Shown piece by piece: positions 1 to 64,000 of a DNA stretch of 64,000 nucleotides. Origin of the DNA: Ginglymostoma cirratum (Eukaryota); assembly GCA_024137785.1 (NCBI GenBank), contig JAHRHZ010000288.1, positions 7,910,820-7,974,819 on the forward strand. The letters are read 5' to 3'. Every line of letters starts with the position of its first letter. Positions within the stretch are counted from its first letter, which is position 1. The position numbers and the translations under genes were made by a program. The notes beneath the pieces are model-generated. The model made no database searches. It was not told where the DNA came from and saw only the letters and a list, made by a program, of their open reading frames with translations.

Positions 1-624
1 CCCATGATGGGCCGCCATGTTCATGTTCATGGGGCCATAGCTGTGTAGCTGGGTCGAGGCGTAGTGGTCCGATCTGGGACTAGTAACTTGACTGTACTGG
101 TCTGCTCTGCCATACATGTCCCCAGAAAAACCTAAGCGCATTTGGCCGTTCATTACATGTGCATTGGGCGATGCGTGACTGGTCGCCTGCTCGTGAAGAC
201 CCGGGAAGAGTAGGTGCCCCGCGGCGTCAGTATGTCCATGAGGTCCCGCGAAGCTGCCTGCAGCCGCTGCCGAAGCGAACAGGCTGTGGCCGGCACTGGC
301 CGCCGCCGCCGCTTCCCCGAAGCCCCGATTGCGAAACAGAAAGTCCCGGGTGGAGTTGAACGCTGCGCTGCTGTACGAACTCACATGGCTCGGATGGTGA
401 CCCAGAGCAGCGGCGTAGCCCGGAGCCTGCGACGTGAAGGCTGTTTGACCCGATGCGAGATCGTGGGTGCTAGGGCTGATCTTAAAAGCACCCATCCCGT
501 CAGCGAAAGGATTGATCCCCAGCCCTACTTCTCGGTCGTTGACATCGCCTGTTGAGTGATGTCGAGATGAGCCGAAAGTAGTCACTCCAAGAGTAGGATA
601 TTGAGGTCCAGCGTCCAAAAGCAT
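1..624 (-). CDS. ZIC1: Zinc finger protein ZIC1, 5' part of coding exon 1 (continues beyond window start)
   Basis: Reverse complement from CAT at 622-624 reads [23 protein letters not shown]...[14 protein letters not shown]...LLFPGLHEQ...[19 protein letters not shown]...[10 protein letters not shown] with no stop. This is the characteristic ZIC1 N-terminus with the ZOC motif, divergent from ZIC4. Confidence 0.97.
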
Positions 625-1220
625 CGTCTGGCGATGGGGGTTACAGAAGGAATAATGGAATAATTTTTTTTGTTTGAAAAGAAAGAGAGGCAATTCACAA
701 CGAAACTTGCTCAGTAGAAAACAGTCTCTTAGTCTGTTTGGAGGACTTGCAAAAACTCCTTATTTTTCTTTCTCTTTTTCTCTCTCTTCAGCGTGTGGGA
801 ATTTGCTGGAGATATTCCCCCCTCTGCAAACGCAAATCATGCAATATTGTCTTTTGCGGTTTATCTTCCTGGGGAGAAACTTTCACCTCATCAGCCGGGC
901 GGTGAGCTCGGGAATGATAGCGGCAATCATTCCTGCAGATAAATGAATTGAAAAGACAACACCATCCCCTTGATGAATGGGAGTTGGGGGAGGGATCACG
1001 TGGTTCACGACTTCCGAGCCCATTGGCCAGGCCCGGGCAGCCCCGTTGCGCCCGACCACCAATCAGCGACGGGGCCCGACCATCCCGCCTTCTAATTGGC
1101 CCGCTTGCCTCATCAATCCCAGGTATTGTGCGCGCATGACAGTCGCTCCTGATAAATTATTGTCGAGTCCAGATTTTCTTTCTTTTCCTCTGTCCTCTCT
1201 CTTTTTTTATATATAATATG
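625..1220 (-). promoter_or_regulatory. ZIC1 5' UTR and proximal promoter (CpG-rich)
   Basis: Directly upstream of the ZIC1 ATG. GC/CpG-rich 890-1150, E-box CACGTG 997-1002, CCAAT boxes at 1022-1026, 1059-1063 and 1095-1099. The TSS cannot be determined from sequence. Confidence 0.7.
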
Positions 1221-4200
1221 GAAAGAAGAGGAGGGGGTGGGGATGGTGGTCGTGGGGTGGAGTGGGGGGGGTGGGGGAGAGAGACGGACAGGAGAAAAGA
1301 GCGAACTGAAGAGAGGGAGAGAGAAAAAAAACTCTTGTCTTCCTCGACTTCACAATTCAGTCACCCCTTGTCAGACTGTTTGAAATTCGTTCATGTGCCA
1401 CAACTCCAGACGAGAGAAAAAGCGGGCGGCTTCCTTTGTTGTTCAGTAGCTTTTTGATCGCCGGTGAAAATTCACTTACCCAGATGAGTGAGCAAAGAGA
1501 GAAAGAACACTCTTTTGAATTGGGTTCAGAAAATGCATATGTTTGGATTCAGTGCAAACATACAACACTCGGTTGTTTTCGAGACGAAACCCTTGATTAA
1601 CCTGTCTTTCCCCATGTAAAAAGCGATTGAAAACATCTTGCTTGGGCCTTTTTTTTCTCTCTAAAGTGACAATGAATTGCTCTATACATATCTATAGGCT
1701 CCCAAACAATTGCAGAATAGCTGCAAGTAAGGATTTCCCCTTTTTTAAAAAAAACGTTCGGTGCTGTTTTCATTGATTAGAAACAAAGGAAGCGAAAATG
1801 GTTTATGGATACTGTCAGCTGAGAAAAACGTAGCTCCTTTCCACATCATGTTTTAGATTATTCCTTGCCACTCACAACCCCAAATTTGCTAAAGTCCATC
1901 TTCTGTGTTTCTACAAAGTAATTTAATTATTAACGTGAGGCCAATAGTTTGCATATTCATTAAGTCTAATTATATTCTAGTAAAAGAAACGTAAAAGCCA
2001 ACAAAGAATCGGAATCGTTCAATTTACCTTTTGTTCACCACTTCAATGAGTTTCCTTGAAGCTAAGTCTATGTTAAAGTCTTATTTTATAACAAAGAAGC
2101 CTCAACGGATCCTTTAATAATTATCTCCGTTGGTGAACTATCACTTCACAAGGATACAGTTTAAAATAGTTTCCCTGTTTCCCGATCCCTGTCTTCCCAA
2201 TTCAACTCTTTCCTGGTCGAACATCACATTTATACGAACATTTGTGCACGCTTACTTTTTAACTATTTTCTAAAGGTTTCATGTCAAAGTACAACAGGTT
2301 AACTCAAGAGACAGAGGGGGAAAAAAGACTATTAGCGACAAACCCGGCGGTTTAAATGACTTTCTTTGGATGATCCAGTTGCGGTTATATTTTACAGTTT
2401 TCCCTCAAGAAAGCAAGTTTAACGCTAAATGTTGGAAAACTGAGGGGTTGGGAGGGAGGAGGTGTTGACGTTTGAAGTGTGGCAACAAATTATTTTAAAA
2501 ATGGGTAACTTTTTGGCGAATGGTTCTAATTTAAGTCGATTTGATGTTGTGCCTACTTTGCTGATGAATTCCAAGCGTCGGTTATCTTATAAGGAATTAC
2601 AAGTGTACATTTCAGGTACTTTAATCATTTGGAATCATCTTACGTGAGGGTATCTCTGCAGTTAAACTGGATCTTGCGATGCATCAGAACCCCACGCTAG
2701 TTGTGCATATAATGAAATGCTATTTTCCAGCTTCGTAGTGTATGTGCTCCCTAAGAATTAAATGGAACGCGATATTGCCTTGCTGAGTGAGTACAATAGC
2801 TAACATCATAGCATTGCTTTAAATGATGTAATATGCTGAAAACATGGATATTAAAATCACAGCAGTCGAGGAGCAGAAGCTGGAGTAATTTGATTCAAAA
2901 AGATTTACTGCTCATTTGAAAGTGTGTGCAAATTCTAAAGGGACACTTAAAGAGTATGAAAAGTAAACGTTTCCCTTAGCATTATCTTTAGGCTACATCT
3001 TCAAACATACAAAGAAGGGCTGATTTTAAAAGTTGTGGGATGGTAGAAGTTATCAAGTGGGATTTGCGGCGCTCTCCGCAGGAAACGCAGGCTGCTTGAG
3101 TTCAAAGCCACATGCACCGACGTGACATATAAGCCATTAAAATATCATCCTGACGGCTCATTTCTGCTTCATCATACATTCCCTAACTGCTTCCAGAAAC
3201 CTTGAAAAGGAGAAATGAAGAATGACTATCTAGGCAAAGCTACAAAGTAGATTTTTTTTGACTTCGAAGTTACCTGAAATAAAAGATCGAAGACATCTTC
3301 AACAGGTGGAGGACGGTAAGGGAGGCACGTGTATTCAAGTGACTTTTTAACTAAACGACTCCTGACCTCTGAATTTCCATCATCTTTCATGTAAATGCAA
3401 TTGACTAAAAAGAGAATAGAGATATCAGTCAGATTTTTTTGTTTCCTCAGAATAGCCCTTGTCAGGGGCCATCATGTTGCAATAAAAGCAAACTAGGTGC
3501 GAATGGCTCTGAATTATGCATTTCCATTCGAATGCATTTGTGTGTACTGATATTTTCCCTCGTATTGTTTTCAACCGATGGATAGCAAAGCATTTAGTTG
3601 CTCTGTGAAGGGAGGATGGTGGGGGAGGAAATATTTGCCTTGGGGTTGAAGTGTTAGTTTACAAAAGGAATTTTTCTGTGTAATTTAAAATTCTGCCTAT
3701 TTTCATCGAGTCTAATTTAAATTTTAAATTTGATTTATATCTCGAAACGAAGTTAATCATTCAATCGTTTATTTGTGATTAAGATAGAACGTTGCTGTCG
3801 CTAAAGTGTAGCTTCACTTCCTTTACTTCCACCTAACGTGGGTTTTATGCATATTTGAGTCCAATGCAAGTCCTTAAAAACGTGAGCTAAATAACGCGTG
3901 CCCTCTGTCCGCGTTCTGCCGATAAACAAATGCTTTCGGATATTGAGGTAGTGAATTGGAGTATGCATCCATGGTCCCTATTTCCATGAATGGGATGCCA
4001 TTTAACTGAATTTAATTGTAATGCAAAAGTTATGTTGCAAATTTGTTCCTAATGACTAATCTTAATACCATAAATTTAATTGATATCTTTTTTTCTACGC
4101 ATGATTTTCATAATTGTTTAAAACTACCAATATTAAAAGTCAGTGTTGAGTTAGGACTACATATAGGTTCGTTTCAGTGAATTAGATGACGCTTAGTTTA

Positions 4201-7200
4201 TCATATTTATCTCTATTAAAACTGATTCCAATCAAGTTAGTCAGTTGGTTTTTTTGCGCGCAAGAATTGCTCTGAAGTCCCCGACTTTTGAAATACCATA
4301 TCTTTTGACCCCTGACCCGTGACCGACCACATGTGCCGGAGCCACACAATGCCACATAATGCCACATAATGCAAACCTTCGAAAATATTGGGCTGTAGGG
4401 AAAGTAAAAAGTCGTTGACTAAAGTGGTGAAACAATAGTATGTACTGAACTGCAAACAATGTTTTTTTTCCTCTCTCTCCCTCTGCTATTATCACGTTCA
4501 CGTAAATATATCCGATAGTTACATCCACAACAGTTGATACGACCCGGCACCAGTGCTGGGGTCTTCAGTGACATGACTGTTTTTTGTCCGTGTGCGTTTT
4601 AAACTTTTCTCATGTCTCATGCAGTCGAGACTATGGACCACCTTTCCACTGACGCTGCGACAGAACTTTATCAAAGCCAATGCAAATTTCAGCCCGTGTT
4701 CAAAAGATGTTTTGGCAAACTCAAAAATTAGCTCCACTCAAACTGTTAGCTACAACAACCCCTAAAGCGTCGCATTTAAGCATGTTACCATGCTTCCGAT
4801 TAGGCAGACGCTCACATTTCTAGTATTTTATTTCAAGTTGCCCGTGGCTTTGAATTAAAAGTCCAACTGCCAGAGGTTTGTCTTAGTAACTTTGGGCGGG
4901 TGGGATTGGGGGTGATTTTTGAAGGTCACTTAGTCTTTAGCCATTATCCGCCTGTCTGCCTTGAGCTGCGTTAGAGATGCGATTGTACTTTCAACGATTT
5001 GCTATAATTCCATTTTCGGGATTTTACTTCCTTTGTGTGTTTTCCTATAGTTCGTAGGAAGATAGATCTTTTATTTATATATATAGATAAAACATTCTCA
5101 CGTGAATTTCGCGATTATAAACTTTGTAGGTCTTCCAGCATACCAGGGTATCTCAATGTTGAAATAAAACATTCTGATACTAATTCCTTTATTTTTGCTG
5201 CATATATTCCCGGGTAATAAGAAGTTTCAGGAGTGAGTGAAAAGTTTAAGTCTAGAGATTTCCCAACTTTTGGGAAGGACGAACTGGTTGTCCATGCTTT
5301 GTGTTTTTTTTTTGCTTTTTTTTCAAATGTGGACAACTATGGAACAATAAACCTGAGAGGCCATGCGCTTATGTTGCAATAGATGCGTCTACCTTTAAAA
5401 AAAACAACTATCGTAAAATCCAACTGGACATGAAATGCGTTCAGATGGTATATGAAAATTCAACAGACTTTCGGGGTTTGAGGCGAATTTGTGAGGACTT
5501 TGCAACGCCTAACTATCAGCAGCTGTAGTTAAGTTTAAGGTAAAGAACACATTTTTAGGGGAAGATCTGGAAGGTCATCGCTGCATCCTGCAGATGATCT
5601 GGCTTTTGGTCCAAGTAAAATTGGAGGGGACAATGCAAAACTATAACGAAAAATTAGGAGGCCGTGTCCATTGTGGCGATTGATAGATCAATAATAACTT
5701 GAGGAAAATAAATTTCCAAACACTAAATCCTATCTTCAATATCACTAGACGCATTTTATACATAGGTATCTTCCAGCTGTTCAACAGATCACGAAGCCAC
5801 CCCATTACGTTTAGTCAGGTATTCGCCGATACGTTTGTTTCGTTCTTGTCGCAAAAAAAAAAGAAATTGGCATTAGAGACATAAGCTAATCATGTTATTT
5901 CTTAATTCTTACAATTTAGTAAAAGAACACATGCAACCTTAAAGTGCAGGCCTTCACCACCTTCTAACTTTATTTTCATTGGTTTTCTTTGATCTTGCTA
6001 TCTAGTTATTCACTTATCTTACAATTTATTTATATGGATTAGACGACCCAAGAAAGTTATTGAGACTGCACATTTTTGTATAGATTGTCAAATATCCCAT
6101 TGTGTGGCTGGCCTGTTTGAGGTATATGTAATATAATGCAACACAGGAATCTCGGAATGAAGTGCATATTCTTCCAAAATTACACTCACACTGAAAGATG
6201 ACGCTTTAATATGTGTTTTACAGGTCTAAGTATTCTGTTTAACTGAGACAGATGTACACACAGAGACAAATACACACACAAGCAACACAATGCTTCAAAT
6301 TAGAGTTGCTTTTTTTTTCTTTTTTAGTTTCTTCTCGTTGTCATAGTCGATTTAAAAATTACAACTGCCAGCCCCTGATTTCTTTTTCCATAATTGTTTT
6401 CTGCGCTATGTATACTTTAAAACACAGGCGCCACCAGTTCTATTATAGGTGCCATGTTAAAGTCATTGAATTATTGGCTTACAGCTTAACGGCAAATACA
6501 TATTGCACAGTGTAAACATGCACACAACAAAACATAATGTTCTTAACGTTAAAATTCCCACAACTGTGTTTAAAACCAATTTTTTTGCAGATTAAAACGA
6601 CCTTAATGGCTTGTTTTACATCGTACCATGGCGATTTTATACTTTAAAGTACATACCAGGGAAGTAAAAGTTGTAATTTACTCAATTGGTAAGTTATTAA
6701 TAGACCACCGAGTATTTTCCTTTGAATAAACACGGATGAGGAAAGGCTTATGTAACAGCAATCGTTGCCTGATTAGTCAATTAGTATGTAAACACTTACC
6801 TATGAAATTGGGGATCAACCACGAACATTTTAAAAAGGCAGTGATCTCTCTTAACTCGTGGTTTTCAATCCCCAATCTGTATCGTTGTCACTTACAGTGT
6901 TTTATGTGGTCACATACTGTACAAATTAGTGACAGTACATCCCACAACCAGCTGTTTGCTGTAGTTCAGCGTTCTCTGCGTGGCAGTACTAGAATTAATA
7001 TTTGACGACCATCGCATTGTAACAACAACCTCCGACCCAATGTGTTTGGACTGCCACATTATTCCATGACACTTACATTCCTTAATTCATTTACGGACGA
7101 TTTGAGTGTAATGAAAGCTGGACGCGTATTTGGATCAATTTAAGACTGGGACTTTGATCTCCTTGATGGGTTTATGCCCTCTTATGTACAGAAGGGTTAC

Positions 7201-10200
7201 AGGTATCCATGTTTTAACGACATCAGTCGGACCATGTCGGAAAGAAAACTTTCCAAACTGAGAAATCGTTTGCCAACAATAGCTGGGTAATGTATGGCAC
7301 TAGGAGTCAAGAGGGATACATTTAACCATGTGCTCTGGCTGCAACTAATTGTTTGTGAAAATAACTGGGGCGAGGTTGACCTCAACTTACCAAATGTAGA
7401 CCTTGTCCTCATACTGGTTCTGTATCTACATAGAGGGAATAAAAACACACGACTTGCAGGCTCACTTAGCTATCAGAACGTTATAATTTCTGGCAATGTC
7501 AAAATGGATATCGCTCAGAGTTATAAGATTCACAAACGTGTGCGTTTCAGTTGACCTGTGATTGAAAATGTTTAAAATATTAAACGCAAATACAGTACTT
7601 TGGATTAGTTGCACAAATAAAGAGTCGAGGTCAAACCTGTGAAATTTAAATAGCACCGATTGTTAGTGTAACCAGCCTGCACTGCTACAATCGCGTGCAT
7701 TATTGCATTGAATGAATTATGCAAGTTGTTTAATTCCTAGTTGCTTTCCACTTTTTTGAGGGCTCCAACCATGCACTGGTGTAGGTCACCAAGAACATGA
7801 AGGGTCTCTCCGCGGCCAGCACAACAGGTAAAGAAACGAATTACAGGGTTTTTTTTTAAATGCAGCATTGCGTTTGAAATCTCGCAACATTGTGCACTGT
7901 TTAGATTCGGTGTGCAATATGTTTACATTGTGGCGATATTGAAGGCGTAAAGAGTGATCCTGAGTGAAGTATATTGCGAGATAGATATCCAGGGTTCTCA
8001 GTGTTCTCCACCATGGTTGTTATCACACTTGTTATCACACCCTAACTTCCTTCGATTGGAGAAACTAACATGCAGTGAAACAAATGCCTCCTTCTGTTTC
8101 GGCACCCATGGCTGTGGATCACAACTCTACTGCCTTAACATAGGTTCCCTAACCTTTTATGATATCAATTGCTAGTACAAAGGTACGTTAGCGTTTTTTT
8201 TTAATTTTTCAGTTGCGTTTGCAATATTGCATGACTGCAAAGCAGGTAAGATGTAACTGAAATATTGCTCAGACAAAAAAAAACAATGCAACTAAATCGG
8301 TGTAATTTCACTAAAACTTTCATCAATGTCTTTAACCTGCCAACAGTATAACAGTTGCTGGTACATGAAAATTAATATAGCGAGTAAATGGGGTAGGGGT
8401 GGGGAGCGGCCTCCTTGCAGCTTCCTATGAAGGGCAAGTATATGTTAAAGAAAATATATTAAATATAAAATGTAATCCTGCTGTCAGTACTTTAACTTGG
8501 ATCATCTAAATGATACTCATTAACCGCAGCTTATCATTCAGTAGTATATGGTTGCTACAGTTCCTTAACATTGATAGTATCTTTGCTTTATCATTGTTTC
8601 TTCATAGGAATTGTTTGCATATTTCTCACAATGACACACCACACGACTTAGCCAATTTTAACTAGGTATTTACAAAATTCATATCGATGAAGCCAGGAAT
8701 TCTAGCAGTATGCTTACATGGTTGCTAGTGTAAGTCACTCACAGCTTTTGTGTGTGGAGTTATTGTTGGCATTTAGATAAACTAGCCCATTCTATTCAGC
8801 AGGTTTCATGTTCGTCTATTTTTTTGCTTTATTTTTTTTCAATTATTTAGTGGGGAATTCATTACCCTTCCCCAGAAAAGTAGCTGGGTCACTGTATCTG
8901 TTGTCTACAGGAGTAGGTGGATTCTCAGATTAAACCTTCTGACTTAAAATGCAGACATGCACAAACCCCCACATATGCAAACAAGCCAAACTAATCTGTA
9001 GTAAAAACGAAGTATTTCTTTACTCATTACGCCAAACGTTTGATGGGTGGGTTGAAAGGTACAAATATAACGCATGGAATCTTGGGATTCTAAATTACTA
9101 AGCTTCTAGCATTTTTTTTTTCAAATCGAGTTTGTGATTAAAAAGAGCTTATGAAAATATTGCATTAAAACGACGCCAGCGTTGAGCTTCGGGAAAAGAG
9201 AGGGTTTCCCTTAAACTGCTTTATCTTAACGTATTTTCCGCAAGTAACTTCTAAAAAAAAAAATTTTTGAAATTTCAGTGCTCAATTCCAATTTAACCAA
9301 GAGCAGATATCACTCTTATTTGTTGCATTTCTAATGTTTTTATTTTTATCCCACTGGGTTTCACTTTGCACTAGGGTTTAATCAAAGTTCCTTAGGATCT
9401 CTGTTGGATTTCTTTGGTGCTGATCTTGCAGTCTTCAAACTTGGAATTCTGCAATAATTTCCTGTTTATAATGGGGTACAGGAAGCTGTGAACTGCCCGC
9501 CATAAGAGCATAGCGTCTGCCTCGTGTTATTTTGTGACATCTTAATCACAGAGTGAAATATCCTGTCGATGACAAAAGTGGTAACATCGGGCTAATGTCT
9601 GAAAATGTTGTTTGGGGTAGACTGTGAATCATACTTCCGAGAGGAAAAAAGAGACGATTTTCTGCACTTCTTGAATGTTTGCAGTATTTGCGAATAAATT
9701 AAACAATTGGCTAGAAAGATCAATGATGTAAAACGAAGAGGTAAACCGTAAATTGTATGTTTATAGATGGATGTATACATTATGGCGCGGTATACATTCT
9801 TCACTTCAACTCTCCATCTAGCTGCAGTGAAGAATAAGTAGCGGTCTCCCAAGTTAGTTCGAACATAAAGAAGATTTTCTTCTCAAAAGCTTGCTGTAAT
9901 GAAAATTTACTAATCTAATCCTTATGCAGCACTAGTCTAATCCTTATCCAGTGCTTTTGAATAATATTAAGTAAGATAAAAATCAGAGGTCCGTGTAACA
10001 TTCCGTGTAACAAATGTATACTCGCACGGTATAATACTATTGCTCTCAATCACACGATGGCACTTGGATATTTTATAGTACGTTCGCTTGAGAATTTCTA
10101 CCACACTACATTTTGGTTTTGGAAGACACGTATATATCACAGCGTGCATAAGCACTGTGTTCTTTTCTAGGGCCCTCCGTTTGCGACTGAGAAATTGCTC

Positions 10201-12689
10201 GGCAGACAACGGATAAACTGAAAAGCCAGGTGGGGCCCTGAACAGGTATGCAGCAGCCCATGTACGAAGCCCAGGTTAAACTTGCAACATGAAGCCCTGG
10301 AGGCTGAAATACAAACGTATCAACAATCGCAGATCCTTCTCTGTTACACGTATATGCTTTGGTGGAGGGGTTGGGCGGGGGATTCAAAATTGGGCTGATT
10401 ATTAATTCACTTTGGGATTTCGAGTGATGGCCTGAGACAATTGATATAGCCATAAACCGAAAACAATTGTGACTCTGCAAGGAGTGGGAAAGATATACGA
10501 AGTTATGCAAATATTAATGCAACTTTAGTCCAAATCTCAGTTAAACTTCATTCAACATCCTAAAGCCTCAGATATCCATATTTGAAATTATTACTCAGCA
10601 GTTAGTTACATTTTTGCATCATCTGAGTGCATTGCCTTCTGGTAATCTATGTTTTTGAGGGGGGGTGGAGGGGGTTAATGTTTACAATTGCAGCGAGCCC
10701 TTCATTGTATTAAGCACACTTGCTATGACGGCAGAGAATTGTTTTGAACAACTGTGTGATTTTTCCCACTGCCGTGCCCCTACCCCTCCCCCACCTGTTC
10801 CCATTTGATCATACTTTCTTTAAAAAAACATTTTCCTTTCTAGTTTCGAGTGTTAGCCTGACTCTGAACGTATTGGAATTCCTTACGTCTTTCTGCTTAT
10901 TTCCTCCAAGCTTAAATTAGCTATTTCTCGCCCTCTCTCACGCCTCTCCCTCCCCCTCCCCGGCTCACCCCACACCCACCACCCCCCCACCATATAAATT
11001 TCTGTACCCGCTATTACTCCCACCTCCCTTTCAAAAACCTACCTTTTTTTTCTCTCTCTCTCTCTCGTATTGTGGCGCTAGAGGCGAAAGCTTCAAGCCC
11101 CTGCCGTTGATCAGTTTACAAGGACGGCCTAAATCCACGGAAAAGCGCAGCACCGGGTTTCCGCGTCCCTGTAGCACCCTTGTAGCAAAACCTAATGGGC
11201 TGCAATATTACGTATTTGAGTTAGCAGCCCGTTTTGTCACCCGGAAAAGAACTAAACTATCTTTTTTGTACGTGTTTGGCGAGATGGTTAGACAGACGTA
11301 TGCACTCAGGACGACTTAAACGGGCGTAATGTACTGAAGACAAGTTACAGTTGCGGACATAGATGTGGGGTAGGGGGTGGGATTGTGGCTAGCGTTACGT
11401 TCCGGTGCTAGAAGAAACATGAAAAAGTCAGACTGATATAAGGAACGCAGCTCGGTCTTAAAAGCGTCTCAATCGTGTTTACGTAGACAGAAGGGAACAA
11501 CTGACAATCTGTCATGGCTCGCTCTCTCCCTCTCTCTCTCATACCATTCGGTAGTACACTACAGTTTGGTCTTTACTGTCCTTGCAGTGCAAGTTGTCTA
11601 TTCGCAGATTACACGCTGTTTGTAGATTCTCGGAACGCAGTCTAAATTCCCCCCTTCCTCCCCTCCCCTTCACACACAGGCTTGCAACTGGAAACAAAAT
11701 TACAGCGAAAAAAAAAGACCACGGCAGTATCCATGTGATGCAGGCTGTAGTTGAAATCTTTTTGACAATTTGTCGAAACACAGTATTGGAAACCAAAAGA
11801 AAAACTTACCGACGCCTTAGAAAATAAAATTATAGACCCACCCCCTCCCCAAACCCTCAACCACAAGCAGAACTTCTCTGGATTCTGTCTCAGGGAATGG
11901 CTAACGGCAGACAGAACTCACTAAAATCGTACATGCTGAACAAAGTCTCGGATCGGGGGTTGGGGGGGGAGGTGGTTGGGGTTGGTGGCGATTTTGAGAG
12001 AAAGAAAGTTCATAGATGCCACTGACTGGGGATCTCTTTGATCGTCAGCGCCGCTAAGAACAACCAGCCCGTCTGATTTTCTTTTTGTGTCAAGAAAATA
12101 ACACGACTGGAATTCGGCTAGTGTCGGAAAGATAAAAATCACTAATTTCCCGCCTGAGCATAACAGGCCATAACCTCATTTTCAATTCAGCGCTTCTTGC
12201 CCGCACACGACAGAGAGAGAGAGAGAGAAAACCCTGGATGAGTCGCAGGAACTATTGGGGGCTAGATTCTGTTAAAAGTAGCTGGTGTTTGATCGGCTCG
12301 CCTGCAAAATAAACTTTTTTACGCTTTGCAACTGCTCGTGGAAGGCGGATCTGGTGAACATTTGTTTTACAAACTCTTCTTGAGTGCGTACACTTTCCTC
12401 CGTACTCTGTGTGAAGATCGACTATTCCAAATTTTCTCCTTTTTTTGTAAAAAGAAAAGTGAGTCTTTGCTCCAATAAACAACGGCTCGAATTTAGTTTC
12501 ATAATTTCAAGGAACTTTCATATGTATTTACACATAACTTAATAATTAGCACCCCCCCACACACAGCCCCACAAACCATTCAATCCTGCCCAAATTCACC
12601 GTTTACTCACCCCCACTCCCCCTACCAATACACACATCCCTCCCCGAATGAATTACAACGTGACGAAGTGTAGAGCGCAGAGGAGGGAG

Positions 12690-13322
12690 CACGCCAATTA
12701 TTCAATTTTTGCGGGATTTCCCCCCAGCTATAAATACAGCCCGCGCCAACTTGTAAAGATTTTAGTTTTAAATTTGCCGTTGTTTGAGGCAAAAGTGACC
12801 TTCAGCTGCCGAAAGCGAGTTGGGGGGTGTTGGGGGGGGGGGGGGGTGGTAGTGTTGTGGGGGGGGAGAGAGGTCCAGCAGAAACGGTTTTCCTAGTAAA
12901 AATGAGCATGTTGCAAACCAGCAAAAAAAAACAAGAGAACAAGCCAAAGGAAAAGTACTTTTTCACATTCTACCCACCCCCACAAACACCCCTCCAACAT
13001 CCCTTACCCGCACCCACCTCCACCCCTCCCACCCCCTCCTCTCCAAAAGCCAAGGCTTGTTATAACACGCATGTGCCCTGACTGGGGCAAGTAAGTGAGA
13101 CTGTCAATCATCGGAGACTGACCAATGGGATTGCGTGTTGTTCGCGGAGCTCGTCGGAGCAAAGCTGTTCATGAATCTCAATTCAGTTTCTCAAAGCGTC
13201 CTGCTGCTGCAATCGCGCTGCACCCTCCACACCGAATGGCTTTCCACGTTGGCAAAGAACGAGTTTCTAAAGTTCGGTAACTTTAAAAGAAACGTTTTTT
13301 TATTTTCCCGCTGTTAGGCATT
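12690..13322 (+). promoter_or_regulatory. ZIC4 proximal promoter / 5' leader
   Basis: TATAAAT 12729-12735, PBX/PKNOX decamer CTGTCAATCA 13101-13110, CCAAT 13122-13126, donor-like GTAAGT 13091, and a polypyrimidine tract with AG ending 13317 just before the ATG. Confidence 0.55.
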
Positions 13323-14487
13323 ATGAGCATGGATGCATTGGGGAGTCAGATGATGGACCCATCATCATTCGCCAAACGAAACCCAGCGCTGAGATTAGTA
13401 GATCTGGCAGGAGCTCACAACCATCATCATCACCATCCCCCTCAGAATATGACAGGTTTCCCGGGGCTCAGCGGCCATCCCCACTCAATGGCACACACGC
13501 ACCCTGGGGAGAATACTGGAGAACCCCGCCTGGGGCCGAGTCCTTTCGGGCCTGAACACATGGGGCACCCTGCAGCCGCCGCTGCACTTAAACTCAGCCC
13601 AACCCATCCCCACCACCATCACCTCCATCATCATCACCATCATATGGCAGGCCACGCTGAAGTTGTCTCCAATCCCACGGCAGCGTTTGGCCCAGCGCAG
13701 GCGGCAGCAGCAGTCAGGTACTCGGTTTCGCATTCCCACGCCAGCTACACTGCCCAGACTATCTCGGCAGGTAGAGATTTCCTCATCCGCAGGGATTTGA
13801 CATCCTCAGTAATGCCAGGGCTCACTGATCAATATCCCGGCACAAGTTCTCACCACGGAATGTTTGTATCAACAACAGGTAGTTACCCTGGACACCATGG
13901 TCACCCCGAGGCTGGGAACCACTCTCTATTCCCTGGACTGCATGACCAGCCTCCCCTTGCAGTCCCAGCTGGACACCATCTGAACGGACAGTTAAGACTG
14001 GGGCTACCTGGAGATATGTACGCCAGGTCTGAGCACTACAGTCAAGTGGCAAGTTCCAGGAGTGATCCTTTTGCCTCTTCCCCTCTACATGGCTACGGTG
14101 GCATGAATATTAACATGAACATAACTGGCCACCACGGTCCAGGTGCTTTTTTTCGCTACATGAGGCAACCCATCAAGCAGGAACTGATCTGCAAGTGGAC
14201 TGAACCGGACCCTGTCACTAAAAAACCATGCTCAAAAACTTTTAGCACGATGCACGAACTGGTTACTCACGTAACAGTGGAACACGTTGGGGGACCAGAA
14301 CAGTCGAATCATATCTGTTTCTGGGAAGAGTGTCCACGAGAGGGAAAGCCTTTCAAAGCCAAATATAAACTTGTAAATCACATCAGAGTCCACACTGGCG
14401 AGAAACCATTTCCCTGTCCATTCCCTGGCTGTGGCAAAGTCTTTGCCAGATCAGAAAATCTCAAGATCCACAAAAGAACTCACACAG
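13323..14487 (+). CDS. ZIC4: Zinc finger protein ZIC4, first coding exon (His-rich N-terminus, ZF-NC region, zinc fingers 1-3)
   Basis: ORF contains [30 protein letters not shown] and [17 protein letters not shown]...KIHKRTHTG. It ends at the phase-1 donor ACAG|GTCAGT (intron starts 14488). The ORF tail to 14663 is intron read-through. Confidence 0.95.
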
Positions 14488-17400
14488 GTCAGTACTTTCG
14501 AAGGATCATTCTATTACCTGCTTCTAAATGCATTTTCGTTAATAAAAGCTGTTTTCGGTCTATTACCAGTGGGACAAATACACAGCGAGCCAAGGGTTTA
14601 TGTGGCTTGGAAAATAGCCGATTTTTTTTTGTTGCAGCATTTAGGGAAACCACACAGCTCTGAGAACTTTGAATTGCTCTGGGTAATAAATAATGCATAA
14701 TGTTTTAGCTGTAAACAGTCTTCTGGTTACAGATAATAAATCTGCTCTGATTCAATTTCGACTGAAATTAAAAGTCACTAGGTTTCTCCCTTCAGCTGCA
14801 GTTAAACGTTGTTGGAAAGCATGACGTTTAGCTCTCAGTGGACACTATTTTAAGGTTAAGTCAATTTCAGTGAAAGCTTTTACAGATGGCGAAGAATTAT
14901 TAAGAAGAGCGTTGTCTATTTTGTGCTGTTTTTGTTTTGTTAGGATCCACAATCAAAAATATAATAATCACGTTCTACATTATCACTCCAAGTGTCTACG
15001 TACATCCTAACCTATTCGGTTTTCATGTTTTTAAAACAAAAACAATCCAAACATTTTCGACGCTTAGAATTAATGAAAGCAAATTTTCAGGCCTACGTTC
15101 TGAAAGAAAAAATGTCATTTGCAGAGCCATTTGAGAAACTGGGACATGTGTCATAAACATCTGCTAGTTCCACTTAGCAGCAAGTAAATTCAGTAGATCG
15201 AAGCTTGTTCAAAGCTGCTTTTGAACTTCCCGAGCCAGAATAATCCATAAGTAATGCAACCGCAGAGATGAAATTTCCCACTCCTCAGGATATATTAAAA
15301 AAAAGTCTGCATTAATTGAGCTTGCAGCAGAGGTTCGATACGTCGCGGACTCGCTCTCTCATTGTCTGTTGCCTGCCTTGTGCTCGACCTTGCTCAAGTA
15401 GTAAACATTTAAGGCAAATTCTACCCCCACCCACCCTTCACCCAGAACTTCTCCTCAAAAGGTTGGACATATTTCAGTTTTATGATCAATGGTGTGGCAG
15501 TGAAACATGTTCCTCTTGTTTCGTCTGCGTCCCGACCAGCGTTGGCCGAGCGAAGGTTTGGGAATGGCCTAGTGTTTGGGGGGTGTTTGGGGGGGAGATA
15601 CAGTGGCTTGTCAAATGGGTAGGTACAATATAATCTGAGGCACTTTGCTACGTGTAAACTTTTCAAAACTGCCTGCTTGTATTTTCTTTTTATTTTCCTG
15701 CCTCAACTGTTCCCTGTTACAGAACTGTGCAATGACGGCTGTATTTTTTTGCTGAATTGAATTGAAATGCATTGTCAATGTACATGGTATCTAGGAGAGA
15801 TTTGTAGGCCTCTCTATAGCTGGGAATCTAATCTTAATTTACATTCAAAACATATTTTCCTTTACTCTGTCACTTAAACATCGCCGATAGCACTAATAAA
15901 ATGTAACACTTGGTTTAAAAGGAAAATGCATAGTGACACAGGCATGTGAAATGGATATTCCAAAAGAAATGTATCACGGCATGAATGCATTAGGTTTCAT
16001 ATTTTTAAACAGTCGAATGTATAATACATACAAGTGTATCTGTGCAGTGGTTGCTGAGCAGGCACACTGTATGTGTCCAACAACTGATAGCATTGGCCTA
16101 AGCAAACTTTCCCAGCACTTCCAGCGACTTCAGCTCAGCGATAAAGAGTGATAAGCACTTAATTTGAGAAGGAAAATAATTCATTCGACCGACATTATTT
16201 CTATTTATTTTAAAATGTTATAATATCAAATAAAACGAGCTGTGTGTTTGGTAGCTTCGACTGCATTCATATGCCCAGTATTTCAGTTAAACAACATTCT
16301 CCATATGTTGCAATTAATCACCTTAAGTATGATAAATATCGCATTTCTCTTTTAGTTTAAAACTGCACACACTATTGTTACTAAATTCTTAAATAAAAAA
16401 TAGCAAGTATAGTAATTCTATTAACAAAGTAATTATGTTGTAAAATATTGATGTCATTTGATTGGCTTCAGTCCTTTATAGGCTAGTTTTATTGAATTGA
16501 AATCCCGTCCCTTTTACATTATTTATTTCAACAAGCATGGAAAGATTGCCTCTGGGTAAACAGAGACTTCAGTAGTTTTGTCACCTCACATAAAATATTA
16601 CCGTATGAAGTCAAAATCTAGAATTTAGCATGTATGTTTAAAGATTGATTAGAACGTGCAAACAGCTCGTCGAGTTTATCACCAGGTAGGTATCTTCTGC
16701 GAAGTTATGTGATGCAAAGTTTAAATTCAATTTCATGGAGGGTTTCTTCGACTGATTCATCTTAGCCAGGACTGAGCTAACTGGTGAGATGACAACTAAC
16801 AAGGATTGGTCGCAGTTAATCTTATATTACTCACTCCTTTATACACAGCATTAATAGTAAAGAAGGAGAAATGTGTAGCCAGAAGGAGTTTAGAACTCTC
16901 GGGAATTGGCCAAGCAGACTTCACGCTCGCAGTGTCGGACGCTCCAGACACGGCACAATAACAGTGTTTATGAGTCTGGGCTTCCCCATGGGTCCACTAA
17001 CTTACTACTAGCTTGTACTACACTAATATCGTTGATTGGCCGTCTCAACCTAGCAAGTGAAGGTCAAATTATTCTAACGGCTTTCTGAACGTTTGGCTAA
17101 TTACGGTGTAATGTTAAATCGACATTTGGAGAGTTCGGTGAAGGGTCTGTGTTACAAAGCACGTAGCCTTGCACTGTATTATGCTTACCACAGACATGTA
17201 GTTTTTAAAACAAAATTGAGAATTAATGATATTTTAATGTTCATTAGAATAATAACCATTAGAATAATAATTGAAAACTGGAAAAAAGTTTGTTATTTCC
17301 CTTCCCCGCTGTTTCAGAAATCCATTGTAAGTCACTTAGAGCATGTAACTGCTTCTTGGGCCTTTGGGTTGAGACTAACAAGCAGAAACCATTACGTCAC

Positions 17401-17600
17401 AGCAGATCTGCAGGAACGTACCTGCAACACTCCACTGCAATGTCATTGCTCTAAGTAGCTAAAAAAAAGATTTTTTTTTTGTCTGAAATACGTGTTAGTG
17501 ATTAAGTTGCATTTTTAATACGGGATAACAATGTTAGCAATGAAAGATAATACCTGAACGTTAGTGAACTCATCACTCTGCCATTGTCGATTTCTTTCAG
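14488..17600 (+). other. ZIC4: ZIC4 intron (GT-AG, phase 1)
   Basis: GTCAGT donor at 14488 and TTTCTTTCAG acceptor ending 17600. Splicing restores the HTG-EKPF linker in frame. Confidence 0.93.
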
Positions 17601-18037
17601 GAGAAAAGCCCTTTAAGTGTGAGTTTGAAGGCTGTGACAGACGTTTTGCTAACAGCAGCGACAGGAAAAAGCACTCGCATGTGCACACAAGTGACAAGCC
17701 CTATAACTGCAAAGTAAGAGGCTGCGATAAATCGTACACGCACCCGAGTTCCCTTCGCAAGCACATGAAGGTCCATTGCAAATCTCCACCCCCCAGTTCG
17801 GGCTACGAATCCTCCACCCCTTCGCTGGTCTCTCCTTCTTCGGACTTAGGTCGGGACCCCCCGGCTTCAGCCTCCCAGCTTGACCCCATCACGTCTTCCC
17901 ACGCAGCTAACCTGAGCGAATGGTATGTGTGTCAAAGCACAGGAGCAAGCGGTATTCCAACACCTCCGAGCAATTCATCATCACCTGGACCAGGGGAGCA
18001 CTCTTACAGAAACTCTGACCCCAGAACTATTCTCTAA
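17601..18037 (+). CDS. ZIC4: ZIC4 second coding exon (zinc fingers 4-5, Ser/Pro-rich C-terminus)
   Basis: [58 protein letters not shown]...[10 protein letters not shown] is typical of ZIC4. Stop TAA ends 18037. Joined CDS is 1602 nt, 533 aa. Confidence 0.95.
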
Positions 18038-18990
18038 CCAGAAACTTGGCCAAGAATCCGCAATTTTTTTTGGGAGAAAAGATACATACTGACTAATGCT
18101 TTGTGATGGTGTTAGCATTGCCATTGCTGCACTGGACTTGGCGAAACTACTTGAGTTTCTGGAGGCCTAGCGCCGAGGAACATAATGTAATGCACTGGCA
18201 TACGAAAAGACAATAACATATTAAAGAGAAAGTATCCTTAATGTAATCTTGCACATGTTGCAGTTTACAGTCAGGAATGTGTGTCTTGAACAACACAGAA
18301 ATTCCGTTCACATAAAGTGCTGCAAGCATAAAGTATTGTTTCCACAAAATGTTGTACAAAGAAAATCATTGTTTCATTTCTCGTTTTTACCTTTTTTTGT
18401 GGAAGGAAAATGCACTGCTGTATCTATTTGTTAAGAAAGTACGTTGCAATTCTTTCTGAAAGCCAGAAGGGCGAAAGCAGATATTCCCTACACCTGATGT
18501 GAATAGTAATGAACAAAAGCCTTTGTAGGCCAAAACAAAATGGATACTGTCTCTTCAAAAGCCTGCTTACCCTTTGACTTTTTAAAAACATTTCTGCAAA
18601 CTAGATTTTCGATGTTAGACTTTTTTGCGGAATAACGCTGTAAAAATATGTGAATATAGGTATAGACGAATACAACGTACATCTGTGTTAAGTAATTCGT
18701 TTACATTTTCTCTCTGCTTTGTTTTCCTTGAAATAATTTATTTAAAATGTTACAATAAAACACATTTTGTATAAATGACCCAAAGTGTTTATTACAGGGC
18801 GATTAAGACAGTGCACATTTTTTTTATTGGATTATGTTAAATAATTAGCGCGTGTTCTGTAAATTATAGTGTTTTATAACTGGAAGTTTTGACTATGTAG
18901 AATAATTTTCCTTATGTATTTCGACCCTGTTTTGATATACATTCGTACCGGTTTGCAATAAATTGATAATGATAGAAATACTGTTTAAAA
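18038..18990 (+). other. ZIC4: ZIC4 3' UTR with candidate polyadenylation signals
   Basis: AT-rich sequence after the stop, with AATAAA at 18754-18759 and 18957-18962. The true 3' end is not determinable. Confidence 0.55.
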
Positions 18991-19846
18991 TTTCTCAAAG
19001 ATGAGCCATTTGTCGTTAAAATACATCGTGAAACATCAGTTCCGTCTTATCTCCGTGACATATGTATTTAACCACTACTGAGGAGCAAGCGCTAACTCAT
19101 TGGTCTAGTCTGTTTCTTTTTGTCGTCAGGAGCAACAAACAATGTAGAACTTATGATTTATACTACACGCACGTTTCGTTTTAAATAAAACACATGAAGC
19201 TCTAACATCGGCGAAGCGTGTTTACCTTTTGTGGAACCTTTAAAAATTGTTGGTGAAGAAGTTATAAGACCGACGTATTGTTACGGTGAAACCCTACTAT
19301 TTAAGCAACAATCGTTGGAAAGTGTACTGAAGTCACATTGTACTTTTACTAATGTACGAATGGACTGTGTATAGTTTATAATCGTATTGTCAGAATTCAC
19401 AAGTAAATGCGTCTTGTAAAAATAAATTTTGTAAAATAAATAATACTGTCCGTTTGTCAAAATTTACAATGAAAATCTAAAGCACGCAGCTGCCTACTAC
19501 CTGTTAGAAGCTTACAGATAGTAATTGATAAATATCAATGGATGGATAGGTAATATCTAATTACGAAGATAACCAGAAATGTATACGATTTTGTTTTGCG
19601 ATTAAACAATGCATAAAACATTTATTCAAAACAAAAAGAAAGAAGTGATAAACCACTATTGTGCAAAAGAAATTTAGATCCAGTTTACTACAAATATCCC
19701 CATCTGGTGCACTTGACGAATCAAATGTCTCAATTTGGCAAAATAGTTATCTTTTGGGGATTTCATGAATTGCAAACAACTTTACTGGAATCCAAATAAC
19801 AATTCATGACTGAAATATGAAATATTTCACTTTCTCTTGCCATTCC

Positions 19847-19997
19847 NNNNNNNNNNNNNNNNNNNNNNNNNNNNNNNNNNNNNNNNNNNNNNNNNNNNNN
19901 NNNNNNNNNNNNNNNNNNNNNNNNNNNNNNNNNNNNNNNNNNNNNNNNNNNNNNNNNNNNNNNNNNNNNNNNNNNNNNNNNNNNNNNNNNNNNNNNN
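19847..19997. other. Assembly gap (151 N)
   Basis: Run of N. Confidence 1.
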
Positions 19998-20792
19998 TTT
20001 GGCATTAGCGCTTGGCGTAACCTAGTTGCTTTCTCTTCACTTTTTTGTGATATGGGGCCTAGCAAATGGGGATATAACGTATTGCACAGTAAGGGGACGA
20101 GGTTGCTATGCAAGATAAATAAAATGGGGTTAATATATTCGTTTCTCCCTCAGAGAAAGCCTAATCTACTACGTATATATTCCAGTAAAGTCTGGGCAGC
20201 TGTGAAAAGGTATTAATAATCCAATCATCTTTTCCTCAGTTTGCTCTGTTGCACGGCCAGTGACTAAGGTCGTCTGACTTCCTTGACAGTTTATTAAATA
20301 AGTTAGTTTTTCTTTCTTTCCTTAATAATGTTTTGCCGAGATCCGGCGCAGAAAGCATTTGTGAGCCAAAATAAAAGAAACCGCGAGAAGAAAATTAAAA
20401 TAGAGGACAGACATCTTCAGAAAAGACGTGGCATCCATTTCTGACAATATCCAAAATTCACGTGAAAGATATGGAAAGCAACCGAAACTTTTATCGATAA
20501 GCATAGAGAAAGGCGATGAAACAATGGAAGAACAATGAAACCAATAAAAGTTGAGTAGAAATACCGATAGCAAAGTTTTTATTTATCGTAATCTGCTTTT
20601 AAATCAGATTGTATGTCGTGTGTTACTTTTGCTGCAAAGCGATAACATTAACGAAATGAACTTTCGGGCAGTTTCTAAAAGTTTTGGGAGTCTTAGAAAA
20701 TTAAGAAAAGTAATTTTAGACGCAGGTTTATAAATGGGATTCATTGCGATAGGTAGTGATTCACCTTAATTTTTTTCATTTACTTGTTGCAG

Positions 20793-20915
20793 ATGTCCAT
20801 CCAGTTGCTATAGGTAATCCAAGCAATCACAATTCAAAAGACTGAATATCCTCGTGGAGACATCAAAGCAGAAAAATCTACAAAGAGTATTTCTTCGCAA
20901 CGGTGAATCTTCACG
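20793..20915 (+). other. ZIC4: Candidate alternative downstream ZIC4 exon
   Basis: Strong acceptor TTTTTTCATTTACTTGTTGCAG ending 20792. The first base A completes TGA with the TG before the internal donor at 17923. Donor-like CACG|GTGAGT at 20916. Confidence 0.6.
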
Positions 20916-23900
20916 GTGAGTTAGGATTTCTATGGCAATAGACAAGTCATACTTAAATACTGAAAGCCAAGTCTGGAGCTAGTGCAGTCTTTTCATCAAG
21001 AACGGAATGTGTACGTCTTAAGGACCATATGTAAGCAAGTTTGTATATATATGGTGATATGTGTGTCTGTATATTTATGTAAAATTTATAATACGTATAT
21101 TATATTTTACGGTGTGCAGCTCATTGTTACTTAAGGTTCGACGCCCCAAAGAAAGAACTCACGCGAAACATGACTTATGCCAAACTCCAGTAACACCATA
21201 AATAATATCAGTGGCCCCAGCTCCTGCTGAAAAAAGAAGACGGTTTGAGTTATCAGACTGTCAATTAAGTTTTTATTTCCTGTTTCCTCCCTGATATAGT
21301 TAATCAGGGAGCGAGTTAAACTTTCCATAAACTTTTAAAAGGTCGAGAGATCTCCCCTGCCCCCAACCCCACCTCCCCCCCCCCAACCAAACCCCAAAGA
21401 ATGAGAAAGAAAATAAAAGACACAAGGCCTCTAATCAGACTCGGGCTGTTCAAAGAGCCGGGTTTTAGAATTCCAAAGTAGGATTTTTATGGTACATCAG
21501 CACCGCACGCTAGGATCGCTATGGTAATGAACGGGGCAATAGCAAACTGCCTTCAAAGGAGGCACACTAGATTCGAGACACTCTATTAAGATACATTTGC
21601 GTTGACCTTTGGTTTCATGCTAGGTTAGTACAGTCAATCTTCACTTCATCATAATCTTTAATATTTTGAGGTTGGGAGGAATTCTCAGGCGGATTAGGGA
21701 TGGCCTGAATCAAACTGCTTGGCTCCTCGGAGAGGGAGCCCAGCAGGTTCGATCCCGACCCTGTGAGCAGATAAGTTGGGAATTCGTCTTTTAGTAATTG
21801 TCTTGTTGTTTATTTTATACAAGTACCCAGTGAATGGCGAAAAATAAACACAGCGAAAAATAACCAAACAGTCGAGTCCTCTTTAGTGAAAACTCTTGTG
21901 GCCGAATAAAAAGGATGGTACATTCTCTATTCAGGGCAGAAGTCTTTGAAGTGGGAGTTATTATCTAAGGAATTCTTCCTTGTCGTCTTAACGACGCTGG
22001 CGAAACGGAAAGCGTTCTTTGTCAGCGATTTGTTCTCCTCTCTGTCAAGCGTTTTCTGTCCGTTGGTTCTGAACCGTTTCTAAAGAGATAAAAGATGGAA
22101 AGACTTGTATTACTACCTTGAGCAGACAGGACAGTATTAAAACTGTTGCTACATTTTAGACTGAACCGGCAATTGTGTTGATGTTATGCTGTTGTCACCT
22201 GTTCAAATTCCTGATTCAAACATTAGCGTTCTACCGAAACTTCAAAATGTGCAGAACGGTTAGAATAAGTCTTACAGAAACTGAGCGTTGACATAAAGAG
22301 TTACTGTGTTAAAGTTAAAATCAGAGGATAATTATTTGAGCTTCCTGTCATTTCTGCGTGCACAAAATGAAAACATCCTGCATTAAACTCGATCCTTTTG
22401 TTTTCTTGCAGCAATGCAATATCAACGTTGAGAAACGTTCATTAACAAATCTCGGCTTCTGCATTTCAGACTCCTGCACGGTCGCCATTTTGTTCAATGC
22501 AATTTTCTATAGTTTTGTGTTAAGGGCTAGTTGCAGCAATCTGCATTAGCCAAAGGTATCATATTTGCTCCTCTTGTTTCAGTTCATCGCCCTTTTCCCC
22601 AGTTCTACCAGCAAGGTAGTCTTCTATTCGCGTGATCTTTCAAAATCCGTTATCCAATTTTTTTTTAAAGTTGGAGGGACAGAAAGAAACTTTATTTAGC
22701 AGTGCGTTCAAAAGTGCATCCTACCATCACAATAACATAGCCTGCATTGGATATGAAACAAAATTACCAGCGCCCCTAGTCCTTTTTAGTACACGGTGTC
22801 AGTTGGCGCACGAGTTAGAACAGATCACTAAAATGTTGCTGTTTACTATCCCTGGACGGATTTAGGGCCGATTTCTCCGGCGTAAATGCATTTCCCTCTA
22901 ACTCTGCAATCGCTTGAAGTGTCTGGGTCTTTTGTTTGCTGTTCACTTTTTGATTATGTCGGGTTTTTCCCCCCAAGAACACGGCAAATCGGCACTATAC
23001 AAGAAGTGCGAGGCATTACATTGCGCCTGACACCACTAAAAAAGGAATCTTTTAAAAAGCATTCAACCTGAAACAGATTCTTTCAGCCGTTTTTTTCACA
23101 AAACCTTGTTTAACAATATAAGCCAGTTTTAATTAAACTATTCATAGCTCTATCCCTATCGCCTTTAAAACTGGCCACAATTCTGTCCTGTTAGTTTCCA
23201 TGTTAAACTCCACACTAGGTTAGGTCCCTAAAGAAACAATGGGCATCTAACTTTTAATCATGGATTCTTTCAGCTGGGATTATTATGGCATCACATCGCA
23301 AATCAATCGTTTCCAAAATTGTGCGAATTGTCAGAGAAATAAGTTAGCAGCCTACGCTGTTTCGTAAATAGTTGGTTCTCAAATGTTGCAGACAAGTTGC
23401 AATTTGCAGGAAAGCAATTTTCTAATGAATTCATTAGCATGATTACAGAATTTCGTCCATAGTAACCCTCCCTCACCACCTCCCCCAACATCCTCCACCT
23501 TCCTCATTCCCCAAAAGTCCTGGAAGCGTTTCTTATTGCGCACGGACGTTCAGAATCTTTGCATTGAAACCTCGGTCTTGAGCAAATAATTTATTATTGT
23601 CAATCAAGTCGGAAAGAATTATTGGCAGTTACATTAAATGCAACGTCGTTCGCAATAAAATATCATAATGGATGGGGTAATCACATCGAATTGCAATCAA
23701 AAATGGGCGATATTTATTTTAATCGTCAAGTCTTATACATACTGATTACTGTGAAGTTTTTTTTCCTTACAATAGTAAGTCAGAGTATGTTGACAGCAAG
23801 TCACTTAATGTAGATGTTTAATGACTGCGAGGTGGTGCTGGCGGAGAAGAGGGGGCGGTATTTCCTTGTGTAACTATAAATGAAACACACAGAAAAAAAT

Positions 23901-38900: not shown

Positions 38901-41900
38901 AATACGCAACCTGACATTGATAAAATCAAACATAAAGCTTACCCATATCACACTGATTTTAAAGGGGCTCTGGTCTTAAACGAAATATTATGCCACTGAG
39001 TGTCATGTTACAGCAATACAAGTGCGCAAAGATAGAATTATTTTTAAAATTAATTTATTCGATTTAAATGTTTTTGAAATGTAAATGAAAAGAGAAAAAA
39101 ATCAGTTTCATTTAGATTTATTCATATTTATTTTCTCTCAATAAATCAAACAATTCAAAATAAAAACCTTTTTTCAATATTGATCCTTAACTTCGGTATG
39201 ATTTAATTCACTGTGTAAGAGAACAAATGCAATATGATCAAAAGGTGACCCTTTGAACCATAACACAACCGGATAAGTTTTCTAAAATAGCTTGCTAACT
39301 GTCTTTGAAAACATATTTCCTGGCCTTTCAGTTTGTCCAACTCCAAAGCAGCTGCCGCCCCTGTTTACCTTGGGAAGGCAGAGCTTTACCACAGATATGA
39401 CCATCTGGTTGTTTTTCTGCTGATATCTTTTCATCCTCGTCCATGTTAAGGCTGCAGATTAAAATCACTACCGTCCTTTTTTTTAAAGAAAAGAAAAATG
39501 AATTCATCAGTAGAGAAGTTTCCCTTAGATTTTAAAAGGTCTAAAATAATAAGGCGACCACTGTGTCATTCTTTCAGCTTGGGCCATTTTTCATAACGCA
39601 GCTGATACCCTTTGTGTAGCTATAGCGACTTCACAGATGAATAACGAGAAATCTCTTTAGGAACTCCCCTGCTCTTCATATATGCTTAATAGTTGTATGT
39701 TGACGGAGGGTATACAGTATCTGACATTCGGATAACAAATGGGGGAAAATAGTGGTTTGTTCCTTTTCAAGTCATTGTCAGGGCAACTTATTCCCCTCCA
39801 TTTGCCTCAGTAACAAGTTGCTGAGCATGTACAGAAAGCGCACAGGTGGCGTTGAGAGGATCAGGGTCACTGGGCTGTAAAGAGGGAAACGGTTTAATAC
39901 AAAATATTATCCACCACCCACTACCCCCACCCGCCCCCCCAACCCAGCCCCATCCCCGGCCTCGCACACCCCCCCTCCCCAAAAAAAAGTTTTTTCTCTA
40001 CCAAGACTAGGAGGACAGAGGACAGCAGTCTGGCAAAAAAGATAAAGCGACAGTGACCGCCTGATTGAGTTAGATCAAATTATAAAGCTACACATGTTTG
40101 GTAAAGTGACCAGCACCTAATTGTTGTGGGTAAGTAAGTTTCCTTTTCACTTGTGTTATGTTGGAAACATGATATCAACATGTGTTTAATGTATATTTAC
40201 GTGGCATACTTATTCTTCAGCACCTTTGGCCGAGCTCCCTTTGCATATTTAGGTGAACTAGTTCAGATTCTTAGTTAAGCAACAACAGGTATGATATGTG
40301 CCCATGGGTATAGTTTCGTTCTCCTGATCCAGTCTTGCAAAATATCAGCTGCTAAAATAGGTTTCTCGCAGGCAGATTGCAAACTATTATCATAGTCTTT
40401 CCCATTTAAAGACAGACGCGTGGGTAGATTTCCGCAGCGTTTGTCCGCGGAGTTATTTTTAATATTGAGAGAGGGGCCTCGTTGTAGCCCACAGTCAGTG
40501 CAGATGCAGTTGTGCAAATGTTATGGTTGCGCCAGCGTAGACGTGAACCGGTCAGTGCGGCAGTATAATTAGCTCTGCTGCCTGATGGACCCATTCTGAG
40601 CACCCAGGCTGTACCTTCTTCCTCCGAATGTCTTACTAGCACACTTGCGTAAGTGTGAAGCAGGAAACTGCTCTAAGTAGCGCTAATTAAAGCGCTCGCT
40701 TATACATATATATATATAAATCAATGCCAAACGACTTAAGGAGCAAGTTAGCCTGATTTCTCTCCCACGTGCAAACCTGAACAATAATAGCTGCAGCTTA
40801 GAACGTGCAACCGTAAACGGGTTGACATTATCCAGGTCGAAGAAGGGGGCTTATTTCACGTTGGAAATTTTGCCAAAAAAAGGGTGGATTTGGAAAAGGA
40901 CACTTAACTCTCCAAAAACTAAATCTTATCAATGTGATTCGAGTCATTAACCAGTCCTCCGTGCTACATTTAATGTCAACTGCACACGAATTGACACTTC
41001 ACCATCTTCTGCCCCTCCTCCCCTACTCCACCAAACTGCTAAACTCAAACCAGGGAGAGCACAGTATTTTTTCACACAAGTTAGGAAAATATTGCTTCAC
41101 CATGTGCCACTGCCTGCACCCCCACCCCCCCCCCCGCCGCAGTAATTCAGAGAGACTCACACAAGACATGGTCTGCTTAATGATTATTTTCTTAAGTCAA
41201 ATTGTTTATTTATCGTTTCTATTTGCCCACTCTGCTTTGAAGGCAGCGGCAGCATAGTCCCTTCCGCGCAACTGAAGTTGTCATTTTCTAAACTATGATC
41301 GAGGCGAACAAATTTCTTTTCGCGCCAATGCCTATGTGGACACCTTTGTCAGCAACTTCACTCACGATGGTTTCTCCCATAAATCTGGTAACTGACTCGA
41401 ACTTGTAATTGAAACGGGAGCCAATTTGGGCCAAGGATCCAAAGGGCCACTTAAGGCAATTTGGGGAATGAGACGTGAACTGGAGGAGGAGTTGCTTGTG
41501 GGGGTGTGGGGGGAGATGGTGGCGGTGGGTGGTGTATTGGTTGATGACACTTAGGCCCCTTTTAATCTTCCTAAATGTCAACGGTTGAGGTTGTTAAAAT
41601 ACACAGAACAAAACACAAAAAAGCAAAGACGTTTCTCCATTGTGCTAGAGATCCAAGGCAAAGGATAGCTCCGTCATGAAATCTCAATTCTACCGAAGTC
41701 AGAGATTTTAAAGAGGTGCAAATTGTTGGTTCCATTGAAACCAAAATGTCAACAAATTTGTTCCGCTTATTAGAAGTGAACTTTTGCGAAGTGAATTAAA
41801 GTGCCGGCGATCTTTTAGCTTCACTGGGGAGAAAACTGTTAGCGATGAGTTTGCACGTCGTGGTTTTGTTACACAAGGAAAAAAAAATCCAAAATCAAAG

Positions 41901-44805
41901 ATTCGTCAGAGAATACAAGCCTTGTTTTTAATAAAGCTGTCTCCATCACATTGGCTCAGCGTGAGGCGGATATGGAATAATTATCTTGTATGGAAAAAAT
42001 CAATTCACTTATTCATTGGCACACTAAACAAAAGGGAGCGAACAAACTGTTTAAATCATATAATTTTCATAAGAGTGTAAAGTATTCACGTCCACTGACC
42101 GGCAAATGCAGTTGGGAGCTGAATTTAAGAAAATTTTCATTTGGGTGGTGCCGGGGGCGGTGGGGAGAGGTGTAGAAAAAACGCAATATACCTCTTCTGT
42201 TTCTTATGTCTCAACACCTTTCGCTCCTTTATCTTAAGGTGCGCTTTGCATTGTCTTCATTAAAATAAGCGTCTAACGAGGAAATCCGGAATCGAGACTT
42301 GCTCATTTCATTACGGAAGATAAAAAAAAAACCTCTCCCTGAAACTGTTAGTGACATGTACCTCACGTTAAAATAAACAGAGCAGAGCTATTTCAGAAAT
42401 TCCCCTGAATCAAAATAGAATGAACATAAAGCGAATCAGTGCTGAAAATTAATAAGGCAAGGGCGGGATAGGGTAAAGCAATGTCCTGGAAGTTCTTTTT
42501 AATGCTGAAATATGCGTTAAATATCCTAAAATAATAATGATAATTGGATACCGTGATCTGACTTTAATCACAATAAACAAATCCATGCTTAAAATCACAA
42601 ACATGATGACATATGTGAATGTGATTATAATTTATCGCATATATCGAAAATGGCACCCAGGAACTAACTTTTCACTTAAGACTGTGCGGTTCAGAAGTTG
42701 TTCACAATGTATTCGAAGGCCAACGCCAGATCTATTCCGGGAAGACCACATTGATAAAAGGCGTGGTGAAGTAGGATATAAACATTATACGTTAAAAAAG
42801 GAAGTAAATAATAAAGTGGCTTATTTGATTTATTTGTAAATTAGCAGAATTTGGGAGGTATGTGTTCTTAAATACATTCAAGCCATAGGCAAAAATAGCT
42901 GGACGCGCAGGCTGTTGTTTAGTATATCTACATATCGCTTCAGAAGATAGAATATAGATTATGATGAACTACAATAAAAAAAAGACTGCCTTATGCTTAC
43001 AGCCACAGGGCAGTTCAGACAGAATGGAGATATGCCATCTCCACCTCCACTAGGAAATAAACAACAAAACATGTTACGTTTTACAATGGTTTACAAAAGA
43101 CCGTGGACTGCGAAACCGCTGCTTTACCAGGAGATGACCCTCACTATTATATCCACAACAGAAACAATTGGCCAACCCCTCCCACGAAACATTGAATACG
43201 GAAGATTTTTGTTTGTTTACTGAGCGCATTCTGACAAAGAATTAAAAGCAGTAGATTAAAAATGAGGTTTCGAAAAGAATAACAAGTATAACAAAACACA
43301 TATTTTCATATAACTTCTCTAACAGAATATTGTGATTTCAAATTCATTGGAAACCACTTAAAGCCAGGAAGCAGAAGTTGAGCATTAGAATTTTATAGGA
43401 CCGGTAGCACAGCGCCACACCTGCCATATCTGCTTCCGAATGGTACCCAACAACAAGGTCAGGAGTGCGTGACTCACTTTAAAATGTAGAATTCCAATTT
43501 CAATTCTTCACCCATGAATGTTTTTCTCACTGAAAGATCGACCTCCCCTTCGTTTGATATATATGACAGTATCCTACATCGTTATGAGGCGAGAGGATTA
43601 CAAAAAAAATGTTATTCTTTTCGATAAATACTTATTCCAATACCCCTACGTAATTCTATGAGAGGTTATTTTAAAATGGCCACTTTCCCATCATCGTTTC
43701 TCAAGTTCTGATGGCGTTCAAAGACCCGACTACCAACATTGATTATCGATGCCATTGAGTTAGCGTTTACGGTAAAATGCTACTTCCTCTCGTACTCATC
43801 TAAGTTAGCATTGCCAACGAAACTAGAATGTCGTATCTAATCTTTACTTCTAGTGTATTTCTTATACCTGCTCCCTCTCCCACCCACTACCTTTCGGTGT
43901 GAATGCCAAAACCTCAATTAATATATGATAGGAATTGCATCAGTATTTGTGTAATTCAGTGGGCACACTAGCATTTAAAAAGTTAGTCAAATCATGAAGA
44001 TATGTATCACTCATCAATATATTTATTGCTAAAAAAACTGCTCAGAACAGAAATCACGAGAACGAAAACTTCTTATTAGTTGATGGTTTAATATAGAACA
44101 CTACCAACCGTTTGAAATCCGAATAATTGTTACACATTTGATAATAGACCCCAGAAGCAAAACCCTGAATTAATCTTCAACATGTCAAAGCTTCACCTCG
44201 GCAAATAAAGAGCATGTGCCCCAGTAAATCGAAGGATCATTCCAACTACCGACTTTGTGACCCATGTATAAATATCGAAAATGGTATTGTCATTTTTACT
44301 AACCCTTCTTTAAAAACGCACAACGCATTTAGAATGATGGTCACTTTCAAAGCCAAAAATGCGTTTTCAATTTGGGTGCAACTGAATGGAAACTAATTGC
44401 TGTTTCAAGCAATCTACTGGATGTGGTCTAAATCATAAAATAATCCTCGATTCGAACCCCGCTTTCCACACTTATGTTTGGAGGGGTGCGGGGTCATTCA
44501 AATTGGTGGAGAACGTACTAAGCAGAAACCGCACAAGCAAATACGGCCCACAGATAAGGTCAATGCAACTGTGTATTTCAGGTCCTTGAACCCTATCTAG
44601 ATGACTGGCTAGTTGAACCAGCAAACAATTGTTCTGAATGGAAGTTGACCTTAGTTTATCGATTTGTTTGCACAAATGTTTGCCTTAAAATACAATTAGC
44701 ACTGACAGGAGTGCCCTCATGCTGAGCAGTGATGAGATTTCAAGAGCAGCATTATCTGTGTTGCCCAACAGGAAGTAACAAGTTTCGCTACCAATGGAGG
44801 CAGAC

Positions 44806-44840
44806 AGGTAGATAGATAGAGAGAAAGATGGATAGATAGA
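44806..44840. repeat. Degenerate (GATA)n microsatellite
   Basis: AGGTAGATAGATAGAGAGAAAGATGGATAGATAGA. Confidence 0.6.
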
Positions 44841-45456
44841 CAAAATGTAAAACTAGAGAAAAAGGTGATAAATATATACTTTTGAAGTGTTAATAAGAGG
44901 AGTACAGAGGTAAATCGGTGTCAGCACCTATTGGCTGATATGGGTGGAATATTTTAAGAGTTACATTCCGACACTGTTTATCAATATGTCTACTTTGAAC
45001 ATCATCAACATTCAAAACCTGCGCTAATCTCATTTCTTCTTCAAAGAGATTTACATATTACCCCTCCCAGTAATTGCCAATGGCATACCGTCATCTGCAT
45101 TTATCTTCCTTAAAAATATACAAGAGAATCGATGGCGAGATCTAGCAGAAGTCTTTCCACAACTTAATAGGGAATCATCAGCTTTTTTCAAATACACCTG
45201 TTTTTCTAGCAAACCATTGATGTGAATGCCTGGTTTATGAAATGCCTGTTCGCTTATTTGAGGGCACCCTATATTGACATTCTGAATTCCTCGTATCTTC
45301 TTTCCCGGAAAAGCATCAGTGTGTTACTGGTAATGAATCTTACTGATGTAAAATTTTTAATTCGTACGCGAAACAAAACGGCAGCTCATCTTGTTTCGCT
45401 ATTCTTTTATCACAGATCTTGTAAATAAAGACTAATCCAAACCTTTCCACGGCCAT

Positions 45457-45492
45457 ATTTCTTTCTTTCTTTCTTTCTTTTTTTCTTTCTTC
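45457..45492. repeat. (TTTC)n simple repeat
   Basis: TTTC run interrupted by a short T tract. Confidence 0.75.
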
Positions 45493-45567
45493 CATCTAGG
45501 CCTCTTTCAGTCTACATAAGGTAACCTGAGTGGAGCTATTTTTATGATTTATCTTTGTTTCCCACCA

Positions 45568-45612
45568 ACACACACACACAAACACACATAAACGCACACA
45601 CACACAGATACA
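45568..45612. repeat. Imperfect (CA)n microsatellite
   Basis: ACACACACACACAAACACACATAAACGCACACACACACAG. Confidence 0.75.
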
Positions 45613-48600
45613 CCCATAACTCCCCCATTCGCATGTGACACTATCTCTGAGGAATACTTGGTCACTAACCGTATTGACTGGTCATTAAGACTTGAATGTT
45701 CATATACTTCATTTAACAATGGAATTATTCTCTCAGATCGGGAGTGGTGCTCCCTCCTTTTGTACAACAACATTTTAGTTTTTGTTCCCATCAAACATTT
45801 GACTTGATTGAACAAACCATGCACGGGCTCCATTCCAGATTCGCATGAACTCCGGGCGTGTTCTTGTGTTTGTCGGATTTTTTTTTTCAGATTCTAACAT
45901 TTCCCATTCTTTCATAAAACTTGAAAATGAATTTTGACCTTACAAACTGCATAATTTCTAACCATAACAATAAAATGGTGCTTAAAAGATCTTTGTGGAT
46001 CGTTTTTGAATCGAAACGATTCAAATTAATTTCGTATATTTGAATGTTCATTTTGAGATTGGATGTTGTAATTATGAATCACGATTCGTCGAATGAAATT
46101 AGTAATGTCGATTAATAAAACTGACTAGTGGTTGTCAGTGAATGGAATGACAAATAAAACCTTTCTTTAGTGAACAGACCCGACTTGGTGTTAGATCCAT
46201 CATTGGGCATTTATTCTTGCAACTTACTTAGGGGGACAAAAAAGTGAAGATAATGAAAGAAGCGTTTGCATAAAATTCAGTTAATGGGGGGAAATAATGT
46301 TTTAAATATTGGACCTTTAAGACCACCTATAAATTCTCGAAAGTATGGCGCCATACATCATAAAGCAATAAAAAGGTCAGGTCCACCAAACTGCACGTGT
46401 TTTTTTCCCCCCATACATCTGAGGTCTTCATCTCCAGGTTAAAGATGGTATCTCCTATTTTAACGTTTAGGGTAAGCCATTCCAAGTTTCCACGGCAACA
46501 CCAGTGGCAACACGTGCTCATTACTCTACACTAACCAATCAACCCTGTGGTCTAATCTACTGCCCCTTCAAAGGGTCAAACCAAGTTCTTTTGCCCAAAC
46601 CAAGCCCCGGGCATTTCTGCTGTAACACACAGCCCATTCTGTTGAGAAGACAACTGATTTTCCGCAATCTATTCAATGCATTTAGTGAGGTTATTACAAT
46701 TAGCAGGAGCGAAGAGAAAGTTTGCTGTAGTAAGAGATCTAATTAATCCGGAAAAGGCGATATTTATAATAATGGCACTCTAGGATTTCTTGATGAGTTT
46801 CCGTAACAGCTAACCGGCTTGACACTAGCTGAGAGATGGGCAGTTAACAGATTAGCATCTGCAGTAGTGAGGATAGTGATAATGAGTGGAGAGCTATACA
46901 CTTAACAGAAACGGCTGCCATAAAATGAACAAGGAAACGTGCAGTCTATAAACTGTTTCTCTCCCTTAATCAATCAAATAACTCATTTTATATCTTCCAT
47001 ATTTACATAGAGGGGAGTAAGGTCTCCCTGGAGTATGGCAAAACATCAGAGCCACAGTATGTGTGTCGTAAATATCACCTGTATAAATATCTCGAGCAAA
47101 TCTGACGCAGACTTGATTTAGATAGAAAAATAACAATCTGATGTTTTAAATGCTGATCCTGCGTGGCTAGTTCCCACCAAAGCAAAATATTTTCCAACGA
47201 AATCCCTAAGCCCTGTGTATTACTCTCAAGCGAAAATAATCACGTTTCTCCGATGAGTTAACACTTTAAAGCCGAAAAAGGTTTTTATTTCAATGAAACA
47301 ATTTGCCACACTTTCTCTGTGTCTATATGTACACACAGGGACAACATCACAGAGCACAAAGCGGCCAAGCTATGTATAGGACGCATGAATCATGGCTGCA
47401 TTTATAGCGTATTCTCACAGTTCTGAAAAGATTAATATTCGCTTTAAAAATCACTGACACACTTGACCCCAATAAGGTCAGTCGCCAACAAAACTTCAAG
47501 TGATTTGAATCAAGATTGAATTGACTTCAAGTAATTGATTGGAACTTTTAAAAAGGAATCCTAACACGATGCGTGTCTCCTATGACCTCGTTCTAAAAAA
47601 AAGAGAGGGGGCCGTGGGGATGGGGAAGACCAAAAAAAAGTGAGCGAGGAAATGTTAAGATTTATTAGATTCCGTTACATGAAAGATTCTTTTCATTTTG
47701 CATTGAGTACTAGACGCTATTGAAGCCTGCCAGGTAGCACATGTGCACACAGAGGCGAGGTCTTTTTAGTTTGGATCCGGAGGCAGCGCCCTTGTCATCA
47801 GGGAGTCCAAGCAGAGGGCGAGGCGCCTCAAGGAACCGCCGTGACTCCAACAACTTTCGCTCACCTCATTTTTATTCCTTTTTTTTTGTATTTTCTGACC
47901 TCAGGCAATAAACAACACTAAGAACCCTGTTAATCGATGAAGTAAAGCAGTATGTTACAGACTAAATATGAACTCGCTGAAACTTTTTTTTTGTAGAAGG
48001 ATAGACGCTTTTAGGAGAGTTCCGTGGCGGGTTGCTTCGGATGTCAAGTTGATGAAAATGCACAGACGCGATAAAACGACCAGTCGGGTTGACTCTGGTG
48101 CTTAGTTAGATTTGGGCAGGGGTGGAGGCGGTGGCGGGGGGACGGGGGGGGCGGGGTTGGTGGTTGGAAGGGGATGGAGGTGGGGGACAGAAATTGAAAC
48201 ACCAACATCTAAAGTCAAGTTTTGTACTTCAGGAAGACCACTTTGGACACAGATAGTGTCCATTTGGGATGGAGTAATTATCTTGGGGGGAGGGGCGTTT
48301 GGAGGGTCTTAAAAACACCGATTCGGTTCGTAATATTATAAATACACATAATTAACAGAACAAAACTACCAGTTTACAATGTTCACATTCTTACAGGGAG
48401 GGACGCCGGAGCATCAAATAAACATTCAAACCTGCTCCCCACCAAAAAAAAAACAATGGCGATAATGATATTGAGACAAACTTTTCAGAATGATAAGACT
48501 CAAGAAATCTAACATACTTTGGGGGCATAGCATATGCGTTGAGGAGAAAGTGAAGGAGAGGGGAGGCAGGCTCGTTAGGGTCTCGGTTATTTTTCATTGA

Positions 48601-51600
48601 CTGCTTTCCCTTTTTTTTTAGCTTCACAGATCAAAAGGAAGAGAAAAAGAATTTGGCGACCCGAAGATATACATTGTTAGAGTGACAAGCTGACTGTCCC
48701 CCGGAGAAGCCGCGAGAGAATGTGGCTCCATCGGAAGTGGATGCAGGCCGAGAGAAAACTCACTTTTCAAACTCTTGGAAGTCATTGTCTTTCGGGTTTA
48801 CCATACAGTAGATTGTCATGGCAACGCAACCTGCTGGTGTTACAAAGAGTTTAAAATGTTGAAAGGCAGCTGAACTGACTAAAGAGCAACAGAATAAACA
48901 GTATTTTGATTCATTTCGAGGATTACAAAAAAAAGGGACCATGAATACGGCATTGTCCGAGCTTTTCTAAATCTGATTCACCATATCATAACCCCTAGGA
49001 AGAAGAAAACATCAATATCGCGAAAGGAAAGAAGATGTTTCTATGGAAAACCTAGGAATTTACTCCATAACAGATCTGTTGAAAAATCAAAGAGATCAAA
49101 GCGAACGCTCCTGGGAGTTAGATGCGGCTCTGAATCAAAGATGTACGAGGTGGACTCCAAAGTGGCTGGCTTCATTTCAAGTCTGAATCCCAATTTCAAG
49201 GGAAATGCTGTCGAAACTTCAACCCCCCACCCCCTCACCCCCCCCCCACCACCACCACCACTCTCCAAATCAGTCAAAACCAACACTTCAGCAGGTGCTG
49301 ATGAAGGCATAAACATCGCATCAGTCTGGCCAGTGTGCACACATGACATTCAAATAACAGTGTTAGAGCCTTTACATTATTACCACTTTGTTCTGCAAAT
49401 GCATATTAATGAAAAAGAGAAAATAACAAACAAAATGACACATTCCCCAGACACCATTGCAGATAAAGCACAACTGTTTAACAGGAATACTGTACTATAT
49501 AACAAAAAAAAGTAAGTAGCATTCTTGCGCCTAACAATTGCAGAAGAAAAATGAAAACACACAAAAGCTGTTCTTAACAGTGCAATTCGCCGGGTTTATG
49601 TTCAGTATTTATTATTGTGAATTGCATTCTGAGCGGAAAGCTAGGACTGTCACTTTTTGCTCAGTGACCATTAACAATGTTAATGCCATTGGCACCAAAA
49701 ATACTGCTTTATGAATTTGAGGTTGTAGGCATTGGTATCTTGGAAAAACTCGAACCAAAGAGGAGAGTCTTTTGATAGACTAGGATTGACTTAACTAAAG
49801 ACCAAATTCGAAGTGAATACGGAATTATTCGGCAAAATTAAGCCCTTTTTGTAACATGTAATGAATGGTATGGCCGGTAACATAACTTTTGAAGCAGCTC
49901 TTGCAAAACAAGCAAAAAAAAACACAACCAATTATGATCTCGTCAATTACACAAGTCCAAAGACGACCGAGAGGTACCTGTGGTAAATTTCACATGTTTC
50001 AGAGAGTTTGCCCAAAGTTAATATTGATAAATTCCATAAAATTTAAGAAAACTGTGGGGGAAAGCTCCCCTCAGCATTCCAGTGGTGCCAGCAACAAGCA
50101 CAGAATCAGCTGCGTCCTGATCATTCAGATAGCGTGAAAAACCCTTTTCTTTGCAAATATGAATCATTCCAGAAAAAAGACCAAGGGCGTCCATGCTTCA
50201 AAACCACATTCTGCAAACATGCAGACGATAACTATGTCAAAATTATTCGAAAAAAAAATCAATGTGGCATATTTGAAACTCTTCACGGTTTCTTAATTGC
50301 CTGGTGAAATTTCCAATCCTTGTTTAGAAACCGCAAAACGTAATGAGTGGAACTTTCAAAAGGCTGTGAACATGATGTGCACAACATTTTATTCTATGCA
50401 TTCATTTAGATTTATAAGGAAATAGATAGATTCTAGAAAGCAGAACATCGACTTCTGTATGTCGTTTAAACAGATGCGTTTGTATCAGATTTAGCCCGTA
50501 GACTTAGTTTACCATATATTTGCAGCGCAGATTAGGTGGGCCGACAGGGGATACTATATCTTATTTTGAGGATGTGGGCTAAGTGTATGTATAAAAAACA
50601 AGTGCTACTTGCAGGTCAGAAAGAGAGCCCTAAGTAAACACGGTTCACAGAAGTCTAAACCCATTGTGGTGCTTGTGCAGCTGGCCAGCCTCCCATTGTC
50701 CTGAGCTAGACCGTGTGGAAGATCCCTGCTGAACCTTACCAACTGAGTGCACAAAAACAGATTGGGATGTTCTGCATGCATGGGCAACATTGCAGTCCAG
50801 AATCCTCCCTTTCCCCCGTTTCTTTTGGAGAGATGACACTCCAGACATTTTCTGACAATCACAAAAGCATGGCCTGCTTTAGAATGGATTTTGAGCAAAA
50901 AAAAAGAGGGTGAGAAAAGAATCAAGTTGATAAAAGCCCCAAAAGAAAGGCCGGGCTGAACAATGGGAAAGGAAGTAAAAGACAGAAGTAAAAGGGGAGG
51001 CAAGAATTATCTTGTTAAACAGTAGTTCTTTTTGTCCTAAGTTGTCTCTGTGAACGTTGGTAGCAGTATCATGACACAAAAAACAAGCTTGCACCCACAC
51101 CAATTTCAATCAAGGATCATGAGCTTTTAAAAGCCTTGATGGCTTATTTAGGTGACAGAAAAATTAAGGGAAGCTTAAATGACTTTGAAAGGTTACACGG
51201 GACGCTTTGAATTGCTGCTCTTCAAAAACACTTGTGCTGCTGGAGTTGACTCAAATTGAATAAATGGTAAACATGAAGTAAAAAGGAATGAAAAGCTAGT
51301 TAAAAAGAGACAAAAAAACAAGTAGACAATGATAAGCAAAGACCACACGGTAACCCAGCTGTTGTCTGATGGATTGTTTGAGACGGGGATAAGCAGCAAA
51401 ATAAGTGAGTAGCGACAGAAACATGAACACAAACCCGGTTCAGTATTCCGAAAGAGAAAAGATGTGAAGTTCCAACTCTGGAGTTGCGAACATTAAATGT
51501 TGAAGTTTTCAGATGCGATTTCTTTTTATCTATAGACGAATTCAATGTCCAATTAGTCGCATTGTTGAAAAAAAGAGGAAATTCAGCCTTTGTTCAGTCA

Positions 51601-53329
51601 GAGCTGGAGCACAGCGGTTTTTCCCAGATTTTTTACGTACTGCATTTTAGTGAGAAAATGCATTTGATGTTGGAAAGCTGCGAGTTAGAATAAAACAAAC
51701 AGATTTCGCATCAAGCCCACGCAGCTATAGAGAACACAGTCAAGTAAAATCTGGGCCAGAGTTTGTGACAAAATCTAATGTAGTTTTAGATGATAAAGCG
51801 AACTTAAATCGGTCTTCTTCAATTGTTTAGAGGGTTTTAGCGGAAAAATCCATTTTCAACATGAGTTAGGATTTAGAACAAAAGAATGGTGTTCGTAACA
51901 AATATGTAGTAATAAAACTGGACGCGATTTCTGTGAAAAATACTAAACGCTTTTAATAACTGTTCGATTTTACATTCTATGCAAATCTGACCTTGGTAAA
52001 TTACTGCCCTCACATACCCATTTCCATTTAACCCCGACATTCTGAACTTCACTCGATTTCACCTTGAAACCATTACTTACTTCTAAAAAGTACAAAACTT
52101 ATGTTTGAGATAAATCCTGTGTAAATTCGGCCTTAGTGTGATGCGCAAGAACGGATAATAAACCTATGTTGATAAGCGGTCAGTCATATTCACTTGATTT
52201 GTGACAGGTATGCAAAGCAACAAAAGGCCAGAAAGCTTTCTCAATTTTGGCAGTTGATAGAAAACAGTGCAAAAGCTATAAATTGCCTCTAGCAACAAAA
52301 AATATCTTCACCTACTTAATTTCAATAGATGGCATGGTTTTGGATAGTTTTGTGTTATAATAATTCTTTTGGTAAATGTAGTTTGAACCGAATTTCAGCT
52401 TTGGGAATACTTTTTATATCTTTTAGCCCTGTCTTTGGTATGAACCTACAGTGGATGAATGGAAAGCAACGTCCAGAAATATAAGGAAAGGTATGTGAAG
52501 AATATTGCAAAATGCAAAATCTTCATTCCGGCTGGCAAACTATGATTATCATTTCTAACTTACTCAAAAAATACATGCTGTTCAGAAAAAAAGTAGACAT
52601 TACAAACATTAGACATTTTAAGGATTACATGACAGGACATATTTGACATTATATAAAGTGCAATACAGATCAAAATTTTTGAATACAGTCTGTGACAGTC
52701 AAAGAAGCCTTCCTATACTTATAATTACAGGTTATATTTACATGATATAATTTATGTCAAACATTTTATTTAGCATAAAGTCAAAGGTGTTACAAATAGG
52801 ATCCAATGGTGTACTATGACAGAAGAGCCTTCTTCTCTGGCCTTTGTCCATTTCAGCTCTGGGGAGCTGCCCCAAGGTTTAATGCATCTCTCAGTACATT
52901 GTCCTGGAGGTTGGGCAGATTTGATGACTCTTGATATTGGCAACACATACTTTTAAAATCTATGTCTTTTTCATTTCATTTCTGGTGATTGTTGCAAATA
53001 GTCTATACTTTTAAATTTAGCTCTGGACTGTAAAGAAACCTCAAAATTATTTGGGGATATAGAGAGTATAATTATGTTGGATGTATTTTGCAATGGTATG
53101 TTTTAATGCCTATGGTGGATCTTTTTCTACATAATGATGGAATTGATAAATAGGGCAATAAAGGAAAATCTAAGAACTTTTGATAAGCTTGCTTGGGCAA
53201 GCATTTGATAAGCTTTTTCTTTAATCTTGTAACCCGTTCAGATATCTGTTGCTTCATGATAATCAACTTCTTGTTGTTACTTTACAGATATTTTTAAATC
53301 AACCTGTTCAGAGATTTTGTTAAATTCAA

Positions 53330-53640
53330 TTATGAGATGTAGGTGTTAGTGACTAACCAACATTTATTGCCCATCCCTAATTGTGTGGAGAGTAGTTGAA
53401 AGTCAACCACATTGCTGTGGCTCTGGAGTCATATATACACTGGCAGTTTCCTTCTCTAAAGGACATTAGTGAGCCAAAAAGGTTTCTCACAACAATTTCA
53501 TGATTTCATGGTCATCATTAGACTTATAATTCCAGATTTTTCATTGAATTCAAATTCCATTATCTGCCTTGGCAGGATTTGAACCCAGATACCCAGAACA
53601 TTATCATGATATCTGGATTAAAATTCTTGTGATGATACCA
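53330..53640 (-). mobile_element. tRNA-derived SINE (family not assigned)
   Basis: Minus strand has the B-box-like GGGTTCAAATCC near its 5' end. The body (GAAGGAAA.TGCC...GACT...CAATTAGGGATGGGCAATAAATGTTG) matches the opposite-orientation copy at 59260-59590. Confidence 0.75.
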
Positions 53641-53647
53641 TTATAAA

Positions 53648-53716
53648 GGAGCTGGTGGGACTTGAACCCAAGCCTCCAGGTTCAGAGGTAGGGGACACTA
53701 CCACTATATCACACAG
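53648..53716 (-). mobile_element. tRNA-like SINE head fragment
   Basis: Minus strand reads TGTGATATAGTGGTAG...GGGTTCAAGTCCCACC, with A-box and B-box at tRNA spacing but a poor acceptor stem. Confidence 0.6.
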
Positions 53717-54509
53717 CTCATTATTCTTTTAGAAACTTAGACCGATCAGCAATTATTAATCCTTCAATAGTGATATCACCAGGCCTCAACCACATAGATC
53801 AGCCTGTTGTCACGACACTCTTCTGGATAAACTATAAATAAAGTTAAATTTCATCCCTAAAACTCATAAAACCTATCATTTCAAAAATGTTTTAAAGAAT
53901 CAATGATCCTCTCAAAGTTGCACTGGTTTGCAGAATTAATTCAAACATTCCTCTCACATTTTACGATTTCAATTGAACTTACTAACGAACGTATCATCTT
54001 GTATTCACTCATGGGCATGCTGTTTTAGATTTGGTATAATTTCTTATACCTCTTCATATCAAAGTAGAAAGAACTGAAGCAAAACACCACAATCACACAG
54101 ATGTTCTTTCATCAAGGATTGTTTTAAGATTTCAACTTTAGAGACAGTTTATTTTTCTGCCATGAGTTCACGTTGCAATTGAGTACAGTAAAAACAAACA
54201 TTGTTTAATGTTTAATTTCTAAAATAAGATTCTATGCTATTTTCAAATACATACCACTATGATGTTTGCTGGCAGAATGGATCATCACGTTATTATACAT
54301 TGAAGTTAAATCAATGAAAATATAATGGGTGAGCACCTTCATTTTACAGATTTTTCTGGTCTGGTGCCATAATTATGTAAGCTAATTGCCGGGAGACAGA
54401 TATTGTGGAGGATAGGGTGTGTTTTAAACTAATATTGCTGTCAAAATTCCAGCAGCATTTATAGCTATAATCAGGATAAATATGCTTCCAGTAGATAACC
54501 AAATAAGAA

Positions 54510-54590
54510 CATTTTTGAAATACAGCACAGGAAATGCTGGAAATAATCAGGAGGTCTGGCAGCATCTGTGGAGAGAAGGACAAAGTCAGT
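54510..54590. mobile_element. Left arm of palindromic (Penelope-like) repeat
   Basis: TGCTGGAAAT..TCAGGAGGTCTGGCAGCATCTGTGGAGAGAA matches the arms of the hairpin element at 56748-56898. Confidence 0.65.
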
Positions 54591-55339
54591 GGGTTGACCT
54601 TAATTTAACCTGTCACAAAGAAACTTGGTGGTGAGACCTAGTAATTCATGCAGGAAGTTGAGTACTAATCAGCTAGTCATGGGAAAACCTCCTTTGATTA
54701 ATTAGGAGGCAGGAAGGGGCCAATGCATGCAACTTACCAGTTCGTGGGAAAATGTTAGTGGGCTCATTCATGAGCCATTTGACTCTAAGTATCCCTAAGA
54801 CCACCAGAATTGTCTGGTAGCTCATGGATTAAATGAAAGTTGCAGAATTCTCTCTCATCTCCTAAAGGCAGCTTACTAAAACCTGTTGGGCTTGCCCGCT
54901 ACCTCCAAGGAAGGGTCCCTTGTTTACCTCCATGAAATGTTTGATTGAGGGAATCAATGTCATAATGGGTGGGTTTCTGAAAGCCCCATCATTCCTCTTG
55001 TGTATTGCAAGCCCTCCCAGTGATACCTTCACGTCTCCATTTTCAGCTGCATTTAGGGATCTCGTGGCAGTCCTAGAGAGAGCCCTTTGAGCATAACCGA
55101 TGGTATCCAACTCTCTCTGTGGCATTGCTGGTAATGGAGATTTTTGTCCCTCTGAATAGCTGGAATTTCCACCCTCAGGATTGCAAATGTCTGAACCTGA
55201 CCAGTTAAGTGCCTAATGGCATTTCATGTGGTCAGACTGCCTCTGTAGAAAATATGCAGAATTCCAATTGGTCCTCAGACTGGTGGGTGAGAACACATTG
55301 CCCTCATTAATCCCAGGGAATCTTTCAGATTTATGAACA

Positions 55340-55425
55340 TGTTCTCCACAGATGCCTCCAGACCTTCCAGCATTTTCTGCTTTTATTTCTGATTTTGCAG
55401 CATTGGCATAATTTTGCTTTTGCAG
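55340..55425. mobile_element. Right arm of the same repeat, inverted relative to 54510-54590
   Basis: TTCTCCACAGATGCCTCCAGACCTTCCAGCATTTTCTGC is a degenerate reverse complement of the 54.5 kb arm. Confidence 0.6.
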
Positions 55426-56377
55426 ATAATTTTAGTGACCTCACCTAATATACGTCCACATTGCCGTCGCTACTTTGAAGTAACAATTATCACTTTTCCC
55501 ACCAATTTCTTTTCTGGCTTCAACAAATAAAAACTGTTGACAAAATACGGATTACATTACAAAAGCTTATGTCCATAAAACAAACATTTTCTACTAATTA
55601 CAGTAATGAACTTCATCACATTGTTTGTACTATATTAGGTGAGACAGAGTATTTAATAACAGAAGGCATTGTTATGTGCTTTCATCTGTTAAATGTCCCA
55701 GTCAAGCATCAAGCATAACAAAAAAAAATCACAATCTGCATTAATAGTCATTCTGAAGACAGAATACTATTATCATATTATTATAGTTTCTACCAATCAA
55801 ATATTAATTTATTGTATAAATAAATTGATTTGCAATAGATATTATAAATCTTGAGCAAATGGGTTCGTTAAGCTATAATACTAAAGGTTACATTAATGTA
55901 TTAATTGGGTAGTATTTAGCAATAGTAAATAAATGTTACAGCTCTATCTGATTCCATACAATATAACAAAAACAACATTGGAGAATGTAAAATAAACACA
56001 TAATTAAATGTATGGAAGATGTATGCGCATTTATAAACTACAATGAGAAATTATTAGCAACAGTTACAATTGGATCATGTTTTATGTTTCAGATCAAAAC
56101 CAGGAGAATTGTTTATAACATTTTTTGAAAGAAAGAAACTTTAATTACACATTTTGCTGGTAAACCATTGATGGGAGTAGACTACCATGTATGATCCCAT
56201 TATCTTGAGTTCCTTATTTCTACTGAATAACATTCAGGTAAAGCAAAATGTTAGGGAACACAAAAGTGAGATGACTAAATTACCAAAGTTTAATTCCAGA
56301 ATCTTGCTTTGAATGGAATTGAGTATTTTGATCAATCACCTCAGGTTTGATTCTCGATTTGTACTGAAATTTGCCAG

Positions 56378-57540
56378 TAGAATTTTACAGTACAGAAGGG
56401 GGCCATTCAACCCATCGTGTCTGTACTGGCTCCCAGAAGAATTACCCAGCTAGTCCCATTCTCCAGCCCTATCTCCATAGCCGTGTAAACTCATCGCTTT
56501 CAGATATATAGCCAGCCCTCTTCTGAAACTGCCTATGGAATCCACCTCCATTATTCTCCCAGACAGAGCATTCTGAATCTGAACAACTTTCTGAGTGAAG
56601 AAATTTCACCTCTACTCATTCCTAGCTCTCATGCTGACAACCTTGAAATTGTGACCCCTAGTTACTGACACGCCAACTCGTGGAAACTGAACATTCTTAA
56701 TAAAAACCCAAAGAACTGCATATGCTGTAAATGAGAGACAAAAATATAAATTGCTGGAAAAGCTCAGCAGATCTGGCAGCATCTGTGGAGAGAAATCAGA
56801 GTTAATGTTTTGGTTTGAGTTCTGAGGAAGGGTCACTTGACCCGAAATGATTTCTCTCCACAGATGCTGCCAGATCTGCTGAGATTTTCCAGCAATTTTA
56901 GTTTTTGGCTGTAACAGAATATCCTTGTTTACCCTGTCAAAATTGTTCATAATTCTGAACAACTCAATATGAGCACCTCTAAAACTCTGCTCCAAGGAAA
57001 ATGAGCCCAATTTCTCTAATTTTTTCTTGTATTTAAAATCTCTTATTTCAGATATCATTCTAGTAAATCGCCTTTAAACTTTCTACGCGGCTTTAACATC
57101 CTTCATTACATAAGGTGGCCGGAACTGAAGATTCCAAATGTGGTCTCACCATTGATTTGTGGAGGTGTAATATCTTGTTTTTATACCCCATGCCTCTATT
57201 TATAAACATAAGGATCCTATTAACCTTCTTTATAACTGTTTCAACTTGCCTGGCCACTTTCAGAGAATTATGCATTTGAACCTCACGGTCTCTCTGCTCC
57301 TGTACTCCCCTTAAAGTTGTACCATTGAGCCTCGAAAGTTTCTCTGTGTGTCTTCTACCAAACTTATTACCTTACGCTTCCCAGCATTGAAATTCATCTG
57401 CCAGATGTCTGCTCTTTTGACCAACTTGTCAATGTCTCTCTGAATCACTCAGTGTCAACCTCACAGTTTGCATGTTATCATCTGCAAATTGTGAGATTTT
57501 GCCCTCAACACACGCCTCCAAATCATTTATTTATTATCCA
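56378..57540 (-). mobile_element. Degenerate CR1-clade LINE, 3' fragment (interrupted at about 56690-56910)
   Basis: Minus-strand peptides KSMVRPHLE, LEKLGSFSLE and TRGHNFKV, plus KFADD-encoding sequence near 57480-57490. CR1-type 3' tail near 56380. Multiple frameshifts. Confidence 0.88.
56690..56910. mobile_element. Palindromic Penelope-like insertion with hammerhead-like core
   Basis: Inverted arms 56748-56798 and 56848-56898 match at 50/51 positions. The spacer contains CTGAGGA-A-GGGTC-ACTT-GACCC-GAAA. Confidence 0.7.
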
Positions 57541-57744
57541 GATGTAAGGAGTCTGCAACTGGATTCAGAATGTTGTAGGTTGAGAAGTGAAATTAACTAG
57601 TCTTTGACTGTTATGCCTGATTCAAGAACCGATGTTGTTTTCATGTGGTTGCCAAATAGGAATCAAAATCTATGGTGCTGTGCCCATTGTACAATGGCTT
57701 TCTTTCATATTCCCTCCCTGTTCATGCATGAAGCACGAGTAAGA

Positions 57745-58075
57745 CAATAACATAAGAAATAGGAGAGAGAGTAGGCCTGTCAGCTCCAATTTCCCATTCA
57801 GTGACATAATGGCTGATCTACTTCCGGCACAATTTCTGAACTTGGTAATATGTAGGAATCTATTGATCTGAGTTCTGAACGTACTCAATGGCTCAGCTTT
57901 CTAGGTTAGAGAATTCCAAAGATTCATTGAACTCTGAGTGTAGAGAATTTTTCTCTTCTCAGTTCTAAATGGCCTACCACTTATTCTGTGATTCTGTCAC
58001 CTAGTTTGAGACACCATGGCTGTAAAAAGCATCCTTCCTGCATCCACCTGTAAGAATTTTAAATGCTTGTATGAT
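57745..58075 (-). mobile_element. Old CR1-clade LINE 3' fragment
   Basis: Starts AACATAAGAAATAGGAG...GTAGGCC (reverse complement of a CR1 tail). The body resembles the other local CR1 3' ends (AGAATTCCAAAGATTCA...CTCTGAGTG). Confidence 0.7.
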
Positions 58076-58924
58076 ATCAGAGGGAGTCCACAGATCAAAT
58101 TATTATTTCTCATTTATTTCAATGTCTCATATGCAGAAAGAGATAAATGCCTTGTAAAGGGGGTGGGAGGGGAAGTGAGGAAGAAGCAAAAATCTTTGTC
58201 ACATATTGCCAGAATAAGTGTAGGGGATATATTTTCCCAAATGTATGGCTGGCCTTAGTAGATTGTGTAAGTGTAGTGTTTAGAGGATATATATCCGTGG
58301 TGATTACGCACTAACAATACAATCTGATTTCCTATCCACTCAGACATAAAATCCCCTCCATGTGATTTTCCTATTAGCCCATTTTCCATGTGATCCTATA
58401 CATTCAAGTGCAAAAACAGGAAAATCTGACTCAATACAAATGTCAGTCATTATTCCCTTACTCAAGGCTGATTTACATTCTCAGATTCAACTCAGAAAAT
58501 AAGAATCTTTTGCTGATATAAAAAATGTGTAGTCATGTTAGAAATAATTATAGTGTGATATTGTGAAACAGTACATGCATTGAGCTCAAAGTTCAAATAA
58601 CACAATTTACTGCAAAGGATTTGACATGCCAAAATGGGATAATTATACTTAATGATGGAATATGTTTTCCTTCCCAGAAGCCTGGATGTGGCATTGTGTT
58701 AAGCCATTTTAAGAAATTACTTTAAAAGAGGTATTAATCAGTTTATTACCGACAATCTAATGTTTTAAAATTGAATTTAGACAGTGCAGATGGTGTCTTT
58801 GAGAAATTTTATGGCATGATGGTAACAGAAGTGTAAACCTATCTGTATAGTTTAAACAATATTATAATGGAAATACTCAGTTATTGGAGCATTTGATGAT
58901 ATTAACTCAGCTTCATCTCAATCA

Positions 58925-59215
58925 TGGGTTTAACTTTTAGGGTGAGAGGAGAAACGTATAAAAGGGACCTAAGGGGCAACTTTTTCACACAGAGGATGGT
59001 GCGTGTATGGAATGAGCTGTGGGAGGAAGTGGCGGAGGCTGGTACAATTACAACATTTAAAAAAACATCTGAATGTGTACATGAATAAGAAGGGTTTAGA
59101 GGGATATGGACCAAATTCTGGCAAATGGGACTAAATTAATCTAGGATACCTGGTCAGCATGAACAAGTTTGTCCAAAGAGTCTGATTCGTGATGTACACA
59201 TCTATGACTCTAAAT
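58925..59215 (+). mobile_element. CR1-clade LINE 3' end
   Basis: Encodes RVRGETYKRDLRGNFFTQRMVRVWNEL and ends TCTATGACTCTA. It is the reverse-complement homolog of about 62870-63160. Confidence 0.88.
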
Positions 59216-59259
59216 CACTCCTAAATATCAGCTCTAATACTTGAGTGGAAAAATGAGGG

Positions 59260-59590
59260 GATGCTGGATCTGGGAACATGAGTTTAAATTTCATCAAGAA
59301 GGCTGCTGGAATTTTAAGTAAATTAATGAATCTAGAATCTAAAGATAGTCTCAGTAATAACCATGATAACTATTACCATTGGTCATAAAAACTCATCTAG
59401 TTCAATAATACCATAAGGGAAGGAAATCTGCCATCATAGTTCAGTCTCATCTACATATGATTTTAGAGGCACAGGAATGTAGATGACTCTTAACTGTTAT
59501 CTGAAATGGCCCTCAGTTCAAGGACAATTAGGATGGGCAACAAATGTTGACCTTGCCAATGACACTCACATCCAATGAATGAATACATGA
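59260..59590 (+). mobile_element. tRNA-derived SINE (same family as 53330-53640)
   Basis: GGGAAGGAAATCTGCC...GACTCTTAACTG...CAATTAGGATGGGCAACAAATGTTG, ending in a TGAATGAAT tail. Confidence 0.75.
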
Positions 59591-61056
59591 AAACAACTTT
59601 CAGAGTTGTACAGCTGTGAAGTGATGTATTTTTGCTCATTAGTATTTTGTTAGTAGTGAAGGCTGATATATTTTAAAAAGCAGATCACTCACTTATTGGA
59701 CCGAAAAATAAAGAAACCAGCTCTCGTTCTTGAAATGATGTTATGTGCAATCCTGTTCTACTTCTTTTCTCATTGCCAGCAGTCATTGTGCTATCAAAGT
59801 CGTTGCTTGGGTGAAAACATAGAATCAAAAGGTAGAGATTTACGTTAATGCAAAGTGACTTTTGGAACAGTGCTAAACTTGTATTCTGAATCTAAATAAG
59901 CAGTCCCCGGTTTATTAGATTCCTGAATATGTTTGTAAATTGATCTGCATGGAAGTTGGAACACAACACAAGACAATATAAAATGTCTGTTCAGAAGTAT
60001 AATAGAACATTTGCATGTTGGATCCTTAAACTTAATAGGACTACGGAATCTTTTTTGTGTGTGCAAATGCTCATAAGTCAGATGTTTGTAAGTCAGGGAC
60101 ACCTTGTAACTCTAAGACTTAGACCCCCTGCCTTTGGTTTGACATTTCAGGAGGCATAAAATCAGTTTTGTTTGAAATCTAGTCTAACTGATCATAGGCA
60201 GTTCATTAGATATTTTAACATTAACTGCAAAAATGGCAGGGATTCTTCCTTTCCCCCCTCTACACATGCAAAAAGAACCATGTTCACATCTTCAATCAAT
60301 TCATCTACTTGGATGGAATTGATACCATCAGGGAGTTGTTTGAGATGATGGCCAAGAGGAGGAGTAAGGTGAAGTTAGTTGATGTTATTTACTCAGATGT
60401 TATTAAGTGATGTTGCTTTCTCTGGTCTTTGATGGGTTTGGGCCCAGAGTCAGAGCATCAAATGAGGCCCAGGAATTAAAATTATGATCTGGTTTGGTAG
60501 TGGTTTACGGCTAGGGGAAGTTACAAATGGTTTGACCTGGCTGCTCCCTTTTATGCCCGTAATTCGCTCCAACACTTGCAATTCTCAATTAAATTTGAGC
60601 TCAGTGTGGCTGGAATGTAACTACACCATGTGGGGTGGTAACTTATAAATGTAAATGGCTCATTGACCCAATTTCAGTTGGGTTCTCCAGGTTGGTGAGG
60701 TTCATAAGATGTTGGCCAAAAGGGAATGAGGAAATATTAAATGGTGTTTCAATATTTTATAATCTTAAATATATTCTAAGGGCTACTTTCAAAATAGCAT
60801 TGGATTAAGTTTCTTATTTGTCTTTTCAGCTTGAGAATGAATCAAAGAGGAGAGAAAAAATTGTTGTATTCAGAATAAGTCTGACATAGTATAATTGGAA
60901 TCGGATTTGAGCCAAAAGTAATTGGAATCAATTTCAGGGAACAGCATAGACCACCCTTTAGAATTGATTAATCAAGGAATTTCAGCATAGATTTATTAAG
61001 TGAAGGTCGTCTCTGACTAACTTAATTGAGGAAGTGATAAACAGCATTAACAAGGG

Positions 61057-61677
61057 TAACAAGCATGGGGCTGGATGAACACAGCAGGTCAAGCAGCATC
61101 ATAGGAGCAGGAAAACTTGACGTTTCGGGCCTAAACGTCAAGTTNNNNNNNNNNNNNNNNNNNNNNNNNNNNNNNNNNNNNNNNNNNNNNNNNNNNNNNN
61201 NNNNNNNNNNNNNNNNNNNNNNNNNNNNNNNNNNNNNNNNNNNNNNNNNNNNNNNNNNNNNNNNNNNNNNNNNNNNNNNNNNNNNNNNNNNNNNNNNNNN
61301 NNNNNNNNNNNNNNNNNNNNNNNNNNNNNNNNNNNNNNNNNNNNNNNNNNNNNNNNNNNNNNNNNNNNNNNNNNNNNNNNNNNNNNNNNNNNNNNNNNNN
61401 NNNNNNNNNNNNNNNNNNNNNNNNNNNNNNNNNNNNNNNNNNNNNNNNNNNNNNNNNNNNNNNNNNNNNNNNNNNNNNNNNNNNNNNNNNNNNNNNNNNN
61501 NNNNNNNNNNNNNNNNNNNNNNNNNNNNNNNNNNNNNNNNNNNNGGAAAACTTGACGTTTCGGGCCTAAACGTCAAGTTTTCCTGCTCCTATGATGCTGC
61601 TTGACCTGCTGTGTTCATCCAGCCCCATGCTTGTTATCTCGGATTCTCCAGCATCTGCAGTACCTTTTATCTCTGAT
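61057..61677. mobile_element. Perfect-hairpin Penelope-like insertion with a 17-bp flanking direct repeat
   Basis: 69-bp perfectly complementary arms (61057-61125 and 61568-61636), flanked by ACAGCATTAACAAGGGT at 61041-61057 and 61678-61694. Confidence 0.8.
61145..61544. other. Assembly gap (400 N)
   Basis: Run of N. Confidence 1.
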
Positions 61678-62384
61678 ACAGCATTAACAAGGGTGATGTG
61701 TTGGTTGTGGTCTGCACTGATTCTTGCAAGGCTTTTGACAAGGTTCAACATGGTTGGCTGGTCAATACAGTAAAACTCCTTGGAATCAAAGGGGAGAGGG
61801 TTTTGGGGTTGGGTGGCAAATTGGACCCAAAATGGGCTTAGTGACAAGAAGCACAGGTTAATGGTTAATGAGTGTTTTTCAATTGGAAGGCCATGAGCAA
61901 AGGATTCTGCAGGGATTATCATTCAGTCCTTGCTTTTTGTGGTTTAGATTAATAATTCAGATTTGAATATAAGGGGCACAATAAAGAATTGTGCTGATGA
62001 TACAAGAATTGGCTGTGTAGTTAACAACAAAGTGGTAATACATTTGACTGCAAGGAGATAAAGATGTTTCATTCAGCTGAGCAGAAAAATGGGGGTAAAT
62101 AGAATTCAAACTGGAGAAGTGCGAGTTAAATGCATTTTGGGAAAGGCAACGGAATGTGCAATAAATGAGAGAACATTAAGTTGTGTGGATGAACAGAGAG
62201 ACCTAGGAATTTAGGTCCAAAGCTCAGAGTATAATAAAAAATACATTTTTCAAGTCTTCTTCTTGAGATTTCCTTCAAGACCGATTTTTGATTTTTGGGG
62301 AATTCTTTTTGGTTTAAAGGAGCACATTTTCTATTTTCACAAACTCATTTATAAGGTGACACTGTCCCATAGACCACAGGACTG

Positions 62385-62860
62385 TAATAATTAGGACAGG
62401 AATAGGTCAATCAGCCCCTTAACTGACCTGACTTTCTCACATCCACTTTTCTGCCCTTTCCCTGTAACCCTCGATTCCCCAACTGATCAAGAATCTATAT
62501 CACCCTTAAATATATGCAAGGACTCTGTTCCCAGAGCTCTTTATGGCAAGGAAATCCAAAGACTCTCAATCTTCTGACAGAAGAAATACTTCCTGATCGC
62601 AGTCTTCAATTCGTGCCCTTTAATTCTGTTAATCACTCTCGTCCTAGAATCTCCCATGAGGGAAAACATCCTCTCGGCATTTACCCAACCAAGCCACTAA
62701 GAATCCCATATGTTTCAATGTGATCATCTCTCACTCTTCTAAGCCCCAGTGAATAGATTCCCAAACTGTTTAGCCTTTGCTCATATGACAATGCCTCCAT
62801 CTTGGGAATCAACTTAGTGAACCTTCACTGAACAGCCTTCACTGAAATGATATCTTTCAG
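62385..62860 (-). mobile_element. Older CR1-clade LINE 3' fragment
   Basis: TAGGACAGGAATAGGTCAATCAGCCC tail, and a body similar to the 56.4 and 57.8 kb copies. Confidence 0.72.
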
Positions 62861-62867
62861 AAAGTTG

Positions 62868-64000
62868 CAGAATCATAAATTCATAGAGTTGAACAGCACG
62901 GAAACAGAACTTCAGTCCAGCTCAACCATGTTGACCAGATATCCTAAATGAATTTAGTCCCATTTTCCAGCATTTGGCCCATATCCCTCTAAACCCTTCC
63001 TATTCATGTACCCATTCAGATGCCTTTTAAATGTTGCAATTGTACCAGCCTCCACCACTTCTCCTGGCAGCTCATTCTATATGCATTCTGTCCTCCGTGT
63101 GAAAACATTTCCCCTCAGGTCCCTTTTAAATCTTTCCCCTCTCACCTTAAACCTATGCTGTCTAGTTTCAGATTCCCCCACCCTGGGGAAAAGATCCCGC
63201 CTATTCACCCTATCCATGTCTCTGATGATTTTATAAACCTCTATAAGGTAACCCCTCAGTCTCCAACATTCCAGGGAAAATTGCCCCAGCCTATTCAGCC
63301 TCTCCCTATAGCTCAAACCCTCTAACCCTGGCAACATCCTTGTAAATGTATTTTTGAACCCCTTCTAGTTTCACAACATACTTCCTATAGAAGGAGACCA
63401 AAACTGCACACATTGCTCCAAAAATGGTTGAACCATTGTCCTGTACAGTGTAAATGTCCTCCCAACTCCTTTACTCAATGCATTGACCAGTAAAGGCAAG
63501 CATACCAAGCACCATCTTCACTATCCTACCTACCTGAGACTCTACTTTCAAGGAACTATGAGCCTGCACTCCAAGGTCTCTTTGTTCAGCAACACCACCC
63601 AGGGCCTTACCATTATGTATGTAAGTCCTGCCATGATTTGCCTTTCCAAAATGCAACACCTTACATTTATCTAAAATAAATTTCACTGCCACTCCTCAGT
63701 CCATTGGCCCATCTGTTCAAGATCCTGTTGTACTCTGGAATAATCTTCTTTGCTGTAAGCTGCCTCTCCAATTTTGGTGTCATCTGTAAACTTACTAACC
63801 ATATTCTCTATGTTCACATCCAAATCATTTATATAAATGATAAAAAAAACAGTGGACCCAGCACTAATCCTTGTGGCACAGTGTTGGTCACAGGCCTCCT
63901 GTCTGAAAAGCAACCCTCCACCACCACCCTCTGTCTTCTACCTTTGAGCCAGTTCTGTATCCAAATAGCTAATTCTCCCTGTATTCCATGTGATCTAACG
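62868..64000 (-). mobile_element. CR1-clade LINE (shark HER1-like), 3' part of ORF2, runs past window end
   Basis: ORF-track peptides IYINDLD..VSKFTDDTKIG, KCKVLHFGKAN..EQRDLGV and GLSYRERLNRLGQFSLECWRLRG..RGERFKRDLRGN. AGAATCAT-type tail repeats near 62870. Frameshifted. Confidence 0.93.

Follow-up and report, generated by a model that had tools for sequence, protein, structure and literature searches.

The secreted and membrane heavy chains of IgM are of the composite-terminal-exon type, which provides one gene with two C-termini. Exon 13 of FLT1 (FLT1/sFlt1) is likewise a composite 3′-terminal exon, in which a skippable 5′ splice site is set against read-through and intronic polyadenylation, leading to two C-termini (PMC2926593). 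In the transcription factor gene FosB (FosB/ΔFosB), part of the terminal coding exon is spliced out as an intron, and the splice-made stop, which follows a frame shift within that exon, truncates the C-terminus (PMC1952174). Within the ZIC genes, the ZIC3-B isoform exchanges the NEWYV-bearing end for a conserved extra downstream exon, by which exon 3 is skipped whole, zinc finger 5 is altered and about 49 new residues are added (PMC3157443). Conserved poison exons of the SRSF genes are short non-coding exons with conserved splice sites that bring in a stop (PMC13223760).

The window analyzed here, a stretch of 64,000 nucleotides from Ginglymostoma cirratum, covers the shark ZIC1/ZIC4 locus. 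ZIC4 is a gene of brain development, and the gene in the window encodes a ZIC-type C2H2 finger array with ZIC4 proteins as best matches, its large exon matching Scyliorhinus ZIC4 X1 at 94.6%. A second ZIC gene is divergently arranged (minus-strand match at 1-240) and is presumably ZIC1. The ZIC1-ZIC4 gene pairing has been described, which supports this naming (PMC7403390). Other conserved non-coding blocks are present at the locus as well (3023-3241). The gene layout is as follows.

1 to 624, minus strand: 5′ portion of ZIC1 in head-to-head arrangement with ZIC4 (tblastn matches at 1-240; start of the open reading frame read by eye)
13323 to 14487, plus strand: large coding exon of ZIC4, from ATG to HT-G, zinc fingers 1-3 (zf_ZIC; donor GT at 14488)
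17601 to 18037, plus strand: coding exon of ZIC4 that carries the final zinc fingers and the complete C-terminal tail (533-aa form, ending at TAA 18035-18037)

The earlier note had proposed that a donor inside the EWYV codons of this last exon, joined to an acceptor about 2.87 kb downstream, builds a stop codon. Checking on the sequence bore this out: joining GT 17923 to AG 20792 yields TG+A = TGA, by which 38 aa are lost and the protein has 495 aa instead of 533. The features concerned are listed below.

17920 to 17928, plus strand: internal 5′ splice site ATG/GTATGT, which falls within the NLSEWYV Trp codon (GT at 17923-17924, read from the sequence; use in tetrapods suggested by stop, Cys and Trp endings)
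17921 to 18034, plus strand: 38-aa tail WYVCQ...TIL that the splice would excise (junction translation)
17923 to 20792, plus strand: alternative intron, whose unspliced sequence supplies the coding tail and the proximal 3′ UTR (2870 nt, 151 of them an N gap)
20744 to 20792, plus strand: pyrimidine tract and CAG acceptor (AG 20791-20792, next base A; rank 4 of 874 AG sites)
20793 to 20915, plus strand: 123-nt downstream exon, first base A completing TGA (homologous with the 123-nt exon of 7 placental ZIC4 gene models)
18754 to 19440, plus strand: candidate proximal poly(A) hexamers (AATAAA) at 18754, 18957, 19184, 19421 and 19435
21412 to 21910, plus strand: candidate distal ends, the earliest AATAAA hexamers past 20915, at 21412, 21843 and 21905

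The acceptor is located 2755 nt beyond the normal stop of the 533-aa form, and the true intron length is uncertain because of the 151-N gap at 19847-19997. In scoring by approximate matrices, donor 17923 ranked 8th of 922 GT sites and acceptor 20792 4th of 874 AG sites, neither of which exceeds chance on its own. Whichever of the four codon choices encodes E-W-Y-V, a donor of 6.5-7.7 bits results; thus, the codons force the donor and its presence alone proves nothing. Among intronic acceptors, 19129 outscores 20792 (12.9 vs 11.2) and 20153 likewise yields TG+A. Splice-site strength was dropped as evidence, given a donor forced by the codons and the presence of rival acceptors; acceptor 20792 is raised beyond chance by homology with a mammalian exon. 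The EWYV peptide also occurs in hemichordates. The shark 38-aa tail aligns with a whale read-through tail (54% over 26 aa, E 0.005).

Database entries revealed how ZIC4 proteins end at this codon. Among 125 named ZIC4-group entries (10 unnamed matches were left out of all counts, and the short end of P0032, judged a frameshift, was not counted as a stop form), 82 read through via WYVC, 22 end exactly at ..SE (one caecilian, one lizard, five birds, three monotremes or marsupials and 12 placentals), eight carry Cys after SE (TG+Y), one diverges after WYV, and 12 end otherwise or do not reach the site. With stop, Cys or Trp following the same TG, the mammalian ..SE end behaves like the product of splicing within this codon, as the earlier note had supposed. 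The annotated tetrapod ends in ..[N/D]LSE share their end point with the shark junction and almost certainly use the same donor; five such proteins that were measured retain 104-107 residues of the last coding exon. The human ZIC4 CDS of 1005 nt was also counted in favor of a splice-made short form (PMC7403390). A genomic Trp-to-stop mutation in mammals, with coincidental splice sites in the shark, would likewise produce the SE end; however, placental representatives show WYVC in 15/36 and Cys at the same codon in 7/36, so mammals still encode the EWYVC read-through tail. These endings are interleaved among close relatives (Bos/Bubalus, Pseudorca/Tursiops, Herpailurus/Puma and Corvus/Agelaius), therefore indicating a splice rather than a nonsense mutation. 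As such a mutation also leaves the exon homology described below unexplained, this explanation is hardly credible.

Regarding the downstream exon, seven placental gene models, which are prediction-like, reach it via other donors and are the only source for the mammalian exon, imply an exon of 2+120+1 = 123 nt with first base A, whose ends match 20793-20915. The 123-nt spacing is equal in shark and placentals despite internal indels, and strong splice sites occupy both homologous ends in the shark. When the exon was divided into fixed 15-nt blocks, three of eight ranked 1, 3 and 2 of 127,972 window positions, in register. The gapped exon alignment scored 24.9 against a null of -27.9 +/- 8.5 (maximum -4.9, n = 146), and a local gapped profile gave a modest excess (31.8 vs a shuffle maximum of 28.3, n = 40). 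The middle 75 nt showed no significant conservation, 39 of 196 random segments scoring equally well, and the ungapped whole-exon profile was not top-ranked (z 4.1), GC-rich regions being higher. Plain tblastn results cover two of the eight queries: with P0128, 20882-20920 was the best among the matches listed at only E 0.014, and with P0149, which leaves the exon early and was left out of the exon profile, no match at 20882-20920 was among those listed. Tails after the Cys from other mammals and birds (eight tested) gave no convincing window match beyond the two already known. Shark 20793-20915 contains stops in two frames, including the frame translated in the mammalian models. The human 3′ UTR given in the earlier note agrees, in its exon-side part, with the placental models at the codon level. 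Judging from the first base A, the counterpart of 20793-20915 is probably the exon joined in mammals, and the comparison largely supports the view that the common ancestor of sharks and mammals already had this downstream exon.

An ancient jawed-vertebrate isoform, as the earlier note envisaged, fits the exon homology and the first base A; the SE end itself is found in 22/83 tetrapod representatives and in 0/42 non-tetrapod representatives (shark, ray-finned fish, lungfish and coelacanth), of which 41 read through and one is frameshifted. The non-tetrapod count covers cluster representatives only, and clustering at 90% would probably conceal a 495-aa prefix beneath its 533-aa representative. 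The contrast would follow if 20793-20940 were an old conserved element (an enhancer or a 3′ UTR RNA element) made a splice target by tetrapods only, with sharks and bony fish producing the read-through protein alone. That donor 17923 can exist without any selection, that the locus has further conserved non-coding blocks, as mentioned above, and that a predicted hairpin runs beyond the 123-nt exon are all compatible with this view. Nevertheless, a shark pyrimidine tract and CAG lie exactly at the homologous 5′ end (rank 4/874), a near-consensus shark donor lies exactly at the homologous 3′ end (rank 2/922), the 123-nt spacing is kept despite internal indels, and the representatives are biased to long forms, making a tetrapod-only origin unlikely.

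The preferred reading, which we consider rather probable, is that ZIC4 has, as its last coding exon, a composite terminal exon that allows two outcomes, with an ancient exon downstream. Skipping of donor 17923 would allow read-through of EWYVC to its own stop with polyadenylation within the intron, giving 533 aa; its use would join TG to the A at 20793, giving a 495-aa protein that ends in NLSE and is without the conserved C-terminal motif. The donor would be a free by-product of the older EWYV peptide, the added part being the downstream exon. Because its stop straddles the junction, the short-form mRNA should escape junction-dependent decay, provided that the downstream exon is terminal. As in the composite terminal exons described above, the locus has a skippable donor with open reading past it and, further downstream, an exon preceded by a 3′ splice site. 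Unlike in FLT1 and IgM, the long protein would come from read-through and the short one from splicing, and the downstream exon would contribute one coding base. Proximal polyadenylation had been assigned to 18754 and 18957; AATAAA is present at both, but neither stands out from 19184, 19421 and 19435. The interval 18038-20792 contains eight AATAAA against 3.7 in shuffles (P about 0.03), and the first lies 831 nt from donor 17923, beyond the 238-355-nt median quoted in the FLT1 report (PMC2926593). ZIC4 shares with FosB the treatment of terminal coding sequence as an intron, but its intron of 2.9 kb includes the normal stop and candidate proximal poly(A) sites and ends at a separate exon, so that the two splice sites do not share one terminal coding exon. 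In contrast to ZIC3-B, exon 3 is not replaced as a whole: all fingers are kept, the donor is internal and no residues are added.

The downstream exon itself ends at a strong donor, which is enclosed by a predicted hairpin.

20913 to 20921, plus strand: strong 5′ splice site ACG/GTGAGT, GT at 20916 (rank 2 of 922; where 7 mammalian models leave the exon)
20804 to 20940, plus strand: predicted RNA hairpin, 20804-20820 paired with about 20925-20940, enclosing the 20916 donor (thermodynamic folding)

Single-sequence thermodynamics predicted -43.6 kcal/mol for this hairpin (z -5.5, 0/200 shuffles; minus strand z -1.6), with an unpaired probability of <=0.1 over GTGAGT. A finer fold scan, with shuffle means estimated by regression, placed 20804-20940 second among 5250 windows, three other loci being close in score, and a coarse scan of 841 windows missed it because the windows cut through it. 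The pyrimidine tract and acceptor are predicted to pair partially with 20744-20759 (z -3.1; 2/200 shuffles equally stable). Rfam indicated no family membership, since its two weak matches in 17900-24500 fell well short of the gathering score; a bacterial promoter/terminator scan, irrelevant here, was empty. The location of donor 20916 inside a predicted hairpin at the exon end is a new observation. Because this strong donor lies inside the predicted hairpin, the exon may be terminal or a poison exon; masking of the donor would favor the former.

Were the 123-nt exon mainly a poison cassette, onward splicing from 20916 would put the stop 123 nt upstream of a junction, and nonsense-mediated decay would tune the ZIC4 dose. 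The exon resembles the SRSF poison exons in being short, with conserved acceptor and donor, and in bringing a stop; it differs in that its stop arises at the upstream junction, with onward splicing being putative. Donor 20916 is stronger than the constitutive ZIC4 donor (9.8 vs 8.6 bits) and its equivalent is the exit in 7/8 mammalian models, the best-ranked acceptor in the region, at 22411, is found downstream, and 123 nt exceeds the 50-55-nt rule, a rule that, however, often fails for 3′ UTR introns (PMC13223760). Against this, 22 tetrapod entries annotate the SE-ending form as protein-coding, donor 20916 is predicted to be almost fully paired, and a search turned up no conserved further exon, leaving a mainly poison role with little probability.

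The kind of event and the short tetrapod form are already known, and the splicing mechanism is ordinary. A search of the ZIC literature found no account of this junction or of its link to the missing NEWYV motif, although a prior mention is possible. The analogy with ZIC1 truncations makes it probable that the short form is de-repressed; the Xenopus assay is not motif-specific, since C-terminal missense changes of ZIC1 have a similar effect in it. A speculative extension, which we think unlikely to hold, is that, ever since sharks and mammals diverged, jawed vertebrates have kept at the 3′ end of ZIC4 a three-way switch under structural control: a full tail (repressed), a splice-built stop (de-repressed, mimicking the ZIC1 truncations of craniosynostosis) and further splicing that leads to decay, the ratio being set by hairpins over the exon acceptor and donor. 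If so, an EWYVC-bearing ZIC4 that is as yet unstudied would be made in mammals, and ZIC1, 2, 3 and 5 could make cryptic use of the same codon-forced donor.

An exon and splice shared by shark and mammals would account for the conserved regulatory tail being apparently absent from human ZIC4 alone. The endings indicate that ZIC4 never lost the motif, which is still read in 15/36 placental representatives, and that a splice takes it away. The 1005-nt human ZIC4 CDS used in assays (PMC7403390) would then represent one isoform, and variants at donor 17923 or in the 123-nt exon could alter the protein end. The natural pair of forms with and without the motif would provide a test of motif function.

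The window carries ZIC4 together with the 5' portion of another ZIC gene, a head-to-head arrangement that matches the ZIC1/ZIC4 pair described in PMC7403390. The best protein match to the window gene is Scyliorhinus ZIC4 isoform X1 (about 95%), which places the sequence in a cartilaginous fish.

1-624, minus strand: second ZIC gene, 5' part, head-to-head with ZIC4
13323-14487, plus strand: ZIC4 coding exon, part of the 533-aa protein
17601-18037, plus strand: ZIC4 coding exon, part of the 533-aa protein
19847-19997: assembly gap inside the alternative intron
61145-61544: assembly gap

The alternative splice proposed in the earlier note is correctly placed: GT 17923-17924 lies in the Trp codon of NLSEWYV, and AG 20791-20792 is followed by A, so that the junction codon is TGA, 38 residues are lost and 495 aa are left. 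By approximate splice matrices, donor 17923 ranks 8 of 922 and acceptor 20792 ranks 4 of 874. These ranks are weaker evidence than they appear, because E-W-Y-V produces a good donor whichever codons encode it (6.5-7.7 bits), the motif is widespread (28/30 ZIC5 and 2/2 hemichordate entries), and strong rival acceptor-like sites lie within the alternative intron, 19129 outscoring 20792 and 20153 likewise giving TGA. One of the 30 ZIC5 entries, P0112 (an eel ZIC5-like hypothetical model), breaks off past NLNEW, as though ZIC5 also used this codon-forced donor.

Use of the donor was examined through protein endings. Protein searches gave 168 representatives, each standing for a 90% cluster; 10 unnamed, 30 ZIC5-like, 2 hemichordate and 1 unclassified were set aside, leaving 125 for ZIC4. 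P0074, from a duck and annotated as ZIC4, carries a tail like that of ZIC5 and went into the ZIC5 group; P0110, a divergent elephant shark ZIC entry lacking EWYV, was left unclassified. In counts that rest on database annotations rather than reads, WYVC is read through in 82 of the 125, the protein ends exactly in SE in 22, Cys follows the TG position in 8, one diverges past WYV, and 12 are other or short of the site. Stop, Cys and Trp are TG followed by A, Y and G, respectively, and close relatives alternate between the forms (Bos/Bubalus, Pseudorca/Tursiops, Herpailurus/Puma, Corvus/Agelaius, Pogona/Varanus), a pattern that a donor after TG would produce. A genomic nonsense change as the source of SE ends is incompatible with this alternation. 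Judged from these sequences, the tetrapod SE ends are almost certainly made by splicing. Mammals still encode the tail, since residues past the donor are conserved in the 15 of 36 placental entries that read through (Q 13, G 14, A 12, G 14 and P 13 of 15; WYVC is 15/15 by selection of the set).

Among the 36 placental entries, eight gene models run into a downstream exon, translated [D/N/Y]VHRVA...FFAT; seven of them reach VHLH, beyond which they diverge (G, E, D or A). From the residues on either side, the exon should have phase-1 borders, start with A and span 2+120+1 = 123 nt; positions 20793-20915 have this same length, opening in the D-V-H frame and closing in F-F-A-T-V-N-L-H-G. With a codon profile built from the seven models, three of eight fixed 15-nt blocks rank 1, 3 and 2 of 127,972 positions, in register, the five middle blocks being unremarkable. 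Gapped alignment of the exon scored 24.9 versus -27.9 +/- 8.5 for 146 random segments, and the local score of 31.8 exceeds the shuffle maximum of 28.3 by a modest margin; 20793-20915 was not top-scoring with the ungapped whole-exon profile, and its middle 75 nt did not align significantly. The shark copy contains a stop in the D-V-H frame and internal indels, pointing to conservation at the nucleotide level. On this comparison, 20793-20915 is very probably orthologous to the placental exon. Gene models cannot show which exon is joined in SE-ending mRNAs, because the join ends translation; from its first base, we infer that it would be this one. The human UTR given in the earlier note agrees with the placental codons for the exon-side part up to 20915. 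We take the human ZIC4 reference junction to fall between c.1004 and c.1005, which a gelada protein implying a 316-nt exon fits. The human ZIC4 CDS is 1005 nt (PMC7403390).

The suggestion that the mammalian end is an ancient splice isoform thus holds in part: tetrapod SE ends look spliced and the exon has a shark homolog, but SE ends are confined to tetrapods (22/83 representatives), with none among 42 representatives from sharks, ray-finned fishes, lungfish or coelacanth. As a single representative stands for each 90% cluster, a 495-aa form from a shark could be hidden within one. Use of the 17923/20792 junction by this shark is likely.

The earlier note missed both the donor at the exon end and the predicted hairpin around it. 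The exon ends ACG|GTGAGT (donor 20916, rank 2/922), the same point at which the seven placental models leave it. Acceptor-like 22411 (+), top-ranked in 14489-30000, is a candidate partner. The predicted fold of 20793-20945 reaches -43.6 kcal/mol (z -5.5; 0/200 shuffles as stable; minus strand z -1.6), pairing 20804-20820 with about 20925-20940 and almost fully pairing donor 20916, and the acceptor tract lies within a smaller predicted hairpin (z -3.1). In a 5250-window scan the 20793-20945 locus came second to a long inverted repeat, three other loci scored close to it, and Rfam gave no match. In a fine scan, 46273-46422 and 21913-22062 (+) also fold with z near -5. At 56736-56910, a 63-nt inverted repeat (92% complementary) lies within a 152-aa minus-strand frame that presumably resembles a LINE ORF2 end and had no Pfam match.

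A mirror case occurs at the N-terminus, where 27 named amniote entries have a short upstream exon, most joining the large exon near S-Y-P-G-H and losing about 185 residues; at that site in the shark, 13876-13882 (+), CAG and TAG are present and the pyrimidine tract is poor. Positions 3023-3241 (+) match a pigeon ZIC4 model in its N-terminal extension (66% over 74 aa). The shark copy contains a stop and shifts frame once, and the stretch is a conserved 5' exon or element, probably non-coding, lying between ZIC1 and ZIC4. The MR[H/Y]K mini-exon of amniotes, next after this extension in birds, was not found within the window.

The feature is real and of a known kind, and databases already list the short form for tetrapods. 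The ZIC4 event works like sFlt1 switching, and IgM switching uses the same kind of mechanism. DeltaFosB (as described in PMC1952174) works alike, although in ZIC4 the acceptor lies outside the terminal coding exon that holds the donor, whereas ZIC3-B swaps whole last exons (PMC3157443). A search of literature listings found neither the short ZIC4 form as a splice product nor the exon traced to sharks; a mouse non-coding RNA is described adjoining Zic4 (PMC2722021).

The likeliest reading of the last ZIC4 coding exon is a composite terminal exon of the kind defined for FLT1 (PMC2926593, PMC4227790): when donor 17923 is skipped, the RNA would end within the intron, and when it is used, beyond 20793. 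A stop that spans the last junction is within the 50-55-nt limit of junction-dependent decay (PMC13223760), so stability is expected of the short mRNA provided that the exon is terminal. Use of donor 20916 would place the stop 123 nt upstream of a junction, a decay signal; the same source describes the rule as often failing in 3' UTRs. According to PMC4564895, NEWYV is conserved in all ZIC members but ZIC4, ZIC1 lacking the final 11 residues caused disruption in 66% of embryos versus 8%, the ZIC1 C-terminus appears negative-regulatory, and missense changes elsewhere in its tail have a similar embryo effect. By inference, the ZIC1 effect may carry over to ZIC4, and it is close to an even chance, slightly below, that the shark junction toggles a repressive motif.
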